From positions 204,225 to 268,224 of IMG/VR virus record IMGVR_UViG_3300011226_000001: 64,000 nucleotides of DNA; one strand, given 5' to 3'. Positions 1-64,000 of this stretch are shown one piece after another. The notes beneath the pieces are model-generated. The model was not told the origin of the DNA. It saw only the letters and a list, made by a program, of their open reading frames with translations, and searched no databases. The stretch is from a virus. Taxonomy: Duplodnaviria > Caudoviricetes. The position numbers and the translations under genes are program-made. Numbering within the stretch: position 1 is the first letter of the stretch; each line of letters opens with the position of its first letter.

Positions 1-2
1 CG

Positions 3-1112
3 TTCACGCACCCGAACCTGTATCATATGTTCGACGTATCAGAAGAACGTAATCTAGGCGCGAGTCGTGAACTGGCCGCTACGCCGTTCTCCGAAGATGA
101 CCTCGTTGTGTGGCTAGACATTGACGAACGTTTCGATGATCCTGATTGGGTTGAAACGTTACGCAATACGAAACACATCAAACACGCAGAAGCTGTTTGG
201 ATTCTGATGCGCAACGGTGACAGTCACTACCAGCAAATGAAAGCGTATCGTCGTCGCTCTTACTTCTGGAAGTATCGTGCGCATGAAGTCCTGTCTTCCC
301 GTAAGCCTGGACAGAACTTGCGTTGGGTGGAAGCAACGTTTGCAACAGACCATTACCCTGATCAGACAAAGCCTCGCAACTATTTGCTTGAGCTGGGTAA
401 AGACGTTGGTGATTACCCGCATGATGATCGTTGCAGTTTCTACTATGCGCGTGAGCTGTGCTACGCAGTAAGCTACAACGAACGCCCTGATTTGCTGGAT
501 GATGCGCGTCGTGAAGTAGACCGCCTTGCTGGTATTGCTAAGTGGGCAGACTACGTATCAATCGCTAACCTTGAACTGGCAAAAGCAACGTTCAAACAGG
601 GCTTCACTCAGGAAGCGATTGCTGCTTGTTATCGGGCAATAGCGTACCGTCCTGACCGCATTGAATGCTACGGTATGATTGCTGATATCTTCTATCGTCA
701 CAACGATATGATGAACGCTGTGGGTATGGCCATTCAAGGCATTGATGCCTATAAGCAGAATCCAAAAAGTTTCTTGTTTGACCAGACCTCTATTAATTTA
801 GATCTATGTTACGAAACAGCTTATTGGGGCTGTCGTAATCTCGGTATGGTTGAACCTGCTCTCAACTACCTCGCTCAACTCACCATGCTACGTGGTGAAG
901 ATCTGAATGAGGCAATTCAGAACTCTGGGCTGCTCTCATACATGCAGCCCGCTACTCAGGAAGAATCAAATGACAGTACAGCGAATGAAGTCAACGTCGG
1001 GGGTGCAGAGACTCAAGACGGCTCCAGCTCCGAACATAGTGAGCAGCTCCGAGCAGATGACTATCAAGTTAGGGGAGTCTCTGACGCCAGCGAACAAAGC
1101 AAGCCTGATTAA
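3..1112 (+). CDS. GT2-like glycosyltransferase with C-terminal TPR repeats (5' truncated by window)
   Basis: Frame is open from the window edge. DxD-like motif in VWLDIDE and a downstream YRAHE motif typical of GT2-TPR proteins; TPR-like helices (FYYARE, EAIAACYRAIAYRPDRIECY). Confidence 0.65.
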   Translation, partial: FTHPNLYHMFDVSEERNLGASRELAATPFSEDDLVVWLDIDERFDDPDWVETLRNTKHIKHAEAVWILMRNGDSHYQQMKAYRRRSYFWKYRAHEVLSSRKPGQNLRWVEATFATDHYPDQTKPRNYLLELGKDVGDYPHDDRCSFYYARELCYAVSYNERPDLLDDARREVDRLAGIAKWADYVSIANLELAKATFKQGFTQEAIAACYRAIAYRPDRIECYGMIADIFYRHNDMMNAVGMAIQGIDAYKQNPKSFLFDQTSINLDLCYETAYWGCRNLGMVEPALNYLAQLTMLRGEDLNEAIQNSGLLSYMQPATQEESNDSTANEVNVGGAETQDGSSSEHSEQLRADDYQVRGVSDASEQSKPD

Positions 1113-1848
1113 CGCCTTTGAACTGGCTGCGCGTAAGAAGCTCGGTCAGTCAATTACACCAGAAGATATTCTGAGTGTGGCAAAGCGTACTGTCGTTCCT
1201 GCTATCGCTGCGCGTATCTACACTGAGATTGCGAACTCGACCGAGAAGCAAACGTTCATGACTATGGCGCGTCTTGCTATCGGTCTGTCTGAAATCTATT
1301 GCAAGAAAGCTGGCCTGACGGCTGGCTCTCAGGGAACGCAGATGCCTGTTGTTATCGGCGGTTATTTCATTAACCGTGTGCTTAACGATAGCTCCAGCAC
1401 CATCGCACAAATCAACGCGATCAATCTGCCTATCGAGCAGAAGTTTGCTGCGCTGTTTGAATCGTTCTGGTCGTCGTTGGATATCGAAGCGCTGAAAGAG
1501 AAGATGGTTCCACGCTCTGAGTCTGCTTCTCGCGTAACGTTCAAGACCATCAAGTCGCCTGATATCTACAAAGGCACTGAGCAGATTAGTTATGCTGTCA
1601 ATGCTGGTGGACGTGTATGCGGTAAGATTTCGTGGGATAAAGCGTGTGGTGAATGCTCTGAGAAATCTACCGGCTGGGTAGTAACCCTGTTCGATGGTTT
1701 CAACGAGGCTGCGTATCGCTCTGGGCGTAGTGCGAACGCGCATGAACCATTCACTGCTGTCCATAAAGGTGAAGTCAAGTTGCACAACCCTGCACGTATG
1801 ACTTTGGCTCTCGCTAAGTCTTGGGCGCGTGGTGCATTGCGAGGTTAA
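970..1848 (+). CDS. hypothetical protein, possibly head-associated (start at 970 or 1057)
   Basis: Long ORF with phage-like codon usage; AGGAAG upstream of ATG970; carries VSSS and RSESAS motifs. Confidence 0.6.
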   Translation: MTVQRMKSTSGVQRLKTAPAPNIVSSSEQMTIKLGESLTPANKASLINAFELAARKKLGQSITPEDILSVAKRTVVPAIAARIYTEIANSTEKQTFMTMARLAIGLSEIYCKKAGLTAGSQGTQMPVVIGGYFINRVLNDSSSTIAQINAINLPIEQKFAALFESFWSSLDIEALKEKMVPRSESASRVTFKTIKSPDIYKGTEQISYAVNAGGRVCGKISWDKACGECSEKSTGWVVTLFDGFNEAAYRSGRSANAHEPFTAVHKGEVKLHNPARMTLALAKSWARGALRG

Positions 1849-1849
1849 C

Positions 1850-2266
1850 ATGCCGCAATTCTCTTTTGACTATAACATTGGTGACATTGTTTCGTTTGAA
1901 GTTCCCTCGAAGCATTGCTCACCGTGTATTCTGCGTGGCACTATCAATTCGATTCTGATCAATAAAGATGAAGCTATCTATATGATTGGAAGTCGCTACG
2001 CACAGCACCCGGTTCCGGAGAAGGATATCGTCAAGCCTATATTCAGTACGAAATCCTTCGACGTGTTTTATCCTGGCGTTGAGGTTATTGCGACACTGAA
2101 AGATTCAGGCCGAGAAGTTCTTGCGTATGTTGAAAACGCAGTAATTTCAGATGGACGGCTACGCTACTGGTTAAGCACTATGGACGGACTCAATGCTTTT
2201 CAAGTTGAAGAGGGGTGTGTCCGCTTAGCCAACGCAAGCGCTGATAACATCAACAATTTCCAATAG
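1850..2266 (+). CDS. hypothetical protein with two KOW/SH3-like repeats
   Basis: GAGG RBS before ATG1850; two similar beta units beginning YNIGDIVSF and FYPGVEVIA. Confidence 0.55.
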   Translation: MPQFSFDYNIGDIVSFEVPSKHCSPCILRGTINSILINKDEAIYMIGSRYAQHPVPEKDIVKPIFSTKSFDVFYPGVEVIATLKDSGREVLAYVENAVISDGRLRYWLSTMDGLNAFQVEEGCVRLANASADNINNFQ

Positions 2267-2276
2267 GGAGAACACG

Positions 2277-3056
2277 ATGACCCAGACAGTAAAGTCTGAA
2301 TCGTTTGATACGTCAGACATGGGCCTCGTCGGATTGAACGCGATTGACATGCACAAAGAAGATGTTAGCCGTACAGCTAAATCTATTCGTGTGGATGCTT
2401 CTCGCTTCGGTATTCAGACAGGTTCCTTTAACCTTGACGTGAACGTGTGGTTGCCTAAAGCAGCCGAGCAATACAACACGTCACGCGATATCCGCGACTA
2501 TATCATCGTTCCTGTTCCGGTAAACATCACTGAACTGCCGAACACTAACGGTGATGCGTTTAGTCTGCAAGAGTGGTTGACGTTCAACCCAGACCAAGGC
2601 CGTCTTGCTTATCAGACGTTCATTGGTAAGCCGACGTTTATCGAGCACAACAACAAAGACTACCGCCAAGCCATGGGCATGATCTTTGACTCTAACCTGT
2701 CTAAGCTCAAAAACTTCCGTGGCGATCACGCACGTCTGACTCTGCTGCTGGCGTTTGACCGTACGCGTTGTAAAGAGCGCTGCGACCGAATCCTGAGCGG
2801 TGAACTGAACACGTACTCAAAAGGCACAACGTATCGTGCGTATAAATGCAGCATCTGTGGTCAGTTGGTAACGCCTAAGATGCGTAACTTCTGTTCGCAT
2901 ACAGCGTTTAACAAACCGACCTATCTCGATGCTCGTACAGGTCGTCTGGTCTATCGTGACTGTAAGATGCTTACCGGCTTCGAATGCAGTAGCGTAGATG
3001 ACCCAGCATTCGCCTGTGCTGCAACGTACAAAGAACATCTGTTAAGGATGGCGTGA
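2277..3056 (+). CDS. putative prohead (capsid maturation) protease with Zn-ribbon insertion
   Basis: NTNGDAF, TFIGKPTFIEH, ILSGELNTYSKG and CSICG...CSH motifs fit phage prohead serine proteases; lies upstream of the scaffold and capsid genes; GGGAG RBS. Confidence 0.65.
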   Translation: MTQTVKSESFDTSDMGLVGLNAIDMHKEDVSRTAKSIRVDASRFGIQTGSFNLDVNVWLPKAAEQYNTSRDIRDYIIVPVPVNITELPNTNGDAFSLQEWLTFNPDQGRLAYQTFIGKPTFIEHNNKDYRQAMGMIFDSNLSKLKNFRGDHARLTLLLAFDRTRCKERCDRILSGELNTYSKGTTYRAYKCSICGQLVTPKMRNFCSHTAFNKPTYLDARTGRLVYRDCKMLTGFECSSVDDPAFACAATYKEHLLRMA

Positions 3057-4183
3057 TGCCAGAAGGTCTAGCAATCGCAGACTATTCGTACTATCGCTAT
3101 CTTGGGCAGGCAGCAATGATCTCAAACGGCGTCCATATGGAACCGCGAGAGGTCATTGGCCTTCTCAAAGTAAACAGCGACCTGTACTACATAGCCCACC
3201 CTAAATACGATCAGGCATATGCAATCAGTGGAGAAGACGGTGACAAGCTCGTTCAGAATAGTCGCCCATTCACTGCTAAACCTGACGCTCTCTTTAAGCC
3301 TGGCTTCGACTTCACTCCTTACGAGGAGAAGCAGAAGAAACCCGAGCCACCAGCACCAGAACCCAAAGCCAAGCCTGTTAAACTCAGCAAAGAACCAGAG
3401 CCGGAACCAACACCTGACGTAGCTCCTGAACAGAGCGAAGAAGATACGCCTGATTCAATGAAAGCAGCGCAACGTCGTGTGGCTGATATGCCTGATTTTG
3501 GTAATTTCAAACCACTGAAATATGCCTCGGCAATCTATCCGGGTGGTACGCCTAATAACTACGCAACCAAGCCTGTCAAGAAGTGCGGACGTGTGCATCT
3601 TGAAATACTGGGTATGGATGACTTGCGTGTGCCGGGCGTTACGCTTGAGAAAAACGGCATTAGCCCTCCTGACTATGTTCTGAAAGACATTCAGGAAAAC
3701 GTTATGCCTGGCGTTGGCCTGAACCTTGAACTGCCATTTAAACGTCTGTATGTTGGCTTGTTAAAAGCTAACTCGGATAGTGGTGGTAGTCACATCGCAA
3801 CGTATCGCGTACATGGCTTCCTGTATGGTGCAATATCAATCCATCCAGCGCAGCTAGTACAGCTACTAGGTGGTTATAATAGCCTGTCTATGGCACACGT
3901 TATTACGCATGAATTAGCCCACTTTGTGGACCATACAATGCTGCGTAACGTAGACCGTATGAAGTTCGAACAGGCCATTCGCGGCAAGAAAATCCACCCG
4001 GATTCTATGAACGCGTTAACCATTAAATCAGTACCTGCGGAGCACTTTGCAACGCTTGCTGAACTGATGGTTTGGGGATATAGCCTGCGTAACGTTTATA
4101 CGTTAAATGGCGTCGAAGTAGTGTCGAAATACTTCGAAAACAGATATATTCCACAAACTGACATTGATAGCAGAAAAATTTAA
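3056..4183 (+). CDS. putative zincin metallopeptidase-domain protein with N-terminal small beta domain and Pro/Glu/Lys linker
   Basis: VITHELAHFVDH (HEXXH) plus downstream PAEHFA glutamate motif. Confidence 0.6.
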   Translation: MPEGLAIADYSYYRYLGQAAMISNGVHMEPREVIGLLKVNSDLYYIAHPKYDQAYAISGEDGDKLVQNSRPFTAKPDALFKPGFDFTPYEEKQKKPEPPAPEPKAKPVKLSKEPEPEPTPDVAPEQSEEDTPDSMKAAQRRVADMPDFGNFKPLKYASAIYPGGTPNNYATKPVKKCGRVHLEILGMDDLRVPGVTLEKNGISPPDYVLKDIQENVMPGVGLNLELPFKRLYVGLLKANSDSGGSHIATYRVHGFLYGAISIHPAQLVQLLGGYNSLSMAHVITHELAHFVDHTMLRNVDRMKFEQAIRGKKIHPDSMNALTIKSVPAEHFATLAELMVWGYSLRNVYTLNGVEVVSKYFENRYIPQTDIDSRKI

Positions 4184-4208
4184 AAATACTTGAATTTTTT
4201 CTGCAATC

Positions 4209-4216
4209 GTTAATTT
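4209..4216 (+). promoter_or_regulatory. TAATTT putative phage late-promoter motif
   Basis: Intergenic GTTAATTT ~50 nt before ATG4262; the same motif recurs before several other operon starts. Confidence 0.45.
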
Positions 4217-4261
4217 CAACCTGTCGATTCAACGACTATAAATTTAATGAGGGTTTTAACC

Positions 4262-6280
4262 ATGCCAAAGATTACCCAACTCGCGGGTATCCTGTGTGTC
4301 GGTCAAAACCATAATCAGGCAGTAGAGAACTTTCGCCGTACTGCAACCGGTCAGAACCTGATGATTTTCGGGTCCTCTGATGGTGTAGGCTTTGCTTCGC
4401 AGAGTGGCGCTGATCTCTACAATCCGAACGGCGGTGAAGAACTGCTGGTGGAGCATCCTGATTTGGTTGAGAAAGCCGAAGTCCAGTCGCAGTCCTCTGC
4501 TGGTGATGTGAAAGCTCATTACACCATCTGTCTTGATGGTTGTGGTAGCCACGTTATCTCTGACTCTGCTGCTCTGGTTCAGGGCTGCTGCCCGTCGTGC
4601 TCTGCTGACCTGTCAGAAATCACTGACGAGCGTGTTACTCAGTTCCTGGCCGAATCCGCTTCTGCTGACGAACAGATTGAACACACTGGTCTGGTTGCTA
4701 CAGGCAAGACTGCCGAAGCTGCACAACGTAACTTCGCGCTGGCACTGAGCAACGCACACGCGTTCACCGCGCTGTCTGGTACTGGTAGCTTCAATGCTGC
4801 TACTGCCGTAAACTTCGACCCGTACACCGGCCAGTCCGTTGAGAAATGCGAACCGCAGGAAGCTCCAGAAGCTCTCGCTGCGCTGTCCTCTGCTGACGGT
4901 GAAGTCGAAGCGCACATGTATAGCTGCTCCGCTAAATGCGAACAGCCGTTCACTGTAAGCTCTGATGAAGAGCCTGTGTTCTGTGCGCACTGTTCTGCCG
5001 CTCTGGTCGACGAGCCGATTGAATCTCAGTCTGGCGACGACGATAGCGACATTGATATCATTGAAGAAGACGACCTCGACGACGAAGAATCTGGCGACGA
5101 GGATGACGACTTCGATTCTGAATCATCTAACGATGACGAAGACGATGATATCGACGACGAGGATGACCTCGACGAAGACGATCTGGACGAAGACGATCTG
5201 GACGACGAAGACATGGAAGATCTGGAAGATGATGAAGAAGACGACTTCGATTCTGAATCCAGTTCCGATGACGACGAAGACCTCGACGACGAAGATGATC
5301 TCGAACTCGACGACGAAGACCTGGAAGAAGATGATATCGACTCTGAATCCGGCTCTGACGACGACGAAGATCTCGACGACGAAGACCTGGAAGAAGACGA
5401 TCTCGACCTCGATGACGAAGACGATATCGACTCTGAAAGCGGCACTGTCTCTCGTACCTTCGATAGTCTGTCCACTGCACAAGCGCAACACGGTACGCTG
5501 GACCCTGCTCTGGTAAGCCTTAGCCGCGCTACTGGCACCCTGAACACTGTACACATGTACTACGATGGTCAGCCGATTGCTCGCGCTACTCTCGCTTCTG
5601 TGTCCGGTGCTGTAGGCGAAGAAAATGCGGTGAAATCTTTCGCATCTGATAATTTCATTCGTGCAGTATCACACTCTCTGAATCAGGCGGGTGTTACTGG
5701 TACCTGTGAAGCGTTCGGCTTTATGCCGTATCAGATTGAAATGCCTGTCGAAAAACTTCTGGCTGCGCAGTCTGACGCACGTATTAGCGAAGCTACTACG
5801 AACGTTACCGGCACTATCGAAGAAGCAAACGCAGCGTATGCTGACCGCTTCGTCGCTGCCCTGTCTGCATCCCAGCTGGGTGTTACCAAAAACTTCTGGG
5901 GTGATGTGCGCAACCCAATCGTTGATAGCCTGGTTAGCTCTCTGTCTGCTGCCGGTATCAAAGAGCCTCGCGCTCTGATTGAACGTGCGTTTATCGCTCA
6001 TGGCAAAGACTTCCTGACTACTTCGCTGTCAAAAGCGATGGACCTCATGAGCAAGTCCGAAGTCGCCCAGAACGAAATCTCTGAGTCTATCGACGCTGCT
6101 GCTGGCACTGTAAGTGCTGAACGCGCATCGGTTGTTCAACAGCAGGTTGTAACCGCTCAGCCTAAAGCTCCGGCGACCGCTGCTGAATTGCTTGCTCAGG
6201 GTAACGACACCGTTGAATCCCAGAGTTCAGCTTCCACTGGCTCATTCGAAGATAAGCTGTCCCGTCTGCGCCTCGGTTAA
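4262..6280 (+). CDS. putative prohead core/scaffolding protein with duplicated Cys-rich Zn ribbons and a long Asp/Glu tract
   Basis: Lies between the protease and capsid genes; ~135-aa D/E tract; two CxxxC...CxxC units; helical C-terminus; GAGG RBS favours ATG4262. Confidence 0.6.
   Translation: MPKITQLAGILCVGQNHNQAVENFRRTATGQNLMIFGSSDGVGFASQSGADLYNPNGGEELLVEHPDLVEKAEVQSQSSAGDVKAHYTICLDGCGSHVISDSAALVQGCCPSCSADLSEITDERVTQFLAESASADEQIEHTGLVATGKTAEAAQRNFALALSNAHAFTALSGTGSFNAATAVNFDPYTGQSVEKCEPQEAPEALAALSSADGEVEAHMYSCSAKCEQPFTVSSDEEPVFCAHCSAALVDEPIESQSGDDDSDIDIIEEDDLDDEESGDEDDDFDSESSNDDEDDDIDDEDDLDEDDLDEDDLDDEDMEDLEDDEEDDFDSESSSDDDEDLDDEDDLELDDEDLEEDDIDSESGSDDDEDLDDEDLEEDDLDLDDEDDIDSESGTVSRTFDSLSTAQAQHGTLDPALVSLSRATGTLNTVHMYYDGQPIARATLASVSGAVGEENAVKSFASDNFIRAVSHSLNQAGVTGTCEAFGFMPYQIEMPVEKLLAAQSDARISEATTNVTGTIEEANAAYADRFVAALSASQLGVTKNFWGDVRNPIVDSLVSSLSAAGIKEPRALIERAFIAHGKDFLTTSLSKAMDLMSKSEVAQNEISESIDAAAGTVSAERASVVQQQVVTAQPKAPATAAELLAQGNDTVESQSSASTGSFEDKLSRLRLG
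5020..5442 (+). repeat. imperfect tandem coding repeat: acidic runs punctuated by [FI]DSES[SG]
   Basis: Repeated gacgacgaagac/ctcgac units and four tcga(t/c)tctgaa units encoding DSES. Confidence 0.85.
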
Positions 6281-6332
6281 CTGAGGCCTACCCTGACAGT
6301 TACTTTCTAATCTCTCTTATTGGAGAAACATC

Positions 6333-7040
6333 ATGCTGTTTCAAAATGCTACCGATATCGTACAGACCCAGGAAGCTGACCTGCTGCCGGGCGAAGTAAT
6401 TCACGAAGAAGGCGTTGCGCTGGTTTGGGCCCGTGAAGGCGGCCACTCTTTCCTGCGTCTGTCTACTGGTGCTGCTAACGAAGTATTCGCCGGTTTTGCT
6501 CTGGCTCGCTCTATGCCGCCTGCGCACATGAACCGTGTTGAAGAGTTCGTTATCGACGCTACCAAAAAGTTCACTGCATCACGCGTACCGAACGCTGGCG
6601 CACTGCTGGTTAAAATCGACGGCGTTAAAGCTGATCAGGAAGCGAACGCTGCTCCTTCCGAAGCTGGCGCTGTTGGTGTTCAGGGTGCTGACCTGTACTT
6701 CCACGCTGACGACCAGGGTAAGAAAGTTCGCATCCAGTATGCTTACGAACTGACCGTGACCGAAGCGCGTTCTTACACTGCTGATGCACCTATCGGTGGT
6801 CTGCCGTCTAACGTTGAAGGCCGCGTCGGCTACATCAAACTGGGTAACATCGCTACCTCTATGTTTGACCCGACTGCTGACTGGTCTGCTGACAACGTTA
6901 TTCACCCAACTCTCGGCCCGAACGGTCTGCTGACCATCGGCGGTCAGGGTACTGTGCTGAAAGGCTGCATCATCAAACAGGCACCGACCACTGATCGCGG
7001 TTACCTGATCGTTGAAATGTCTTCCTCTTACGGCGCCTAA
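6333..7040 (+). CDS. virion structural protein (capsid accessory/decoration-like)
   Basis: Directly precedes the major capsid gene; strong GGAG RBS; codon bias of a highly expressed gene. Confidence 0.55.
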   Translation: MLFQNATDIVQTQEADLLPGEVIHEEGVALVWAREGGHSFLRLSTGAANEVFAGFALARSMPPAHMNRVEEFVIDATKKFTASRVPNAGALLVKIDGVKADQEANAAPSEAGAVGVQGADLYFHADDQGKKVRIQYAYELTVTEARSYTADAPIGGLPSNVEGRVGYIKLGNIATSMFDPTADWSADNVIHPTLGPNGLLTIGGQGTVLKGCIIKQAPTTDRGYLIVEMSSSYGA

Positions 7041-7099
7041 TCGTCGCGCACCGTAACTGTTTGAACTGAAACTTACGAGATTATTCTCAGGAGCAACTA

Positions 7100-8200
7100 A
7101 TGAACAATTCCTTAATGCGCGGCGCAAAAGTAACCCTGCGTAACGGTGCCCCAATTGAAGACCTGCGCTACGGCGGTAAGGGCGACCTGGCTCTGAGTGA
7201 GAGCACCGGCGAAATCAACGCCTACTCTAACAAAGACCTTCTGCGTAACATCAGCCGTCTGATGGAAGAAGCTGCCAACGGTAACATCGTTCACTCTCAC
7301 TCCGGCGCTCAGAACGGTCTGACCGACGCTGAGAAAGTTGAGCTGTTCCAAGAAGCTGTTGCTGATAGCAGCGGCGAGAAGTGGGCTTCTCTGGGTGCAT
7401 CTATCGTTGCATCTATCGAAGACCGTGCGGAACGTGCTGGCCTGCTGCGCAAAGTGTGTAAAGGCGCTACCGTTCGTCAGGGCGATATCGCTCGTATCGA
7501 ACTGAAAATCCACCAGGCGGAAGCGATCATTGCAACTGGTCCTACCGACTACGGTTACCGTCAGTTCCGCGGCCGTGTTTACACGCCTGCTGAGTTTGAA
7601 CTGAAATCCAACATCCGCGTTAGCAAAATGGATCTGGACCAGATCAACGGCGACCTGCTGGATCGCGCTCAACAAGACGGCCTGTCTTCTATCATGGTTG
7701 CAGAAGACCGTCTGTGGAAACGCGCTTGTGACCAGGCTGTTGGCATCGCTAACCCTATCACCTGGGTTCACGGTGACCTGACTCCGCGTCTGCTGTCTAC
7801 TCTGAAAAATTCTGTGTCTTCATGGCCGCTGCCTGTTAGCACCGCTGTGATGGCGCAGGACTACTGGAACGATATCGTTGGTAACGATCAGTTCTCCTCT
7901 GCTCTTGACCCGGTAAGCAAATACGACCTGATCACCACTGGTCGTCTGGGTACTCTGCTGGGTATGGAACTGGTAACTGACGGCTTCCGCGCTCCAGAGC
8001 ACCGCGTTCTGAACGACGGCGAACTGTACGTTCTGGCTGACCAGGACTACCACGCAGTGTACACTACTCGCGGCGGCACCCAGTCTACCCCGACTTCTGG
8101 CGCTAACCAGGGTAACACCGACCGCGGCTGGCTGCTGTCCAGCACCTTCTCCTTCACTCTGGCGAACGTGCGTTCAGTAGCGAAAGCTGTCCGCGGCTGA
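7100..8200 (+). CDS. major capsid protein (HK97-like fold inferred)
   Basis: 366 aa; strongest codon bias in the window; AGGAG RBS; followed by a hairpin; segments IMVAEDRLW and TGRLGTLLGMELVTD resemble capsid proteins; canonical position. Confidence 0.75.
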   Translation: MNNSLMRGAKVTLRNGAPIEDLRYGGKGDLALSESTGEINAYSNKDLLRNISRLMEEAANGNIVHSHSGAQNGLTDAEKVELFQEAVADSSGEKWASLGASIVASIEDRAERAGLLRKVCKGATVRQGDIARIELKIHQAEAIIATGPTDYGYRQFRGRVYTPAEFELKSNIRVSKMDLDQINGDLLDRAQQDGLSSIMVAEDRLWKRACDQAVGIANPITWVHGDLTPRLLSTLKNSVSSWPLPVSTAVMAQDYWNDIVGNDQFSSALDPVSKYDLITTGRLGTLLGMELVTDGFRAPEHRVLNDGELYVLADQDYHAVYTTRGGTQSTPTSGANQGNTDRGWLLSSTFSFTLANVRSVAKAVRG

Positions 8201-8214
8201 CGGTAAGTGCAATC

Positions 8215-8240
8215 AGAGGGCGGCATAACGCTGCCCTCTT
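8215..8240 (+). terminator. hairpin after major capsid gene (weak terminator or stabiliser)
   Basis: agagggcggc-ataac-gctgccctct stem with only a short T tail. Confidence 0.6.
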
Positions 8241-8255
8241 AACTGAGGACCAAGC

Positions 8256-8663
8256 ATGAAGACTTTATCTGGTTCCTTAGCTGCACTGGCAATCGTCGCA
8301 GCGCGTGACGGACAGTGGACTGATGCTGCTCGCTTGCTTGCGCAAGCTGCTGTTGCGCCAGACACTGAGGACTTTCTCGAATGCGAACTCGCTGATAACT
8401 TCCAGGCTTCTTGCTTGGTAAACTCTGTGAGTAGCGCATCCGGTATGAGCGAATCCGTTGCTGCGTTGTCTGCTGCTTTAGAGCTTAATGCCGAGGAAGA
8501 ACAGTCGTTGTATGACGACGAAGTTATTAGTCTCAACTCCGACGAAGATGTTGAAGACGAATTGGAAGACGAGCTTAATGATGAAGAAGAGGATGATGCA
8601 GACGATGCAATCGAATCCGATTCATCTGCCCCTTCCCAGTTGATTCGTCTGCGACTTGATTAA
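8256..8663 (+). CDS. acidic hypothetical protein, probably head-associated
   Basis: GAGG RBS; D/E-rich C-half; several S-x-S motifs. Confidence 0.65.
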   Translation: MKTLSGSLAALAIVAARDGQWTDAARLLAQAAVAPDTEDFLECELADNFQASCLVNSVSSASGMSESVAALSAALELNAEEEQSLYDDEVISLNSDEDVEDELEDELNDEEEDDADDAIESDSSAPSQLIRLRLD

Positions 8664-8682
8664 CACCCGATTACGGGTAACC

Positions 8683-8711
8683 AAAAGGGTGGCCAATAGG
8701 CTGCCCTTTTT
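8683..8711 (+). terminator. rho-independent terminator
   Basis: aaaagggtggcc-aata-ggctgcccttttt. Confidence 0.8.
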
Positions 8712-8730
8712 CGTATCTGGAGCACCGCAA

Positions 8731-9414
8731 ATGAGTGCAAACATTGCAGGTATGCTCAAAGGCAGTACATCGCTACGAGCAACCATCTTTGGCTTTCAGC
8801 GTCAATTCAGACAGGGCTTCGGGTTAAAGCGTTTTGTTTGGTCTGTGCATAACAACCCTAAGCAGGGTATTCGTGCAACGAACAATCAAAGCACTGACTA
8901 TCCATACGGTTGGTTCAAACTACCGAACATCGCATTCAACCGTGAAGAGTCCGTGAACATTAAGAACATCGCACGTCATGGCAGTGGCTGGGCGTTAGGC
9001 AAAGACGATACGAACGCAATCGTCGTCACTAACTACTACTTCCCTATTACGCTTACCGGTTCATTGTTCGTTAAGTTTATGAACATCGACCAAGCGCTGT
9101 TGTTCGTGCAGCAAGCGATGATAGCTGGCCTGACAGATCTCATGAGTTTCTCTATTGAGATGCCTACTGCTAAGTGGACTGCGCGTGTCAAGCTGGATGA
9201 CTCTCTGCCTATGCCTAACATTGATGACCTCGATGAAGGTAGTACGCCGGGTAGTTTCGAGCTGGAGATTCCAATCACGATTCACTCGAAGATTGGCTTC
9301 AACATGGAGCAGGCTAAGATAAACAACTACGGTGAGATCACTGAGAACACCGAGATTGATATCGACTTCGGTCCGCGAGCTACTGCTGAACAAGACGAGG
9401 AGGAAGTAGACTAA
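8731..9414 (+). CDS. putative tail completion/neck protein
   Basis: GGAG RBS before ATG8731 (downstream of the terminator); lies just upstream of the sheath gene; function from position only. Confidence 0.45.
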   Translation: MSANIAGMLKGSTSLRATIFGFQRQFRQGFGLKRFVWSVHNNPKQGIRATNNQSTDYPYGWFKLPNIAFNREESVNIKNIARHGSGWALGKDDTNAIVVTNYYFPITLTGSLFVKFMNIDQALLFVQQAMIAGLTDLMSFSIEMPTAKWTARVKLDDSLPMPNIDDLDEGSTPGSFELEIPITIHSKIGFNMEQAKINNYGEITENTEIDIDFGPRATAEQDEEEVD

Positions 9415-9758
9415 TGTACACACGCGAGAAGTACCGTAAGCTCGACCGTACTCTGGTTATTGATAGTCGTGTGCGCTCTGTTACTTCTAACCAGAACGCT
9501 ATTCTCAAACGACAGTCACACGCTGTAGGGATTCCCCTTGACGGTGACTTCCAAATGCAGAGTGTTATCGTCGGACCTAAAGGCTATCAGTTGCCTGAGA
9601 TTAAAGGTCTGCTGTACATTGATACCGCAGAGCCAATCATCCTCCAGTTCGCTGGTGGCCGGATGATTATCGAAGGGCAGTTCACGCTTACAGGAAAGAT
9701 GGCACAATCCGTTCTGGTAAGTGACGTGGATCAGCGAGTTAATGTGGTTTGCTATTGA
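9414..9758 (+). CDS. hypothetical structural protein
   Basis: Translationally coupled (TAATG) to the upstream gene. Confidence 0.6.
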   Translation: MYTREKYRKLDRTLVIDSRVRSVTSNQNAILKRQSHAVGIPLDGDFQMQSVIVGPKGYQLPEIKGLLYIDTAEPIILQFAGGRMIIEGQFTLTGKMAQSVLVSDVDQRVNVVCY

Positions 9759-9764
9759 GTTCTC

Positions 9765-9772
9765 GCTAATTT
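9765..9772 (+). promoter_or_regulatory. GCTAATTT putative late-promoter motif
   Basis: Intergenic, 48 nt before the sheath ATG. Confidence 0.5.
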
Positions 9773-9814
9773 CATACAGTCGTTACACGATGCCCATTCT
9801 TATGGAGATTCACG

Positions 9815-11500
9815 ATGTTACAACCTAATCACCCCTCTCCGGGGGTCTATTCGCAGGAGAATGACCGCAGCAACCAAGCGTCACTTGTGCAGTATGGCAT
9901 GTGTACTCTGGTGCTGCCGTTCCCTCGCGGACCTGTGGGTGTTAACACAACTGTTACCTCTAAGGATGAGATTGACGCAATTTTTGGTCCAGCAACGGGG
10001 CAGTACGCTAACAACGTCCAGAACGCAAAACTTCTGATGACGAAAGCAACCAAGCTGAACATTACGCGTGTCGCTCTCTCTGTGAAATACGCAGGTGTGT
10101 ACCTCACAACTTATAATAACTTTGCCACCTGCCGCCCTCTCGGTGACGCTGGACTTGTTGACCCTGAGCAGATTGCTTTCTCTGATCGCGATATCTGCCT
10201 GATTTACGCAATGTCTCAGTATGCAGCGGCGAACAACCTGTACATCACGTTCGAGCCTGACGTAACAGATCCTCTGGGCTATAAGTCCCTGATCAAAGTG
10301 TATCAAGTCGGTTATCTCACGCCGCTGGAAACGCACACTGTTACAACGCGCTACTGGAAAGACGAAGCTGGTAATCAGTTCTTCATTGAAGACGTTATCA
10401 ACGTTAACTCCAAGTACATCCGCGTTAAGCTGAACGAAAATCACTACAAGCTGCTGGAAGACCCGAACTATGTGGTCATCAACTCCATCGGCGGTGGCCC
10501 TGCTGACCCAACGAACCCGACTGCTCCTAACGGTCAGTTCACTGGTGGTAGTGACGGTTCTGTTATTGACGTAGACCATTCTGACGCGACTATTGCTAAT
10601 CAGAGTCTGTCTGCTGTTCTTAGCGCGTGGGATAACTACCGTGACTGGGAAGATGTTCAGGCTGGCATTCTGTGCTCTGGTGGTCTTGAGCATCCTGTGA
10701 TTGCGAACAAGATCGATGAATTGGCTGAGAGCCGCATGGACTGTATCGCCACTCACGGTGTTCCTGTTCCGTTGCAGGCGCGTGACAACGCTGTTGCGTA
10801 TCGTCGCGGTAACAAGCCTTATCAGCAAGCAGAGTTCTCTATCATCGGTTCTTGGTCGGCTATCTCGAACGCTGACGTTAAAACCCGTGACAATGACAAC
10901 GCGCGTGACTACTACGTGCCTGCGTCTGTGTGTATGGCGTACTGCATGTTGACTGCTGACCAAGTAGCATCGTGGTTAGCACCTGGCGGTCTGAATCGTG
11001 GTAAGCTGGACTTCGCTACTGACGTGCGCTATCGCTTTAAACAAGGCGACCGTGACGTTCTGGTAGACAACCAGATTAACCCGATTGCTGTATTCGAAGG
11101 TGAAGGTATCTTCATGTGGGGTGCTGATACAACGTATACCACTAAGAGCCCGCTGCAGGATATCGGCATTCGTCGTCTGCTGGCAATGCTTCATGCTTCT
11201 GCTCGCGCTAACAACCTGAGTGCTGTCTTCGAACCGAACGACGACATTCTGAAACAGCGCCAGAAGTCTGCGATGGAAGCAATCCTCGAACCGATTAAGA
11301 CCGGTCGTGGTTTGCGTTGGTATGCAGTCCAGTGTGACTACAAGAACAACACCGCAGAAGACGAAGCGCGTGGCGACCTGATCATCGACGTGTTCCTTGA
11401 TCCTACTCGCTATACCAAACGCATTCACGTAACTGCTATCGTGCCACCTGTAGGCGATATTCAGTACGCGCTGCAACTGATTAACTCTGGTGCACTCTAA
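9815..11500 (+). CDS. tail sheath protein
   Basis: N-terminal SPGVYSQE; GGSDG, WLAPGGLNRG, INPI and IRRL motifs, and C-terminal CDYKNNT...LIIDVFLDP, all typical of T4 gp18-like sheaths. Confidence 0.92.
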   Translation: MLQPNHPSPGVYSQENDRSNQASLVQYGMCTLVLPFPRGPVGVNTTVTSKDEIDAIFGPATGQYANNVQNAKLLMTKATKLNITRVALSVKYAGVYLTTYNNFATCRPLGDAGLVDPEQIAFSDRDICLIYAMSQYAAANNLYITFEPDVTDPLGYKSLIKVYQVGYLTPLETHTVTTRYWKDEAGNQFFIEDVINVNSKYIRVKLNENHYKLLEDPNYVVINSIGGGPADPTNPTAPNGQFTGGSDGSVIDVDHSDATIANQSLSAVLSAWDNYRDWEDVQAGILCSGGLEHPVIANKIDELAESRMDCIATHGVPVPLQARDNAVAYRRGNKPYQQAEFSIIGSWSAISNADVKTRDNDNARDYYVPASVCMAYCMLTADQVASWLAPGGLNRGKLDFATDVRYRFKQGDRDVLVDNQINPIAVFEGEGIFMWGADTTYTTKSPLQDIGIRRLLAMLHASARANNLSAVFEPNDDILKQRQKSAMEAILEPIKTGRGLRWYAVQCDYKNNTAEDEARGDLIIDVFLDPTRYTKRIHVTAIVPPVGDIQYALQLINSGAL

Positions 11501-11511
11501 GGAGCTTTTAG

Positions 11512-12024
11512 ATGCCAAAGGTAACTCTTGACGAATTTGCGTCTACTAAAGATCCGTTACTCGATGACAACTTCGAGTTCCTGATCCCTAACCCGCCTGT
11601 TGGCGGTACAGACTATGCGCGTACTCTGCGCCTGTTCTGTAAGACTGGCGTTAAGCCAGGTTCTACTCTGGAAGAAGTGCTGAAAGAAGCGTTCGGCCAC
11701 CAGCTCAACTACGCTGGTCGTAAGATCTTCTCTCACGCGCTGTCCACTGAGTACAACGAAAACTCCGAAATGGCAGTGTACAAACAACTGGAAGAATGGC
11801 ATGAGTTCGTTCGTGCTACTCAAACCCAGCTGGGCGCACGTAAAGCTGACTACGCGACCAAAGCAATCTTCCGTATCTTCGATATGGACGGCTCTGTAGT
11901 TGCTGAGTACAACATCTACGGTGTGTGGCCGAAACAGGTTCCTGACTTGCAGTTCTCTGGTGCTGCACAGGCTGTTCCGGTATCAATCGAATGGTCCTTC
12001 GACTACGCCGAACTCGCATCGTAA
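11512..12024 (+). CDS. tail tube protein (gp19-like)
   Basis: Follows the sheath gene; YAGR and YNIYGVWPKQV...WSFD motifs. Confidence 0.85.
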   Translation: MPKVTLDEFASTKDPLLDDNFEFLIPNPPVGGTDYARTLRLFCKTGVKPGSTLEEVLKEAFGHQLNYAGRKIFSHALSTEYNENSEMAVYKQLEEWHEFVRATQTQLGARKADYATKAIFRIFDMDGSVVAEYNIYGVWPKQVPDLQFSGAAQAVPVSIEWSFDYAELAS

Positions 12025-12031
12025 GAAACAC

Positions 12032-12066
12032 AAGGGCCAAGATTCGTTCTGGCCCTTTTTCGTTTT
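12032..12066 (+). terminator. rho-independent terminator
   Basis: aagggccaaga-ttcgt-tctggcccttttt, stem with a T tract. Confidence 0.75.
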
Positions 12067-12075
12067 GGAGAGACT

Positions 12076-12750
12076 ATGCTTATTCTACTGAGCGAGAGCG
12101 CACGTAAACTGCCGGACGTGTCTATTCAAGATTGCGACTGGTATCGCTTCGAAGGTAAGCGCAAGGTAAGCATTGAGAACAAGGAGCATGAAGCTGATAT
12201 CGAGGAGAAAGATGTTTTCGGTATCAAGGCTGCAAAGCGCAACAAGTTCTATGTGCTGCATAAGGATGATCCGTCAGTAGTGTTTGAAGTCGATGCTGCT
12301 ACAGCACGTTCGTTGCTTGGCCGCAGTCGTCCGTTCACTGGTACTGTGTCCGGCATTCGCGTTAAGAAAGCGACTGATAAAAATACCTCTGCGCGTGAGA
12401 AACTCCCTGCTGCGCCTAAAGAACCACAACCGAAGAAACCGTTCAAGGCTGTTCCCGGCTCTAAAGCAGAGAACACTAAGCTGACTCAAGAACTGCGTAA
12501 GACCAAGTTTAAGAACGCTGGTCGTATTGAGTTCCTTGCTCGAATCCCAATGCCAACAGGCGGCACGTATAACTACTACGATGCGTCTGAAACGTTTGAC
12601 GGCTACAAGGCCAATCAGCGTGAGAAGTGGGAAACGGATTACGAGAAAGCTGTAGTCAAGCAAATTGAAAACGGTGGCTATCTGGTTGGCGCTACGTTCC
12701 TCAAGTTCGACGATGCTGTTAGACCTGTGCTTGTTATTGTAGAGGACTGA
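12076..12750 (+). CDS. hypothetical basic protein, probable internal head protein
   Basis: N-terminal LLSESA motif followed by a domain also seen in the 3056 and 25276 ORFs. Confidence 0.6.
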   Translation: MLILLSESARKLPDVSIQDCDWYRFEGKRKVSIENKEHEADIEEKDVFGIKAAKRNKFYVLHKDDPSVVFEVDAATARSLLGRSRPFTGTVSGIRVKKATDKNTSAREKLPAAPKEPQPKKPFKAVPGSKAENTKLTQELRKTKFKNAGRIEFLARIPMPTGGTYNYYDASETFDGYKANQREKWETDYEKAVVKQIENGGYLVGATFLKFDDAVRPVLVIVED

Positions 12751-12752
12751 TC

Positions 12753-13265
12753 ATGCCGTTGCCAACGCTTGATGACCTGAATGATTCTTCTGCTCCTGGC
12801 CTTGACGATCCATTCATGCAAGACAAGTGGCGTGTGCGAGAATTTCCTGTAATTGGTAATGTATCGTTAAGCCCGTTCGCGTGTGAAGAAGTTGACCTGC
12901 CATTCTCCGTCTATCAATCGAAATCAAAAGAAGTGGCTACGGTTACTATCAACTGGCCACATGGTTCGAGCGTTGACGGATTCAGTCTGCTGTTTGGCCT
13001 TGACCAGAAGCTCGCAGTGATGAAGTATTTCACTGCATGGCAGAACTTGATTCAGAACCCGTACACTGGTGGTTTTAGATTGCCGTCCGTGTATAAGAAA
13101 AACCTTATCATTGAGCTATACGACAACCAAGGGCAAATGGTTGGCGAACAACAGCTACGCAACTGCTGGCCTATCGGTGGTCAAAGCATTACGCTTAACG
13201 GAACCGGTGGCCGTGCGATGTGGTCTGTTCAGATGGCTCTTGATGTTTCCCGTCCAATGATGTGA
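12753..13265 (+). CDS. tail tube-like baseplate/tube initiator protein (gp54-like)
   Basis: Paralogous to the tube protein (LDDPF, LYDNQG, LRNCWP motifs). Confidence 0.65.
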   Translation: MPLPTLDDLNDSSAPGLDDPFMQDKWRVREFPVIGNVSLSPFACEEVDLPFSVYQSKSKEVATVTINWPHGSSVDGFSLLFGLDQKLAVMKYFTAWQNLIQNPYTGGFRLPSVYKKNLIIELYDNQGQMVGEQQLRNCWPIGGQSITLNGTGGRAMWSVQMALDVSRPMM

Positions 13266-13275
13266 GATAAGAACT

Positions 13276-13959
13276 ATGGAAATTCAAACAGCGAGTTTAC
13301 CGTCGCGCGGTTATAAAGCGCAACTGCCTGACGTTTTTGAGATGCGTCGTTTTGCTGGTAAAGAGAACCGCGCTATCGCTAAAGCCATTGACGCTAAGGA
13401 TATGAAGTACATCCTGCTCGATGCTCTCGCTCCTTGCCTGAACATCCCGCTTGATGAACTGACTGTACCAGATGCGTTTGCACTCGTCTTTCAACAGCGT
13501 ATGTGGATGAACACGGTACTGCCGCTGCGCACGTACTGGCGTTGCAATAAACCGCTGTTTGAATATTCCGATGGTATCGTGAACGAACTGCGGCCTGACG
13601 GTGGCGTTATCAATACGTTCCCGTGTGCTGCAAACAACATTGGCGTGATTGATGAAACGTCCATGTCTATCGCAGTGCTTAACGCAGAGCATGAGCGTTT
13701 CGATCTGCCTCGTATGCGTCACTACGAACGTGCATCGGAAGATATGTTTAGCTGGCACGTAGCGCACATGGGAAGTGACTTCGACGGTAACGTTGCGCTG
13801 CTTGAAGAACAATCTGATCTGACACTCTGGCTTGAATTGTCCGAGTGGGTACGCGCTTCTCGCCACGGTCTGCTGACCGATATCGAACTCCTGTGTCCTC
13901 ATTGCCAGCGTCGTAGCACACGCGCATGGGATCTCAACCCATCGGTCTTTGTTAACTGA
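13276..13959 (+). CDS. baseplate hub assembly protein (T4 gp26-like)
   Basis: N-terminal LPSRG, LTVPD and C-terminal CPHC Zn motif. Confidence 0.6.
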   Translation: MEIQTASLPSRGYKAQLPDVFEMRRFAGKENRAIAKAIDAKDMKYILLDALAPCLNIPLDELTVPDAFALVFQQRMWMNTVLPLRTYWRCNKPLFEYSDGIVNELRPDGGVINTFPCAANNIGVIDETSMSIAVLNAEHERFDLPRMRHYERASEDMFSWHVAHMGSDFDGNVALLEEQSDLTLWLELSEWVRASRHGLLTDIELLCPHCQRRSTRAWDLNPSVFVN

Positions 13960-14801
13960 TGTTAGAGATATATCTCCCCTCAGGCAGGTCAGACGTTCGC
14001 ATCATGCAGGTAACTGCCGATGCAATGTCGAGTCTGTTTAACGCACAGAAACACAAACTGCCTGAACTCTTTGTTGATACGTTGCAGCGATTCACCAACG
14101 TTCGTATTCGTGATATGTACCTCGAAGACTTCCGTTACATGCTGGCAATGATCGACAGAAATAGTTGGCCGCAGTCGCATCGTCTTTACGAGTGGCGTTG
14201 CACACAAACGTTCTTTGTTGATATGCGCGGAGAACGTTACTACGACAGGCCAAGAGGACGTAAGTTCGTCGAAGTAGAATGCAACCTGCTTAACACCGAA
14301 GAGGTTATGCGTCAGAAGATAGTGACGCACAAGTGGCGCGACCTTCCACAAGGCTTGCGCCATCCTACCGTTCAGCGTTGGATTGATGCTGAGTTGCTTG
14401 CAGAGACAGAAGACCGTACTCAGGTAATGAATGCGATGTATATCGACAGCGATATCCCTCTCGCGCAAACTCTTGAATACGCTTCTCCTGTTGAGTTGCT
14501 TAACGCCAGCAATTACGTGTTCGTTAGCTGCGAACTGGAAACCACCCACAAGTGCAACCGTTGCTTCCGCACGTACACGTACAAAAGTCCAATTGATATT
14601 CTCGGTTACTTCCGCGTGTTCTCCGATACGTCTATGATGAACATGACGCTCGACCTTGCGTCGGCTAAGAACATCTATGTGCCGGACGATATAACGATCA
14701 ACAAACTGCTTTACTGGCATAGTGCTTACGTTCACGATAAGAACAAAGCCGAAGAGCAGCGAGCGCTTGCGAAAGCAGCGCAGAAAGGTCGAAGAGGTTA
14801 A
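13959..14801 (+). CDS. second gp26/gp51-like baseplate assembly protein
   Basis: Paralogue of the upstream gene (YLPSG, WRC, CNRC). Confidence 0.55.
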   Translation: MLEIYLPSGRSDVRIMQVTADAMSSLFNAQKHKLPELFVDTLQRFTNVRIRDMYLEDFRYMLAMIDRNSWPQSHRLYEWRCTQTFFVDMRGERYYDRPRGRKFVEVECNLLNTEEVMRQKIVTHKWRDLPQGLRHPTVQRWIDAELLAETEDRTQVMNAMYIDSDIPLAQTLEYASPVELLNASNYVFVSCELETTHKCNRCFRTYTYKSPIDILGYFRVFSDTSMMNMTLDLASAKNIYVPDDITINKLLYWHSAYVHDKNKAEEQRALAKAAQKGRRG

Positions 14802-14803
14802 TA

Positions 14804-17500
14804 ATGGCTAAGCCACAAGAGAAAGAGTTGTCCGCACTCGAACTAATGATCGAACATGCAGACAGCATTAGTCCTTCTGTTGCCGGTATGCCTAAAGCGC
14901 GACGCAAACGTAAAGCCGCTAACGATTCACCTGCGGTAGATTACGAACGCGATTACGACCCAGAACTGTACGATGATGAAGTTGTATTTGTCGGACCTGG
15001 GTCACGCGCTAAGAACCGTGCAGCAAAAGCGTTGCGCGAGAAGATGGCCAATCAGCGTGTGCGTTATGTCAGTGATAACGATGCACCAACTTCTCCTCGT
15101 GCTGTATCGCAGCAACCAAACCCACGTGAAGTTGAATCAGCACTTGAAGACCTGTTCATCGCAGGTGAGAAGTCTGGTGATGATATCGTTAAAGCAATCA
15201 AAGAGGGTAATGCAGTCTCAACGAAGACGCAGAAAGCCCTCGAAGATTGGCTTGAGTGGGAAAAGCGCGAAGCATTCAAAGAGAAGAACCGCGCCAAGTC
15301 AGACCCCCATGGTAATCAGCCAGGTGCCGGTGGCCCCGGAACCGGTGGTGCAAAAGATGATGGAGGACCTGATGAAGATGATAACGGCGGTCCTGATTTC
15401 GGTGATAATGGCAACAATAATCGCCGTCGTCGTACCGGTGGTCGTAATCGCCGTGGCAGACGCTACGGACGCAGTTCAGGATCACGCAGAGGTCCGGGGC
15501 GCAACCTTCCTCGACGCAGATTCCCACGATTAAGAGGCAAGGCTGGTGCGCTGTTAACTCTCGGTACTCTCGCTGCTGCTACTGCTGGTGGTTTGTGGTT
15601 GAAGAACGAATCGCAAGAGAAGTTCGAGCAAGATAATGCTGGGAACGGCGGTGCGGGTATGCCTGACAATCAGGCCGTTCCTGCTGAGGCCCCTGCTCCA
15701 GTTGCTCAACAACCCGAGATTCAACGCGCAGAAGAAGCTGCTAAGGGTGATGCACCCAAGCCTCCGTCAGAAGCACAAGACGCTGCTGTTGCTGGTGCTT
15801 CCTTGTTGCTTGCTGGTGCTGCGAAGAAGATTCCTGTTGTAGGTCCTGCTCTTGGTAACGGTTTGTCGCTTGCGAACGATATGCAGCACATCGACGCAGA
15901 CGAAACGATGACCGACCAAGAGAAAGCGCACGAGAAGAAAAAAGCAACTGGTGGTGCTATCGGAGGAACTGCTGGTGGCACTACAGGTGCTGTTGCTGGC
16001 GCGTGGATTGGCGGTACGTTAGGTTCAGTCGTTCCTGTTGTTGGCACTGCTGCTGGTGCTGCTCTTGGTGGCTTGCTGGGTGGCATTCTGGGTGATTACT
16101 TCGGTAACTCTATCGGTGAGTATGTTGCCGATAAGATAACTGATGAAACAGACACGATGCTCGCTGACGGTGAGAAAGACCGCAAAGAGAAGATGGACGA
16201 GTACAACGACACTACCGCAGAGAACGAGAACAAAGCGAAGTTCCCTGCACCATCTGTTTCACCTTTCAGCTTCATGGGTCTGATGGGTATGGGGGGCTCT
16301 GGTGGTGGCACGTATCAAGGTCCGATGCGAGCACAACCGTCTAAGCGTTATGACAGCAAGCAAGTAACCGATATCGCTAACAAAGCAATTGCTGAGGGTG
16401 GTCTTGGTTCTGTTAGTGAGCAGTTCGAATCAGGTGGCCGTGGTGTAGGCACTGTGTCTACTGGTCGTGGTGATTATGGTGGTGTGTCTTACGGCAAACA
16501 CCAGCTTGCTACGAACAACGGCAGCATGATGAACTTCTTGAACAGCCCTGAAGGTAAACCGTTCTTGCAACGCTTTGGTGGTCTTGCTCCGGGGACCGCT
16601 CAGTTCAACTCTGTCTACAAAGACGTTGCGAGTTCTCAAGGTGCAGAGTTCGATAAAGCGCAGTCTGACTATATCACGCGTACTCACTATGCACCTCTTG
16701 CTGCGAAGATGCAGAACGAAGTGGGTGTTGATTTGACGAAGCGTGGTGCTGGTGTCAAGGAGCTGATGTATAGTACCGCTGTGCAGTACGGTGCAGGTAC
16801 AAGCGTCATCTCTAATGCACTGCAGGGTAAAGACGTTAACTCAATGTCCGACGAAGAATTGATTAAGACAATTCAGGACTACAAGGCAGCGACCACCGAC
16901 AGATACTTCAAGTCATCTGATGCTCAGACGCGACAGTCCGTTGCGATGCGAGCGCAGAACGAGAAGGATGTGTTGCTCAAAGTTGCAGAAGCAGACAGGA
17001 AGAAGAAAGCTGTAAATAACCCAGATGCGGAGCTTGACGCCAAGATCGCTAAACGTTTCCCGGACTTACCTAAGGGTAGCGGTAGCGATTACAGCAATAC
17101 TCAAGTTGACGCAAACAAAGAATCATTGCCTGACTTAACAGGTCGTGGTCCGGTTACGCCTAAGTCTACTCCTGAAGAGCATGAGCGTCGTTTGAACGAA
17201 CTCGTTGCTGCTGCGGCTCCTGATGTGAAACGCATTGAGCCTGTAGTGCAGCCAGAAGCTCCTGTTGAGCGTGTGCCTCTCGTAACACCTGGAGACATTG
17301 CTCGTACAGAAGTACCTGAACCTGCTGTTGCAGCACCCCCACCAACTCAAACAGCCAATCAGCCTAAAGGCGGTGCAGTATCTCGCCCAAGCTCGAAAGG
17401 TTCAAGTGGCTCTAGCCCTAGTAACTCACACTCACTCGATTCAATTCCAATCTTCATGGATGACCCGATGCTGAATATGATTACTATGGGTTACATGTGA
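14804..17500 (+). CDS. tape-measure-like virion protein with VgrG3-type peptidoglycan hydrolase domain
   Basis: Gly/Ala hydrophobic zipper segments; domain LGSVSEQFESGG...DYGGVSYGKHQL...YSTAVQYG at ~16400-16985 matches the lysozyme-like family of Vibrio cholerae VgrG3. Confidence 0.7.
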   Translation: MAKPQEKELSALELMIEHADSISPSVAGMPKARRKRKAANDSPAVDYERDYDPELYDDEVVFVGPGSRAKNRAAKALREKMANQRVRYVSDNDAPTSPRAVSQQPNPREVESALEDLFIAGEKSGDDIVKAIKEGNAVSTKTQKALEDWLEWEKREAFKEKNRAKSDPHGNQPGAGGPGTGGAKDDGGPDEDDNGGPDFGDNGNNNRRRRTGGRNRRGRRYGRSSGSRRGPGRNLPRRRFPRLRGKAGALLTLGTLAAATAGGLWLKNESQEKFEQDNAGNGGAGMPDNQAVPAEAPAPVAQQPEIQRAEEAAKGDAPKPPSEAQDAAVAGASLLLAGAAKKIPVVGPALGNGLSLANDMQHIDADETMTDQEKAHEKKKATGGAIGGTAGGTTGAVAGAWIGGTLGSVVPVVGTAAGAALGGLLGGILGDYFGNSIGEYVADKITDETDTMLADGEKDRKEKMDEYNDTTAENENKAKFPAPSVSPFSFMGLMGMGGSGGGTYQGPMRAQPSKRYDSKQVTDIANKAIAEGGLGSVSEQFESGGRGVGTVSTGRGDYGGVSYGKHQLATNNGSMMNFLNSPEGKPFLQRFGGLAPGTAQFNSVYKDVASSQGAEFDKAQSDYITRTHYAPLAAKMQNEVGVDLTKRGAGVKELMYSTAVQYGAGTSVISNALQGKDVNSMSDEELIKTIQDYKAATTDRYFKSSDAQTRQSVAMRAQNEKDVLLKVAEADRKKKAVNNPDAELDAKIAKRFPDLPKGSGSDYSNTQVDANKESLPDLTGRGPVTPKSTPEEHERRLNELVAAAAPDVKRIEPVVQPEAPVERVPLVTPGDIARTEVPEPAVAAPPPTQTANQPKGGAVSRPSSKGSSGSSPSNSHSLDSIPIFMDDPMLNMITMGYM

Positions 17501-17512
17501 TAAGGAGTTTGT

Positions 17513-18340
17513 GTGGCTAACTATCTGATGCCCGCCGATGGTGGGCAAGCCACTGCTGTTGGTGCAACACGATCCCGCGACGATGTTATCTCTGTAGACA
17601 ACATGTATCGCGTCAAGATCTACAACAAAAGTGGCACAATCAAGTTCACTGGATTCATTCCACCTGACTTCTCATTTAGCCTGTCTTCTCAATGGGATGC
17701 ACCGTTCGCTAACACGACACTTGCTGACCTTGCAGAGAAAGGCGGTAACGCTCTTGGCGGTATGGGCGGTAGTCCTGTGCGTGATGCTATCGGTGCTGCT
17801 GGTCGTTTCGTAGGAAACAACGCAGGTGCTGCTGATAAAGCTCTGCGCTTCGCTGGTGCAAGCTCAATGCACAAGCTGGCAAGTGCTCGCGTGTGGGGAG
17901 GACCGAGTTATCTCTCAATCGATCTGCCTATCTTCGTTGATGCTTATTCCGATACGAAGACCGAAGTTGTTGATACGACTATCAACCTGCTGTCGCTATG
18001 TGCACCGTCAGAAAAAGGCGGTCTGCTGTTACCTCCGGGTCCTAGTCCATTGAAGTCTGTGAGCATGGAAACGCTCACTATGGCTGCTAGTGGTCAAGGT
18101 GCTGATGCTGCTAACGCTGCAATCGGTAACATCCTGGAGGACAGTGAGGCGTTCTTCGTTGATATTGGTAATTTCTTCTCAATGAGTCCCTGCGTCATTG
18201 ATAGCGTCAATGCTAACTTCGATAACGTGTGGGAAGATGGGACGGGTAACCCTATCAGCGTTGACTTCATCCTGCAGGTCAGTAGCTACTTCGCAGTAAC
18301 GCGAGAGGACTTGAGAAAATGGCTGAAACAATCGCAGTGA
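17513..18340 (+). CDS. baseplate/tube-junction protein (gp48-like)
   Basis: GTG start with AAGGAG RBS; C-terminal CVIDSVNANFD...GNPISVDFIL typical of tube-fold baseplate proteins. Confidence 0.5.
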   Translation: MANYLMPADGGQATAVGATRSRDDVISVDNMYRVKIYNKSGTIKFTGFIPPDFSFSLSSQWDAPFANTTLADLAEKGGNALGGMGGSPVRDAIGAAGRFVGNNAGAADKALRFAGASSMHKLASARVWGGPSYLSIDLPIFVDAYSDTKTEVVDTTINLLSLCAPSEKGGLLLPPGPSPLKSVSMETLTMAASGQGADAANAAIGNILEDSEAFFVDIGNFFSMSPCVIDSVNANFDNVWEDGTGNPISVDFILQVSSYFAVTREDLRKWLKQSQ

Positions 18341-18612
18341 TTGACAAGTGGGGGATAGACCCTCTGACCATGAAAGTGTTCGACGATGTGGATAGCGCTG
18401 TCTACAGCAATCCGATTCGTATCGACGCCTCTATGGAGGGTAACCCTCAACTCTTGTCGCACAACACATACGGTACGAACGCTAACTGGGCGTTGTTGCT
18501 TATTGCTAACGCGCTGCTGCATCCATCTGAGATGACTGCCGGTATGCTTATGGCAATCCCCATGAAGCGCCCTAGTGCCGCAATAAAACAAGTTAAGAGG
18601 ACGCAAATATAA
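18319..18612 (+). CDS. baseplate wedge protein (gp53/LysM-like)
   Basis: PQLLSHNTYG...WALLLIAN...GMLMAIP pattern. Confidence 0.65.
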   Translation: MAETIAVIDKWGIDPLTMKVFDDVDSAVYSNPIRIDASMEGNPQLLSHNTYGTNANWALLLIANALLHPSEMTAGMLMAIPMKRPSAAIKQVKRTQI

Positions 18613-19031
18613 TGGCAATGGTTAACGGCAAAATCGTTGGTGCGAAAGCGAAGAAGATCAAGGACAGTTTGAAGAAGTCTAAGAAGTCCGAGAAGCTGTC
18701 TGAGAAAGACGCAGAACTCAAGCGTCCGAAAGAGAAGAAGGCCAAGAAGGAAGAGAAGCCTGTTAAGGCAAAGAAGAAGACTCGCGTAGAGACTTCTGAG
18801 CCTGAGCTGTTTCGCATTCAGATTGGACCTCATGGCTTCTTGTCTGTAGACCTCGCTGACGACGATGCCGGTAACCGTGTCGTTGAAGTGCGTAAGTGGT
18901 ACAACACCAAAAACGATTCTGAAATCAAGCCCGGTCGTGGTGGATTCAACATGCAAGCGAAGTCTGCTGATCTCAAGCTGCTCGCTGCGCGTCTGAAAGC
19001 CATTGCGATTGAGCTTGACGCTGAGGGCTAA
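18612..19031 (+). CDS. PC4/YdbC-like ssDNA-binding protein with Lys-rich N-terminus
   Basis: VEVRKWY...IKPGRGG matches the PC4 fold signature. Confidence 0.65.
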   Translation: MAMVNGKIVGAKAKKIKDSLKKSKKSEKLSEKDAELKRPKEKKAKKEEKPVKAKKKTRVETSEPELFRIQIGPHGFLSVDLADDDAGNRVVEVRKWYNTKNDSEIKPGRGGFNMQAKSADLKLLAARLKAIAIELDAEG

Positions 19032-19033
19032 TC

Positions 19034-20929
19034 ATGTCTGACCACGCAACTTCTGGTGGCGTGAAGGATCAAGGTTATTTTGGGCTACTGTTAGACGGCA
19101 AAGCACCGCCGTCTATGCCTAACTTGATTCGTTCTGTACACGTCTACGAAAACACCTTTGCTTTACCCTGCGCTCTGATCATATTCTCTGACCAGACGAA
19201 CGTATTACGATCCACTCACGCGATTGTGGACGGCACTAAGATAACGATGGTGATGGGCCCTGATCAGGAATCAGCGTCAACGCTTACGTTCTCTGTATTC
19301 GCAGTCAGGGAGTACGGTGAAGGTGGCACACCGATGCTTAATGTGCTGTGTATTCTCGACGCACCTACCTTCATCTTCGATACCCGCAGCTTTAGCATAC
19401 GCGGTACTTCTATCGACGCTCTCAAACAAGTTGCATCGTTCGGCGGACTAACGCCTGACTTCGGTGACGTGCAGACCTCTGATATCATGAACTGGGTATC
19501 TGCTGCATCAAGCCCTAAGAAGTTCTGTCACGAAATCGAACAGCACATGTGGATATCGGAAGAAGCGCTGCCGAAGATGTTCATCACTGCTGACAAGCGC
19601 ATGGTCGTTCGTGATATAAACAAGCTATTCGAAGACGACCCGAAAGCGTATTGGCTATTCAACCACAAACCGACTGGCGATACTCCACTGTATAACTTGC
19701 ATGAGTTTCGTCCCAAGTCCATGAGTGGTGTGTTCAACGGTATGTCTAACTACGGCGAGAAGCTGTTATGGACAGACTCTGACGGTAAGACGAATGAGCT
19801 TTCGTCTGTGACTGTTAAGAGCACCGACCCGCTGAACATTAACAGCGACACTCGTGGTGATATTGCAGGTACACGCAAGCAATACGCTCGACCGACGAAC
19901 GATATCAACCTGCACGATAAATACCAACAGGCATACTACTCGAACAAGCGTCAATCAATGACGTACACTGAAACTGCTCGTGCGCTCATACTAGGTGGAT
20001 GCCCGGAAGTAGACCTGTTCGATATCGTTGACGTATCTGCTGGTGTGATTAACGGTCAGCGTCAAGTTGAAACCGATATCAAGGTGTCAGGCAAATGGCT
20101 TGTCATCGGACGTACCCGCGTATTCGTTGGCGGCATGTACAGTGAAGCATTCCTGTTGAGTCGTAACTTCACACCTGTTGAGGGTACGTCGAACATTGGC
20201 GGTGGATCGAACATCATTCAAACGCCTCTGTCTACTGTTGCTAATGTCCTGCGTCCGTTCCAGATTAACGCGAACATCAAACAGGCGCTCGACGGTTCGA
20301 ACCCTATTGACTGGATAGCGCAGCAGCACAACTTACAGCTTGATATCATGCTTGACCAGTTCCAGACTGATAGCGAGATGTTCAAGTTCCCTGAGCTGGC
20401 CGCTAAGTACGGTGAAGGTGTTGACTACCTGAACAGCCTGATGCAAGAGTTCAACATGGCCAAGTACCTAACAGGTATCTGTAACGTGCTGAACAGCCTT
20501 GAGAAGCTGAGTGTCAATCTGGCAATCAACTACAAAGGCAGCATACTCGGTGCACTTGCAGGACGCATCGACGCTATGGAAAACATGCTCAGTGGATTCA
20601 CAGGTGATGTGAACAGCTTGATCGCTAACGGTGATATCCCTGCTGAGTATCTTGATGGTCCTCAGATCAATCAGCGTTGTGTCAGTAACAAGATTGACGA
20701 CATGAACCGTATGTTGACTGATGCTCTGCCTGATAAGTGTCTGGATGCGTTGTCTATCAGCAAGCTGCTCGGACCAAGCACTAACCTTGCGCAACTCATT
20801 CGTCAGCAGGAAGAGAACCTGCGTAACTTCTTATGCTCTCTCGGTGACGGTACTGTTGACGGTTCAGGCAAGCACGGTACGCCTGACGGTGAGAAGCTCG
20901 AAATGTATTTACCACGGGTGAACAAATGA
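19034..20929 (+). CDS. baseplate hub protein (gp27-like) with C-terminal helical extension
   Basis: Directly precedes the spike gene; SGKWLVIG motif ends the hub-like part. Confidence 0.55.
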   Translation: MSDHATSGGVKDQGYFGLLLDGKAPPSMPNLIRSVHVYENTFALPCALIIFSDQTNVLRSTHAIVDGTKITMVMGPDQESASTLTFSVFAVREYGEGGTPMLNVLCILDAPTFIFDTRSFSIRGTSIDALKQVASFGGLTPDFGDVQTSDIMNWVSAASSPKKFCHEIEQHMWISEEALPKMFITADKRMVVRDINKLFEDDPKAYWLFNHKPTGDTPLYNLHEFRPKSMSGVFNGMSNYGEKLLWTDSDGKTNELSSVTVKSTDPLNINSDTRGDIAGTRKQYARPTNDINLHDKYQQAYYSNKRQSMTYTETARALILGGCPEVDLFDIVDVSAGVINGQRQVETDIKVSGKWLVIGRTRVFVGGMYSEAFLLSRNFTPVEGTSNIGGGSNIIQTPLSTVANVLRPFQINANIKQALDGSNPIDWIAQQHNLQLDIMLDQFQTDSEMFKFPELAAKYGEGVDYLNSLMQEFNMAKYLTGICNVLNSLEKLSVNLAINYKGSILGALAGRIDAMENMLSGFTGDVNSLIANGDIPAEYLDGPQINQRCVSNKIDDMNRMLTDALPDKCLDALSISKLLGPSTNLAQLIRQQEENLRNFLCSLGDGTVDGSGKHGTPDGEKLEMYLPRVNK

Positions 20930-21714
20930 TTCCACTCAATACAGTTAACGGGAAGAAGGGTATCGACCCGCAAATGGAATATGAGGCCATCGTTATAGAC
21001 AATAACGACCCTCAACAAATCGGTCAGATTCGTGCTCGTATCATGGGTCTGAGTGATGACATTGCCGACGAGATGATACCGTGGATTCGTCCCGCTGTTG
21101 GTCATCTCGAAGGACTGAAAGGTGGCTCTACAGGCGTTGTGTTCGGTGCGTCATTCATCCCGACTCGTGGTGCTAAGGTGAGCGTCAAGTTCCCTACAGG
21201 TCAGTTGCATGAGGGCATGTACACTACTAACGTGCGTATGACGAAAGCAGACATTCTGCCTGAGTTTCTCGTCAACTACCCGCATCGTATTGGTGTACGT
21301 CTGTCTACGGGTACGCAGTTAATCATCGACCGCATGACTAACGAACACTTCCTCGTTACGTCTGGTGATTTCCACATGACAATCATGGGTGATGTTAACC
21401 AAACGATTGTTGGCAACCAGCAGCTTATCGTCACTGGCACGAAGAATGATATTCCTGATTACATTCTGAATGACCCGACGATGACGCCTAAGAATCTAAA
21501 GCCTGACCCCAAGAAGCGTATCAAGTTTAAAGGTACTGCGAAGGGTGATGGTGGTAATCAGTATACCAAGATTACGGGCAACCAGACTGTTGAGATCGAA
21601 GGTAGTCGCAAGGTCACTGTTAAAGGCGATGACACGCTTGACGTTAAAGGTGCTGTGAGCATTGAAGCGGGTCAGGAAGTAACTGTAAATGGACAGACAA
21701 TCAACCTGAACTAA
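20926..21714 (+). CDS. baseplate central spike (gp5/gpV-like, no lysozyme domain)
   Basis: VIDNNDPQQIGQIRARI OB-fold start, IPTRGAKVSVKF, and C-terminal beta-helix repeats ending INLN. Confidence 0.85.
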   Translation: MIPLNTVNGKKGIDPQMEYEAIVIDNNDPQQIGQIRARIMGLSDDIADEMIPWIRPAVGHLEGLKGGSTGVVFGASFIPTRGAKVSVKFPTGQLHEGMYTTNVRMTKADILPEFLVNYPHRIGVRLSTGTQLIIDRMTNEHFLVTSGDFHMTIMGDVNQTIVGNQQLIVTGTKNDIPDYILNDPTMTPKNLKPDPKKRIKFKGTAKGDGGNQYTKITGNQTVEIEGSRKVTVKGDDTLDVKGAVSIEAGQEVTVNGQTINLN

Positions 21715-21724
21715 AGGACGCATC

Positions 21725-22450
21725 ATGCGCACTGTACTACAACGTGTTATGAACTTCGCATATCTGGACGGTGGGGTTCCTCGTGTCGTTACTGCCCGTG
21801 TTATGATTCAGCATCCGCTGGGTCTACAGGGCAGCGCACTACACGTTATGTCCAACATTGCTATGCAACGCACCAAGCTGTTCTTCATCAACGACGAAGA
21901 TGTTGAGATGCAGAGCGGTACCCTCGTAACTGATCACATTAGCTGGAAATTCAATGACCGCAGCGTTACAGCCATACCACGCGCCAAGAAAGACCCTTCG
22001 AACTATAGCTGCATCTGTTGTGCTATGGCTGACTACTTTGAGCGCTGTATGCAGAGCTGGCTGCGCAACCGTCGTGATGCGATTGATTTCATTACGGTGG
22101 ACGTTGTTGTTGCTGACCATGAAGATGCACAGTACATTGAAGATATCAAACCAGAGCTGGGATGCAACTTTTTCGAAGCGTCTGTCTTTGTGTTGGAAAC
22201 CTCTTCCAGTACGTGGTCTAACATGGGTGTGCTCATTACTGATAAGCAGCGCTTTTCTGGCCATACCATCTTTCTTGCGGAAAAAGGACGCGATACCGTC
22301 AGTTCATCGCATCTGCAAATCGACGTCACAGGTTTTAATCCTTACGGTGGCCCTGGTGATAACGGCAGTCTCTATAACGTCCTCGGCGATTTCACTGATA
22401 AGTTCGGTATTTTCAATGGCGTCCTTATGATTAAGGAGAACACCAAGTGA
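21725..22450 (+). CDS. hypothetical protein
   Basis: AAGGA RBS; 241 aa; no recognised motif. Confidence 0.55.
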   Translation: MRTVLQRVMNFAYLDGGVPRVVTARVMIQHPLGLQGSALHVMSNIAMQRTKLFFINDEDVEMQSGTLVTDHISWKFNDRSVTAIPRAKKDPSNYSCICCAMADYFERCMQSWLRNRRDAIDFITVDVVVADHEDAQYIEDIKPELGCNFFEASVFVLETSSSTWSNMGVLITDKQRFSGHTIFLAEKGRDTVSSSHLQIDVTGFNPYGGPGDNGSLYNVLGDFTDKFGIFNGVLMIKENTK

Positions 22451-22737
22451 CGTTTGATATCTGGTGTGGCTCTGTACCATCTGCGGCAGAAGCACAGCAC
22501 ATCTACGAGCTAATGGGAAGAACAATGAAGAAGGTGGGTAAACCCTTCTTCGCGCATACGCTTGTTATCTCAGGTCCTGCTGCTGACAGTGCATTCGATG
22601 CACTGTCTCATGCTGGCTGCAACGTGTCTAAGAAGCCTACCAAGCATCGTGTGAAACATGCTGTCGTTATCTCTGGACCTGCACCGCGTGACTTTATGCA
22701 GAATCGCAAGCAAGTGCTTAACTGTCCGCGCGACTGA
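22447..22737 (+). CDS. hypothetical protein
   Basis: AAGGAG RBS and GTG start overlapping the upstream stop. Confidence 0.55.
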   Translation: MTFDIWCGSVPSAAEAQHIYELMGRTMKKVGKPFFAHTLVISGPAADSAFDALSHAGCNVSKKPTKHRVKHAVVISGPAPRDFMQNRKQVLNCPRD

Positions 22738-22738
22738 C

Positions 22739-22746
22739 GCTAATTT
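22739..22746 (+). promoter_or_regulatory. GCTAATTT putative late-promoter motif
   Basis: Intergenic, 29 nt before ATG22770. Confidence 0.5.
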
Positions 22747-22769
22747 AGCTGAGACTATCGTATAAGGAG

Positions 22770-23276
22770 ATGTCCATGCTTTCGCTATCACAAGCGTGGG
22801 GCACAAAGTTTTTCCCCACCGCCGTCGAGCCTAAATCGCTCGCAACTCTTATCTTTGCCTCGGCTATGAATCTGACTGGCGCTCGCTCTCTTTCTGAGTC
22901 TGCGGTAGAACAGAATTGTCATCGCGCTGCGCAAGTGGCACGTCCGTTTGCAGAAGCCGCCGAGTTCATTCAGCGTGTCTACAACAAACACCCTAACTAC
23001 GAGATTGTTGTACTCGGTCAAGGTGGTATGGCATCGCATTCCGTTGTAGCAGACGAAGAAGGTCGCATCGTGTTTGACACGTATGAATCCTGTCGTCTGC
23101 AATACTTCCCTGGCTGCTCGTATTCGTACAACATGCCGGGATTCGTGAACGAGCTTTCGCCTCAGGCGCGCATGTCTCTTTATGAAGCGTATAAAGAGTT
23201 GCAGCAACAAGGTCTGTGGAAAGATAATGCTGGTTCGTGGGATGTTGACCTGCCACGGGGACTCGATTCATTATGA
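22770..23276 (+). CDS. hypothetical protein with N-terminal S-x-S motifs
   Basis: AAGGAG RBS; MLSLS and SLSESA motifs. Confidence 0.6.
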   Translation: MSMLSLSQAWGTKFFPTAVEPKSLATLIFASAMNLTGARSLSESAVEQNCHRAAQVARPFAEAAEFIQRVYNKHPNYEIVVLGQGGMASHSVVADEEGRIVFDTYESCRLQYFPGCSYSYNMPGFVNELSPQARMSLYEAYKELQQQGLWKDNAGSWDVDLPRGLDSL

Positions 23277-23731
23277 TGATCAACGTATCATTGTCTGCCA
23301 AACTGCCACACGAGAAGAAACCTCGTAAGCAGTCTGGCGTTATTCCTTACAGAAAGAGAAGTGATGGTACGGTCGAGCTGCTGCTGATTCGCACCACACA
23401 TGCTGGCAACTGGGGTCTGCCGAAAGGCGGAGTTGAAAAAGGAATGACGCCCCTCGACAGTGCGCTGAAAGAAGCTATGGAAGAAGCTGGTGTTCTCGGT
23501 AAGCCGAAAGACTTCGTAGATATCATGCGATACGTCAAAGGCAAAACCGGCCGTGCGCAACACGTTGAATGGTACATCATGAAGGTCAAGACTATGCTGA
23601 CCGAGTATGATGAAGCTCTGACGCGTGAACGCAAATGGTTTAAAGCTGATAAAGCTCTGCGCAAACTGGATAAGAAACTTCGTCCTATCGTAGAGCAAGC
23701 CCTGGACATTATCGACTCGTATGGCTTATAG
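23273..23731 (+). CDS. NUDIX hydrolase
   Basis: WGLPKGGVEKGMTPLDSALKEAMEEAGV is a Nudix box. Confidence 0.92.
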   Translation: MMINVSLSAKLPHEKKPRKQSGVIPYRKRSDGTVELLLIRTTHAGNWGLPKGGVEKGMTPLDSALKEAMEEAGVLGKPKDFVDIMRYVKGKTGRAQHVEWYIMKVKTMLTEYDEALTRERKWFKADKALRKLDKKLRPIVEQALDIIDSYGL

Positions 23732-24212
23732 TAGGCGCAAAGCTGAACCCATTCAGACTGCCGTGTTCAAGTCAATGAGCCGTCCTGATAAGACGGCCTT
23801 TCTTACAGAAGCTGCACAGCGCTACTGGATTGACAAACGCTATTCATGCCACATTGAACTTGGTTTGATTAAGCATGGTAACTTAAGGGCTGACGTGTTC
23901 TGCCTGAATACCAAATGCGATATGATTATCACTGAGGTAAAGAGTTGCTGGGCTGACTTCAACACCGACAAGAAGTGGCACAAGTATTTGCCTTTCTGTA
24001 TGCGCATGTACTTCATCATTGACGAACAACTGTTTGAATCGCACGGCGAACGCATCATTGACCGAATCAAAGAACTCGGTTGTGGTTTGATTGTCGTGAA
24101 TAAGTTCGGCTCTGCATCTGTCAGAAGCAACGCCAAGCGAAAGACAATGAAGAACGAAATCGTGGCGAAATTGCTCATTAAAGCCGCATGGCGTGGTGGG
24201 CGTTTTGCCTAA
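23721..24212 (+). CDS. MmcB-like PD-(D/E)XK nuclease family protein
   Basis: RADV...ITEVKSCWADFNTDKKWHKYLPFC. Confidence 0.8.
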   Translation: MAYSRRKAEPIQTAVFKSMSRPDKTAFLTEAAQRYWIDKRYSCHIELGLIKHGNLRADVFCLNTKCDMIITEVKSCWADFNTDKKWHKYLPFCMRMYFIIDEQLFESHGERIIDRIKELGCGLIVVNKFGSASVRSNAKRKTMKNEIVAKLLIKAAWRGGRFA

Positions 24213-24221
24213 GGACTCATT

Positions 24222-24836
24222 ATGAAACCAACCTATGTTTTAATTGAAGGCGGTGAAGGTGGCGGTAAGTCTACCGTATGTACTGCTCTGTCTGAGATAC
24301 TGACGCAACGCGGTATTAATACTCTGCGCTTACGTGAGCCTGGCGGTACGCCTTTGGCCGAGCACATCCGTGACGTTCTGCTGTCCAACTCGAATCCTCT
24401 TAATGAGGATATGGACCCTCGAACCGAACTGCTGCTGTTCCTTGCTGCACGTTCCTCGACGATGACTGCGTATGAGCGCATTCTCGCTAACGAACCTAAC
24501 ACGATCATCATCGCCGACCGAGGCTACCCATCCACCTATGTCTATCAGGCAGGTGAGTCTGACGTTAACGCGCACATCTATCAGCATACTTGGGAAGCAC
24601 TCGCTCCTGAGAATCGTCTGACCGTGCTGCTGACGTGTAGCTATGAAACTTCCATTGAACGCAGGAAGATTCGTATCGGCGGTGAAGACCGTATCGAGAA
24701 GCGTCAGACCAAAGAAGTGTACGAGCAATACAACCAACGCTACCTTGAAGTGCCTGGTGGTTTCGATCTGGTTATCGACACTGAGGTCAATTCAGTGTCT
24801 GATGTTGTTCGTCAAATTCTCGCCAGACTGTCATGA
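24222..24836 (+). CDS. tmk: thymidylate (dTMP) kinase
   Basis: IEGGEGGGKST P-loop; REPGGT, ELLLFLAAR, IADR and DRIE motifs. Confidence 0.92.
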   Translation: MKPTYVLIEGGEGGGKSTVCTALSEILTQRGINTLRLREPGGTPLAEHIRDVLLSNSNPLNEDMDPRTELLLFLAARSSTMTAYERILANEPNTIIIADRGYPSTYVYQAGESDVNAHIYQHTWEALAPENRLTVLLTCSYETSIERRKIRIGGEDRIEKRQTKEVYEQYNQRYLEVPGGFDLVIDTEVNSVSDVVRQILARLS

Positions 24837-25267
24837 ATTTAAGCCTGTTCTCGTCGATGCCAAAAGCTCGACAAGAGGCGGTACTGAAAAAGATTTGCGA
24901 AGACAACGCGTTCATCCCACAGTTCGAACAGCGATTTTTAACCATGTCGTTGTTCTCTGTTCGCAAGTCGCGTAATCAGAACACGGATGTTTTTTCGTAT
25001 CGCCCAACCAAAGGCCAGCACATGGCTGTTGGCTATAGGATTCAGTACGTCAAAGGTAAATACGTTGCTGAACCGTGGTGCTTCGTTGTCCCTGACGCAA
25101 TGAAGTCTACCGGCGAAGAGATTAACACTCGACCAGACAAAGCGCTTTACTTCGGGTCAATTGTACCTGACAGTCTGCTCGAACAGCACGGTACTCTTGC
25201 GTACAGCTTGATGCTGGGCAATCTTAACCTGCTCAAGCAGAACGCCTTCCGCATTGTTTCGTATTAG
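24833..25267 (+). CDS. hypothetical protein
   Basis: ATGA overlap with tmk; 144 aa. Confidence 0.55.
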   Translation: MNLSLFSSMPKARQEAVLKKICEDNAFIPQFEQRFLTMSLFSVRKSRNQNTDVFSYRPTKGQHMAVGYRIQYVKGKYVAEPWCFVVPDAMKSTGEEINTRPDKALYFGSIVPDSLLEQHGTLAYSLMLGNLNLLKQNAFRIVSY

Positions 25268-25275
25268 GGATTTAT

Positions 25276-27039
25276 ATGAACCTCATTAAAAAGCAGTCCT
25301 CGATCATTCGTGATCTGAGTATCATGCCGTTAACCGTCAGCCGAATTGGCGATGCGTTTGTTGGCCTTAGCTCCAGCAACGTTGCCTATGCTTGGCGTCA
25401 CGGTGAAATCTTTGACTTCGCTGCTGGTAGCGATGTACGCTTCGAATCACTGAATGCGAATACCATCGAACGTATCAGCGGCCTGAACTTTGCGGGTAAG
25501 CACGAAGATGTAGGTACAACCGTTTTCATGTCCAGCACAAGCGCCGTGCATCTGCATCTTGGCGATAAGCGCGAACCGTATTCTGTAGCGTCTTCATTCG
25601 ACCTGATGCCGGCCGTGCGTGACTTCGCTGCATCGCTGTCTAATACCGGTAAGGCAATGGAGATTGCTTCTGAGTCTGCCGGTGCTCGCACTTACGCTAC
25701 GTACACAGGTAAGAAAGTCGTTGTCGATGACGCTAACGACGAGTATGACCTTGAGCTGGAGAAGGGCGACAAGTACAGCATGGTTTATCTGAACCGTGAC
25801 CGCTATGAGTTGCGCCTGAAAGATGAACCGAAGATTGTGTTTATCGTTCGTGGTCATCTGCGTGTCGCTAACATCATTGGTCAGACTGAGTTCACTAAAC
25901 AGTTTGGCGCAATCGCTAACGACAAAGCAAACACGTTCCAGCCGGTCGGTGTTGTTGGTCGCAACATGGCTACGCCTTTGCAGATCAAGAAAGACACAGT
26001 TATCTACACGTACCGCAAGAAACACTATCTGCCGCAGAACCTTGTTGTTCCGCTTGAGAAGATTCTTGATGGTGCGTCACTGTCTAAGCTGATCGACAGC
26101 CTCAAGCCGGTTAAAGAAAACAAGCATATCGTCAAAGGTAAGCTGGTGGGTGTTAAGCTGCCGCCGCTAGCTGGCGGTAAGAAGATTGCTTCTGACCAAC
26201 CTATTAAGAAAAACGTGCAGGCTGTTTACGGTGCGTTCTTCCCTGTGTCTGCCTCTCAGCCTAACCGTAGTCGTGTTGTCTTCGGTAAGACCGTGAAAGA
26301 AGCGCAGACGAAAGCGGTTGAAGCTGTTAATCGCATGGCGGTGCCGACAGACTACTACCTGTTCAGTACAACCACCAGCGATGAATTGTATGACCTCGCT
26401 AAGGGTGGCTCTGTGTTGATTCGCGCTACCGGTGTGTTGCAGCATACGTATGCCAATGCGAAGCACGTATCGCTCGGCTACATGGACAACCAGACCGAAC
26501 TGCGTGATCCTGTGAAAGTAGGCGTGCCTGAGTTGCGTGTTGCTGCTATCAATCAGAACACGAAAGAGGTTGTCAAAGAAGTGCTGCGTCTTCTGACAGA
26601 AGGCTACTTCAACACAGGTCTGCATCTGTCTGTGCGTCAACCGGAAGAAGCAATCAGCTTCGAAGGTACATTTGACCCACGTACTCGCGATCAGCTTACT
26701 GGTATCGGCCGCCGCATCGCTGCGTATCTCAAGCAGAACGGTGTGAAGCTGGAGAACGGTATGATTCGCGCTGCGTTCGGACAGAAACGTGCAGAACTGC
26801 GATTCAAGCTGCCTACGCTTTCAGGCGCTGCTTTGCAATCTGTAAATAAGATTCAGACAGACGAACCAACTCTGAATGCTCCGATTTATGCGACCATCAA
26901 GCCTAAACAGCCGACTGTCGAAATCACTGCATTCAACCGCCACACTGGTTACGTGACTGTACGCGCTCAACGCGGTCCTGAACTGTACTCTGAGCCGTAT
27001 GAAACTTTATATTCGAATATTGAACGTAAAGCGTTCTAA
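25276..27039 (+). CDS. large hypothetical protein, probable processed internal head protein
   Basis: N-terminal ~135 aa has several S-x-S motifs ending at IASESAG, followed by the domain shared with the 3056 and 12076 ORFs. Confidence 0.6.
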   Translation: MNLIKKQSSIIRDLSIMPLTVSRIGDAFVGLSSSNVAYAWRHGEIFDFAAGSDVRFESLNANTIERISGLNFAGKHEDVGTTVFMSSTSAVHLHLGDKREPYSVASSFDLMPAVRDFAASLSNTGKAMEIASESAGARTYATYTGKKVVVDDANDEYDLELEKGDKYSMVYLNRDRYELRLKDEPKIVFIVRGHLRVANIIGQTEFTKQFGAIANDKANTFQPVGVVGRNMATPLQIKKDTVIYTYRKKHYLPQNLVVPLEKILDGASLSKLIDSLKPVKENKHIVKGKLVGVKLPPLAGGKKIASDQPIKKNVQAVYGAFFPVSASQPNRSRVVFGKTVKEAQTKAVEAVNRMAVPTDYYLFSTTTSDELYDLAKGGSVLIRATGVLQHTYANAKHVSLGYMDNQTELRDPVKVGVPELRVAAINQNTKEVVKEVLRLLTEGYFNTGLHLSVRQPEEAISFEGTFDPRTRDQLTGIGRRIAAYLKQNGVKLENGMIRAAFGQKRAELRFKLPTLSGAALQSVNKIQTDEPTLNAPIYATIKPKQPTVEITAFNRHTGYVTVRAQRGPELYSEPYETLYSNIERKAF

Positions 27040-27069
27040 AATCTGTAAATAAAAATTGCAGATAGTAAT

Positions 27070-28049
27070 ATCAAGTTGTAGCAAGAGACTTACTTCGCGG
27101 GCAGTCTCTTGCTGGTCCATAAACTCACGCGCTGTATTTCTTGGCGGCATGTGAGCCTCCAGCCGGTTTGAGCTTATGCTCTGTAATCGTGAGGACAACC
27201 CCGGCACCCACGTGATGGACTGTTGCTCTGTCGCTGACGCCCATAAGGCCCAGCTCTTTTCATCTTTGTGACATGGCACGGCAGCAGCCTCTAGGCACGT
27301 AGACTGGTGGAACGTATTCTCAACGTTGTGACCACTCTTTTAGGGATAGCAGTTCGCAGTTACGCTGCCTGATGCACATTGGCTGGCAATAACAGTGTGC
27401 ATTGGGGAGATATCTACTCTCCATGACAATTCCACCAGCTCTTTCCTACCGATGTACAACACGGTGAGGGTATGTAGTGTGTCATCCAGCGGACGACTCA
27501 GCACACTGCGTACAGGATTGAACTGTAAGAGTCTTAATGTGATAAACATCCGCGACCCTCATGGGTGCTGTGCCTTTTCACGGTATCTAGGGAGTAAAAG
27601 AACGTAGACGAGATACTCAAGTGATGTTGGGCGACGAGCGACTCTGCGTTTGGTCAAAGCTGTACACAGCCTGTTGAGCATTGCCCTTAACAATGTTCAA
27701 TGGAGTGTGTCCGCGCCATGCTGCCGTTGACGTGCTGCCATAGCTTGCCCACTTTTCCGGGTAGTGAAATATCGTATAGGACTTGTTAGCGGTCAATCGC
27801 GTTCCTACCACGATCTAATGCACAACAAGAGCGATTGTTAAAGAGTGTATCAACCACCGCAGATCACCGATGGGTCACCTCCTTCGCTTGAGCGATGCTG
27901 TTAGGGCATACGGAACTTTTCCACTTTTTCCGCCGTGTGTCCTTGATGTGTTGTTCTTGTGTGCGGTTTCCGCAGCCCAGGCGGTAAAGAGAGAAAGAGA
28001 GTTGAAACCCTAGTGATGTTGGGCGAAGGGCAACTCGAAGTAACTTGAT
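27070..28049 (+). ncRNA. candidate large structured non-coding RNA (~980 nt), family not recognised
   Basis: No credible CDS in an otherwise gene-dense region; ends pair (atcaagttg 27070-27078 with taacttgat 28041-28049); many nested stems whose imperfections are G-U pairs on the + strand; duplicated 15-nt hairpin loop. Confidence 0.7.
27620..28026 (+). repeat. exact 15-nt direct repeat AGTGATGTTGGGCGA (27620-27634 and 28012-28026)
   Basis: Read directly; both copies cap hairpins. Confidence 0.9.
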
Positions 28050-28077
28050 CGACATTTGCAAATGTTTTACTTACAGT
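28049..28077 (+). promoter_or_regulatory. sigma70-like promoter overlapped by a 14-bp palindrome
   Basis: TCGACA(28049-28054)-17 nt-TACAGT(28072-28077); palindrome ACATTTGCAAATGT at 28052-28065. Confidence 0.55.
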
Positions 28078-28096
28078 AGAGACACAAGGAGCAAAC

Positions 28097-28255
28097 ATGA
28101 TTTTGTTCTACGTGTCGCTGATAGCAATCGTGATGCTTGGTCACTTGCTATCATGGTCCGAGAGTCACTTACAGTTGCCGTTTGATGCGGCTTCACTCTC
28201 GGTCAGTCACTCCGGCTTAGTAGCTTCGGCTACCGGGCACTCGCTTCGGGTGTGA
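28097..28255 (+). CDS. 52-aa small protein with hydrophobic N-terminus (below ORF-track cutoff)
   Basis: AAGGAG RBS at 28086-28091; MILFYVSLIAIVMLGHLLSWSESHLQLPFDAASLSVSHSGLVASATGHSLRV. Confidence 0.5.
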   Translation: MILFYVSLIAIVMLGHLLSWSESHLQLPFDAASLSVSHSGLVASATGHSLRV

Positions 28256-28284
28256 GGGAGTACGCGACACAAATCCAAGCATAG

Positions 28285-28320
28285 AAAGCGGGTGGCCTTC
28301 GGGTCGCCCGTTTTCGTTTC
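28285..28320 (+). terminator. rho-independent terminator with C(UUCG)G loop
   Basis: aaagcgggtggcc-ttcg-ggtcgcccgttttcgtttc. Confidence 0.85.
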
Positions 28321-28333
28321 TACTGCACACAAA

Positions 28334-28341
28334 GCTAATTT
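28334..28341 (+). promoter_or_regulatory. GCTAATTT putative late-promoter motif
   Basis: Between the terminator and the PAAR gene, 28 nt before ATG. Confidence 0.55.
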
Positions 28342-28363
28342 GTGCCTAACAGAGGAGAATATC

Positions 28364-28654
28364 ATGGGACAGAAAGCTATTCGACTAGGCACTGACCTGT
28401 CTACTGGTCATAACGGTTACTTCCCTGTTGTTCCGGCACAAGCATCGTCTAACGTGTTCGTAAATGGCAAAGGTAGTGTTCGTAATGGCGATAAGTACAA
28501 GCCACACTGGAAACCGAAGAAGCCACCTCATACAGGTACCGCTATCTCAAACTCCAGTGTGCGTGTCAATGGCAAGCCTGCCCAGCGAGCCGGTGACCCA
28601 AACAGTTGTGGTGACACTGCTTCTAACGGCAGCTCTAACGTGAGATTTGGCTAA
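28364..28654 (+). CDS. PAAR-repeat spike tip protein (gp5.4-like)
   Basis: GAGGAG RBS; AIRLGTD...SSNVFVNG...VRVNGKPAQRAGD...CG...GSSNV. Confidence 0.88.
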   Translation: MGQKAIRLGTDLSTGHNGYFPVVPAQASSNVFVNGKGSVRNGDKYKPHWKPKKPPHTGTAISNSSVRVNGKPAQRAGDPNSCGDTASNGSSNVRFG

Positions 28655-29076
28655 TGGCAGGAATCGGAGTTCGACTGATAGACGTGCCCATTAGTGAGCG
28701 CATCTATTGTGATATCAACGCGTGGATTCAACTCGAACCTCGCGATAACGTGCAGAACATGGACAGCATCGTCCAGAAGATTCTGATGGTAATTGGTACG
28801 CGCAAGAAGTCCCGTAAGTGGCGTGAGAACTTCGGGGCAGACGTGTATCAATATCTCTTTGAACCGTTCGACCAGACTACAGCAGACTGGATTGCAACGT
28901 ACATGCGCCTCGCACTCGAAGACCCATACAATGGTCTGACGCAAGATGTAACTGGTGTGCAGACAGCGTGTACCATGAGCGAACAATACGAGCAGACCTA
29001 CGTGTGTATCGTCACATGGCGTTGTCCTAAGCTCGAAGACAAACAATCCATTACGTTTGCAATGAGGGCACAGTAA
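28654..29076 (+). CDS. baseplate wedge protein (gp25-like)
   Basis: IGTRKKSRKWRENFGADVYQYLFEP motif. Confidence 0.8.
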   Translation: MAGIGVRLIDVPISERIYCDINAWIQLEPRDNVQNMDSIVQKILMVIGTRKKSRKWRENFGADVYQYLFEPFDQTTADWIATYMRLALEDPYNGLTQDVTGVQTACTMSEQYEQTYVCIVTWRCPKLEDKQSITFAMRAQ

Positions 29077-29077
29077 C

Positions 29078-30541
29078 ATGTCCATGCTTAATACATACAC
29101 GACTCATGAGGAGTTTGCACAAGACTTCCTGAATCGTATTAACAAGTCCAGCTACTGGACAGACGCACAGGTAAGTTCATTGACTGCGTTGCTTGCTGAT
29201 GCGCTTGGTGATCTCGGTGTGACGAACGCCTATGCGTCTTTGATTGCAGCGCGTGAGGCATTCAGTAGACTGGCTCGTCGTAACTCGTCCGTACTCGCTA
29301 ACGCCCGCTACTTGGGTGTTGATATCGGACGCAAATCTGTGTCTACCGTGACTGCATCCGTTGTCAATCTGACTTCGGTGAAACAGTCATACGATAAGTA
29401 CACACCATTCACTATCGGTAACTTTAATGCGTTGCTTGCAGAAGTTACGCAGTGGGAACCCGGCGAAGTGAAGAACGTTGACTTCATTATCGGTGAAGTG
29501 TTTACGTTCAGCCAGATTGTACCTAACACTGTCGATTACATGTCGATTCGTTTGGGTACAAGCAACTTCCAACTGACTGACGATCTGCGTGTCTGGTTCG
29601 AGCATCCTACCGGCACGAAGATTGAGTTTCAGCGTTTCACTAAGTGTCTGTTTGAAGCGTATGCTGATCAGCAAATCTTCCTTGACGTAACAACCGATGA
29701 CGGTGACGTTGAGATTCAGTTTGGTGGTGAGCAGTGGGGCGCACAGCCGCCAGCTGGCTATACGTTGAAAGTGCAGGGCATTAAGTCTCTTGGTGCTAGT
29801 GGAAACACAGACAGTATCGGCCTGAAAGTACAGTGCTTGTCTAACCCTCAGCTTCAAGGTAAAACAGTTAGCGCTATCTTAGGCGGCTCTGACGAAACGC
29901 CTGTCGATTACTATCGCAACTACGCACCAATCGTTGGTCGCAGCCGCAAGAAGCTGATCCGCCGTGACGAGTGGAAAGCTGCTATTGCGCTTTACCCTGA
30001 TGTTGCTGACGTTATCGTTCAAGGACAGGCAGAGATTGCACCTAACGATAAAGAGTGGCAGGGTGTTGTTCGTGTGTGCGTACTTCCTCGCAATACGAGC
30101 ACGTGGGGCGGCATCAACCCTAACCCTACTTCTGCCCAGTGGAGTAAGTTCCTTAACTGGCTTGCGCAGTTCAACAGCCCTCTCGATGTGCAATCGTGGA
30201 ACCCTGATAAGCTACAGATTGACTGCATCTTGAATGTGTCTCTGTATGCTGATGCTCCCGGTAACCGTGAGTCGAATCAGGCCACACTCGAACAGTCCGT
30301 GCTTAAACTGTTTGAGCGTCGCCCGGGAATGCTGGGTAAACGTCTTGCGCTGTCTGATATCATGGACCGTGTGTTGTACGACTGGACAGACCCTGATAAC
30401 CCTGTGCGTCGTCCGGAAGTAGACTACTGCAACATCGAAAGCCCTGTTCAGGATATCATTCCTAACACGATTCTCGAATACGTTGCGCTGCGTAACCTTC
30501 GCATCAACATCCTGTATAGCGAAAGGAAGATGAACCAGTGA
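29078..30541 (+). CDS. baseplate wedge protein (gp6/J-like)
   Basis: AREAFSRLARRNSSV, IQFGG, SLGASGN and GGSDET motifs. Confidence 0.85.
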   Translation: MSMLNTYTTHEEFAQDFLNRINKSSYWTDAQVSSLTALLADALGDLGVTNAYASLIAAREAFSRLARRNSSVLANARYLGVDIGRKSVSTVTASVVNLTSVKQSYDKYTPFTIGNFNALLAEVTQWEPGEVKNVDFIIGEVFTFSQIVPNTVDYMSIRLGTSNFQLTDDLRVWFEHPTGTKIEFQRFTKCLFEAYADQQIFLDVTTDDGDVEIQFGGEQWGAQPPAGYTLKVQGIKSLGASGNTDSIGLKVQCLSNPQLQGKTVSAILGGSDETPVDYYRNYAPIVGRSRKKLIRRDEWKAAIALYPDVADVIVQGQAEIAPNDKEWQGVVRVCVLPRNTSTWGGINPNPTSAQWSKFLNWLAQFNSPLDVQSWNPDKLQIDCILNVSLYADAPGNRESNQATLEQSVLKLFERRPGMLGKRLALSDIMDRVLYDWTDPDNPVRRPEVDYCNIESPVQDIIPNTILEYVALRNLRINILYSERKMNQ

Positions 30542-33500
30542 AATCAAACACTCTAGCCTTTAACATTGACTTCATTGAAGCCAACGAAGCATGGGCAGAG
30601 TTGTTCGAGATACTCGATGCACACAACGACGAGCAGAACCTTGAGACAATCAAGCAACTGTTAAACATTCGTCGCATCAATGCGGATTCAAACGACGAGC
30701 TGGCCGAAGCGAGTATTCGCCAGCTCGGTATCAACATCACGCGCGACCTGATGCAGTATCGTTTGCCGACATTGAAACGTGTTATCGACTGCTTACCTGA
30801 CTGGCAGCAAGTATCTGGTACAACTCAGTGGCCTCGATTTGTGAGCATGTTGTTAGGTGGTCAGTTCGATGCCTCTCGCTTATACACTGCTGACTATCAA
30901 ACGTTTGTGCCTACTCCTCTTGGTGCTCTTATCCAAGATGGCGGTACGTGGTACAAGTCAAACAAGGTTAACCTCGAAGTTGACGCGCAACTGATTGATG
31001 GTGGTCTTGATCTGACGATCACAAAAGACGCCGAGAAGGATGTTGTTAATGCGCTGCAAGAAGTAGGCATGACGCAGCAAGAAGCAGAAGACTGGTTCAA
31101 TAACCACATAGGGTTTGAGCCTGTCAACAACGATATCCAACAGTACACTGCGCGTTCTGCTATGTTCTATCGTCGCATCGCAGACCTGTTCTATCAGTGG
31201 GCGCCTATCGAAGAAGTCCTCGAAGGTGTTTATGCCGCAATCAACCTGAGTGCTAAACTGTATCTAGGTGCGCACGTTGTTGTCGAGCCTGTTAGACGCT
31301 TCATCGTTGGTGCACCTTTGCAGAAGTCTATCGCGTTCATTCAACCTGAGTTCATTCGTGGCGGTGAGTGGACGACGTTCGGTGCTGTTATCCGTTACAG
31401 CGATAATACCGAGCAGACGGTCGAAGTGTGGGTAGAAGACAGTTCGTGGATTGCAGAGCGTGACGGTAATGCAGTGCGCTTCAATGAGCCTCTTGCGATC
31501 TCTGTTATCAATCTCACGCTGTCCTACAATGGCACACAGCAAGCGCTTGAGTCTCGCATCTATCCTATGGGTGTTGAGCCTGACCCTGACGAGCTTGTTA
31601 TTGAATGCCCTACGTTGTATGGCAATGCGAGTGCGAAAGTCCGTGTGTACGGTAAGTATCTTGCCACAGGTTCGACGAAAGAGCTGACCGATAGCGGTAT
31701 GATTGCGCTGTCTGCTACTCTCGGTACGTTCAACGGTACGACTCTCAATCTGCCTAGCGTCGATGCTGACTCGAAGATCGATATCAGCGTTGCGTTTCAA
31801 GGTCAGTTTGATATGTCCAAGACGCAGGAGTTCGATGTTAATCGTAGCGTTAAGGACCTAGTGCCTACTGAACTGCGTATCATCATTGATGACGAAGTGC
31901 CACAAGGCGAAGAGATTGCGCTCAAGTATGCAGTGACATACAACGATGGAACGTCAAAGTTGGGCACCGCTCAGGCGCGTACCACCAGCGAGCACACGGA
32001 AATCGTTGAGAACGTTTTGAAGTCTAAGGTCATGCGTTCTGACTATTTGACTTCTATCTATGCCGTGTTCGGTGAAGTTACTCCTGTTGAAGCAGTGAAG
32101 CAGGTTGTGATGAAAGCGCCCGACATTAAGCTGGCAACGATTGACCTCGTTGTGCCTGAGACGGTTGTTGAGCGTGATATCGTTCGACCAAAAGCAATGG
32201 CGCTGTATGTTCTCGCGTCTGCTACTCAGGCCCAGATTGATGCGCGTGACCCATCGATCGTGGTTGCTTACACCGAAGTGTTCGGCATCTGGTTCAGTAG
32301 CGAAGACAAAGCAACGTCTGTTAATGCTATCCCTCGTGTTGATACACAGACAGGTGAGTTCGAAGCGCCTCTGGTTAGCGGTGATGCTGTAAAATATGCT
32401 CTGAACTTCACGTTTATTGATGGTAGTTCTACGGTAACGTTCAACCGAATCATTCTCGTTAATGACACGATCATGATTCCTAAGTCAGTTGACCTGCGTT
32501 CCAGCCCAACAATCAGTAGCGGTAGTACGCTGATGCTGCCTGTTGTGTGTTTGTGGAATAACGGCCTGTCTTATGCTGCTGCGGCTGCTGTTAAGGTTGA
32601 ATACATTCCGTCTGCGTCTGCTATCGAAGAAGCGAGACAGCGTACAATCCGATTACAGCAACAGGCAGTTGAACAAGGACAGGACCCAAGTCAGTTCGAC
32701 CCTGATCATCCTGACTACGCTCGCTGGGTAACGTTGACTGTTAGCCTCAGTAACAACACGGTGTACGATCCAATCATGGGTCGCAGCGTAAAAGAGTATG
32801 TGCTTTACTATCAGGGTGACCTGCATGGCTCTGCGCGTATCAGCATGGAGTATGAGTTCGAGGGTACGCATCTCACAAACTACCGTGATCTGCAACTGAT
32901 ACCTACGCGCTCGCTGGTGGATAGTATCACAATCGAATGTCCTGACCTGATGTATGAGAAGTCACGCACGTTCGTTCGTCTGCTTGCAACCTACGCTGAT
33001 GGTAGTCAGGAGTATGTGACCGCCGCTGAGTGGGTAGGAAACTGGCCTGATAAAGAAACTGACGAGTACAAGTTCCTCCAGTTCTCGCCTGGTCGTTATA
33101 GTGGTATTGCTATCGTCGAAATCGTCGAGGGTCGCACACCGATTGACTATAAAGACTTCCGTGCAATGAATGTCAGCAAGCTGCCGATGTTCAACGCAAT
33201 AGGCAGTATCGCAGACCTGAGCAAAGCATACTTCGATGGTGCTATTCTGCAAACAGGTAAGAGCAAGTACGATTACGATACGGCTACTCAGGTTATCGCT
33301 TCATTCTTCCGAGTGAGCAATAAGATCGACCTAACCGTTTCGCCTCAGCCTAAGCAGAGCATTAACAACATCGTCAACAGTCGTATTGAGGGTGCAACGC
33401 AAATCAGTGCTGATGTGCTGTCCGAGTCATACACTCTGGTCAACACATACAAGACTGGTGGCATCGTTCGTACTCTTGACGGTTCGTATGCAGAGGACAC

Positions 33501-35073
33501 ACCGAAGACGTTCGACCTCGAAGTTGATTCTGAGTGGGCGGTACTTAATAACTATTATGTCCAGCCCGGTCCGAACAATACGCAGATGCTTGTGCCGACA
33601 ACTGATATCGTCGCCGAGATTGATGCTGAGGGTTCGCTTACGCCACGCCAGAACGTTAACGGTGCTGTGTTGATTCGCGCTCGCTATTCGTGCGACCAGT
33701 ATCAGATCGAGAAGACGTTGCTTGTATATCTCGTTCAGGCGAATACCTATCTGCGTTCAATCGGCATTACAGGCCCTGACGTTGTGTGGGATGTTTCAGA
33801 TCGTAACCCGACTATTGGTTACGAGAACGGACGCTGGTACGTGCCATTTGACCTGCGTGTCATCATCGACCCGGATTCAGAACTCATTACGACAGACGCT
33901 ATCTGGTCTATCGGTGACGAGACAAACGTTGATGGTGTATCAATCGATCCTCTGAACGGTCATTTGTTTATCGGTCAGTCTCAACTGTCAGACGGTGTGA
34001 TTAACCTCGTTGCTGTGTTCACAAAGCAGAATCCAGAATCGCTTGCTGATGAAACAATCACAGGTACTCGCACGATTCAGCTCCAGACACAAAACACGAT
34101 ACTGAACGGGTACATCGAAAACCCTCCCGGCAATATCAGCCCTAACACTGATTACCGCTTCACTGCGTTCTATACTCGACGCTCTGGCGCTACTGGCTCA
34201 AGCCGTTTGCCTGATGCGAACTCGGTTAAGTTCCAGTGGAACGTGATTGAATCTGTCAGTGGGTTCACGTTAGCACAAGACGGTACGTTCCGTTTCCCTG
34301 CTTCGAAAGACCCGCAGAAAGTTAAGGTTGAATGTATTATCACCGAACAGCGCACAACTATCTCGCTTGTCCAAGAGATCACATGCCCAGGCATTGGTTT
34401 CCCGCAAGACCTGACAGTTGGTGGCTACACGAATGTGCGTGATGATAGCTCAATGCAGATGAACGCATTGCTCGGTCGTACAGGTACGTTTGTGAAGGAT
34501 GACGTGTCGGCTAAATGTTTGTGGCAGATTACGAACAGTAAGGGTGACGTGGTGGATGTGCAAGGCATCTCTATCAACGCTCAGACTGGACGACTGACTA
34601 TAGGCATGTTGCTGAATGACACCGACTTTGGTGTTAAGGCAATCTACACTGAAGGTCAGCAGACGCTTACGCAGACGCACTTCATGAAAGCCATGTCCTC
34701 TTATCCGCGCTTCGGTATTGCACCTTTCGGCATCACTGGTGTGAGTATCGCACTCGCTCAGTTGCCTACGCGTTTACGTTCTAAGACAGGTGGCCAGTTC
34801 GTGTTGTCTACAAAACAAGACGAGTATGGTTACTTCGTTGTCCGACAGTCTTACGGGCAAGCTGTATTCAGCGCTGCCGCAGACAGTACGGGAACAGTGA
34901 ACAAAGGGTGGCAAGGGTTTGACGGTGCTCAGTGGCCTGTCACTGGCGATAACGGTAAGAAAGGTCCGATTGTTGGCAAAGTGGTTTACGATAACCTGAC
35001 AGAGAACGTCTTGATCTATCGTACAAACGCTCGTGCTTTCGGTTCCTCTGTTATCACTGTGCGTTACCAGTAA
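30538..35073 (+). CDS. large baseplate protein (gp7/I-like N-terminus plus Ig-like repeats)
   Basis: Follows the gp6-like gene; repeated Ig-like units (ATYADGS, VTYNDGT, IRYSDNT, W-S-I...GVSID...G). Confidence 0.65.
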   Translation: MKSNTLAFNIDFIEANEAWAELFEILDAHNDEQNLETIKQLLNIRRINADSNDELAEASIRQLGINITRDLMQYRLPTLKRVIDCLPDWQQVSGTTQWPRFVSMLLGGQFDASRLYTADYQTFVPTPLGALIQDGGTWYKSNKVNLEVDAQLIDGGLDLTITKDAEKDVVNALQEVGMTQQEAEDWFNNHIGFEPVNNDIQQYTARSAMFYRRIADLFYQWAPIEEVLEGVYAAINLSAKLYLGAHVVVEPVRRFIVGAPLQKSIAFIQPEFIRGGEWTTFGAVIRYSDNTEQTVEVWVEDSSWIAERDGNAVRFNEPLAISVINLTLSYNGTQQALESRIYPMGVEPDPDELVIECPTLYGNASAKVRVYGKYLATGSTKELTDSGMIALSATLGTFNGTTLNLPSVDADSKIDISVAFQGQFDMSKTQEFDVNRSVKDLVPTELRIIIDDEVPQGEEIALKYAVTYNDGTSKLGTAQARTTSEHTEIVENVLKSKVMRSDYLTSIYAVFGEVTPVEAVKQVVMKAPDIKLATIDLVVPETVVERDIVRPKAMALYVLASATQAQIDARDPSIVVAYTEVFGIWFSSEDKATSVNAIPRVDTQTGEFEAPLVSGDAVKYALNFTFIDGSSTVTFNRIILVNDTIMIPKSVDLRSSPTISSGSTLMLPVVCLWNNGLSYAAAAAVKVEYIPSASAIEEARQRTIRLQQQAVEQGQDPSQFDPDHPDYARWVTLTVSLSNNTVYDPIMGRSVKEYVLYYQGDLHGSARISMEYEFEGTHLTNYRDLQLIPTRSLVDSITIECPDLMYEKSRTFVRLLATYADGSQEYVTAAEWVGNWPDKETDEYKFLQFSPGRYSGIAIVEIVEGRTPIDYKDFRAMNVSKLPMFNAIGSIADLSKAYFDGAILQTGKSKYDYDTATQVIASFFRVSNKIDLTVSPQPKQSINNIVNSRIEGATQISADVLSESYTLVNTYKTGGIVRTLDGSYAEDTPKTFDLEVDSEWAVLNNYYVQPGPNNTQMLVPTTDIVAEIDAEGSLTPRQNVNGAVLIRARYSCDQYQIEKTLLVYLVQANTYLRSIGITGPDVVWDVSDRNPTIGYENGRWYVPFDLRVIIDPDSELITTDAIWSIGDETNVDGVSIDPLNGHLFIGQSQLSDGVINLVAVFTKQNPESLADETITGTRTIQLQTQNTILNGYIENPPGNISPNTDYRFTAFYTRRSGATGSSRLPDANSVKFQWNVIESVSGFTLAQDGTFRFPASKDPQKVKVECIITEQRTTISLVQEITCPGIGFPQDLTVGGYTNVRDDSSMQMNALLGRTGTFVKDDVSAKCLWQITNSKGDVVDVQGISINAQTGRLTIGMLLNDTDFGVKAIYTEGQQTLTQTHFMKAMSSYPRFGIAPFGITGVSIALAQLPTRLRSKTGGQFVLSTKQDEYGYFVVRQSYGQAVFSAAADSTGTVNKGWQGFDGAQWPVTGDNGKKGPIVGKVVYDNLTENVLIYRTNARAFGSSVITVRYQ

Positions 35074-35076
35074 AAT

Positions 35077-35120
35077 AAAGGGAGTCCGGAGCTATATGTT
35101 CCTGGCTCCCTTTTTGTTTT
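35077..35120 (+). terminator. rho-independent terminator
   Basis: aaagggagtc...ggctccctttttgtttt. Confidence 0.75.
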
Positions 35121-35122
35121 AT

Positions 35123-35130
35123 CGTAATTT
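35123..35130 (+). promoter_or_regulatory. TAATTT putative late-promoter motif
   Basis: Directly after the terminator, 35 nt before ATG35160. Confidence 0.5.
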
Positions 35131-35159
35131 ATGACAGTTAAAACCCAAGGAGTTCTTTG

Positions 35160-37496
35160 ATGGCCACTGAATCTATCTACGTTAACGCTCTGCGTCTAAC
35201 GCCTCAGGGAGAACAGGCCGTTGCGAACGCGAATGCTGGTGGACTTGCTGTAACACCAGTGGCATTCAAAGCAGGTGACTTTGTAGGCTCTAACCCATCT
35301 GTGGTTCCAGAGCAGTTACTTGGCAACGAGCTTGCGTCGGGCGCATTGTCATATGTTCAGGTTCTTACCGAGAACAGTGCCCGCTTCGTCTTTGACATTA
35401 AAGTTAAATACGTTGAAGGTGAAACGCTTAAACGAGTAGGTGAGATACTGATCATGCTCTCAGATAACCGACCTTTCGGTCACGTTGTCTTGGAAGAGCC
35501 TATCATTGCTGTACCGAACTCTATTAGTCGCGTGAGTCTTCTCGTACACATCCAGCAGGACATTCAAAAGATTCTTGCTGTTAAAATGGCAGACTACACT
35601 TCTATTCCGAGTGTGGCAACGCTGCAAAACCTTCCGAGCTTGAACGACAACGTGTTCAACGCCGTGTCAGTTCTTGATATGCACGTTAACTCTGACGGCA
35701 CACGCTCTCCGGGTACTGCATATCGCTACGGCCAAGGTTCTTATTACTGGGCTTTCAGTGAGCATGACCGTATTTTCAGCGGACAGATTACTGCTGCCGG
35801 TTTCATCAACGCGAACACCTTTAAGATTGCGTCAATCACCAGTCTTAAAGAGAACGAAGTTGTGCTGCTGCAAACAATATCAGGTACTGGTGCCGGTGCT
35901 TGTCGTCACTTCAAATACACGAAAGGCCAGCTCGTCAACATGGACAGCGCAATTCCTTTCGTTAGTGCTCAGACTTCGATTGCTGTGTGGCGCCGTATCA
36001 CTAACCCAACAACTCCTACTGCTGGCATTCCGTGGCCGCTAAATAACGATGTACCAGAAGCATGGGCATTGTACAGAGGCAAAGACGCGCAGCCTTATTG
36101 GGGACCTGTTGCTGGTAGCACTCGTCAGACGACTGGTACGTTGTTCGTTCCTCCAGGCAAGATGCTGTTTAGTTCTGTTGTGACCACAGCTACTCCTGAT
36201 AAGTTACGTTACACGCTGTCCGAGATTCTCGATAGCTCAACTGACCTGCTGCTAGGTACGTCTGGTGTGCTTCAACCTCGCACTGCGTATAGCGTTGTAG
36301 ACGACCAGCTTTTGCTTTCGTCTTACCCTGAACAGCGTATGCAGCTTGATATGCGTCAGTTCCGTATTGAACCGTCGCAAGGTCACGTTGTGTTGTTCGA
36401 AACATACGAAGGTGTTGGTGACGGCCAGACTGCTCTGTTTAAACTCGGTAGCAAACCGATTGATAGCGTGGACATGATCTTCTGCGTTGTCGGATCGACG
36501 TGGCAGCCTACCACCGTGTATAAACTCACGAACGGTAACAGCGTCACGCTGACAGAAGCAATCCCGTCAGGTCAGAAATACACTTTCTATGTAGCTCGCT
36601 ATGAAGAACGCGCCAACTGGTCTACTCGTATTCGTGTTGCTCAGTATCGCCTGCCTTATGATGCTGATACATTTGTACTGCCAACTACACCTCTGAATAA
36701 GTCGCACTGCGTTGTGGCTATGAGCGGTCTGACAGTACACACGCAAGAGTTCACGGTCGCTGGTAATGTGCTGAAAACGCTGTCGCCTATTCCTGCTGAT
36801 ACCCTCGTTGAGATCACAATCTTCGAGAACGTAATGGCGGTTGGTTCGAAAGACAGTTCAGTTGATGGTGTCATCATTGATGCTATCCCTACACCGACCG
36901 GTTACATGTTCAAGCGTCAAGGTCTGCCTCCTATCGACGTGCCTATCGCTGCTCCTGAAATCATTCAGGGCGAAGGTATTCTGATTAAAGGTACGTGGCC
37001 TGAGATTACGATTAGCAACACTCAGGCTCTTGCCGAAGAAGCTGATCCAAAGAACATGTACAACATCCAGCAGGTAGTCGAAGATTCCGAAGAACTGACC
37101 ATCGTTCAACGTATCGACTTCACGAAGGGTGTTATGCTTACGTGTATCGCTGACTTCCAGTGTCAACTGGGCCCGGGCTTTGCAGCCACCAGCGGTAAAG
37201 AGCATATCGAATACGTTCTGTCGTTCAAAGTCCCAGGCACAGCCGAAGCTGAATACGGTCGTGGTCTTAAGGGTACTGGCAGCGCTGGCTTTAACGTTGT
37301 TACTTCTGATGCAAGTCTGACGGAAGTGATCGCGTATTCAAACGTTAGCCTGACGCAGATGTACACAGTGCTCATTGAGAACCAACCTCAAGGCTTCATT
37401 GATATCGTTGCTAAGGTGCGTATCACTGATTCGCAGATCACAAGCTACGGTTCGAAGCTGTCTGGTAACTTGTGCATTAAGGTTGAACCGAAATGA
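35160..37496 (+). CDS. tail fibre attachment/baseplate protein
   Basis: N-terminus [16 protein letters not shown] resembles tail-collar fibre N-termini; three beta repeats of GDGxxxxF...V...Q...Y...L...P type. Confidence 0.55.
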
Positions 37497-38932
37497 CAAC
37501 ACAGTTAAAACTTTCGCAAATCGAAACAACCGCCAATGATGAAGGTAAGTCGCTGGTGGGTGTTGGTGGTAGCGCACAGTTCGAGCAATCGGACACTGCT
37601 GCTCTTACACAACTCGCAAGCGTAAGATTTAACAGCAAGACAGGTGTGTTGGTGTTCATCAAGAAGAACGGGGATGTGATTAACGTTCCCGGACTTCCTA
37701 CTGTAGCTATGTTCGGTGAAGGTAAACCGGGGCGTCGAGGCGCTCCCGGTGCCGCCGGACGAGATGGACGAGATGGTCGTGACGGTGAAACAGGACGTCC
37801 TGGCTGTCAAGGCAAAGTTGGCAACAGAGGCAAGACTGGACCTGTAGGTGACCCCGGACGTGACGGCGAAGACGGTCCTCAGGGTGATACTGGTCGCATG
37901 GGTCCTGATGGCCCTACAGGCCCAGACGGTCCTGAGGGTCCTCCAGGCATACGTGGTCCTCGTGGCAACACGGGTCCAAGCTGTATTGCTGGTGCAACAG
38001 GTCCTACAGGCCCAGCGCCTATCACTACTGCTGTGCTGTCAAGTACGCAGCCTACGGATGGTAAAGTGTTTGTGTGGTTATACCCGACGAACAACGTTAC
38101 CCCTGCACCGCCTCTGCCTACGATAACACCTCTTGCTGCGTCAGTATCAAGTCTGTACATGGTTGGTCAACGTGCAGTACAGGGTTCTGATGTGTTTACT
38201 TCGCTTGCGTATCTGCCTGTTAACGCGCGTGGTGGTGTTGGTCCTTATAAGTATCAGTGGACTATCACAACTACAGAGGGTGTAACGCTCAGTGCGACAA
38301 CATCCTCAACCTGTGTCGTTAACTTCTATCTGCGTCTCGGACTTGGTGCTGATCGAGTAATCAAAGGCACTATCCGTTGCGTAGTAACTGACATGGGGCA
38401 AACATCACGTCCAACCGTCACAGTGAGTTCTGCTCTGACTGTTGTGGCACGTAACCCTATCAACAAAGCGTCTGGCTGTATCGTGTTCGGCTCTGAGGTT
38501 GAAACAATCACAGGACCTAAAGCTGTCGAGGACTTGCGTGTAGGCGATAGCTTGCGCAGCTTCTCTAATCAGCCTAAGAACTTCCGTCAGTGGTCTTCAC
38601 CGAGTCTGAAAGGTAATCTTGTAAACGCTACAGTCGTCGGATTAAAATACGGCGAAGAAGATCATTACTACGTTATCAACGGACAGAAGTTCACGCACGA
38701 ACACCCTGTCTTGATTTACGATGACAGCGTGTGGCGTTATGTTCCTGCGCGTGATGTGCAAGCTGGACAAACTGTTTTGGGTCGCAAAGGACCTGTTGCT
38801 GTATACGAGTTCCGACGCATAGATGCTCAAGTGAAGACAGTCGATATCGACGTTGACCCATTTGATTGCTACTTCGTTGGTGATGTGCTCGCACACAACA
38901 CGGATATTGTTGCGAAAGCGGAGAAAACGTAA
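37493..38932 (+). CDS. collagen-like fibre protein with Ig-like domain and C-terminal Hint domain
   Basis: 33 triplets (one non-Gly interruption); [10 protein letters not shown] Ig-like unit; Hint motifs CIVFGS, THEH and LAHN/T. Confidence 0.8.
38477..38899 (+). other. Hint (intein-like) domain, 141 aa
   Basis: Cys1, TxxH block B, block F Asp, terminal His-Asn followed by Thr; no endonuclease. Confidence 0.85.
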
Positions 38933-39564
38933 TGAGTCTGATTAAAGTTAAGACCGGTCTCATTCAGGCTGGTTCTTCGACTACTGCTACTGCAATTCGT
39001 GCTCAGTCTGGCGTTCTGACAATAGACCAGAACGATGCTGATGTACCGTCAGAGATAACTGCTGATTCGTCATTCGATGCGACTTCGGGTATTCTTACTC
39101 TCAAGTTCGCTAACGGTCAGTCAGTCAAAGTAGGTGGATTCCCTACTGCATCTGATATCCCTGAAGGTCGTCAAGGCAGCAGGGGTGAGACAGGCGCTGA
39201 TGGTAAAGACGGTCGTGATGGTCGTGATGGAAACCCAGGCGAACAGGGTTGTGACGGTGAGATAGGTCCTGACGGTGAGCAGGGTCTTCCTGGGCCGGAT
39301 GGTCGTGATGGTCTGCCGGGTCCTGTCGGTCCTACTGGCCCAGATGGTCGCACAGGTCCTATGGGGCCTACTGGTCCTACCGGCCCTCGTGGCGGTACAG
39401 GCCCTACAGGAGCAACTGGCGCTACTGGCCCAACTGGTCCTACTGGTGCAGCAGGTCCTGCTGGTCGTCTGTCTATCATCGTGAGTGCTACCCAGCCCGG
39501 AAATGTCGCACCCGGCACCGTGTGGGTAGACCCTACAAAAGATCAAGGCACTACCTGGCCGTAA
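38932..39564 (+). CDS. collagen-like fibre protein
   Basis: 33-34 uninterrupted GXY triplets. Confidence 0.85.
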   Translation: MSLIKVKTGLIQAGSSTTATAIRAQSGVLTIDQNDADVPSEITADSSFDATSGILTLKFANGQSVKVGGFPTASDIPEGRQGSRGETGADGKDGRDGRDGNPGEQGCDGEIGPDGEQGLPGPDGRDGLPGPVGPTGPDGRTGPMGPTGPTGPRGGTGPTGATGATGPTGPTGAAGPAGRLSIIVSATQPGNVAPGTVWVDPTKDQGTTWP

Positions 39565-39573
39565 GGAGTAATC

Positions 39574-40065
39574 ATGGTAGAGAAGGTTGATATATCGCTT
39601 ATCAAGGCCAACGCGTCTGGTCCTGTTGTAGCGACTCAGGGTGGGATTAACGTTGACACGTCAGAAGACGATAGCACACTCAATGGTGCATTCGATGCGC
39701 TTACTGGTGTGCTCGCAATCAACATCCCCAATATCGGCAAGCTGCAAATTGCAGGACTGCCAACTATTCACAGCATCGGCTATGGTCCTGCTGGTGACGT
39801 AGGCCCTTCTGGTCGTGATGGTATTGACGGTCTGATGGGTAAAGATGGTCGTCGAGGCACTGACGGTTGTCCGGGACCACGAGGCAGTGATGGTCCGCAA
39901 GGTAAGCAAGGCTATCTGGGGCTTCGTGGTCCAGCAGGTCCTACTGGCGCTACGGGTCCTACTGGTGCTCCCGGAAACCCAGGAGTCGTGGCTGTTTTCG
40001 TTCAAGATTCCGATCCGGCACTAGATCAGGAGATTCCGCCTGGAAGTATCTGGGTCCGTCCTTAA
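39574..40065 (+). CDS. collagen-like fibre protein
   Basis: 22-23 GXY triplets; AAGGAG RBS. Confidence 0.85.
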   Translation: MVEKVDISLIKANASGPVVATQGGINVDTSEDDSTLNGAFDALTGVLAINIPNIGKLQIAGLPTIHSIGYGPAGDVGPSGRDGIDGLMGKDGRRGTDGCPGPRGSDGPQGKQGYLGLRGPAGPTGATGPTGAPGNPGVVAVFVQDSDPALDQEIPPGSIWVRP

Positions 40066-40074
40066 GGAGAAAGC

Positions 40075-42093
40075 ATGTCTCGTTTTCGCGTTCGTAATGC
40101 TGCGAATAACGGTTGGCATGACTGTGTGGACACGCCTATGTTCATACGCACACATGCTGGAGACTGGACACCTTTAACTCCAGAGAAGTTCAGTGTGCGT
40201 AATCAGTGGGGTCAGCGTTGGCATCACATTGATGACTCGTTTGACCCTACATACGATGACCCGTGTTCGAATCTCGAAACGGGCGCGTGTGGTGGCGGTC
40301 CTACGTCAACAACCAAAGGCTCCGGCAACGGCATAGGGAGTGGCGGTCGTGAGAAGTACGATATCCTTACAGGCTATCCTGCAGGGTTTGACTTGCCTGA
40401 TGCTGGTCGCACTGGCTTCGGTCTTGTCAACTCTTTTGCTCCTCCTACTGGTCGATCTCTCAATCGTCCCGGCATCAAGGCCATCGAATCATACGATCCT
40501 ACTGGTGTTGCTTCTCGTGCAGGGCTAGGCACCTACGCTAACCCCAACGTACCGTATGCGTCTGTTCACGGACGCGGTGCTGTTGTCACTGAAACGTACT
40601 ATGCAATGCCAGCTATCGAAGGTTATGTCGAGCTGATGATTGCCTCGTATGCGCCTGCTGGTGCAAGCGTCGATGTGTATCACATGGGTGTGCGTGTTGC
40701 TTCAACGTGCGGTAGGCTGGCGGGTCGCTCTCGTATCAAATTCCAGTTTGACCCTGATGCTGCTGATATGCGTATCATGGTGCGTGTGCGTACAACGCAG
40801 GGTTATAGCTGGAGCTTGGAAGTATATCCTCCTCGTCTTGCTGCTCCGTCTGACCGTGGTGGGTTGGCACTCGATAGTCAAGCTGCATACGACGTTATCA
40901 ACTTCCCTGACGTCATTCATCCTGATTATATAGGTAGCCCAATCTTCCCAGCACCGTGTCACGCTACAGTCTGGCCTATCACTGAGCGTATTCAGAATGC
41001 TAACGCGTTTGAATACTATCACTTCATCGGCTGGATTGCAGGTTGGATGTATCTCGATTACACGTCATGGGATACGTTCGACTTCATTGAGGTCTATCAG
41101 GGTGGCCAGCGTATCGCTACCACACTTGATGCGAAGACCGGCGAGGGTTATCTGTATTTCTACTTTGACCCGAAAGGCGTTGCGTGTGATATCATGGTGC
41201 GCGTCGTCAGTAAAGACTTTGGTAATGCTGCATCGCTTGCGAGTTGCTTCTACAGTCTCTACTGCCCAGGCGAACGTGGTGCGCGTGAATACATGCACCC
41301 TTGCCAGAGTTATAGCGTGTACTCTGCTGGCCATCCAACCACAGAAGATAATTTTGCATTAGGAACTCAGACGGACATTCGCGCCGGGCTTGTTGTTTGT
41401 GTAGCGAACTCGTTTGATACCAAGTTCGAAGTGTTTGACCAGAACATGACTCTGCTTGATACGTCAATCGTTGCCGCGGGTCGTACAGGCACACTCGAAT
41501 TTTGGAAATACCCTGAGCATGTGCTTCGCGCTAACATCACAGTTCGCGTGACAGCGCCTATCGGATGTGATTGGTCGTACTTTGTGTACTGTCCGATTCA
41601 GCCTCCTAAGATTAACGTGAGTGACTTCACTGTTCCTTATCGTTGTGTGACAATCGAAGGTGGCAACGCGCAGCCTCCAGAAGCTGATCCATTCCCGTGG
41701 TACTGCTACGAGATTGAGCATACTGGTGGCCGTGGCTTTGGTAACTTCTGGTCGCAAGTACGAGTGCAGGACGGTGACTACGGTGTTCTCTGGGGTGGCT
41801 CGAAGGGTTGGTTCAAGTTCAACAACTTCTTCACACGTCGCATTACTCAGGTTACAGTCAACATCGCGTACACAGGCAAACAGGGTTCGTTCCATAGTGG
41901 TATCACATGGAGTGAGCGCTCTAACCCTGGCTTCACATTCGTTCCGAGAAATAACCGCAACATCCAGACATTCAACGTCCCTGTAAACATTGCAGCTGGC
42001 GAAGAAATCTGGTTCTACGTTACCTCAAGTTGGGATAGGGGTGACGGTGTTAACATGGATTATATCTCGATCTCGAACGTGGTCTTTGCATAA
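40075..42093 (+). CDS. putative fibre tip/adhesin with three tandem beta-sandwich repeats
   Basis: Three repeats (VDVYHMG...IMVRVR; IEVYQGG...IMVRVV; FEVFDQN...ITVRVT, ending Y-x-P); Trp-containing N-terminal repeats. Confidence 0.55.
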   Translation: MSRFRVRNAANNGWHDCVDTPMFIRTHAGDWTPLTPEKFSVRNQWGQRWHHIDDSFDPTYDDPCSNLETGACGGGPTSTTKGSGNGIGSGGREKYDILTGYPAGFDLPDAGRTGFGLVNSFAPPTGRSLNRPGIKAIESYDPTGVASRAGLGTYANPNVPYASVHGRGAVVTETYYAMPAIEGYVELMIASYAPAGASVDVYHMGVRVASTCGRLAGRSRIKFQFDPDAADMRIMVRVRTTQGYSWSLEVYPPRLAAPSDRGGLALDSQAAYDVINFPDVIHPDYIGSPIFPAPCHATVWPITERIQNANAFEYYHFIGWIAGWMYLDYTSWDTFDFIEVYQGGQRIATTLDAKTGEGYLYFYFDPKGVACDIMVRVVSKDFGNAASLASCFYSLYCPGERGAREYMHPCQSYSVYSAGHPTTEDNFALGTQTDIRAGLVVCVANSFDTKFEVFDQNMTLLDTSIVAAGRTGTLEFWKYPEHVLRANITVRVTAPIGCDWSYFVYCPIQPPKINVSDFTVPYRCVTIEGGNAQPPEADPFPWYCYEIEHTGGRGFGNFWSQVRVQDGDYGVLWGGSKGWFKFNNFFTRRITQVTVNIAYTGKQGSFHSGITWSERSNPGFTFVPRNNRNIQTFNVPVNIAAGEEIWFYVTSSWDRGDGVNMDYISISNVVFA

Positions 42094-42094
42094 C

Positions 42095-42117
42095 AAGAAG
42101 GGGCTTCGGCCCCTCTT
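42095..42117 (+). terminator. C(UUCG)G hairpin, terminator or processing stem
   Basis: aagaaggggc-ttcg-gcccctctt. Confidence 0.6.
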
Positions 42118-42136
42118 ATCGATCTAAGGACATAAC

Positions 42137-45016
42137 ATGCTGCAACAAAGTTGCTTATATGCGCGAGGCATTACTCCCGTATTTAGCGGTAGCCCAGGTG
42201 ATGGCACCCAAGCAAGCGTAGATGCTATGGCCGTTGATGGTACACGCTTCACTTCGTTTGTAGTTGATGGTCATGCTCAAGCGTTCGTGTGCGGTTTCGG
42301 TGCTGTCTATATGAACGGTCGCTTTGTTCGTGAAGGTAGCCCTATGGTTGACGGCAGCTACGGCTGGCTGGGGAATTACCGCAACAAAAACATTAACAAC
42401 ATGGGTGTGCTGCGTCATCTGCTTACGCAGCGCGGCTATAACTCAAACGTTACTCTCGGTAGCACCATGCTTGTCATCTCTGACCTTGCGCCAGTGAACG
42501 ATGATACTGCAATGGAATCGTGGGGCCAGCTCGTTAGCTACATGCAACGTATGCCTCTCGACATGCTCGCCCACAGTTGGCAAGAGATTAACGCAGGAGC
42601 ATATGGGTATGATGGAACGTACAAGTATTTCAAACAGTTCAGCTCGGTAATGCTGCTGTTGTCTGCTGGCAACCAAAGTATGCCTACAGCAATGCTTACT
42701 GCTTTACGTGAAGCGCATCGTAACGGCGTTAACCTGATTGTGTTGCAGAAAGGTGCGTATGAAGGTAACGTGAACTTCAACGCAATCTTCAACCCGTTAG
42801 GTATTCGCAGCAACGGTCAAGCGTATGTTGTCGCTACACCAAACGCGAAGACAAAGAGCGTGAACACGTTCGGTAATCATATTGGCTGGACGAACGTACC
42901 TCAGTTGCATAACCAGCAGACGTATCACCTTTCCGCTGCGTATCAGTTCACAGGAACTACGCAAGCAGGCCCAGGCTCTATCGGAGGTCAGCCGGGAACG
43001 TGGAAACAGTTTTACTGTGGACAGGTTGATATCCCCGACGACATTATCATTGACCCGCCTGTCATATACAAAGACAAGTGCTGCGTTGAACCCGGCTCTG
43101 CCTATCAGGTAGACTTCGACGTTACCACCTACCCGCAGAAGCCTGATGATTGGCAAGCGCGTATGGCGGCAGGTGATGTATCTGTCTATTGGTCGAACGA
43201 GAACGCACAGTCGCTTGCAGCACGTAGCAAAATCTTCTCGCACGTTGTAGGCTATCAGCGCTATCTCGACACAGGCGATACAGGATATACGATCTTTGAC
43301 GGTGTTCGTTACACTGACCTGCGTGGCTGGAACGTTTATAAGATTCGTAAGTCTGATCTTTCGCTGGTGGAACGTAAACGCTTCGACATTCACGCATCTG
43401 CCGAGGGTACTAACCCAGGTGTTGCGAATGCTGCTGCGTGTGCTGCTTACCTGAACTCGATTGGCTCTGACCATTACGTCTACGTTGTGTCGTATGATAC
43501 CGCAGACGTTAACCGTTTGCAGGGTGGTCTGCCTCAAGCGATGTATCGCATCGGTGCTTCTCGTCGTGTGTATGCTGGTTCGCAGTACGTCTACCGTGCT
43601 GCTTACTCGCTGTTTGGCGAACCCGGTATCGGTGAAGGTAACGCGTGGAATGAAATGTATCGTGGCGCTAAGTCGTCTGATACTGACAGCTACTTCTCTG
43701 TTGGTTATGACTTCGATACGAACGGTTTCCCATACGTTACAGGCACAGACCGTGAAGGTAACATGAGCATGGCGCTCAATGGTCTGTTCGACAACACCAA
43801 GAGCAGTCACCTGCGTTATTACAAAGTGCTGGGTAGTCAAGACGGTGCTTCAACAATGGGTATGCAGCATAACGTTACGATCAGAGACAATCGTTTCAAG
43901 AAGCTGCCTATGTATGAGTCAAAGACATTCGTTGTGTCCGTGACTAACCCATGCTTCCCTGTGCCTAAGGTTCAATCGCATGACTGGGTACACGTTGTTA
44001 ACCGTGCTGGTTCGAACTACGTGCGATATCCGTTCAAGGACTTGTGCGAATATCTGATTACAACGTCAGATGGTGCAGGCCAGAACGAAATGTGTACCTC
44101 TCACCTGATGATGAACTGGGATATGTTCGGCTCTATCGGGTCAGGCACTATCTACAACTCTGCGGGTGCATCGCATAAGATTTTCTGCGGTACGTCTAAC
44201 GGGAACATCAATGACCCTAACTCGTTGTACATCAATACGACAGAAGAGGGGAAAGTGTGGCACATCTATGAGCGTAAGTATCAGCTCATTACAGAAGAAG
44301 CGACGCGTGATTCAAACGATTGGCAGGTGGTTTGGAAGTGGAACGGTCCTGGTACTCAAGGACACAACATCCAGATTGCTGCGGGTTATGAATACATCGT
44401 GTTTGCTTACGACCGTTACGGTGAGATTGAACTTGCTGAACGTCACTTCTTCGTGCCACCAGCAGAGTATCTGCCTAAGTGGGGATCGAACTACTACTGC
44501 CGTGATTTCTCGAACTCAACCACGTTCACTGTTGACCGCTCGCTGCGCTGCAATGCGTACTGTGAGAAGTCAAGCAACCACGGCGGTGAGAACGGCATTA
44601 TGATGATCATTCGTCGTCCTCTATTCTTGACTACAGGCGCTTCTGACCGTACTGGTTGGGAATGTATCTATAACGGTAACAGCACGACTGTTCCTCGCGG
44701 CAACAACTACAACATTCCGTGTGTGAAAGATTATCAGTACATGGTTCTGTGTACAGTTGGTGACGGTGCTTATTCATCCCACCACTTCAACGCGTGGAAA
44801 GGCGCATTCGATATGGTATGGGAAGGATTGTTCGAAGCTGACTCCGGAGGCCGTGCCTCATGGACTGCTGGGCTTGCGACGTTGATGCAAAGTGGCAACT
44901 CAGGAGGACGCACGATGGACTGCTTTGTTGATGACTATCGCGCTGCACCTATCGGTGTATTCCAAGTGTGGCGCAGACCTATCCTGTGTTGGGAACCTGA
45001 CGAGATTGAGGAATAA
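42137..45016 (+). CDS. large virion protein with ILEI/PANDER (GG-type lectin-like) domain
   Basis: RGWNVYKI...RFDIH...YLNSIG...VYVVSYD...AMYRIGA...YRAAYSLFG at ~43310-43660. Confidence 0.65.
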   Translation: MLQQSCLYARGITPVFSGSPGDGTQASVDAMAVDGTRFTSFVVDGHAQAFVCGFGAVYMNGRFVREGSPMVDGSYGWLGNYRNKNINNMGVLRHLLTQRGYNSNVTLGSTMLVISDLAPVNDDTAMESWGQLVSYMQRMPLDMLAHSWQEINAGAYGYDGTYKYFKQFSSVMLLLSAGNQSMPTAMLTALREAHRNGVNLIVLQKGAYEGNVNFNAIFNPLGIRSNGQAYVVATPNAKTKSVNTFGNHIGWTNVPQLHNQQTYHLSAAYQFTGTTQAGPGSIGGQPGTWKQFYCGQVDIPDDIIIDPPVIYKDKCCVEPGSAYQVDFDVTTYPQKPDDWQARMAAGDVSVYWSNENAQSLAARSKIFSHVVGYQRYLDTGDTGYTIFDGVRYTDLRGWNVYKIRKSDLSLVERKRFDIHASAEGTNPGVANAAACAAYLNSIGSDHYVYVVSYDTADVNRLQGGLPQAMYRIGASRRVYAGSQYVYRAAYSLFGEPGIGEGNAWNEMYRGAKSSDTDSYFSVGYDFDTNGFPYVTGTDREGNMSMALNGLFDNTKSSHLRYYKVLGSQDGASTMGMQHNVTIRDNRFKKLPMYESKTFVVSVTNPCFPVPKVQSHDWVHVVNRAGSNYVRYPFKDLCEYLITTSDGAGQNEMCTSHLMMNWDMFGSIGSGTIYNSAGASHKIFCGTSNGNINDPNSLYINTTEEGKVWHIYERKYQLITEEATRDSNDWQVVWKWNGPGTQGHNIQIAAGYEYIVFAYDRYGEIELAERHFFVPPAEYLPKWGSNYYCRDFSNSTTFTVDRSLRCNAYCEKSSNHGGENGIMMIIRRPLFLTTGASDRTGWECIYNGNSTTVPRGNNYNIPCVKDYQYMVLCTVGDGAYSSHHFNAWKGAFDMVWEGLFEADSGGRASWTAGLATLMQSGNSGGRTMDCFVDDYRAAPIGVFQVWRRPILCWEPDEIEE

Positions 45017-45019
45017 GCG

Positions 45020-45223
45020 ATGCCAGCATATGCACGTTTAGCATTCAAAGACCCTTCAAGAGACAGATGGGTAGCTAATTTAGCATACGGTGGAACGAAG
45101 GTTCGGTTTCAAGATTCAGACGGAAGTGTGCGTTGGGTGCGTATGACAATCAACAACACGAAAGTTAAAAACCCTGAAGCCGGACAGTCGGGACAACCTG
45201 ATTGGACAACACTGACTGGTTAG
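45020..45223 (+). CDS. small fibre-associated protein with three basic/Trp beta repeats
   Basis: GAGG RBS; resembles the N-terminus of the 40075 ORF. Confidence 0.55.
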   Translation: MPAYARLAFKDPSRDRWVANLAYGGTKVRFQDSDGSVRWVRMTINNTKVKNPEAGQSGQPDWTTLTG

Positions 45224-45234
45224 GAGTTTAGCCC

Positions 45235-46056
45235 ATGTCTCTTACGAAGATTAGTCCTGCTCTTATCGACGGTGGCTCTGACCCCATCGGTAAAGTGTTA
45301 GGTAAGAAGACGGCGTCCGCTGTTGCATTCATAGATCCAGCAGAGGCTGCAAAGATTCCCGGCTCTCAGGGTGCGGAGTTCGATACAACTACCGGCACGT
45401 TAACTATCATCTGGCCTGATGGAAGTCAGTCTAGCGTTCTGGGTCTGCCTACTGCCGACCAGCTCAAATCAGGACGTGAAGGTAAGCAGGGTAAAGACGG
45501 CTTGCGCGGTCTTCCTGGTGCTGACGGACGAGATGGTCGTGATGGTGAAGACGGTTGCCCGGGCCCTCGTGGCCCTCGTGGCCGTAACGGTCCTACTGGC
45601 AACACTGGACCTATCGGTGCTACAGGCAACACGGGTGCTGTTGGCCCTACCGGTGCTACAGGACCTACCGGTAGCCCTGGTCGTGATGCTGCTATCGACG
45701 AGTATCGTGTATCGCAAGCTCTGAACCCTGTGACCGGTGCTGTTATCCCGAATGCGTGGATTGGTAGTAACCGTGACATGAACACTGGCTTTACCCATAA
45801 CATGGGTAGAGTCGTGAACACGTCAACTACTGACACTATCCACGTCGTATTCAACACGGCATTCATCAACCGTTGTATCAGCATTCAGATTACGTTTGTG
45901 AACGCTGCACTCAACCAAGCGAAGACCTACCAGCTCTACAATCTGGACGGTACAAGCGCGATGAATGAGAACGCCCTGTTAGGCGGTTTCACCATCAAGT
46001 CTACTGGCACCAACACTGCTGGTTGGGACTTCTGGTATACTGCGGTAGGTGATTAA
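45235..46056 (+). CDS. collagen-like fibre protein with C-terminal fibre tip domain
   Basis: 24 GXY triplets; C-terminus VVFNTAFINRC...FWYTAVGD resembles trimeric fibre tip domains. Confidence 0.8.
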   Translation: MSLTKISPALIDGGSDPIGKVLGKKTASAVAFIDPAEAAKIPGSQGAEFDTTTGTLTIIWPDGSQSSVLGLPTADQLKSGREGKQGKDGLRGLPGADGRDGRDGEDGCPGPRGPRGRNGPTGNTGPIGATGNTGAVGPTGATGPTGSPGRDAAIDEYRVSQALNPVTGAVIPNAWIGSNRDMNTGFTHNMGRVVNTSTTDTIHVVFNTAFINRCISIQITFVNAALNQAKTYQLYNLDGTSAMNENALLGGFTIKSTGTNTAGWDFWYTAVGD

Positions 46057-46057
46057 C

Positions 46058-46534
46058 ATGCCGATAATTAAAATCAATAGCGCGAACAACAGCATCGTTG
46101 GTCGTGTACGTGAAAAGACGGGTGATGATTGCATCGAAGTTAGTGACGAGCTATTTGGCAGAATCATTAGCGACCCGTCTGCTTTTCAGTTCTATCCTGA
46201 GACCGGTCAGATTGACTTGGCTGAGGGTTATGATACAGCGCCTCCTGAGTTCGACCCTGTTGCGCTGGCGCAGTTCGTTGCTGAAATCAACCAGAACATC
46301 TACGTGCCTGAATTGGATGTAGACGTAAGTATCTCTGGTGATCTCGGCAACCATCTGCTGTTCGCTTTGGCACTCGCACAATACTCTCCTCAGACTATCG
46401 TGTGCAATACTAAAGGGAAAATCAGCACACTCGTTGTCGATAAGGCTGCTGCCAAACTTATTGCTAAGGCCTTCTCCGATAAAAGTTCCATTGTTCTTCA
46501 ATCGTTAGGAGTCTCGGATGAGCCAGTTGACTAA
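46058..46534 (+). CDS. putative fibre assembly chaperone
   Basis: Directly follows the fibre tip gene; DCIEVSDELF pattern resembles tail fibre assembly proteins. Confidence 0.45.
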   Translation: MPIIKINSANNSIVGRVREKTGDDCIEVSDELFGRIISDPSAFQFYPETGQIDLAEGYDTAPPEFDPVALAQFVAEINQNIYVPELDVDVSISGDLGNHLLFALALAQYSPQTIVCNTKGKISTLVVDKAAAKLIAKAFSDKSSIVLQSLGVSDEPVD

Positions 46535-47342
46535 CTACGTGGACACGTTGATTAGTCTTGCACAACAGCAAGGTCTGTCAGCGTCGAATGATATCGCGTA
46601 CAAGGTAGGAGCGGATGTTACAATCATTCTTTCCTTCTCAGAACCTGTCACTCACGTATTCCCGCTGAACGGTCTCTGGATCATCGCAGACGGAGCGAAC
46701 GCTGGCTACAAGAAAGTCATGCGTCGTAAGTCTAAGACTGCTACTGCACCGTACAAAAATACGTGGCAAGAGGAAACTGATTACAATACGGTGATGACCA
46801 CTGTTCAAGTCTGGGACGAAGCTGATTTGCCAGCACCTCAGATTATCAGCGCAAGTGGTGGACGTCTTACCGGTAAAGTTCTCACACGTACAGGCGTAAC
46901 AACGTTTGACAACGATGAACTGATTCCTAAGTCCTATACGGACGGCGTTCGTACGGCGATGAACAACTCGTTCTTCACCATGTTCAACAACATGAACCAG
47001 CGCGTTAACTCTAACCTTGCAGCTATTCGTACTCTCCAGTCGGATGCCCAGCTCTTAACATCCCGTGTTGCGGTGCTTGAGCAGGCGACTGATGAAGCGT
47101 CAGTGAAAGGGTTAGTGTTCGTGCAAGAGAATGCCGACACCGTATGGGCCTTGCGACATGGATTGGGCAAGGGCGCCGGCATTCCTTACGTCACTGACGA
47201 GAGAGGAGAAGTTCTATGGCCGGAAACTGTCAATCCAGCCGAAGCCGATCCAGACAACGTATTGCTGCTTACATTCTTGGAGCCTGTCTCTGGTGTAGCG
47301 CAATTAATGTACATGCCAATAGCGGAGACGAGCCAACCTTAA
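46518..47342 (+). CDS. structural protein with coiled coil and C-terminal HNLG-type domain
   Basis: AGGAG RBS; WALRHGLG...PYVTDERG domain shared with the 49871, 52328 and 52936 ORFs. Confidence 0.6.
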   Translation: MSQLTNYVDTLISLAQQQGLSASNDIAYKVGADVTIILSFSEPVTHVFPLNGLWIIADGANAGYKKVMRRKSKTATAPYKNTWQEETDYNTVMTTVQVWDEADLPAPQIISASGGRLTGKVLTRTGVTTFDNDELIPKSYTDGVRTAMNNSFFTMFNNMNQRVNSNLAAIRTLQSDAQLLTSRVAVLEQATDEASVKGLVFVQENADTVWALRHGLGKGAGIPYVTDERGEVLWPETVNPAEADPDNVLLLTFLEPVSGVAQLMYMPIAETSQP

Positions 47343-48241
47343 CGTGGGAACGCTCTGTCCAGCAAATGGGTAACGGCATCACAATGACCTCGACAGCACC
47401 TCTAGTTGAGAACAGCCTGATGATCGTTACTCAGTTCTCTGCTGGACCAACTCTCGGCAGCACGTTGATACGTTCGGTTGTCGATTCAATTGATGACCGT
47501 TTCGTTGTCGTGCAGTATCTGCCTATAAGCCGTGTGCTTTCAGATGCAGAGTACAAGGCATCGCTTCGCAGTATGCAACTCGTCATCCAGCTCACTAAGC
47601 CTCGTATGATACTTAGTCTGGACGATGACTATATGAAGTTCATGCCACCAAATGTCTACGAGCAGTACAAAGATAAATTCAGTATAGCAAATAAGGGCTT
47701 AGCCACTGTCGGTAAGTCCTCTTGCGATCTTATCAACCTTATGGCGCAGCGGACGTATCAAGCGGATGCTCCTGTTTATATTCTGCGTGACGACAACGTA
47801 GCACACATTGAATCCTCTAGTGCGCTCGGTGCTTGTCTTAAAGATTACGGGCATGACGTGTCGTACTTCGCAGCGTCAACTGTTGGTGGGTTGAAGTCGG
47901 ACCTGTTCGACATTGCAACCAAAGATAAAGGCATTCTTATCAGCCTTGTCAATACTGTTAGTGATACGGAATTTAATCGACCTGTTGGTTTGGACGCAAT
48001 CAACAAGTTGTTCAGGAGCATAAACAGGAAACATATTGACATTGGTTTCGTCAGAGCAAATAGAAACCTGAGTATAGTCATCGTGCCTATGCTTGGAGGA
48101 CTTGATCGTAATGAGAAGACGTGGGCGAACATGCGCACATCCCCTCATCTGTACGTTCTGCCTGAGAGACTCGACAAGCTGGGTGGTTCTTTAGTGTACA
48201 AGAATATGTTTTCGGAGATTAGCGGTGTCTTGGAGGAATAA
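47216..48241 (+). CDS. putative exported protein (signal peptide; periplasmic-binding-protein-like)
   Basis: GAGGAG RBS; basic N-region, hydrophobic stretch and VHA cleavage-like site; fold call is weak. Confidence 0.5.
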   Translation: MAGNCQSSRSRSRQRIAAYILGACLWCSAINVHANSGDEPTLTWERSVQQMGNGITMTSTAPLVENSLMIVTQFSAGPTLGSTLIRSVVDSIDDRFVVVQYLPISRVLSDAEYKASLRSMQLVIQLTKPRMILSLDDDYMKFMPPNVYEQYKDKFSIANKGLATVGKSSCDLINLMAQRTYQADAPVYILRDDNVAHIESSSALGACLKDYGHDVSYFAASTVGGLKSDLFDIATKDKGILISLVNTVSDTEFNRPVGLDAINKLFRSINRKHIDIGFVRANRNLSIVIVPMLGGLDRNEKTWANMRTSPHLYVLPERLDKLGGSLVYKNMFSEISGVLEE

Positions 48242-48262
48242 CCTCCTAGACGCAGGTGGTTT

Positions 48263-48270
48263 GCTAATTT
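48263..48270 (+). promoter_or_regulatory. GCTAATTT putative late-promoter motif
   Basis: Intergenic, 42 nt before ATG48307. Confidence 0.5.
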
Positions 48271-48306
48271 CAGACATATAAAAGGACCCATGAGGTAGAA
48301 CCCGAA

Positions 48307-48591
48307 ATGCAAGCCAAGCGAATTAGGATTGCCATTGTGGTTGTCATTGCTCTCGCTGTGGTTGGTTTCGTGATCACTGCTGTTAGGAGTGTTAACCAGT
48401 CTCCTGAAAATTTAATACTCAAGGAAGATGTTAGTTGCTTGTCCGCCATCTGTGTTGTCGATGGGCGATACGGGCAAAGCTGCTTAGAGTTCAAGCCTCG
48501 GATGGCGCACACGTACAAAACCACTGACGTAAACGAACCAGGTGCCGAACGGGTCATCGTCGACCTGAACGATAACACCTGTAAGGGTTGA
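48307..48591 (+). CDS. small membrane-anchored protein with four Cys
   Basis: N-terminal transmembrane helix IAIVVVIALAVVGFVITAV. Confidence 0.6.
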   Translation: MQAKRIRIAIVVVIALAVVGFVITAVRSVNQSPENLILKEDVSCLSAICVVDGRYGQSCLEFKPRMAHTYKTTDVNEPGAERVIVDLNDNTCKG

Positions 48592-48596
48592 ATATA

Positions 48597-49106
48597 ATGT
48601 GGGCGGAAATCTTAGACAAGTTGCTCGCGTCCGATTATGCGACTGTCTTCTCTGTTGTTCTACTGATCGCGGGCGGTGCCTACGTTTGGTGGAAGCTACT
48701 GCCTCAGCTTGAAGAACTGGAGCAATTGAAAGAGCGGAACGCAGAGCTAGAAGCAGCAGCATCAACCATCAATCCAGATGGTGAATTGCTGAAAGCCGAC
48801 TTGGCGCAGATGATGAGGATGATCCAGTCAATCTCGGATTCCGCGCCAGTCGATAATTTGGATATGAAAGAGGGCTTGAACTCTGTTCTTCGTGCTATGC
48901 AGCGCTTCGAACGAATCATCTCTCAGCAATCCCGTGACCACCAAGGGTCTGTCCAGTTAATGCAAGAGGTTCTTGAGAAGTTAGGCGGGAACCAGCAAGA
49001 ACTTGAGAAGCTCGGTCTGCGTTTGCAGAGCATATCCAGTTCTCTTTATACAACCCCGAATGCTCAGGGCAACTCGGAGTTGAATGATTTGAGGGCATTG
49101 CGATGA
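48597..49106 (+). CDS. membrane protein with one TM helix and long coiled coil
   Basis: TM segment VFSVVLLIAGGAYVWW followed by heptad repeats. Confidence 0.6.
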   Translation: MWAEILDKLLASDYATVFSVVLLIAGGAYVWWKLLPQLEELEQLKERNAELEAAASTINPDGELLKADLAQMMRMIQSISDSAPVDNLDMKEGLNSVLRAMQRFERIISQQSRDHQGSVQLMQEVLEKLGGNQQELEKLGLRLQSISSSLYTTPNAQGNSELNDLRALR

Positions 49107-49846
49107 TGGGCTATTTGAGGAATAACATAGGGTTTCGACGCTTCACTGCCGAACGCTATTGTGATTTCTACAAAGCGAAAGCCTTCATGCTTGGAGAAGT
49201 CCTAGACTCCAACAGGCATGAGTTTACGGCTGCTGCTAGAGAAACACTGCTTCAATACCTGTCTGCATCAGAGTCTTGGTTGAGAGACATTGAACGTCGC
49301 TTCATTTCAACTGGCTGCGGTATCGAAACGGACATAGATGCTGCTGACATCCTAAGCTCTTTCGCAGATACAGAAAATAACGTGCTGGGCCTCATGGCCC
49401 ATCACCCCGAAGACTTTCCCGCGCTGTTTTGTGAGAGCTGGTACGAGATGCGTATGGCTATTAGACCCTACGTTGATCAGATTCTCACACAACAGTTTCG
49501 GCAGGATATGAGTGAATCGTTCCGACTTATTGCGGAGTTCATTATTGGCTATATGAACTTCACACTCTTTAATTTACACGAGATAGATTACATCTTGTGT
49601 AAGCGAGAACGACCATTCATTTATGCAGATAAAATTGACCTGAACATTATGGAACACGGACAGGTCAGTTCTCCCGTACTTCGCCTTGAAGTCTATCAAC
49701 GTCACGGCTTGCTTGACGGGTACGATGTACCTGTTCGAGTGAAGTACAATATTGATGATAAATATATCAATCTAACGGAAGAACGAGTTGCCGCATATCA
49801 AAAGCTGCGTTGTAGCTTAGATGATTGTGACAGCATGTACTTCTAA
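49103..49846 (+). CDS. hypothetical helical protein
   Basis: 247-aa ORF coupled to the upstream gene. Confidence 0.55.
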   Translation: MMGYLRNNIGFRRFTAERYCDFYKAKAFMLGEVLDSNRHEFTAAARETLLQYLSASESWLRDIERRFISTGCGIETDIDAADILSSFADTENNVLGLMAHHPEDFPALFCESWYEMRMAIRPYVDQILTQQFRQDMSESFRLIAEFIIGYMNFTLFNLHEIDYILCKRERPFIYADKIDLNIMEHGQVSSPVLRLEVYQRHGLLDGYDVPVRVKYNIDDKYINLTEERVAAYQKLRCSLDDCDSMYF

Positions 49847-49870
49847 TCCCACGCACTCAGGAGAATGACA

Positions 49871-52270
49871 ATGCGTACTGGTAATCTTGATTTAATGCTC
49901 GGCGCCCAGATTAAGAACTTCCGTCCTGAAGTTCTGTCCGCTGACCCGCAAGTTGGCGATCTGGTTGCTTCGCAGACTGCGCGTATCTGGTACAACAGCA
50001 CCGAAGACAAGTACAAATACTTCAACGGTACTGAAATCAAAGAACTCGGCGGCGGTAGCGGTCCTGTAGAGGGTGTTATCCTCGCAGACGGTACTGTACC
50101 GATGACTGCTGACCTGCTGCTGTCTGGTCCTGACCAGTCTGCTTCTGGCGACAACGCTGCTGTTTCTAAGAAACACGTTGAGACTGTTGTTTCTGGCAAG
50201 CAAGACAAAATCACCGGCCTGACTGAAAACGGTGTTGTGGTTGCTGGCGCTGATAGCGAACTGCAAACCTCCAACGTCACTGCTGCTGAACTGGGCTATC
50301 TGTCTGGTGTAAGCTCAAACGTCCAGTCTCAGATCACTGCTGTTAGCAACAAAGCTAACGCGAACGAAACTGCTCTTGCTGGTAAGCTGAATGCTGCTAA
50401 CGGCCAACTGACTGGCGACCTCGATGCTAACGGTAACACCGTAGCTAACCTGGCTGCTCCAGTGAACGCGAACGATGCCGCTCGTAAGATCGATATCGAA
50501 AACGCTATCGCTGGTATCGACTGGCTGCACGACTCTGATGCTATCCAGCAGGACGGCACCCTCGACCCAGAGCTGGTAGCTGGCAAACAGTATATCATTC
50601 TGGCCGCGGACCAGATCAACCCGAACTTCGGTAGCATTACCGATCTGGTTGACAACATGATCGTGCGTTACGACGGAACCAAGTTCGTAATCGTATTCGA
50701 TCCGACTGACAGCGAAGCTGGCGGTGCAGTAACGTGGGTTAAAGCGATTAAAGAATATCGTCGCTTTGACGGCACTCAGTGGACTACCTTTGGTGGTGCT
50801 TCTGAGTTCAACGCTGGCGCTGGTCTGGAAAAAGACGGCAACGTTGTTAACGTTAAAGTTGGTGCTGGTGTTCAGATCATCGACAACGCTGTTACTGCTA
50901 AGCTGGATGCTTCCGGTGGCCTGGAAGATAACGCTGGTAGCACTCGCGTTAAACTGGACGGCTCTAGCCTGTCTCGTACTGTTGATGGTATCGCAATTGC
51001 AGAAGGCGGTGTCGGTTATGCAGAAGTTTCTCCTGCTGCCCTCGGCACTGGCCTGAAACAAGATACAGAAAACAGCAAAATCATCGTTGACGTTGCTGCG
51101 GTTAAAACTGCTGGTGGTTTCATCGACGCGACCGGTGGTTCTGTCGAAGCACTGACCCTGACTGGTACCGACCCGCTGACTGACGACAGCGTTCCTACCA
51201 AGAAGTACGTTGACGATGCTATCGCGGCCGGTTCTGGCGGCTCTGCTGCTAAACTGTATCTGTACGACAAAACTGCCGGCGGTGATGCTGCTGCATCTAC
51301 GCATACCTTCGAGCACAATTCAGGTAACAAGTTTGGTACTGTTACCGTTGTGGACGACACTGGGTATCAGATCATCCCTGATGAGGTTGTATTCATCGAT
51401 GACAACAGCCTGCGTGTTGAGCTTACTACAGCCAAGAAAGTTGCTATCGCATTTGTAACTGGCCCAAAGTCTGAAGGCTCTAGTGGAGGTGAAGCACCTC
51501 CGGCGGGGCCTACTTACAATCTGTTATTGGCTCAGAACAAAGGTAACGTTACACCGAGCAGCACCTCTGAAGGTCGCTTCATTGCGATTGATGACGGCGG
51601 CACGAACACTGTTAAGTCTGCTTCCTGGTCGTTCACAGGCACTCAGGGTATTCAATCCTTCGGTGTTCTGCTGGCTACCATCGGTATGCCATCTAACAGC
51701 ACTCTGCCTCTGCCTATCACAGGTACTGTTACCGCGACAATCACCCTGCGTGACGACAGCGTGATCACTCGTACTCTCGAAGTTAATGAGACTGAGGATG
51801 TTCCATACGTTCGCGCTGGTGCATGTCATTCTGCAACTTTGCAGACGCAGCAGTTGTTTTCCCCTGCTACGAAAACCATTCGTATGTTCGTGGGAACCAC
51901 TGTGGGCTTCGGTATGTCTGATCTTAACGGTAACTCGTTCCGTCCGGGCACTAACCCTTCTTCTGCTCTCCTTGCAGATGAAACTATTGCCTCGGTTAAA
52001 TGGAGCATCATGGATGCGGGTACTGTTGCCGACATCGACCTGTCTAAGTTCACGCTGGTGCCTAGTACCTTAGGTTATGTCGTGAACCTGTCAAGCACCT
52101 ACGATGCCTCGTTCTTCACTGCGAACCGCATGAACCCATTCGCGTATGTGGTGTTCGAAGCAACTACCTCTACGGGTCGTGTGTTCCGCGGAGCATATGG
52201 TGTAACAGGAAATACCACTACAGACAGTACGGTATACTCCTGGGGCGCGTCTGCAATGGCTGACTGGTAA
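49871..52270 (+). CDS. abundant fibre/whisker-like structural protein
   Basis: AGGAG RBS; strong codon bias; fibre motifs (DAARKIDIE, TKKYVD, AGAGLEKDG), an HNLG-type domain, then a linker and a divergent C-terminal domain. Confidence 0.65.
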   Translation: MRTGNLDLMLGAQIKNFRPEVLSADPQVGDLVASQTARIWYNSTEDKYKYFNGTEIKELGGGSGPVEGVILADGTVPMTADLLLSGPDQSASGDNAAVSKKHVETVVSGKQDKITGLTENGVVVAGADSELQTSNVTAAELGYLSGVSSNVQSQITAVSNKANANETALAGKLNAANGQLTGDLDANGNTVANLAAPVNANDAARKIDIENAIAGIDWLHDSDAIQQDGTLDPELVAGKQYIILAADQINPNFGSITDLVDNMIVRYDGTKFVIVFDPTDSEAGGAVTWVKAIKEYRRFDGTQWTTFGGASEFNAGAGLEKDGNVVNVKVGAGVQIIDNAVTAKLDASGGLEDNAGSTRVKLDGSSLSRTVDGIAIAEGGVGYAEVSPAALGTGLKQDTENSKIIVDVAAVKTAGGFIDATGGSVEALTLTGTDPLTDDSVPTKKYVDDAIAAGSGGSAAKLYLYDKTAGGDAAASTHTFEHNSGNKFGTVTVVDDTGYQIIPDEVVFIDDNSLRVELTTAKKVAIAFVTGPKSEGSSGGEAPPAGPTYNLLLAQNKGNVTPSSTSEGRFIAIDDGGTNTVKSASWSFTGTQGIQSFGVLLATIGMPSNSTLPLPITGTVTATITLRDDSVITRTLEVNETEDVPYVRAGACHSATLQTQQLFSPATKTIRMFVGTTVGFGMSDLNGNSFRPGTNPSSALLADETIASVKWSIMDAGTVADIDLSKFTLVPSTLGYVVNLSSTYDASFFTANRMNPFAYVVFEATTSTGRVFRGAYGVTGNTTTDSTVYSWGASAMADW

Positions 52271-52281
52271 AACTATACAAT

Positions 52282-52310
52282 GGGGGTGGGCTTCTGCCTG
52301 CCCCTTTTAT
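52282..52310 (+). terminator. rho-independent terminator
   Basis: ggggtgggc-ttct-gcctgccccttttat. Confidence 0.75.
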
Positions 52311-52327
52311 CTTTCGGGAGAAGATAT

Positions 52328-52924
52328 ATGAAAGTCTTTGGGTCTTTAGACTTAGAGTTTGGTTCAATCAAGAACTTCAAGTTCGCAGAAGTTCAAGATT
52401 GGCCTGAAAACCCACAGCCTGGTATGGCCATCTTCATGGACAAGCGCCTGATGTTCTGCGTAGAGCTGCTAGACCTGCCTGTGTGGGTACCGCTGACTCA
52501 GCAGATGACGATGTTCCGCTACGCACAAGCGTCTGCATCTTCGCGCTGGGAAGTGAATCACAACATGAACATCGCAACGCCTATCGTTCAGTGTTATGAC
52601 GAGAACGGTGATGTTGTCATGCCGTCCTCTATTCACGCGCAAGACGCTGACACCACAATCATCCTGTGGCCAGAGCCTGTTGCAGGTACTGCTGTGTTGC
52701 TGTCAGGCATCGAAAGCGGTCTGCCAACACCTACAGTTGCATTCACTGCTTCGTTCACCGATGAAGCTGTGTGGGTAGTGACTCACAACCTCGGTTATAA
52801 TCCTGCTGTGCGTGTCCATCAAGGCACTAAAGAAGTACAGCCGAAATCTATTGTGCATGATAGCACTAACCAGCTCACGATTACTTTCGATAATCCTGAG
52901 TCTGGTACTGTTATTCTGTACTAA
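52328..52924 (+). CDS. structural protein with two HNLG-type domains
   Basis: WEVNHNMN and WVVTHNLG repeats; GGGAG RBS places the start at 52328. Confidence 0.65.
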   Translation: MKVFGSLDLEFGSIKNFKFAEVQDWPENPQPGMAIFMDKRLMFCVELLDLPVWVPLTQQMTMFRYAQASASSRWEVNHNMNIATPIVQCYDENGDVVMPSSIHAQDADTTIILWPEPVAGTAVLLSGIESGLPTPTVAFTASFTDEAVWVVTHNLGYNPAVRVHQGTKEVQPKSIVHDSTNQLTITFDNPESGTVILY

Positions 52925-52935
52925 GGGAGATTCGC

Positions 52936-53157
52936 ATGATCAACTATTCGATGGGTCGTACCTTTAAGCAGGAAGAGGCCGCTTCTGAATGGACGATTAC
53001 GCATAACTTCGGGCGTATGGTCGCGATTACTACAGCAACGATGCAGCCTGATGGGAAACTTCATCAGGTCCTTCCGCTCGATGTTATTATCGTCGATGAA
53101 AATACAGTCAAAGTTACTTTCCCGTATGCAGTTACGGGTGAAGTGCGAATCGCCTAA
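52936..53157 (+). CDS. single HNLG-type domain protein
   Basis: WTITHNFG...VTFPYAVTGEV. Confidence 0.65.
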   Translation: MINYSMGRTFKQEEAASEWTITHNFGRMVAITTATMQPDGKLHQVLPLDVIIVDENTVKVTFPYAVTGEVRIA

Positions 53158-53168
53158 GGAGATAAACA

Positions 53169-53750
53169 ATGTTAACGTATGGTCTTCAACTCGCAGGCGA
53201 ACAGGCGCAGATCGTCCGCTCACCAGGTGACCCTAATTCATCTGGTCCTACCTTTCCTTCTAACCCTGCCAACGGTCGCGTGTGGAACTTGACTGCTGTG
53301 TCTGGTGCTAATCAACCTGGCCTGTACGTGTACTCTAAAGTACGCAACAAGTGGGTTAACCAGTTACAGTCTGTAAATCCATATGACGTCGGCATGAGTG
53401 TTCTCAAACGTTATGCTGGTGGTCAGGAGATTGCCCGCTATCTGTCTGTGCGCACAACCGCAATCATTAAAAACTTTGCTGGCTCTATGGCCACTGCTGA
53501 TGTTGCAGCTACTGCACTCGCAGCATTCAAAGTAAGCGTGTATGATACGAATACTCAGGCTGTTATTCAGCTTGGTACGATCACTTTCGGTGCTGGCTCT
53601 AAGACCGGTGTGTTTGCACCTCTCGCTCCCTATCAGGACCAAGAGATCATTCTGGTCGCTGGCGATCAGCTTCGTGTTATTGCACCTGATACCGCGGACA
53701 CTACACTGAACGGCGTTGCAATTACTATCGCAGGTCGTCTGCTAGTGTAA
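53169..53750 (+). CDS. virion structural protein
   Basis: AAGGAG RBS; GPTFPSNPANGRVW fibre-type motif. Confidence 0.55.
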   Translation: MLTYGLQLAGEQAQIVRSPGDPNSSGPTFPSNPANGRVWNLTAVSGANQPGLYVYSKVRNKWVNQLQSVNPYDVGMSVLKRYAGGQEIARYLSVRTTAIIKNFAGSMATADVAATALAAFKVSVYDTNTQAVIQLGTITFGAGSKTGVFAPLAPYQDQEIILVAGDQLRVIAPDTADTTLNGVAITIAGRLLV

Positions 53751-53755
53751 CATAT

Positions 53756-53787
53756 AGGCCTGTATCTTAACGGTACGGGCCTTTTTT
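53756..53787 (+). terminator. rho-independent terminator
   Basis: aggcctgtatc-ttaac-ggtacgggcctttttt. Confidence 0.8.
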
Positions 53788-53818
53788 ACCTTGTGCTGCC
53801 ATTTTCAAGGAGTGACTG

Positions 53819-54862
53819 ATGATTTTCGTATCCGGGGCACCAGTTGTGCTGAAAAAGAAAGTGAGTATAGCACGGCAGAGAATGTTTCTGTTTGCGGACA
53901 ACGTGGAGCCTCCGCATAGCAATACAGCGATGTTTGATGTGTTGACTAAAATCAATGCGTCACGAGGCTTCTGCGCTAAGGTCAATGCGGATCTGAGTAT
54001 GTCCTGTGTGCGCTCTGCTGGATGGAGAAACAACTATCTTTACTATAACTACGTCCCATCGTTGGGTGTTCCTACGACCGCGATAGAGACTTCGAACGCC
54101 ACGTCTACGCAGACTATATTCGATGTATTTGGGAAATACTATAGCATCGGACGTCTTCGAGGCGGAACTTGGTTGACCGTGTTGTCAAGTCTACTTGAGA
54201 ACGTAGATGATTCGCGGCCGACGAGTCCTCTAGAGAAAGTAATGATACTGCCTCCTTGTGACGGCTCTGCCCTGTCTACTCTATCTACGCCTATGGTCAC
54301 ATATCCTAGTCTATCATTATCCTATACCCGGAACTGGACCACATCCACCAGCTTGGGGATAGTTACGGGCAGACACGAGGAGACTACTACGACTCACGCC
54401 GAACATATCCAAGTCACGGAGCTGAATGCTGCGTTAGATCGCGCCACCATTACGCGTACCATTTCAACCCAATCTGGTCCTATATATGATACATCGCCGC
54501 AGACTGTTGGGCCAAGAACAATGACTATGTTCACTAGGGTGTATACTGTCACACGCAGCCCTTACAGTGATAGCATAACCAGCTCTGGTACAACCTACAG
54601 TAATGGTCCGTACAGAAGCTCTGCGACAGATGATGCGAGTCTTATCTACGGCATGGGTAGTAAAGCGAATACAGCCAATTACCCACTGGTGTGGGGTATG
54701 ATGCCTGTAGTCGGCCAAACGCCTAACGATCCTATGTATGCAGTCATTCTAAAGGCAGAAGAAGATTTTGAGCAGACAGGTTTAGCGACACCTGGAACCA
54801 AACCTGTAATGCAGATGAAACAACTGCCTGAGTTGGAAATGAGTAGGAAATATTTAATGTGA
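53819..54862 (+). CDS. hypothetical structural protein, paralogue of 54873
   Basis: Shares N-terminal ARxRMFLFxDxVEPP...CVRxAGW...LYYNY and C-terminal WGxMP. Confidence 0.65.
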   Translation: MIFVSGAPVVLKKKVSIARQRMFLFADNVEPPHSNTAMFDVLTKINASRGFCAKVNADLSMSCVRSAGWRNNYLYYNYVPSLGVPTTAIETSNATSTQTIFDVFGKYYSIGRLRGGTWLTVLSSLLENVDDSRPTSPLEKVMILPPCDGSALSTLSTPMVTYPSLSLSYTRNWTTSTSLGIVTGRHEETTTTHAEHIQVTELNAALDRATITRTISTQSGPIYDTSPQTVGPRTMTMFTRVYTVTRSPYSDSITSSGTTYSNGPYRSSATDDASLIYGMGSKANTANYPLVWGMMPVVGQTPNDPMYAVILKAEEDFEQTGLATPGTKPVMQMKQLPELEMSRKYLM

Positions 54863-54872
54863 GGTACTGAGT

Positions 54873-55925
54873 ATGCTTTTCGTTTCTAATGGTGCTCAGT
54901 TGCTGGAGAAGAAGATTGAAACAGCGCGGCGTCGCATGTTTCTTTTCTCCGATGACGTAGAGCCACCCACAAACAAATCGTCTTATCCTGAGATGATTGA
55001 CACGATTAACAAGTCACGTTCCTTTTGCGCTCTCGTCAATGCGCAGAATGAAATGCAGTGTGTACGAGGTGCAGGCTGGAAAGGCAATCGCCTTTACTAC
55101 AACTACGCACCGTCTATTCGCAAGTCAGGCTTCTCTCAGAATTATGGCAGCCCTACCGTAAGCGCTATTGACATGTTCTGTCGATATTATGCTATCGGTA
55201 AGTTAGATGCAGGTGCTGGCACCGCACAAGAAGGTAGAGGGAGTCTGCTTGATTCATATGGCAGCATCAATCCAATAGTGCCCGCCTATTACGATATGGT
55301 TCTACCTGCATTCGACGGGTCTACGTTTACCAAGTCTCTGTACTCTGTGCCTACAACGTCTGCTGGTATGACGTCGAGCAGTGGCGGCACTATCTATGGA
55401 GGAGGTGGCAGTGGTATAGGTAGATGGTCACGTTCAGAAACTTCATACCTACAAAACATCGGCATCACCTCGTTGAATATTGCTGCTGACACAGCAACCG
55501 TGACAACCAACGTCATGACCTTAGATCCACTTTATGCCGGTACGCCTTACGACCATCAAACATTTGCTAACACGATATTCCCGAGACTGTTTCAGCCTTA
55601 CGCATCATCGACGTACGGTTCGTATTACTTTTCTGGAGGTGGCTGGTCGTATACAACGTCATATTCCGGCGCAGCTATCGGTAGTTCTGCTGCACAGGCT
55701 GACGCTGTTTATTTCGGTCAAGGTACACACGAAGACACACCTAGCTATGGAATTAAGTGGGGTGCGATGCCTATAGCATTCGAGCGTACAGCTCCTGTGT
55801 ATGTTGTCGTGTCTAAGTCGGGTGTTGATTTTGATGTTGCATCCGATATAGATCCCAACGAGGTGCCTGTTGCTTCAATGAACACCTACAGCCCTCATGT
55901 GGTAGAGCGTCGGTTTTTGATGTAA
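54873..55925 (+). CDS. hypothetical structural protein, paralogue of 53819
   Basis: Same conserved termini as 53819; Ser/Thr/Gly-rich divergent middle. Confidence 0.65.
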   Translation: MLFVSNGAQLLEKKIETARRRMFLFSDDVEPPTNKSSYPEMIDTINKSRSFCALVNAQNEMQCVRGAGWKGNRLYYNYAPSIRKSGFSQNYGSPTVSAIDMFCRYYAIGKLDAGAGTAQEGRGSLLDSYGSINPIVPAYYDMVLPAFDGSTFTKSLYSVPTTSAGMTSSSGGTIYGGGGSGIGRWSRSETSYLQNIGITSLNIAADTATVTTNVMTLDPLYAGTPYDHQTFANTIFPRLFQPYASSTYGSYYFSGGGWSYTTSYSGAAIGSSAAQADAVYFGQGTHEDTPSYGIKWGAMPIAFERTAPVYVVVSKSGVDFDVASDIDPNEVPVASMNTYSPHVVERRFLM

Positions 55926-55959
55926 GACAAGTTCTACTTCCTATAAGATTCAACTTGTC

Positions 55960-55967
55960 AGTAATTT
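55960..55967 (+). promoter_or_regulatory. TAATTT putative late-promoter motif
   Basis: Intergenic, 33 nt before ATG55995. Confidence 0.45.
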
Positions 55968-55994
55968 ATAGAGCGAGTCAACTGGAGATATACA

Positions 55995-56492
55995 ATGGAA
56001 ATAGTTTCATTCCCTTTGGTCGCCAACGGTATTGTGATTCCAGATGCGGGCAAACGTCCTGCATCTGATCCGCCGTTGAAGTACGGCCTATCAAATATGC
56101 AGAAGACAATCTGCCTCGCTAAAGTACCAGACCCAGCGAACATTGTTGTTGCCGACGGCACTACAGTGCAGACTGCAATCGGTGCTACTGCGGTGCTTGA
56201 CCTGACTTCTGTTACTGTTAACCCTGTGCGTTGGATTCACGGTCAGGACAACAAGTATAAGTTCCGTTTGAGCGCTACGCTGCAAGGTACCTTCGCTGGT
56301 AGTATCAGCGATTTGTTGAGCAAGTACAACGTGATTGTCTTCAACAAAGATATCTCAAGCACGCCGTACGGAGGCTTCTTGATTCTGACTATCGGTGCTG
56401 CGGGTTCAGGTGCCGACCTAATTCTGTCTGCATCCAACCTGCGTAACGGTAAGTTCCTCGCCACCGTTGTCAAAGACTCTAAGGAGTTCTAA
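55995..56492 (+). CDS. paralogue-array structural protein (short form)
   Basis: C-terminal LTIGAAGSGADLIL motif. Confidence 0.6.
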   Translation: MEIVSFPLVANGIVIPDAGKRPASDPPLKYGLSNMQKTICLAKVPDPANIVVADGTTVQTAIGATAVLDLTSVTVNPVRWIHGQDNKYKFRLSATLQGTFAGSISDLLSKYNVIVFNKDISSTPYGGFLILTIGAAGSGADLILSASNLRNGKFLATVVKDSKEF

Positions 56493-57448
56493 TGCGCATC
56501 TTAGGACACAACTTACTGCCGTTCAGTGTGCTCGCGCTAGGCTCAGGCTGGGCATCGAACGCTGCTAATGGTCAGATCGTCAACGTGTTCTTCTTTGACA
56601 CCGAGATGGCGGATCAGGGCAACTTCTCACAGCACCTGCTTGATATGCGCAACTTGTTCGACAACGCTGTTGCAGCTACTCGCCTTGTACTGCGACCAAC
56701 CACAGAAGGCTTGCTGCCTCTGATGGATCAGCAGGAGGGGTGGAAAGCTCGCTCTGGTCATGTGTACGAGATTAAGAATGGTGCTACTGTTCACTATCCT
56801 TCAAAGGCTCGTCCTATAGGCTATAACGGTGCTGCGTCTGCTCAAATCCGAACAGCGTATAACACCAGCAACGATGCAGGTAACAAAGCCTTGTGGGGTA
56901 TTGGTCAAGCCGGTTATCGCGCATGGGATTATGCTGGTGTGCCTCACGATGCACTGATGCCGGGCATTCACCTTTCAACAACTGACCTGACCTTTGACTA
57001 CGCAGTGACTATTGACGCTGTTCTGTCTGATGTTAGCGATATGTCTTCTGCCTGTGCCGGTGAGATTGCTCCTATCGACGATGCAGGTGTTGTGGGTAAT
57101 ACTGTGGCGTGGACGCTGGCGGCTAACCAAGAGGGCAATATGATTGCCTCTGCGGTTCCTGTTTCTAAACGGTATCGCTTCATCCAGACTTCTGGTACTC
57201 GTCGTGTTCTGCCTGTGACTGCATCTGATGTTAGTCGCAACGCCGCGTACAAGACGATCAAAACAGCGGTGGTGGTTATTCAAGACACTAACTATGGTGC
57301 TCTTGCTAACGGCAACTACATCCCTACTTACTTCGCATGTGAAGTTGGTGCTGTTGGTAGTGGTAAGCCTATCGAGTTGATGGCCACATCTCTCGGTCCT
57401 GGTGAGTTCGCTTCTGTCGCCCAGCTTCGTCTGTCTACCGAGGTATAA
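56492..57448 (+). CDS. paralogue-array structural protein (long form)
   Basis: C-terminal CEVGAVGSGKPIEL; central LTFDY...SKRYRF insert. Confidence 0.6.
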   Translation: MRILGHNLLPFSVLALGSGWASNAANGQIVNVFFFDTEMADQGNFSQHLLDMRNLFDNAVAATRLVLRPTTEGLLPLMDQQEGWKARSGHVYEIKNGATVHYPSKARPIGYNGAASAQIRTAYNTSNDAGNKALWGIGQAGYRAWDYAGVPHDALMPGIHLSTTDLTFDYAVTIDAVLSDVSDMSSACAGEIAPIDDAGVVGNTVAWTLAANQEGNMIASAVPVSKRYRFIQTSGTRRVLPVTASDVSRNAAYKTIKTAVVVIQDTNYGALANGNYIPTYFACEVGAVGSGKPIELMATSLGPGEFASVAQLRLSTEV

Positions 57449-57449
57449 C

Positions 57450-58541
57450 ATGAACTATAAGTTATTTGCAAACTCTGCTGTGCCTCAGTTGACGCGCCTG
57501 TTTGCTCAGACTACAGCGGACGATAAGTCATGCTATCTGGTGAAGCTGAATGCAGGTTACACCGAAGCGGACATTAACAAGTGTCTAAACTTTCAGGCTG
57601 CTACAGGTGCTGGTTATCGGTTTGATGCTGCACTCGCTGCTTCGACTGGCATTTGTACCGTGATTGCCAAAGGCTCTAACTGTACCCGTACGATTGATCG
57701 CAACAAGCTGTCTGTCTCTGACTGCTTGCTCACTGCTACCGCAGAAGGCGTACCCACGCATCTGATTCTCGGTGGCATCCTGCCTATCTGTTTGACTGTA
57801 GGCACTGACGTTACTCTGCTTTATCCTGACCTGAACATCAAGTATGACCCGAACGGCTATAAGACGCAGATTACCATTCTCGCGTTCGACATTGGCCTAA
57901 CGCAGATGTGGTCAGAGACTATCGGTGCTACGTGGCTGACAGGTTCAGAGACTGTTGCGTTTGACGACCGTAGTTTCAATACCGGTGCGTTCACTGACTA
58001 TGTGGGTAACGCATACACGACAAGCGGCTCTTTGAAATTTGCTGCTGACGGTAATGGTATTGACTTGGGTACTAACGGTGTTTGCAGCACAAGCACAGCA
58101 GCGACCTTCGATTGCAGCAAGTCATTCACTATTGAGTGTGACTACCATCAATCGGGTAATGCTGACTACGCTGAGTGGTGCCCGTTGAACCTTGGCGGTG
58201 CTACTGCGAACCGTCTTGTGGTTGCATTCGACCGTTCGAACGAACGAGGTTTGATTCTCTGGAACAACCTCAACGGCGGCGGTGGCACTACGCCTAAAGT
58301 CGTTCGTCCTATCTCTCCGTATTCTGCTCTCTGGTCAGGTAGCGTCGTTCACTTCAAATACGTGTACGATGCAGCCACCAGCACTCACACAGTTTATCTG
58401 GACGGAACGCAAGTCGATCAGTTCAGCTACACTGTCGTGAAACCTGTAGCTACTGCGCTTATGGTACAGGGCGGATATGGCGGTGGTAATGCGGCATACA
58501 CGCCTATCATCAACAACTACCGCGTAAGCCAAGGAGCCTAA
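57450..58541 (+). CDS. paralogue-array protein with C-terminal ConA/LamG-like domain
   Basis: GAGG RBS; ATAEGVPTH...LTVG core; SFTIECDY...HFKYVYD...VYLDG...INNYRVS. Confidence 0.6.
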   Translation: MNYKLFANSAVPQLTRLFAQTTADDKSCYLVKLNAGYTEADINKCLNFQAATGAGYRFDAALAASTGICTVIAKGSNCTRTIDRNKLSVSDCLLTATAEGVPTHLILGGILPICLTVGTDVTLLYPDLNIKYDPNGYKTQITILAFDIGLTQMWSETIGATWLTGSETVAFDDRSFNTGAFTDYVGNAYTTSGSLKFAADGNGIDLGTNGVCSTSTAATFDCSKSFTIECDYHQSGNADYAEWCPLNLGGATANRLVVAFDRSNERGLILWNNLNGGGGTTPKVVRPISPYSALWSGSVVHFKYVYDAATSTHTVYLDGTQVDQFSYTVVKPVATALMVQGGYGGGNAAYTPIINNYRVSQGA

Positions 58542-58542
58542 C

Positions 58543-58998
58543 ATGTTCGTACCAGTTATTGCGTATGATCCAGATCTCTTTGCGGACTTCGTGTTCGTTC
58601 TGTCTCAGATTGAGATCAGTTCTGACTCTCAACCGTACAAGCGTAGCACTGTCGATGGTATTTCGACAACAACTCGTCAGCGTCTGACGGATGCTGACCA
58701 GCTTAACCTTGTTACTTATGGCCGTTCTCAGATAAAGGCTCAGCAAGTCAATATGGTTGATCAGATTGTGCTGGTGGGTGCTCTCGCTACTCAGGTGAAG
58801 TCTAAGTTTACGCCGCGAACGTTCACGTCCAATCCAGCCGCTCCTCGTATAGACGCGCCGCTCGTCACAGGGTCTTTCGTCACAGACCAAACGATCGAAC
58901 CTCTGTACGATAACATCGTGTTCCGTGTGTCGGTGCCTGCGCTTGACATGTCCGACACGAAAGCAAATAACAAATCTGTTGCACCGGTGGTGAGCTAA
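58543..58998 (+). CDS. hypothetical structural protein
   Basis: AAGGAG RBS; coupled operon position. Confidence 0.55.
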   Translation: MFVPVIAYDPDLFADFVFVLSQIEISSDSQPYKRSTVDGISTTTRQRLTDADQLNLVTYGRSQIKAQQVNMVDQIVLVGALATQVKSKFTPRTFTSNPAAPRIDAPLVTGSFVTDQTIEPLYDNIVFRVSVPALDMSDTKANNKSVAPVVS

Positions 58999-59900
58999 TG
59001 AAGATCATTAACACACGTATAATGGCGCAGTCAGTTTTAGGCTCTATCTCGAATACTGCCGGCCTGATCAATGATCCAAATGTTGGTGCAGGCTGGAATA
59101 TCTTCGCGTTCAGGGGCAAACTGCCTACGTCAAAAGAGGGCTTCGAAGCAGCCTTCAACAATAAGTCACTTGCCGATATGTATAATCAGGCTATCGGTAT
59201 TGTGCGAAACCCCATTACTGGGATTGAGAACGGCAACGTCATTGCACTTGCTCTGCAATCTCAGTACATACCTAAAGGGGTATCGTACTATGGGACCATT
59301 GGCACTGCTGCTATTGTGGTATCTCAACTTGTGCCTCATCGTATCACTCGTTCAGGCGCTACTGATCGTAACATCACACCATTGATGGGTTCTGGAAATA
59401 TCGGCGCACCTCTGGCACGATTCCCTCAGATGGATATCGACTTCGAGTTTGATACTCCAGTGACGATCAAATACCTGAAGTACAACGCTGCGCCGAACAA
59501 TAGCTTCATCCTTGTGGCGGTGAATGATAACGGTGATGAAATCCAACTCGGTGCTACTTCTGCACTTACTGGTGACACCAACTGCCGTGTGCTTTCCTCT
59601 CCTGTTGCGTCTAAGAAGTATCGCTACAAGTACAACGCATCTGGAGGTCCGCATGTTCCTCATGTGTTCCTGTCTGATGTGGATGTGCCGTCTTCTGTTG
59701 CTGTGACTTCGCCTACGTGGGCAGCGCTCGCACACTGCAACACGTTCACCCACGGAGACATAAACTACAGTGATGAAATCATGTTCACTGCCGGAGCTGT
59801 TGGTACTCAGGGGCCGTTCAAGTTAACTGAACAGGTTATTCCGAGTAAGAAGAACATGATGTATTGTCCTAAACTTCGCTTCACACAGAGGAGTAGCTGA
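58998..59900 (+). CDS. paralogue-array structural protein (long form)
   Basis: IFAFRGKLP; IDFEFDTPV...SKKYRY insert; AGAVG C-terminal motif. Confidence 0.6.
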   Translation: MKIINTRIMAQSVLGSISNTAGLINDPNVGAGWNIFAFRGKLPTSKEGFEAAFNNKSLADMYNQAIGIVRNPITGIENGNVIALALQSQYIPKGVSYYGTIGTAAIVVSQLVPHRITRSGATDRNITPLMGSGNIGAPLARFPQMDIDFEFDTPVTIKYLKYNAAPNNSFILVAVNDNGDEIQLGATSALTGDTNCRVLSSPVASKKYRYKYNASGGPHVPHVFLSDVDVPSSVAVTSPTWAALAHCNTFTHGDINYSDEIMFTAGAVGTQGPFKLTEQVIPSKKNMMYCPKLRFTQRSS

Positions 59901-60478
59901 TGTATATCTCCAAAGCGATGCTCAACATGCGCGGCGATTCTTTAGGGTCTACCGTCAACCCTACAATAGAATGGCCATGGACGCCATATTCCATTACTGG
60001 ATACAGTTCTGGTAATTTGCAGTCAGGCGGTATGCCTATGTCAACTGAGCCTACAGCGGTCATTATGTTCTCTTCTGGTGACACTGTGCCTGATGATGTA
60101 TGGAGCAACCAAGCGCAAGCCCTGTTCAGTCTCAGCACGTTGCGCACATATTTGGCAGCAAACGCACCTGGTGTAGTAATGGACACTGTGTTTGCTTCCT
60201 CCGGCAACGTCCGTGTGATCAACGTTGGTGGTGGTAAGCGCACACTTGACCTGAATAACTCGCTCGGCCGTTTCAGTTACGCGAAAGCATTCAACCGTAT
60301 GTACCTGATGATTGGCACTAACACAACTGCTATGTCTACAGGTACTTCGTCGATTGCTTCCGTGATTGAGTTCACCCCGCAAGACCTTATTAGCATGGGT
60401 GCACCACTAACAGACAACGGTGATGGTACGTTCAACCTGAATGGCACTATCTCCCTTAACAACATCACATTCAGCTAA
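59900..60478 (+). CDS. paralogue-array structural protein (short, divergent)
   Basis: MYISKA start and IMFSSGDTVP motif resemble 61561 and 63212. Confidence 0.55.
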   Translation: MYISKAMLNMRGDSLGSTVNPTIEWPWTPYSITGYSSGNLQSGGMPMSTEPTAVIMFSSGDTVPDDVWSNQAQALFSLSTLRTYLAANAPGVVMDTVFASSGNVRVINVGGGKRTLDLNNSLGRFSYAKAFNRMYLMIGTNTTAMSTGTSSIASVIEFTPQDLISMGAPLTDNGDGTFNLNGTISLNNITFS

Positions 60479-60487
60479 GGACGCATT

Positions 60488-61564
60488 ATGGAACTCTTTC
60501 CGTATCAGGCAGCGAACGTAGCTTCTGTGTTCGCTCTCGGCCTGTTGTATGACACGGATGTGCCTGCTGGTGGCGAACGCGGTATTCACAGCACGTTCAA
60601 CGATGCTATCGCTATTCGCCTATTTCAAAAGCAGCCCGTGTCAGTCGCACCGTTTCGTTGGCAATTTACTCCTGTAACTGCCTCAACTTTTCTCGGCACG
60701 AACTTCTACCCAGCTTGGGTAGAGATTAACGGTACTTTCGGATATGGCGCTGCGATCAACGCATTAACTCGCATAATACCTAAGGTCCGTCTGCCTGCGC
60801 TGGACGCTCGTTTTGCAAACATCGTCAACGCATATAACGAAAGTGTGGCAGTAACTATTCTGGCACATAAAATGGGTACTTACGGTACTCAGTTCTCTAC
60901 AGGCACAGGCTACTATCTAAGCCCCCAATACAATCTGACAGAAGCCGGTAACTGGTTGATTGCAGAATATGATTTCGGGGCCGAGATGGAACTTAAAGGT
61001 CTGGTGGGAATCTCTGTAGGATCGACTGTAAGTTCGCTTATGGCATTGGGTACCAATGGTACTTGGCTGCAAGCCTATGTTGATGGTCAGTGGGTAGATG
61101 CTGTTGACTGTTATGCGAATGTACGCACAACGACTAACTGGTCGCCTATGGCATACACGCTTCCTGCTACAATCAAAGCACAGAAGTTCCGTTTAATCAA
61201 CAAAACAGCAGCATGGCCGTGGTCAAATATAGGGCACTATCCGTTCAGCTTACAGTTCTATGGCAACTACACAGGTGTTAAGCCCCGCACGTTAGGTAAG
61301 TACAAGCACATGTCTGTACTTAACCTGATGCACTACGCAAGCTATGCAAATAGCATACCATGGAACTTCAACGTGCCCGCAGCTCAGGCAACTGCCGCTG
61401 GTCGCTACTTTGGTATGACGCACTTTACTATCACAGACGACATCAAACAGGCAGGTTCGTATGACGTGCTGATGCCAGACACAACGTACAGCTTTGCGCT
61501 TGGCGAAGCACCTGTACCGATGTTTCGCGTTAAACAAGATGCTATCGTCGGGAGGGGCGCATGA
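60488..61564 (+). CDS. paralogue-array protein with discoidin/F5-8-like insert
   Basis: WLIAEYDFGAE...LQAYVDGQWVD...AQKFRL...LQFYG; close paralogue of 62146. Confidence 0.65.
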   Translation: MELFPYQAANVASVFALGLLYDTDVPAGGERGIHSTFNDAIAIRLFQKQPVSVAPFRWQFTPVTASTFLGTNFYPAWVEINGTFGYGAAINALTRIIPKVRLPALDARFANIVNAYNESVAVTILAHKMGTYGTQFSTGTGYYLSPQYNLTEAGNWLIAEYDFGAEMELKGLVGISVGSTVSSLMALGTNGTWLQAYVDGQWVDAVDCYANVRTTTNWSPMAYTLPATIKAQKFRLINKTAAWPWSNIGHYPFSLQFYGNYTGVKPRTLGKYKHMSVLNLMHYASYANSIPWNFNVPAAQATAAGRYFGMTHFTITDDIKQAGSYDVLMPDTTYSFALGEAPVPMFRVKQDAIVGRGA

Positions 61565-62085
61565 TTAGTAACAAAGGTCTTTCGCTCGCGCAGATGAATG
61601 CTGCGTTTCCTGCTTCGACTTTGGCTGCGAACACACTTCATATCGGTCTGTTCAAAGGCACTGCACCGAAGATCAGCAAGGCATTAGATGCTATGGGCCC
61701 AAATGCTGTTAACAGCCTGCTTAACTGGGGTTTCGTATGCAACAACCTCGGACTTAGCTCGTCTGACTGCTTAGGTGTGTTGGCCTCTGCCGCAATCACA
61801 CCTATTGTCAACGTAGGCACTCGAACAGTTACTTTGCCTCTTGCGGGCCAAGCATCCACTCTTGTGGGAGTCGCCGATGGTACTCCTACGTTCTACGTCG
61901 CACGTATCTGTCCTGCTAATGCTACGAACAACTGGATCGGATTTGCAAATAGCGCATACATTAGCGGTCCATTCTGGATTGGTTCTGTTGGTGATCAAGG
62001 CAGTGATGCAGAACTACAGTTCATTGGCGGTACGATTAAGACAGGTCAAGCGTATCGCTTCCTAGATCTTACCATTCAACTGTGA
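61561..62085 (+). CDS. paralogue-array structural protein (short form)
   Basis: HIGLFKGTAP, DGTPTF and GSVGDQGSDAEL motifs; close paralogue of 63212. Confidence 0.65.
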   Translation: MISNKGLSLAQMNAAFPASTLAANTLHIGLFKGTAPKISKALDAMGPNAVNSLLNWGFVCNNLGLSSSDCLGVLASAAITPIVNVGTRTVTLPLAGQASTLVGVADGTPTFYVARICPANATNNWIGFANSAYISGPFWIGSVGDQGSDAELQFIGGTIKTGQAYRFLDLTIQL

Positions 62086-62090
62086 TACAT

Positions 62091-62123
62091 ACGTGGTGGC
62101 TTAGGCTGCCACGTCATTAATTT
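62091..62123 (+). promoter_or_regulatory. intergenic hairpin followed by TAATTT motif
   Basis: acgtggtggc-ttag-gctgccacgt, then TAATTT at 62118, 28 nt before ATG62146. Confidence 0.5.
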
Positions 62124-62145
62124 GAACTGTCTTTAAAACAAGGGC

Positions 62146-63210
62146 ATGAATATGAAAATCCTACCGATTTATCAAAACGTAGCGACCGTCATGTACGGTG
62201 CTTTCATGGAAGGGAATCTTCCTTCGGTTGTTAACTACGATCTGCAAACGCTGCTGAACAACATGGTATCTGGTCGTGCGTTCTTGCAGTCACAAGCAGG
62301 GGGCGGACAACAGAACCTTATTCCTACCACCACCAGCTATCAGACGTCACCTCCACCAGCATGGACTACTGCTCAGGGTTTCCGTGGCAAACGTGTGTTG
62401 CCTAAAGTTACCTTTGCAGGCTACAGTGCCGTATATCAGGACGTGGCAGCCAGCATCACTAACTTCCAGTATCAACTGGACATGCTGTTTGCTACTATTC
62501 TGCTGCATCGTTGCTGCTCTACAACATCTGCTACTCAGTCTGCGTGTACTGCGCCGTCCACTGCTTCTTCTGTTATTCCAGTCAAGACTGCGAACGCTGA
62601 TGGTTCGTGGACTATTGCTGAGTATGACTTCGGTGCCGAGATTGTTCTCAATTCACTCGGCGCTCTTACGCTGACTACTGGTACAAACAACGTTCTCAAT
62701 TCCGCTGCTGCAAATGCTCTGTACTTGCAGGTACAGAATGGTAGCACTTGGATCGATGTTGTTAACATGACTACGTATCTGGCAACCAATACCTTGAACG
62801 TTGAGCGATACTATCAACTGCCTGCAACTGTTCAAGGTCGTCGCTTCCGCTTTGTTTCTAAAGCTGCTGCTAACCCGTTTGCATCTACAGGCTATGGTGC
62901 CTTTGCCCTTCAGTTCTACGGCGATTATGCTTCGGGTACTTCTCCTCGTACTCTTGGTAAGATCCAACACGCGGTGATGATGCCTGTCATCTACGGTTCT
63001 TCATGGGGTTCTATCTCAATTGGTATTAACGTTAACCCTGCGTCGTACAGTCGTATCTTCGCGCATTACGGTCTGACCGTCACTGACGATCTCAAGCAGA
63101 GTGCGAACTTCGATCTTCTACTTAACGATGCCACAGTTGTTCCAGGACAAGAACAGGCTGTAGGGTCATTCACTGTTACGTACCGTCCCGCAACACTGGA
63201 GGTTTATTAA
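62146..63210 (+). CDS. paralogue-array protein with discoidin/F5-8-like insert
   Basis: WTIAEYDFGAE...LQVQNGSTWID...GRRFRF...LQFYG...PRTLGK. Confidence 0.65.
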   Translation: MNMKILPIYQNVATVMYGAFMEGNLPSVVNYDLQTLLNNMVSGRAFLQSQAGGGQQNLIPTTTSYQTSPPPAWTTAQGFRGKRVLPKVTFAGYSAVYQDVAASITNFQYQLDMLFATILLHRCCSTTSATQSACTAPSTASSVIPVKTANADGSWTIAEYDFGAEIVLNSLGALTLTTGTNNVLNSAAANALYLQVQNGSTWIDVVNMTTYLATNTLNVERYYQLPATVQGRRFRFVSKAAANPFASTGYGAFALQFYGDYASGTSPRTLGKIQHAVMMPVIYGSSWGSISIGINVNPASYSRIFAHYGLTVTDDLKQSANFDLLLNDATVVPGQEQAVGSFTVTYRPATLEVY

Positions 63211-63211
63211 T

Positions 63212-63745
63212 ATGCGCGCATCTAAAGCATACAACAGCACTCAGGCAATGGCCGCTCTTTTTCAACGCCTGGTACCTGGTTCAAACGTTGCGGCAAACAT
63301 GATCCATGTTGCGCTGTTCTCGGGTACGCCTCCTACCGACGATCAGTTGACTGCACTCAACGCAGCGACCGCTTCTCAGTTTGCGTGGAGCGCTGCTGCT
63401 ATTTCGGCGTTCGCGGCGCAATATCAGATGTTGGCTAACTGTGCTGTTCAGGCAATCACGCCAACAATGGACTACGACAACAACATCCTGTCGCTACCTA
63501 TCGGTGGACAGTCTAGCCTTGCTACTGTAGCGGCTGCTGGAACTCCTACGTGGTTCATGCTGCGTATGACTACCACCGCCTCCTCGGCAGATACGTGGGC
63601 AGGCTTCGTAGCTGGCGGTAACGCCACAGTCATCATTACAGGCACTGTGGGTGACGAGAACTCAAGCGCTGATATGCGCATCCTTGGTGGTACTGTTGCT
63701 CTCAACCAGCCTGTGCGCCTTGCTGATCTGCGTATCAAATTCTAA
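63212..63745 (+). CDS. paralogue-array structural protein (short form)
   Basis: HVALFSGTPP, AGTPTWF and GTVGDENSSADM motifs. Confidence 0.65.
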   Translation: MRASKAYNSTQAMAALFQRLVPGSNVAANMIHVALFSGTPPTDDQLTALNAATASQFAWSAAAISAFAAQYQMLANCAVQAITPTMDYDNNILSLPIGGQSSLATVAAAGTPTWFMLRMTTTASSADTWAGFVAGGNATVIITGTVGDENSSADMRILGGTVALNQPVRLADLRIKF

Positions 63746-63754
63746 GGAGGATTT

Positions 63755-64000
63755 ATGATTACCTCTGAAAAGCAGGCGCTATATCAGTTACTGCAAACTG
63801 TCGGTACGTCGGTTAATACCAGTGGGTGGGCAGCGTTCTTCCGCACTGGTAGTAGTAACAGCGTACCGAAATCGTTCGTCGATTTGGTTATGAGTTCACG
63901 CGCCGCAGTCGAGCTAAAGTATCAGACACAAGTAGCAGATGCTAACGGTATTCTTTGCCGTCAGTTTTCGCGTGTGCGTAGTCTGATGCCTATAGGCGGG
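63755..64000 (+). CDS. hypothetical protein, 3' truncated by window
   Basis: AAGGAGG RBS; open frame MITSEKQALYQLLQ... to the window end. Confidence 0.6.
   Translation, partial: MITSEKQALYQLLQTVGTSVNTSGWAAFFRTGSSNSVPKSFVDLVMSSRAAVELKYQTQVADANGILCRQFSRVRSLMPIGG

Follow-up and report, generated by a model that had tools for sequence, protein, structure and literature searches.

To our knowledge, it is very rare for a structured non-coding RNA to exceed ~500 nt, ribosomal RNAs and introns apart. GOLLD and ROOL are large and ornate RNAs that are often carried by phages or prophages, and each of these classes has proved unusual, as has OLE; their functions are largely obscure, partly since the hosts are hard to handle. 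Cryo-EM has shown that GOLLD and ROOL form homo-oligomeric assemblies made of RNA only (PMC12286853).

The locus described here lies in the genome of a 268,224-bp Erwinia jumbo phage with direct terminal repeats, whose nearest kin are Erwinia phages of the genus Alexandravirus. Positions refer to the window, the stretch of 64,000 nucleotides of this genome that was analysed. An earlier inspection of its letters (the sequence-only reading) had proposed that 27070-28049, seen as the only long gap in a block of tightly coupled genes, encodes an undescribed multi-domain RNA on the + strand. The gap is bounded upstream by a 587-aa gene with a KMPT-N domain, which ends at 27039, and downstream by a PAAR baseplate-spike gene with its ATG at 28364, and is surrounded by late baseplate genes of a 64-kb virion block. 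Scanning of the whole 268 kb on both strands confirmed that this 1.3-kb interval is the longest stretch of the genome without an ORF of at least 90 aa, and the sole ORF between 27039 and 28364 that is common to the relatives has 52 codons. The G+C content of the locus equals the genome mean (0.49). Some GenBank records carry short hypothetical CDSs inside the interval, and these CDSs vary between phages.

The syntenic interval was found in 44 phage records; in 32 of them the match covers at least 80% of the length, with 70-88% identity. Its holders are Alexandravirus, Sasquatchvirus Y3, the SNUABM_13 group and metagenomes, with identity of 54-68% in Y3, the SNUABM_13 group and the metagenomic lineages L159 and L028 joined to L055. 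Divergence in the RNA region was 0.18-0.45, compared to 0.34-0.51 at third codon positions of the neighbouring gene. The mismatch rate by phase was flat in the RNA region (0.29/0.29/0.31) and strongly periodic in the neighbouring gene (0.15/0.10/0.40), and 395 of 458 pairwise indels were not multiples of 3. Since the interval evolves more slowly than the third positions of its neighbour, lacks codon periodicity and accepts indels off-frame, it is under selection and non-coding. A protein gene or pseudogene was looked for over 27070-28090, and neither a conserved ORF nor a third-position bias was found; the longest ORFs differed among the relatives.

We then asked how well a fold on the + strand is kept. 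An RNAalifold consensus of 15 sequences contained 289 pairs, with 94.5% of cells paired. Changes on both sides were seen at 124 of the 289 pairs, compared to 67.5 +/- 4.1 in shuffled and 27-41 in slid controls; the corresponding numbers of cells were 417, 140 and 34-86, and the covariation scores 0.326, 0.163 and 0.04-0.09. These values come from an alignment of ~10-12 independent lineages only, and from a consensus picked by a method that rewards covariation. Because the consensus was thus partly selected for covariation, the single-sequence MFE fold of the window was scored on the other 14 sequences, where 82.9% of cells were paired (37-42% for slid controls) and 140 pairs covaried (46-67 for slid controls). 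The alignments are sequence-based, so that pairing in variable hairpins such as P1 is understated, and for several helices that do not vary, covariation provides no test. The MFE of 27070-28049 on the + strand was -348.6 kcal/mol, compared to -324.0 +/- 7.8 kcal/mol for 20 shuffles (z = -3.2), and z was -1.9 for the - strand (20 shuffles). The consensus pairs included 604 G-U/U-G cells against 54 A-C/C-A cells, and the minus-strand fold was less well kept across relatives than that of the + strand. Both observations place the RNA on the + strand, and the argument from G-U pairs made in the sequence-only reading is therefore upheld. The rightward direction of the promoter and terminator matches this strand.

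Taken at the level of sequence comparison, these data show ~1.0 kb of non-coding sequence with more than 20 predicted helices that are evolutionarily maintained, including a pseudoknot, together with invariant junctions and loops predicted to be single-stranded, two of the loops presenting the same 15-nt motif. The parts, from 5' to 3', are as follows.

27040-27072, + strand: invariant 33-nt block, the same in 13 of 15 aligned phages
27041-27051, + strand: putative promoter box ATCTGTAAATA, inside the invariant block
27041-27048 with 27056-27063, + strand: inverted repeat, inside the invariant block
27080-27113 and 27124-27155, + strand: hairpins P1 and P2, with an AAAC linker between them
27162-66/27201-05, + strand: closing helix of domain A, which also holds hairpin 27170-81 and the invariant junction CUGUAAUCGUGAGGA
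27210-32/27275-300, + strand: long helix of domain B, with apical hairpin 27233-54
27301-14/27324-38, + strand: hairpin, 96% of cells paired, 4 covarying pairs
27368-80/27394-406, + strand: hairpin, 96% of cells paired, 6 covarying pairs
27471-80/27503-12, + strand: hairpin capped by the invariant CCAGCGGACGACUCA, 9 of 10 pairs covarying
27558-71/27580-94, + strand: hairpin, 7 plus 3 pairs covarying
27600-27651, + strand: hairpin presenting the first copy of the 15-nt motif, with covariation at 8 of 11 stem pairs
27620-27634 and 28012-28026, + strand: copies 1 and 2 of the 15-nt motif AGUGAUGUUGGGCGA, its exactly two occurrences in the window
27659-70, + strand: hairpin, invariant in the alignment
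27671-83/27691-703, + strand: hairpin with invariant loop CCCUUAA, 8 of 13 pairs covarying, also found in JA11
27704-14/27726-36, + strand: proposed helix that never varies in the alignment
27771-27860, + strand: H-type pseudoknot, of which helices X and Y both covary
27771-81/27803-14, + strand: pseudoknot helix X, 94% of cells paired, 19 cells changed on both sides
27789-93/27856-60, + strand: pseudoknot helix Y, 100% paired, 13 cells changed on both sides, four sequence variants
27818-23/27845-50, + strand: hairpin inside the pseudoknot
27866-28036, + strand: 3' domain with helices 27871-74/27976-79, 27890-98/27948-56, 27903-13/27933-43 and 27963-73
27875-27884, + strand: stretch UCACCUCCUU in the 3' domain, predicted to be single-stranded
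27999-28036, + strand: last hairpin, which displays copy 2 of the 15-nt motif
28097-28255, + strand: 52-codon ORF preceded by AAGGAG at 28086-28091, with helices within 28119-28261
28284-28315, + strand: predicted intrinsic terminator with a 14-bp G+C-rich stem, a UUCG loop and a U run

P1 and P2 fold independently in most of 17 members, clearly so in 15, with differing stem sequences, and one of the two folds is disrupted in Y3 and SNUABM_35; in P2, 9 of the 10 pairs showed changes on both sides. Compensatory changes were present in 20 of 38 pairs of domains A and B (27162-27300), and a pair of the closing helix of domain A occurs as C-G, U-A and A-U. The pseudoknot was found by a helix scan, helix Y crossing helix X, and slid controls for its helices gave 20-48% paired cells and 0-4 cells changed on both sides. 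Helices of the 3' domain had 95-100% of cells paired, with 2-7 covarying pairs each. The stretch UCACCUCCUU is one that we take to resemble the 3' end of 16S rRNA; ACCUCCUU is kept in all aligned members but Y3, and CCUCCUU is present in two members.

Stems traced by hand in the sequence-only reading fared unequally. Its five local hairpins were recovered with compensatory changes: 27080-27113 in per-sequence folds, 27371-27403 (99% of cells paired), 27470-27513 (88%), 27674-27700 (97%) and 27903-27943 (95%). Its terminal stem 27070-78/28041-49 was paired in 71% of cells, with 4-9 of 9 pairs formed per sequence, and was not supported. Nor were five long-range stems, several of which clash with better-supported helices: 27114-20/27215-21 (58%), 27278-86/27719-27 (73%), 27304-12/27430-38 (73%, 27304-12 belonging to hairpin 27301-38), 27465-71/27555-61 (69%) and 27819-34/27951-65 (75-85%). 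Real covariation was absent from all six of these stems. The notion of a closed ~980-nt unit with paired ends has likewise to be given up, as the element is longer and its helices continue to the terminator at 28284-28315.

More distant phages retain parts of the element. A gene-poor gap of 1.7-2.3 kb is found at the same place in Salmondvirus JA11 and in the metagenomic contigs L160 and L161, where the flanking proteins are 42-49% identical, and two domains of the RNA are still recognisable in Salmondvirus-like phages. A covariance model of domain A (model R1) scored 171.8 bits on its own locus. It also matched JA11 (E = 0.02) and L161 (E = 9e-4), weakly but in collinear order, and the closing helix takes further compensatory forms there. 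A second model (R2) matched the pseudoknot region in L161 (E = 0.09), which supplies a fifth sequence variant of helix Y. The CCCUUAA-loop hairpin and GUUGGG motifs persist in JA11. In L160 (49% protein identity, 2.3-kb gap), model R1 found nothing convincing. The order of domains is kept across the aligned phages.

Searches were extended to other sequences. A 14-mer scan of viral contigs returned chance matches only, known relatives aside, and a specific two-block pattern in viral contigs retrieved the known phage clade only. In genome contigs, the two-block pattern matched four MAG contigs; these were short, G+C-rich partial matches, which we read as chance because the pattern itself accounts for their model scores. 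Within the collections searched, a single clade of Erwinia/Dickeya jumbo phages accounts for all occurrences of the predicted RNA, with matches elsewhere at chance level.

What might drive and end transcription of such an RNA? The motif ATCTGTAAA occurs 25 times in the genome, compared to 2 times for the reversed control. Its occurrences are always co-oriented with the local genes, mostly lie 20-100 nt before a ribosome-binding site, and precede genes that include DNA primase, two DNA-polymerase genes and a phage sigma factor. Within the 64-kb virion block the box is found at 26838 and 27041 only. To judge solely from the genes that carry it, the box would represent an early/middle promoter class, and since it is common to primase, polymerase and sigma-factor genes, expression from it would be early or middle inside a late-gene block. 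The ATCTGTAAATA box presumably starts transcription of the RNA, with a predicted 5' end that is probably near 27057. A sigma-70 reading of the box at 27041 was rejected, as there is no -35/-10 pair at proper spacing. The motif ATCTGTAAA emerges as a likely promoter for this phage group.

At the other end, every relative keeps the terminator at 28284-28315, its loop and stem varying in a compensatory manner. It was detected by nhmmer in JA11 and L161 and ends ~50 nt upstream of the PAAR start codon; transcription would stop here. Covarying helices extend past 28049, through 28119-28261, to this terminator. The structured part and the peptide ORF are not separated by a terminator, and for this reason the two are probably one transcript in this phage. 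The predicted RNA therefore most likely spans about 27057-28320 (~1.26 kb).

Our preferred reading, to which we assign a probability of roughly 0.6, is that ~27040-28320 is a self-contained rightward unit making an undescribed large RNA, and that the folded RNA is itself a product acting in trans. Transcription would start from the ATCTGTAAATA box together with the early/middle class of replication and transcription genes, and the folded RNA might serve in trans as a three-dimensional scaffold, an RNP component or a decoy, with phage or host factors bound through its invariant loops. The transcript would then have the peptide as another function, separable from that of the folded RNA. The 5' and 3' ends of the RNA, its processing, its abundance and its timing are those that we infer from the DNA. 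It is a tentative suggestion, made with distinctly less confidence, that this giant phage RNA constitutes a functional class of its own with a defined tertiary architecture, either a self-assembling particle or RNP, or a polymerase or sigma decoy working through the promoter-like junction and the twin loops, early/middle in expression and host-reprogramming.

Partners and targets were sought in the phage genome. The upstream 587-aa KMPT-N protein was considered as an RNA partner; its AlphaFold2 model had a mean pLDDT of 47, and neither a PDB sequence match nor an Atlas lead was obtained. The phage genome contains no L7Ae, CsrA or reverse transcriptase genes and no second copy of domain A, and no pairing targets above chance were found in it for nine invariant loops.

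The first alternative concerns the 52-codon ORF. This ORF (28097-28255), which falls in the last fifth of the unit, is open in the same frame, with 47-53 codons, in all 17 relatives; its N-terminus is hydrophobic, transmembrane-like and conserved, its tail is poorly conserved, and its product has no Pfam or PHROG match. The RNA could be a giant cis-acting leader, whose 1-kb fold controls translation, stability or timing of the ORF, the peptide being the sole product; for example, CCUCCUU at 27878-27884 would mask the AAGGAG ribosome-binding site at 28086-28091. Such a leader would fit the single terminator placed after both RNA and ORF, the retention of the ORF and its ribosome-binding site in all relatives, and the conservation of the anti-Shine-Dalgarno-like stretch, which is predicted to be unpaired. 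The message of the ORF is itself tightly folded, with helix 28158-65/28195-202 paired in 98% of cells (13 compensatory cells) and others in 79-100%. However, CCUCCUU and the ribosome-binding site do not covary: AAGGAG is changed to CAGGAG in several phages without compensation, and Y3 lacks the CCUCC stretch yet has AGGAG. In JA11, moreover, a separate ATCTGTAAA box stands ~50 nt upstream of the homologous peptide ORF, and more than 480 nt, with at least one gene, separate this ORF from the RNA domains. The box of the JA11 ORF and the intervening genes argue against the RNA being merely the leader of the peptide. A leader of 1 kb that includes a pseudoknot as well as more than 20 helices would also far exceed in size the leaders known to us, and we consider this explanation unlikely, although it deserves attention.

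The class of promoter raises a second alternative, in which the RNA, made from a promoter of the replication class, would act as a primer or enter an R-loop, like the transcripts of T4 oriF/oriG or ColE1 RNA II, with hybrid formation governed by its folding. The box is common to primase and polymerase genes and sits inside a late-gene block, as does the promoter of T4 ori(34), and the invariant block right after the box is rather A+T-rich. Against this, cumulative GC skew reaches its minimum, and gene orientation switches, at ~120-130 kb, whereas at the locus (231 kb) nothing changes and no inflection is seen, and the G+C content does not depart from that of the genome. T4-type origins need only ~100 bp, which leaves 1.2 kb of covarying helices and a peptide ORF unexplained. 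A role as replication element thus seems improbable.

The third alternative takes domain A as a promoter decoy similar to 6S RNA, the promoter-box-like UCUGUAA binding whichever form of polymerase or sigma recognises ATCTGTAAA and so helping to switch the class off. The junction of domain A is CUCUGUAAUCG at 27181-27191, predicted to be single-stranded and clamped by a covarying helix; at the aligned position JA11 and L161 have a perfect AUCUGUAAAG box, the flanking helix carries compensatory changes, and the phage encodes a sigma factor. Yet a 7-mer would be shared by chance in 1 kb with a probability of ~6%, the box in JA11 and L161 could be a mere internal promoter, the Rfam 6S model gives no match, and one of many domains would be accounted for, so that as an explanation of the whole element this is very improbable. 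Finally, that the interval is not one RNA, but a series of small hairpins with no relation to each other, a set of sites acting as DNA (for packaging or protein binding, or as cruciforms) or the remnant of a protein gene, is scarcely credible, because even though the long-range helices tying the domains together are unsupported and some GenBank records annotate short CDSs inside, G-U pairs and strand asymmetry exclude DNA-only palindromes, the pseudoknot and multi-helix domains covary, codon periodicity is absent, the annotated CDSs vary from phage to phage and the order of all domains is conserved.

With Rfam 15, no match reached the gathering score anywhere in the window; the families without a match include GOLLD, ROOL, OLE, HEARO, 6S, group I/II introns, RNase P, tmRNA, phi29 pRNA and CsrB. 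At E<=10 over 26900-28450, two microRNA models fell on one hairpin with 21 and 18 bits, compared to thresholds of 100 and 70. None of the papers searched describes the RNA; they include a jumbo-phage review of 2026 and the articles reporting the genomes of AD1, the JA phages and PaBG. As a sequence-based prediction, the RNA is previously undescribed and matches no known RNA family. An undescribed multi-domain + strand RNA in place of DNA cruciforms, the core proposal of the sequence-only reading, is thereby supported by conservation, covariation, folding, the absence of an Rfam match and the lack of a GC-skew inflection at the locus.

The predicted RNA would rank among the largest such RNAs, and has strong comparative support for its fold, a pseudoknot and a coupled, conserved micro-peptide. 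Its carriers are lytic jumbo phages (Alexandra, Y3, AD1) culturable on laboratory strains of Erwinia amylovora and Dickeya solani, and for this reason knock-outs, time-course RNA-seq, pull-downs and cryo-EM are feasible. If the more tentative suggestion of a separate functional class is true, that class would be genetically tractable in culturable Erwinia and Dickeya jumbo phages. A practical consequence is the correction of the short hypothetical CDSs annotated inside the interval in several deposited genomes.

Comparison with known systems places the RNA as follows. A sponge of the CsrB/RsmB type would have many repeated GGA-loop hairpins; the consensus shows no array of like hairpins, its sole repeated loop is the 15-nt motif, present twice, and the phage has no CsrA. 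An RNP of the K-turn or K-loop type (box C-like GUGAUG ... GA) would combine a K-turn motif with an L7Ae-family binding protein; the twin motif includes GUGAUG and CGA, and no L7Ae-family gene is present in the phage. With 6S RNA the element may share mimicry of a promoter element held in a helix (domain A), but the Rfam model does not match, the overall layout is unlike that of 6S, and the likeness would extend to a single domain out of many. Origin transcripts of T4 and RNA II of ColE1 are similar in being non-coding and, with the promoter as predicted here, in the use of a replication-gene promoter class in a late-gene region; the present locus differs in having no skew or orientation switch, a far more extensive structure, and an attached peptide ORF and terminator. 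Like S. aureus RNAIII (hld) and SgrS (sgrT), a single transcript appears to combine a structured RNA with a short peptide ORF, although the present RNA is two to five times larger, has no homology to them and has no above-chance targets in the phage genome. The closest likeness in kind is to GOLLD and ROOL. Their Rfam models do not match, Rfam models find no tRNA gene in the window, and the present RNA is longer (~1.0-1.26 kb), has a conserved small ORF and belongs to one Erwinia/Dickeya jumbo-phage clade. What it shares with them is very large size, many domains, complexity at the level of pseudoknots, carriage by phages, and invariant loops and junctions set among covarying stems, a resemblance of kind and not of homology that lies in a large, conserved, covarying multi-domain phage fold.

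The proposed RNA was always directly preceded by the gene for a 587-aa protein, including in relatives at 42% identity. A match for this protein was sought in the PDB and none was found, and its AlphaFold2 model was poor. The box at the 5' edge of the RNA interval, ATCTGTAAA(ta), occurred 25 times in the phage genome vs 2 for the reversed control, and all 25 sites were oriented in the same direction as the genes. The primase, DNA-polymerase and sigma-factor genes were each preceded by it, and it was likewise present in the more distant Salmondvirus JA11 and in the metagenomic relatives L160 and L161. Its distribution and orientation suggest that ATCTGTAAA(ta) is a promoter motif of the phage.

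Window 25276-27039: gene for the 587-aa protein (PHROG 32352; KMPT-N domain at residues 139-201)
Window 27041-27049 and 26838-26846: ATCTGTAAA(ta), with 23 more genome sites outside the window

A second motif, GCTAATTT, precedes the PAAR start codon by ~25-35 nt, as it does several further genes on the + strand. Its enrichment in the genome was only mild (14 sites vs ~8 expected), and it may represent a second promoter motif, perhaps of a late class.

Window 28334-28341 (genome 232558): GCTAATTT, with 13 other genome sites

In several GenBank records (those behind the related-phage loci L004, L010, L011 and L013), the RNA is annotated as containing short hypothetical CDSs, at positions matching window ~27040-27700. 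These occur on both strands, vary from one phage to the next and show no conservation; they are probably spurious calls. In AD1, 2910A, SNUABM_3 and the metagenomic L159, the terminator is separated from the PAAR gene by an extra ORF of ~40 codons, which begins MCRSTDWN... in the last two and has related starts in the others; the window has no such ORF there. SNUABM_22 and SNUABM_16 each have a 20-codon ORF (MLFKIGYGDG...) in the space that separates the 587-aa gene from the promoter box, and the metagenomic L028 has a shorter one there (MYIGYGEG); ORFs of this type are absent from the window at that position.

L003 3700-3956, L007 2826-2954, L009 2823-2945 and L159 3826-3945: extra ~40-codon ORF
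L010/L011 1425-1500 and L028 5782-5806: short ORF 5' of the promoter box

Besides the RNA interval, only two genome stretches of at least 450 nt lacked an ORF of at least 90 aa, and neither gave an Rfam or a tRNA match.

Genome 137409-138219 and 74989-75459, outside the window: ORF-poor stretches (loci L176, L177)

Within the RNA, UCACCUCCUU (window 27875-27884) matches the anti-Shine-Dalgarno region at the 3' end of 16S rRNA over 10 nt. The ACCUCCUU contained in it, which is predicted to be unpaired in the RNA fold, was absent in the Sasquatchvirus Y3, read CCUCCUU in two family members and was kept in most; JA11 also has ACCUCCU.

Follow-up and report, generated by a model that had tools for sequence, protein, structure and literature searches.

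The 15-nucleotide sequence AGUGAUGUUGGGCGA (also written AGTGATGTTGGGCGA) occurs twice in the genome of a jumbo phage, on both occasions as the terminal loop of a hairpin within a structured non-coding RNA of about 1 kb. Our assignment, which we regard as evenly balanced, is that selection maintains this loop as a sequence-specific module on which a trans-acting partner docks, with a protein favoured. The loop would tip a hairpin module of about 39 nucleotides, present twice as a peripheral element of an RNA that is presumably transcribed from the + strand in jumbo phages of the Alexandravirus type, from a promoter-like motif to an intrinsic terminator, upstream of the baseplate genes. Selection appears to hold the sequence of the loop and the pairing of the stem but not the sequence of the stem, which suggests that the loop is a docking surface shown twice on one RNA. 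An A-rich bulge and a short stem would present an irregular loop rich in non-canonical contacts of the G·A type. The candidate partner is a protein, as a dimer or in two copies, encoded by either the phage or the host.

The two sites are located on the + strand at 27620–27634 and 28012–28026 of the window, the stretch of 64,000 nucleotides that was analysed, which itself comes from a jumbo-phage genome of 268,224 bp that carries terminal repeats. The first-pass annotation had claimed that the 15-mer occurs exactly twice, and searches of the window and of the whole genome bear this out. With up to two mismatches allowed, these remained the only sites in the window (shuffle mean 0.15). The degenerate pattern AGTGAWGTYGGRCRA identified the same two sites alone in the whole 268,224-bp genome and gave no match on the opposite strand, and the complement of the 15-mer has no other occurrence anywhere in the genome.

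Each copy caps a hairpin that comprises an outer stem, a three-nucleotide A-rich bulge, a stem of 3–4 bp and the 15-nucleotide loop, with the pairings of both copies as the annotation had drawn them. In module 1 (27601–27650, + strand) the outer stem is formed by 27601–08 and 27643–50. An internal loop of tandem G·A/A·G at 27610–11/27640–41 adjoins the pair G27612–C27639 and the bulge AUA (27613–15). The inner part (27616–27638) consists of CUC 27616–18 paired with GAG 27636–38, and A27619·C27635 flanks loop 1 (27620–27634). In Snuvirus, positions 27610–27611/27640–27641 are Watson–Crick C–G/G–C pairs instead of the tandem G·A/A·G. Module 2 (27999–28036, + strand) has the outer stem GAGUUG 27999–28004/CAACUC 28031–36, the bulge AAA (28005–07), the inner stem CCCU/AGGG (28008–11/28027–30) and loop 2 (28012–28026), which is again AGUGAUGUUGGGCGA.

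The paired sequences of the two hairpins had also been described as different. This is true of the outer stems, which alone are unrelated; the inner unit is largely shared. The repeated unit exceeds the loop and covers about 33 nt (27612–27644 compared with 28004–28036) that are 82% identical between the copies, and it includes the G–C pair, the A-rich bulge (AUA or AAA), the 3–4 bp stem and the 15-nt loop with its variable closing pair. The copies in phage SNUABM_22 have 28 identical bases in common. A covariance model of the module, R1, was built from both copies pooled (alignment A5). Applied to the genome it gives exactly two matches, 61.8 bits for module 2 and 61.3 bits for module 1, with the next best at 11.5 bits; over the genomes searched it finds two copies per genome, with no other match exceeding 12 bits.

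Among named phages, the closest relatives belong to Alexandravirus and infect Erwinia amylovora and Dickeya solani. Both modules were found in all of the Alexandravirus and Snuvirus examined, with the loop consensus AGUGAWGUYGGRCRA. Pairwise identity is 0.94 in loop 1 (13 Alexandravirus and Snuvirus sequences) and 0.85 in loop 2, compared with 0.53 and 0.57 in the modules' own outer stems and 0.64 in the other unpaired columns. The stems covary. Seven of the 12 pairs of hairpin 1 (alignment A3) and eight of the ten pairs of hairpin 2 (alignment A2) display double changes, with 91.5 and 90.5% of cells paired, respectively, whereas slid controls pair 29–47% of cells against the approximately 91% observed. 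A conserved loop on unrelated stems had been put forward as the likely appearance of a selected binding site, and the comparison supports that view. The annotation had held that lack of conservation at homologous loci would speak against it; in Alexandravirus and Snuvirus, for example, the motif is conserved in both copies.

Variation within the loops is itself restricted. Loop 1 varies by U6A and U9C only, and loop 2 by U6A, U9C, G12A and G14A together with one diverged copy, that of phage Alexandra. Positions 6 and 9 switch repeatedly among UU, AU and AC in both copies, and UC was never seen. That the same restricted states were reached independently by both copies suggests one common constraint on the two.

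These comparisons bear on whether the 15-mer is displayed at all. The inner stem shows double changes among copies, occurring as CUC/GAG, CCC/GGG, CCCU/AGGG, CCAU/AUGG and CCU/AGG. It is very improbable that the loop is instead sequestered in an alternative or switching hairpin in which CUCAA 27616–20 of module 1 pairs with UUGGG 27627–31. Isolated module 1 adopts this pairing in its minimum-free-energy fold, and the RNAalifold consensus also contains it, but U9C converts it to an A·C mismatch in four phages and it is impossible in the module 2 variants CCCU, CCAU and CCUA. The stem of the CUC/GAG type, by contrast, has the true double changes CCC/GGG, CCAU/AUGG and CCU/AGG.

A still smaller chance, close to negligible, attaches to the idea that the repeat acts as DNA, as an operator or a packaging or replication site, or is the neutral remnant of a recent duplication. 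The two copies are indeed direct and lie 392 bp apart. The compensatory changes with G·U pairs, however, fit a + strand RNA only, and the absence of the complement elsewhere in the genome also speaks against such a role. Moreover, the identity of the copies is not recent, given that the loops have persisted in different genera despite divergence of the stems.

Further relatives bear on the relative age of the modules. A metagenomic phage, here termed phage X (flanking protein 62% identical), is without module 1. Its module 2 has the exact 15-mer, scores 43.4 bits (contig L082) and carries yet another outer-stem sequence. Contigs L066 and L082 correspond to IMG/VR 3300013825 contigs _000009 and _000007, which overlap inside the RNA; they appear to represent one uncultivated relative, the RNA of which has module 2 only. 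In Sasquatchvirus Y3 hairpin 1 has a different loop, and hairpin 2 is diverged and wholly Watson–Crick, CUUGUGAC-AGUUGG-GUCGCGAG. No module was found in the more distant genera: Yoloswagvirus, Rivsvirus, Salmondvirus and Yersinia phage fHe-Yen9-02. A model of the 5' domain of the RNA nevertheless matches Dickeya phage JA11 (Salmondvirus; L069, 4442–4567) with 18.7 bits and a rough E of 0.001. The match is syntenic, 66 nt past the homologous upstream gene, and includes a compensatory change from CCGG/CCGG to CCAG/CUGG; additional genera may carry a shorter, module-less form of the RNA. From the presence and absence of the modules across relatives, the RNA looks older than the module and module 2 older than module 1, with the modules peripheral. 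Module 1 missing or replaced in phage X and Sasquatchvirus, with the RNA kept, is what would be expected of a peripheral add-on.

The motif and the module were also sought in other sequence collections. A 17-mer scan of viral contigs gave about 16 matches outside the phage family, all of them without hairpin context, which is about the number estimated by chance for a collection of that size. Three additional viral-contig matches were attributed to chance, and the module had no match in the E. coli genomes. Of the 84 loci returned by a metagenome scan in which a conserved block served as anchor, only one was a true homologue, already known.

Both modules are inside a gap of 1,324 nt (27040–28363). 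Upstream is a gene for a 587-residue protein (phrog_32352) with a KMPT-N domain; downstream are baseplate genes, encoding PAAR (28364–28654), gp25-like and gp6-like wedge proteins. The RefSeq annotation of the gap in relatives is either empty or consists of inconsistent small ORFs on either strand. Nucleotide identity within the gap is 70–89% throughout Alexandravirus, and it is partly conserved in Snuvirus and Sasquatchvirus. Coding potential was considered and rejected, since no reading frame is conserved in 27040–28096 and the variable sites are without three-base periodicity. In an alignment of 15 sequences (A4) invariant blocks, many of them unpaired, alternate with variable hairpins. RNAalifold predicts 212 pairs, 110 of which show compensatory double changes. 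In this structure 94.8% of cells are paired compared with 32–44% with slid partners, the covariation score is 0.42 compared with 0.05–0.11 in controls and none of 500 shuffles reaches the observed values; the structure came from the same alignment as was scored, which flatters these figures, but the margin is still large. The invariant G·U pairs assign the RNA to the + strand. The lack of a conserved ORF, the compensatory pairs and the strand-specific G·U pairs together strongly support, at the level of sequence comparison, a structured non-coding RNA, the core of which (27073–28049, + strand; about 1 kb) carries both modules. The module hairpins rest on the comparative evidence; they are not recovered when the whole RNA is folded from a single sequence.

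This RNA does not correspond to a catalogued family. Rfam 15 gave no matches in the window (cmscan, gathering thresholds) and, for 26900–28500 at E ≤ 10, two chance microRNA matches only. The covariance models of the large Rfam RNAs, including GOLLD, ROOL, OLE, HEARO, raiA, group I/II introns and RNase P, produced no match, and a scan for tRNA and tmRNA found nothing. No paralogous copies of the RNA were found; the terminator alone recurs. An internal duplication of the whole RNA was rejected on the grounds that the other short repeats are unevenly spaced.

One unpaired segment deserves separate mention. Positions 27876–27884 read CACCUCCUU, which we take to be identical to the anti-Shine–Dalgarno end of 16S rRNA. 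The consensus fold leaves the segment unpaired. It does not vary in Alexandravirus and Snuvirus, is UCCUCCUU in phage X and is not kept in Y3. It could pair with Shine–Dalgarno-like purines, for example GGGAG 27591–95 or the AAGGAG of a small ORF described below.

Signals that would delimit the transcript are present on either side of the core. Directly upstream, at 27043–27051 on the + strand, is a promoter-like motif, the recurrent 9-mer CTGTAAATA, which lies within a 33-nt block (27040–27072) that is invariant or near-invariant in all relatives (alignment A4). The block was rejected as a repeated element because it is unique and just its CTGTAAATA core recurs. There are 29 sites for the 9-mer in the 268-kb genome, at 17010–17018, 26840–26848 and 27043–27051 in the window and at 26 further positions, mostly 15–100 nt 5' of a Shine–Dalgarno sequence and start codon and often just past terminators. 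It resembles TATAAATA, which we take to be the T4 late promoter, and judged by its placement it is probably the core of a promoter of the phage, perhaps a late one. The RNA would then start at approximately 27057–27060. A terminator scan predicts an intrinsic terminator at 28284–28315 (+ strand), which would end the unit ahead of the PAAR gene. The terminator hairpin (28290–28319) is itself recurrent, with near-identical copies at genome position 140242 and in relatives; Klebsiella and Pseudomonas phages have similar hairpins.

An ORF for a hydrophobic protein of 52 residues (28097–28255, + strand), preceded by the strong ribosome-binding site AAGGAG, separates the RNA core from the terminator and may be part of the RNA's transcript. 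The open frame and a hydrophobic, membrane-like N-terminal segment are kept in most relatives, including Alexandravirus, Sasquatchvirus and phage X; in Snuvirus the start position is occupied by ATT. The 3' half of the ORF overlaps covarying hairpins with tetraloops, and the protein has no family match.

We now consider the conformation of the loop. The K-turn is defined by a three-nucleotide bulge closed by tandem G·A and A·G pairs (PMC1874613), and the annotation had read the 15-mer as a K-loop. In a true K-loop the C-stem would be followed by AGU as the three-nucleotide bulge and by tandem sheared pairs G4·A15 and A5·G14; the tip of the hairpin would be kinked, either alone for tertiary packing or bound by a K-turn-binding protein. 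We regard this as possible but doubtful. The order of elements in the consensus, a stem, AGU, G4A5, then G14A15 and a stem, does fit the definition. A canonical, covarying stem of 3–4 bp is positioned directly 5' of AGU, as expected of a C-helix, and G2, U3, G4 and A15 are invariant in the Alexandravirus and Snuvirus copies. GUGAUG corresponds to positions 1–6 of box C. The likeness to box C (RUGAUGA) that had been pointed out holds in that GUGAUGU matches six of the seven positions, but position 6 is A in many copies.

It is the natural variants that weaken the K-loop proposal. The A·G pair is broken where G14 is replaced by A in two lineages (SNUABM_3 and SNUABM_2) and where A5 is replaced by G in copy 2 of phage Alexandra, together with a change of G10 to A and an extra U. 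An A·A pair at 2b·2n is, according to the Lilley laboratory, reportedly a rare natural variant of the K-turn, and G14A need therefore not be fatal. The pair that adjoins the bulge, the equivalent of −1b·−1n, is often not Watson–Crick, being A·C in 13 of the 22 module copies, U–A in seven and A–U in two. The AGU 'bulge' never varies, unlike the usual bulges of K-turns. In the Sasquatchvirus Y3 orthologue GUGA is paired canonically and there is no 3' GA. A search of the complete phage genome for PF01248, the L7Ae family, gave nothing at E ≤ 1; the control genomes that did score were those of Firmicutes, archaea and a few others. An alternative mini-helix in the RNAalifold prediction, G2–C13 and U3–R12, is kept by the changes G12A and C13U. 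The three-dimensional fold of the loop is something that we infer, and no single reading of it accounts for all of the natural variants.

What the loop contacts can be approached independently of its fold. Protein-binding hairpins, among them coat-protein operators, boxB, TAR and the CsrB/RsmZ repeats, typically present identical loops repeated on stems of unrelated sequence. Here the loops are identical and non-palindromic, their stems are unrelated, both show the same restricted variation and they are dispensable in some lineages; on these grounds we favour a protein. Conserved peripheral loops also serve in RNA–RNA contacts of large ornate RNAs, so that the protein partner, the nature of which we infer, is a preference and not a result.

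Contacts to RNA, with receptors either in the same RNA or in neighbouring protomers of a homo-oligomer, are in our estimation unlikely but worth serious attention. The carrier RNA is large and highly structured, and its many invariant unpaired blocks are potential receptors. An A-rich bulge beside a loop is typical of A-minor docking, and this is the layout of the module. The change U9C in loop 1 (27628) accompanies a change from C–G to U–A at 27164/27203, some 430 nt upstream, in two lineages. The phages concerned are SNUABM_30/phB78 and SNUABM_7/45, and the joint change could reflect a tertiary contact or a coincidence. There is also precedent, in that GOLLD, ROOL and OLE form homo-oligomeric complexes composed of RNA only (PMC12286853).

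Against RNA contacts, no covarying complementary partner was identified among segments whose complementarity to the loops holds in 85% or more of the aligned sequences, a search that draws on about 12 independent sequences and that a non-Watson–Crick tertiary partner would escape. The lone conserved complement of the loop, UGCCUGAU at 27366–27373, is invariant and already lies within a supported helix. Long-range partners of the loops proposed on energetic grounds are not conserved. The loop is not self-complementary, with a best loop–loop duplex of −5.6 kcal/mol, which makes symmetric kissing of two identical loops unlikely. No matching pair of repeated receptor motifs was found, the RNA persists where module 1 is absent and it matches no large RNA of Rfam in sequence or structure.

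Literature on Alexandravirus, jumbo-phage non-coding RNA, structured phage RNAs and phage K-loops provided no description of the RNA or the motif. We describe it as a phage RNA, large and structured, in which a putative recognition hairpin is repeated and for which K-loop is a tentative label; neither Rfam 15 nor the literature searched contains it. At least three genera of jumbo phages of Erwinia and Dickeya have kept the RNA, and a fourth probably carries it.

A more ambitious proposal, which we rate as a long shot, is that the RNA of about 1 kb constitutes a new class of phage-encoded ornate RNA made late in infection from a locus next to the baseplate genes, in which the identical loops serve as assembly contacts, either in an RNA-only homo-oligomer or in a scaffold for two molecules of a protein of the virion or the host. 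If true, this would place an RNA component in jumbo-phage morphogenesis or host takeover. Large structured non-coding RNAs of unknown job are rare and each rewards study; ROOL, GOLLD and OLE proved to be RNA-only assemblies. The present RNA has its own promoter-like motif and terminator next to a baseplate operon. The duplicated loop provides an experimental handle, being short, invariant and exposed, and it could be mutated without altering the fold. It might also be used as bait for the partner and so help to reveal what the whole RNA does. Such experiments are practical, since the phages are isolates employed against fire blight.

The module resembles several known systems and differs from each in some respects. 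K-turns and K-loops, such as the L7Ae-type sites and box C'/D' of archaeal sRNA, share with it a canonical stem, three unpaired bases, GA and a later GA leading into a stem. The module differs in that the GA pairs have exceptions, A·C is frequent as the adjoining pair and the phage has no L7Ae-family protein; the setting of the K-turn and K-loop sites is archaeal or eukaryotic RNP, whereas that of the module is a phage of enterobacteria. A box C/D sRNA would have the box D sequence CUGA, in place of which the module has GCGA as its 3' element. The bulged-G motif of the sarcin–ricin loop and loop E, consensus AGUA/GAA, resembles the module in that the 5' strand reads AGU and then a purine, and the 3' strand GA, and A1 facing C16 presumably recalls the A·C flank of the sarcin–ricin loop. 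The module differs in having G rather than A at position 4 and in that its strands are joined by a loop of 6–8 nt; a bulged-G fold is conceivable by analogy.

With GOLLD, ROOL and OLE the phage RNA has in common its size of about 1 kb, an intricate, covarying, non-coding structure and, as for many copies of GOLLD and ROOL, an association with phages; its conserved peripheral loops, known here from sequence comparison, could mediate assembly. It differs from them in having no Rfam match, in its occurrence in Erwinia/Dickeya jumbo phages and in being situated beside baseplate genes and not tRNAs. A CsrA-binding decoy of the CsrB/RsmZ type was considered and rejected: the loop mostly has GGG, with GGA only in copy 2 of SNUABM_35 and SNUABM_7, and there are two copies per RNA and not many. 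Protein-binding hairpins in general, among them those of CsrB/RsmZ, coat-protein operators, λ boxB and HIV TAR, differ from the module in that its loop is longer (15 nt) and present in two copies only. They resemble it in the display of one short loop on unrelated stems and, in the case of TAR, in a similar layout of bulge, short stem and loop.

What the first reader, a model, noticed from the sequence alone, without database searches (positions are those of the whole stretch)
37493..46056. Four collagen paralogues with an invariant Cys register and pairwise-matched lengths: possible heterotrimeric, disulfide-locked phage collagen
Seen: all four follow G[LF]PT-x6-(GXY)9-G-C, so Cys is always in triplet 10 (codons at 37805, 39250, 39868, 45556), although the triplet sequences differ. 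37493 and 38932 both reach GPA at triplet 33; 39574 and 45235 have 23 and 24 triplets. All share an N-terminal K-[LVI]-x-x-x-x-I-type peptide and an F-[DN]-x-x-[TS]-G-x-L head domain. Helices are charged (GRD) proximally and Thr-rich distally. Known: characterised prokaryotic collagen-like proteins are generally homotrimers, while heterotrimers and cystine knots are animal features. Inference: two length classes of fibres assembled from mixed chains or bundled through the aligned Cys, possibly the hair-like appendages of this phage type.
Basis: partly seen in the sequence, partly recalled or inferred. Interest (0 to 1): 0.72.

Follow-up and report, generated by a model that had tools for sequence, protein, structure and literature searches.

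The report
Register-locked collagen tail fibres, jumbo phage
A giant Erwinia-type phage encodes four related collagen-like tail-fibre chains with fixed rod lengths and one cysteine at a fixed position, and two of the chains have co-evolved as if they touch along their length, possibly in one mixed triple helix, a design described so far only for animal collagens.

Summary
The window comes from a 268-kb Alexandravirus-like "hairy" jumbo phage. It has exactly four Gly-X-Y genes, placed just after the baseplate genes. All four share an N-terminal module, G[LF]PT, a 6-residue linker, and Cys at the X position of triplet 10.

In 11 annotated relatives, down to 30% identity, the triplet counts never change: 29+4, 34, 23 and 24. 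The Cys is at 10X in 126 of 141 family sequences. Extra Cys fall at triplets 20 and 30.

- **Genes 1 and 2 (long pair):** They share the same anchor-to-cap spacing of 120 residues. Their charges at collagen strand-contact positions are complementary specifically within each genome (12 lineages, 0 of 200,000 permutations), and only in register. Gene 1 repels itself. Cys20 appears or disappears in both genes together. This points to a mixed fibre, probably (gene 2)2(gene 1)1, or to two rods packed side by side.
- **Genes 3 and 4 (short pair):** There is no such signal. Gene 3 looks homotrimeric by its self-contacts, gene 4 by its head fold.

A disulfide lock inside the helix is geometrically unlikely, because every Cys is at X. 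An outward cross-link is more plausible. Nothing is shown physically. This scan found the same family before on other DNA.

The parts
37493..38932 (+). Gene 1 (479 aa). N-terminal anchor module; collagen 37721-38017 (29 triplets, C-I-A, 3 triplets = 33); Cys 10X codon 37805-37807; Cys in the Gly position of triplet 30, codon 37982-37984; beta-rich middle domain; C-terminal bacterial-intein-like (Hint) domain 38477-38905, followed by 8 residues.
38932..39564 (+). Gene 2 (210 aa). Anchor module; collagen 39166-39471 (34 triplets); its only Cys at 10X (39250-39252); 30-residue C-terminal cap with the ..S.T.P...G..W[VI].P motif. Its start overlaps the gene 1 stop (TAATG) and has GGAG upstream.
39574..40065 (+). 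Gene 3 (163 aa). Anchor module; collagen 39784-39990 (23 triplets); its only Cys at 10X (39868-39870); 24-residue cap.
45235..46056 (+). Gene 4 (273 aa). Anchor module; collagen 45472-45687 (24 triplets); Cys 10X (45556-45558); C-terminal beta-sandwich head 45688-46053 resembling the tips of R-pyocin and AP22 gp53 fibres.

Best explanation
These are four paralogous collagen-stalk tail-fibre chains of a 'hairy' jumbo myovirus. They are encoded directly downstream of the baseplate genes (PAAR, gp25-like, gp6-like, 1511-aa and 779-aa proteins). Shown: all four share one conserved proximal module. It comprises an N-terminal peptide, a beta-hairpin head, G[LF]PT, a 6-residue linker, ten triplets with G-x-D G-x-D G-R-D, and then Cys. 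Inferred: this module is the virion anchor, so all four plug into equivalent sockets. Shown: rod lengths are fixed to the triplet. Computed at 0.286 nm per residue, they are about 28-29 nm for genes 1 and 2 and about 20 nm for genes 3 and 4. Inferred: the fixed lengths reflect the virion's architecture. Shown at sequence level: the strands of genes 1 and 2 have co-evolved in register. Inferred: they contact each other along the rod, most likely as one mixed triple helix of about (gene 2)2(gene 1)1. In that case only one strand continues into the middle domain and the self-cleaving Hint domain. Inferred: genes 3 and 4 form separate homotrimeric short fibres, and gene 4 carries a receptor-binding-type head. 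Inferred: the invariant Cys sits on the outside of the helix at the end of the anchor segment. It most likely makes a disulfide to a neighbouring rod or a baseplate protein once the virion is in an oxidising medium, rather than locking the three strands of its own helix.
For: Synteny and virion context. Invariant counts and Cys: 11 relatives, 29/34/23/24; 25 gene-2 orthologues, all 34 triplets, Cys 10X; family-wide: 82 of 95 with Cys exactly 38 residues after the G of G[LF]PT; 126 of 141 at 10X; 30G in 19; 20X in 5. Proximal conservation. Equal spacing of 120 residues in genes 1 and 2 in 10 of the 11 genomes listed (JA29 gene 1: 121), against 87 and 95 in genes 3 and 4. Co-evolution over triplets 11-29: gene 1 x gene 2 same-genome contact score 3.31 against 0.99 mismatched, 5 of 40,320 permutations reach it. 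With 12 lineages it is 4.12 against 0.88, 0 of 200,000; the signal fades at a shift of +/-1 triplet and is gone at +/-2. In five new lineages alone, the cognate pairing is the best of 120. It holds for axial-only and lateral-only scoring and without the two strongest lineages. Gene 1 is no more similar to the gene 2 of its own genome than to others, so gene conversion does not explain it. Gene 1 self-contacts are net repulsive (-4.67 same genome against -2.62 mismatched). Gene 2 and gene 3 self-contacts co-evolve (P 0.003 each). Controls g1xg3, g2xg3, g1xg4, g2xg4 and g3xg4 show nothing. Cys 20X is present in both gene 1 and gene 2 in PaBG, L031 and L046 and in neither gene in the other 12 lineages compared; NCTB, nested in that clade, lacks it in both. 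Gene 4 head: model pLDDT 86; best PDB matches are R-pyocin fibre tips, an adenovirus fibre head and AP22 gp53. Virion disulfide networks are documented in other phages (PMC10811340, listed).
Against: In this window alone the gene 1/gene 2 signal is modest (+3.5 cross, -4 gene 1 self, +3 gene 2 self); the case rests on the family. The charge score is a crude count of contacts. Lineages are not fully independent. The resolution of +/-1 triplet cannot separate strands within one helix from two rods packed in register. Gene 2 is strongly self-complementary and occurs without gene 1 in a distant contig (L017), so it can probably homotrimerise. Characterised prokaryotic collagens are homotrimers (PMC8968730; EPclA, PMC3368898). 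Gene 1 of the JA phages lacks Cys10, and a few family members lack any Cys, so the Cys is not indispensable. The anchor role of the proximal module and the redox state of the Cys are inferences.
Confidence: 0.45

Rival explanations
1. All four chains form separate homotrimeric fibres. The complementarity between genes 1 and 2 reflects two neighbouring rods that pack side by side in register (an acidic rod against a more basic rod). The outward-facing Cys at triplets 10 (and 20) form rungs between them.
For: All Cys are at X positions, which point outward. Cys recur at triplets 10, 20 and 30, roughly one turn of a 10/3 collagen supercoil apart (geometry from my own knowledge). The co-evolution signal tolerates a shift of +/-1 triplet. 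Gene 2 self-contacts co-evolve. Phage fibres are as a rule homotrimers (PMC3368898).
Against: Gene 1 self-contacts are net repulsive in 9 of 12 lineages, down to -14 and -12. That is hard to reconcile with a stable gene 1 homotrimer lacking hydroxyproline. The 10-triplet spacing of Cys can also be a relic of a duplicated 10-triplet unit.
Confidence: 0.25
2. Both length classes are mixed-chain fibres (1+2 and 3+4), and the aligned Cys lock the three strands of each helix by disulfides, as a cystine knot does in animal collagens.
For: Near-equal lengths in both pairs, and a third pair of 53/52 triplets in a distant contig. The Cys register is invariant.
Against: Genes 3 and 4 show no co-evolution (same-genome 0.86 against 0.81). 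Their anchor-to-cap spacing differs by 8 residues. Gene 3 co-evolves with itself. Gene 4 has a head of a type known from homotrimeric fibre tips, followed by its own conserved small gene. One Cys per chain gives an odd number per trimer. X-X pairs of the same triplet are about 7 A apart at C-alpha with side chains pointing away from each other (my own estimate from ideal geometry, not a tool result). Animal knots use two Cys per chain at the end of the helix.
Confidence: 0.07
3. The conserved Cys forms no disulfide. It is kept as a free thiol for another reason, such as packing against the baseplate socket, metal binding between rods, or a transient role in assembly. Length conservation simply reflects fibres that must span fixed distances.
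For: Assembly takes place in the reducing cytoplasm. Gene 1 of the JA phages and a few other members do without Cys10. The search for a covarying partner Cys gave only a weak lead.
Against: It is the best conserved non-Gly residue of the helix and the only Cys in genes 2 and 3. Extra Cys appear in a pattern (20X in both partners together) that fits pairing better than packing.
Confidence: 0.2

Closest known systems
Prophage collagen-like side tail fibres of E. coli O157:H7 (EPclA-D; Ghosh et al. 2012, PMC3368898)
   Same: Phage tail-fibre proteins with a true collagen triple-helical stalk between terminal domains, and a C-terminal capping/trimerisation element. No hydroxyproline, with stability coming from charged triplets.
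   Different: EPclA is an experimentally shown homotrimer with PfN, PCoil and PfC domains. None of these Pfam domains is found here. EPcl proteins are not described as having a fixed triplet count, a register-locked Cys or co-evolving paralogous chains.
Animal heterotrimeric collagens and collagen-stalk defence proteins (type I collagen alpha1(2)alpha2; C1q A/B/C; adiponectin) - from own knowledge and the review PMC8968730
   Same: Distinct paralogous chains of matched length in one helix, as proposed here for genes 1+2. A single Cys per chain leaves an odd thiol per trimer that links trimers to each other in adiponectin and C1q. In C1q the interruption of the helix lies in only some of the chains.
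   Different: No homology outside the Gly-X-Y repeat. The Cys here lies inside the helix at an X position, not in a terminal knot or N-terminal tail. There is no hydroxylation machinery in view. Chain selection domains are unidentified. Nothing is shown biochemically.
Tail-fibre proteins of the 'hairy' jumbo phages Y3, AD1, JA11/13/29, Yoloswag and PaBG, as annotated in GenBank and discussed by Day et al. 2018 (PMC6143709)
   Same: These are direct orthologues with the same four genes in the same order. Day et al. compare three of them as host-range candidates and as candidates for the 'hairs'.
   Different: That paper does not mention collagen (0 occurrences). My searches found no paper describing the Cys register, the fixed lengths or chain co-evolution.
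Bacterial intein-like (BIL) / Hedgehog-type Hint domains (PDB 2LWY)
   Same: The C-terminus of gene 1 has Cys1, T-x-x-H and His-Asn, and matches 2LWY at E 7.5e-6.
   Different: It sits at the tip of a collagen fibre chain. The +1 residue varies (T/V/M/A). JA-phage orthologues simply end where the domain would begin. It therefore looks like a self-cleaving tail rather than a splicing intein.

Membership tests
Collagen triple-helix repeat proteins (Pfam PF01391) | Uninterrupted Gly-X-Y repeats scoring above the Pfam gathering threshold | tested here: met
   54.7, 59.4, 56.2 and 54.7 bits against a cut-off of 27.2. Runs of 29, 34, 23 and 24 triplets.
Collagen triple-helix repeat proteins (Pfam PF01391) | Formation of a triple helix | not testable with these tools
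   Needs CD or EM.
EPcl-type prophage collagen side tail fibres | PfN (PF08400) N-terminal and PfC (PF06820) C-terminal domains flanking the collagen | tested here: not met
   The Pfam scan at E <= 0.1 lists neither domain in any of the four proteins.
Heterotrimeric (mixed-chain) collagen | Different chains matched in length and register | tested here: met
   Genes 1 and 2: 120 residues from the G of G[LF]PT to the cap Pro in 10 of the 11 genomes listed (JA29 gene 1: 121). Genes 3 and 4: 87 and 95.
Heterotrimeric (mixed-chain) collagen | Inter-chain contacts adapted between the different chains rather than within one chain | tested here: met
   Genes 1x2: cognate 4.12 against mismatched 0.88, 0 of 200,000 permutations, in register only. 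Gene 1 self is repulsive. Not met for genes 3x4.
Heterotrimeric (mixed-chain) collagen | Physical demonstration of mixed trimers and their stoichiometry | not testable with these tools
   Requires co-expression with native MS, or a virion structure.
Cystine-knot-locked collagen (type III / FACIT type) | Two or more Cys per chain at the end of the helix, allowing all three strands to be linked | tested here: not met
   There is one Cys per chain, inside the helix at X of triplet 10. Only gene 1 has a second Cys, at triplet 30.
Bacterial intein-like / Hint domain | Cys1, block B T-x-x-H, terminal His-Asn, and similarity to a solved BIL domain | tested here: met
   The motifs are visible. 2LWY matches at E 7.5e-6. 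Pfam PT-HINT scores 26.1 bits, just under its cut-off of 27.7.
Gp53-like tail-fibre C-terminal head (PF21882) | Pfam score above the cut-off, and the fold of AP22 gp53 | tested here: inconclusive
   20.1 bits against a cut-off of 24.9. The model has pLDDT 86. TM-scores are 0.47 to 4MTM and 0.44-0.49 to R-pyocin fibre tips.

The most novel reading that the evidence does not exclude
Genes 1 and 2 supply the strands of a natural mixed-chain collagen triple helix, about (gene 2)2(gene 1)1. This would be the first outside animals. Its outward-facing cysteines, spaced 10 triplets apart, would cross-link fixed-length rods into a defined baseplate-fibre lattice, and one strand would end in a self-cleaving Hint domain.
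Probability: 0.4. Interest if true: 0.8.

Novelty: new variant of a known kind. Interest (0 to 1): 0.64.

Why it matters
Prokaryotic and viral collagens are treated as homotrimers without covalent cross-links, with repeat numbers that drift freely (PMC8968730). This family breaks all three expectations at the sequence level.
- Repeat numbers are frozen across very distant relatives.
- One surface cysteine sits at a fixed height on the rod.
- Two paralogous chains carry compensating charges at strand-contact positions.

If the mixed helix is real, it offers a small collagen heterotrimer that can be expressed in E. coli. Its chain selection and register could be studied or re-used for biomaterials. 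It would also assign proteins and an architecture to the uncharacterised fibres of the 'hairy' jumbo phages that are being developed against fire blight and soft rot.

Tried and rejected
Homo- against hetero-trimer folding could therefore not be compared.
- **AlphaFold2 model of the N-terminal module**: low confidence (pLDDT 64), so not used for fold search. A profile search of the PDB with the module found nothing.
- **Sequence search of the PDB** with the gene 4 head: no hit.
- **Net-charge correlation** between genes 1 and 2 across genomes: not significant. Only the position-specific test gave a signal.
- **Triplet-shuffle null** for heterotrimer preference: it suggested genes 1+2 but equally 1+3, because it is driven by gene 1 self-repulsion. 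I replaced it with the same-genome against mismatched-genome test.
- **Gene 3 displaced by 9-11 triplets** along the long chains (C-terminal alignment, staggered bundle): no co-evolution.
- **Search for a partner Cys** that is lost together with gene 1 Cys10 in the JA phages: only one column fits (959-aa protein, position 653) among about 40 Cys columns. This is a weak lead at best.
- **The 10-triplet spacing of Cys as proof of function**: weakened, because triplets 5-10 and 15-20 look like a duplicated unit.
- **Splicing-intein reading of the Hint domain**: rejected, because the JA orthologues end at its start and the +1 residue varies.
- **Antisense ORFs across the collagen regions**: by-products of the GGN-CCN codon repeat.
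- **Literature**: no paper found on collagen in these phages. The Y3 paper is not held.


Full report
**What the window is.** The window is bases 204,225-268,224 of a 268,224-bp viral record with terminal repeats. The region of the finding is 88% identical in DNA to Erwinia phage pEa_SNUABM_1. It is colinear with Alexandravirus, Sasquatchvirus (Y3), Yoloswagvirus, Rivsvirus and Salmondvirus (JA phages), and with Yersinia fHe-Yen9-02, Salmonella Sen-NF and phage NCTB. These are the "hairy Myoviridae" jumbo phages. Day et al. 2018 state that the hair proteins are unknown and that the annotated tail fibres are candidates; the paper never mentions collagen (PMC6143709).

**Observation.**
- A six-frame scan finds exactly four long Gly-X-Y runs in 64 kb, and the genome has no fifth paralogue.
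- The four proteins (P0001-P0004) align over three elements: an N-terminal peptide, a head motif F-[DN]-x-x-[TS]-G-x-L, and G[LF]PT.
- Six residues after G[LF]PT the helix begins, and Cys is at X of triplet 10 in all four.
- Gene 1 has 29 triplets, then C-I-A (a Cys where Gly should be, triplet 30), then three more triplets.
- Genes 2, 3 and 4 have 34, 23 and 24 triplets.

**Context.** The genes follow the PAAR, gp25-like and gp6-like baseplate genes and two large proteins of 1511 and 779 aa. The 779-aa protein has a weak tail-collar fibre N-terminus. Genes are tightly coupled: ATGA at the 779-aa/gene 1 junction, and TAATG with GGAG upstream at the gene 1/gene 2 junction. Between gene 3 and gene 4 lie proteins of 672, 959 (weak ILEI hit) and 67 aa.

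**Conservation.**
- In 11 annotated relatives the counts 29(+4)/34/23/24 are invariant, although the X and Y residues diverge almost completely. NCTB gene 1 is 30% identical.
- Twenty-five gene 2 orthologues from the large protein collection are 208-210 aa, and all have 34 triplets and Cys 10X. Gene 4 orthologues are 271-274 aa.
- A profile of the N-terminal module found 138 proteins in 1.8 billion representatives.
- Among those with the module followed by collagen, Cys lies exactly 38 residues after the G of G[LF]PT in 82 of 95.
- Over all 141 family sequences, Cys occupies 10X in 126, the Gly position of triplet 30 in 19 (gene 1 class), and 20X in 5, and is otherwise almost absent.
- Length classes recur: 34 (56 sequences), 23 (26), 33 (22), 24 (14).
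- Cys 10X and G-x-D G-x-D G-R-D at triplets 5-7 are the most conserved helix positions.
- A distant contig (L017) has 34, 23, 53 and 52 triplets, all with Cys 10X. Another contig has the same baseplate synteny with four collagens.
- Frozen repeat numbers are unusual for microbial collagens and point to an architectural constraint.

**Homo- or heterotrimer?** I counted opposite-charge minus like-charge pairs at the positions where neighbouring collagen strands touch. These are Y of triplet n to X of triplet n+1 (axial) and Y to X of the same triplet n (lateral). I used triplets 11 onwards, where the paralogues are unrelated in sequence.
- **First look.** Gene 1 is repulsive against itself in register, gene 2 is attractive against itself, and gene 1 against gene 2 is attractive, with the peak at zero shift.
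- **The critical test.** I paired gene 1 of one genome with gene 2 of the same genome or of another genome. With 8 lineages the cognate mean is 3.31 against 0.99, and 5 of 40,320 permutations reach it.
- **More lineages.** I fetched loci from the viral contig collection, including PaBG. With 12 lineages the cognate mean is 4.12 against 0.88, and 0 of 200,000 permutations reach it. The effect weakens at a shift of +/-1 triplet and is absent at +/-2 and beyond.
- **Replication.** The five new lineages alone replicate the result; the cognate pairing is the best of 120.
- **Rank of the cognate partner.** The cognate gene 2 is the best of the 12 for gene 1 in 7 lineages, and never ranks lower than third for a given gene 1.
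- **Polarity swap.** In L029 gene 1 is the acidic chain and gene 2 the basic one. In L046 part of this polarity is reversed. The cross scores are +7.5 and +11, while the self scores are -14/-1 and -9/-2.
- **Robustness.** The result survives axial-only and lateral-only scoring and removal of those two lineages.
- **Not gene conversion.** Gene 1 is no more similar to its own gene 2 than to foreign ones.
- **Controls and self-contacts.** Gene 1 or gene 2 against gene 3, gene 1 or gene 2 against gene 4, and gene 3 against gene 4 all show nothing. Gene 2 and gene 3 do co-evolve with themselves (P 0.003 each).
- **Independent support 1.** The distance from the anchor motif to the conserved Pro of the C-terminal cap is 120 residues in both gene 1 and gene 2 in 10 of the 11 genomes listed (JA29 gene 1: 121). 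It is 87 in gene 3 and 95 in gene 4.
- **Independent support 2.** Cys 20X is present in both gene 1 and gene 2 of PaBG, L031 and L046, and in neither gene in the other 12 lineages. On a tree of the neighbouring 779-aa protein, NCTB lies inside that clade (support 100/99; sister to L046 at 89/86). That implies at least two correlated changes.

**Reading of these results.**
- The strands of genes 1 and 2 are in contact, in register, along the rod.
- No adaptation of gene 1 to itself, combined with gene 2 self-adaptation, fits a (gene 2)2(gene 1)1 helix best.
- In that helix only one strand has the Gly-to-Cys interruption at triplet 30 and the C-terminal domains.
- The alternative is two homotrimeric rods packed side by side. 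It is not excluded, because the resolution is +/-1 triplet, but it requires a stable gene 1 homotrimer despite dense like charges.
- Gene 3 looks homotrimeric by its self-contacts. For gene 4 the case rests on its head. The AlphaFold2 model (pLDDT 86) resembles R-pyocin fibre tips, an adenovirus fibre head and AP22 gp53. A conserved 161-aa gene follows it, also in a distant contig.

**The cysteine.**
- It is the only Cys of genes 2 and 3.
- All copies are at X, which faces outward.
- By ideal triple-helix geometry, X residues of the same triplet on two strands are about 7 A apart at C-alpha, with side chains diverging (my own estimate). A lock within the helix is therefore unlikely, and three Cys per trimer cannot all pair.
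- An outward disulfide to a neighbouring rod or a socket protein fits better, as with the odd Cys of adiponectin or C1q (own knowledge).
- Virion disulfide networks are known in phages (PMC10811340).
- The spacing of 10, 20 and 30 triplets equals one turn of a 10/3 supercoil. It may also be a relic of a duplicated 10-triplet unit (G-x-D G-R-D ... G-C-x), which is visible in members with Cys20.
- A search for a covarying partner Cys gave only a weak lead.

**Gene 1 tail.** Residues 329-471 are a bacterial-intein-like domain (2LWY at E 7.5e-6; PT-HINT 26.1 bits). JA-phage orthologues end exactly before it, and the +1 residue varies. It is therefore a removable, self-cleaving tail and not a splicing intein.

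**Known or new.** Collagen stalks in phage fibres are known; EPclA is a shown homotrimer (PMC3368898). Reviews state that prokaryotic collagens are homotrimers without cross-links (PMC8968730). I found no paper on this family's register, fixed lengths or chain co-evolution. This scan has met the family before on other DNA. Those notes cover another Erwinia jumbo phage and PaBG-like phages, and they gave mixed verdicts on chain mixing. My test is independent of theirs, includes a PaBG locus, and sides with mixing for genes 1+2 only.

**Verdict.** This is a new variant of a known kind. All functional statements are inferences from sequence.

Noticed in passing
window 38477-38932: The C-terminus of gene 1 is a bacterial-intein-like Hint domain (Cys1, T-x-x-H, His-Asn; PDB 2LWY at E 7.5e-6). 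Orthologues in Dickeya JA phages stop exactly where it begins, and the residue after His-Asn varies (T/V/M/A). It looks like a self-cleaving tail rather than a splicing intein.
   Followed up: partly
window 40075-42093: The 672-aa protein after gene 3 contains three internal beta-rich repeats and is Cys-rich. Six Cys are invariant and three more nearly so across 10 genomes. It has no Pfam family.
   Followed up: partly
window 42137-45016, residue 653: In the 959-aa ILEI-like protein, one Cys column is Cys in all genomes except the JA phages. Cys10 of gene 1 has the same pattern. It is one column among about 40, so it may be chance.
   Followed up: partly
window 46049-46534: A 161-aa gene follows gene 4 in every relative, and follows a 252-aa gene 4-like collagen in a distant metagenomic contig (L020). 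It is annotated 'tail fiber protein'. By position it looks like a fibre assembly chaperone.
   Followed up: no
window 46518-47342: The 274-aa product is called 'HNH endonuclease' in relatives and in PHROG 24148, but it has no Pfam hit. Its first 105 residues match tail-protein PHROGs. The nuclease name looks doubtful.
   Followed up: no
proteins P0033, P0034, P0042, P0056: The head motif of the N-terminal module (..[FY]D..TG.L.L....G....) is repeated up to 25 times in giant proteins of up to 5450 aa. In P0042 it alternates with 6-triplet collagen runs. There is a Pfam KTSC match (E 1.8e-16) and a weak one to 'collagen-flanked surface repeat'.
   Followed up: partly
L017 470-9180 (metagenomic contig): A distant relative has collagens of 34, 23, 53 and 52 triplets, all with Cys 10X, and no gene 1. 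The 53 and 52 chains share the start of their C-terminal domains.
   Followed up: partly
L031 2024-3476 and L046 1955-3491: Gene 1 of two lineages has a Gly-to-Ala interruption at the same place, triplet 16 (A-N-P and A-D-D). This is in addition to the Cys interruption at triplet 30.
   Followed up: no
window 37879-38160, 39171-39518, 45426-45884 (minus strand): Long antisense ORFs rich in Gly and Pro overlie each collagen region. They are by-products of the GGN-CCN repeat, not genes.
   Followed up: yes
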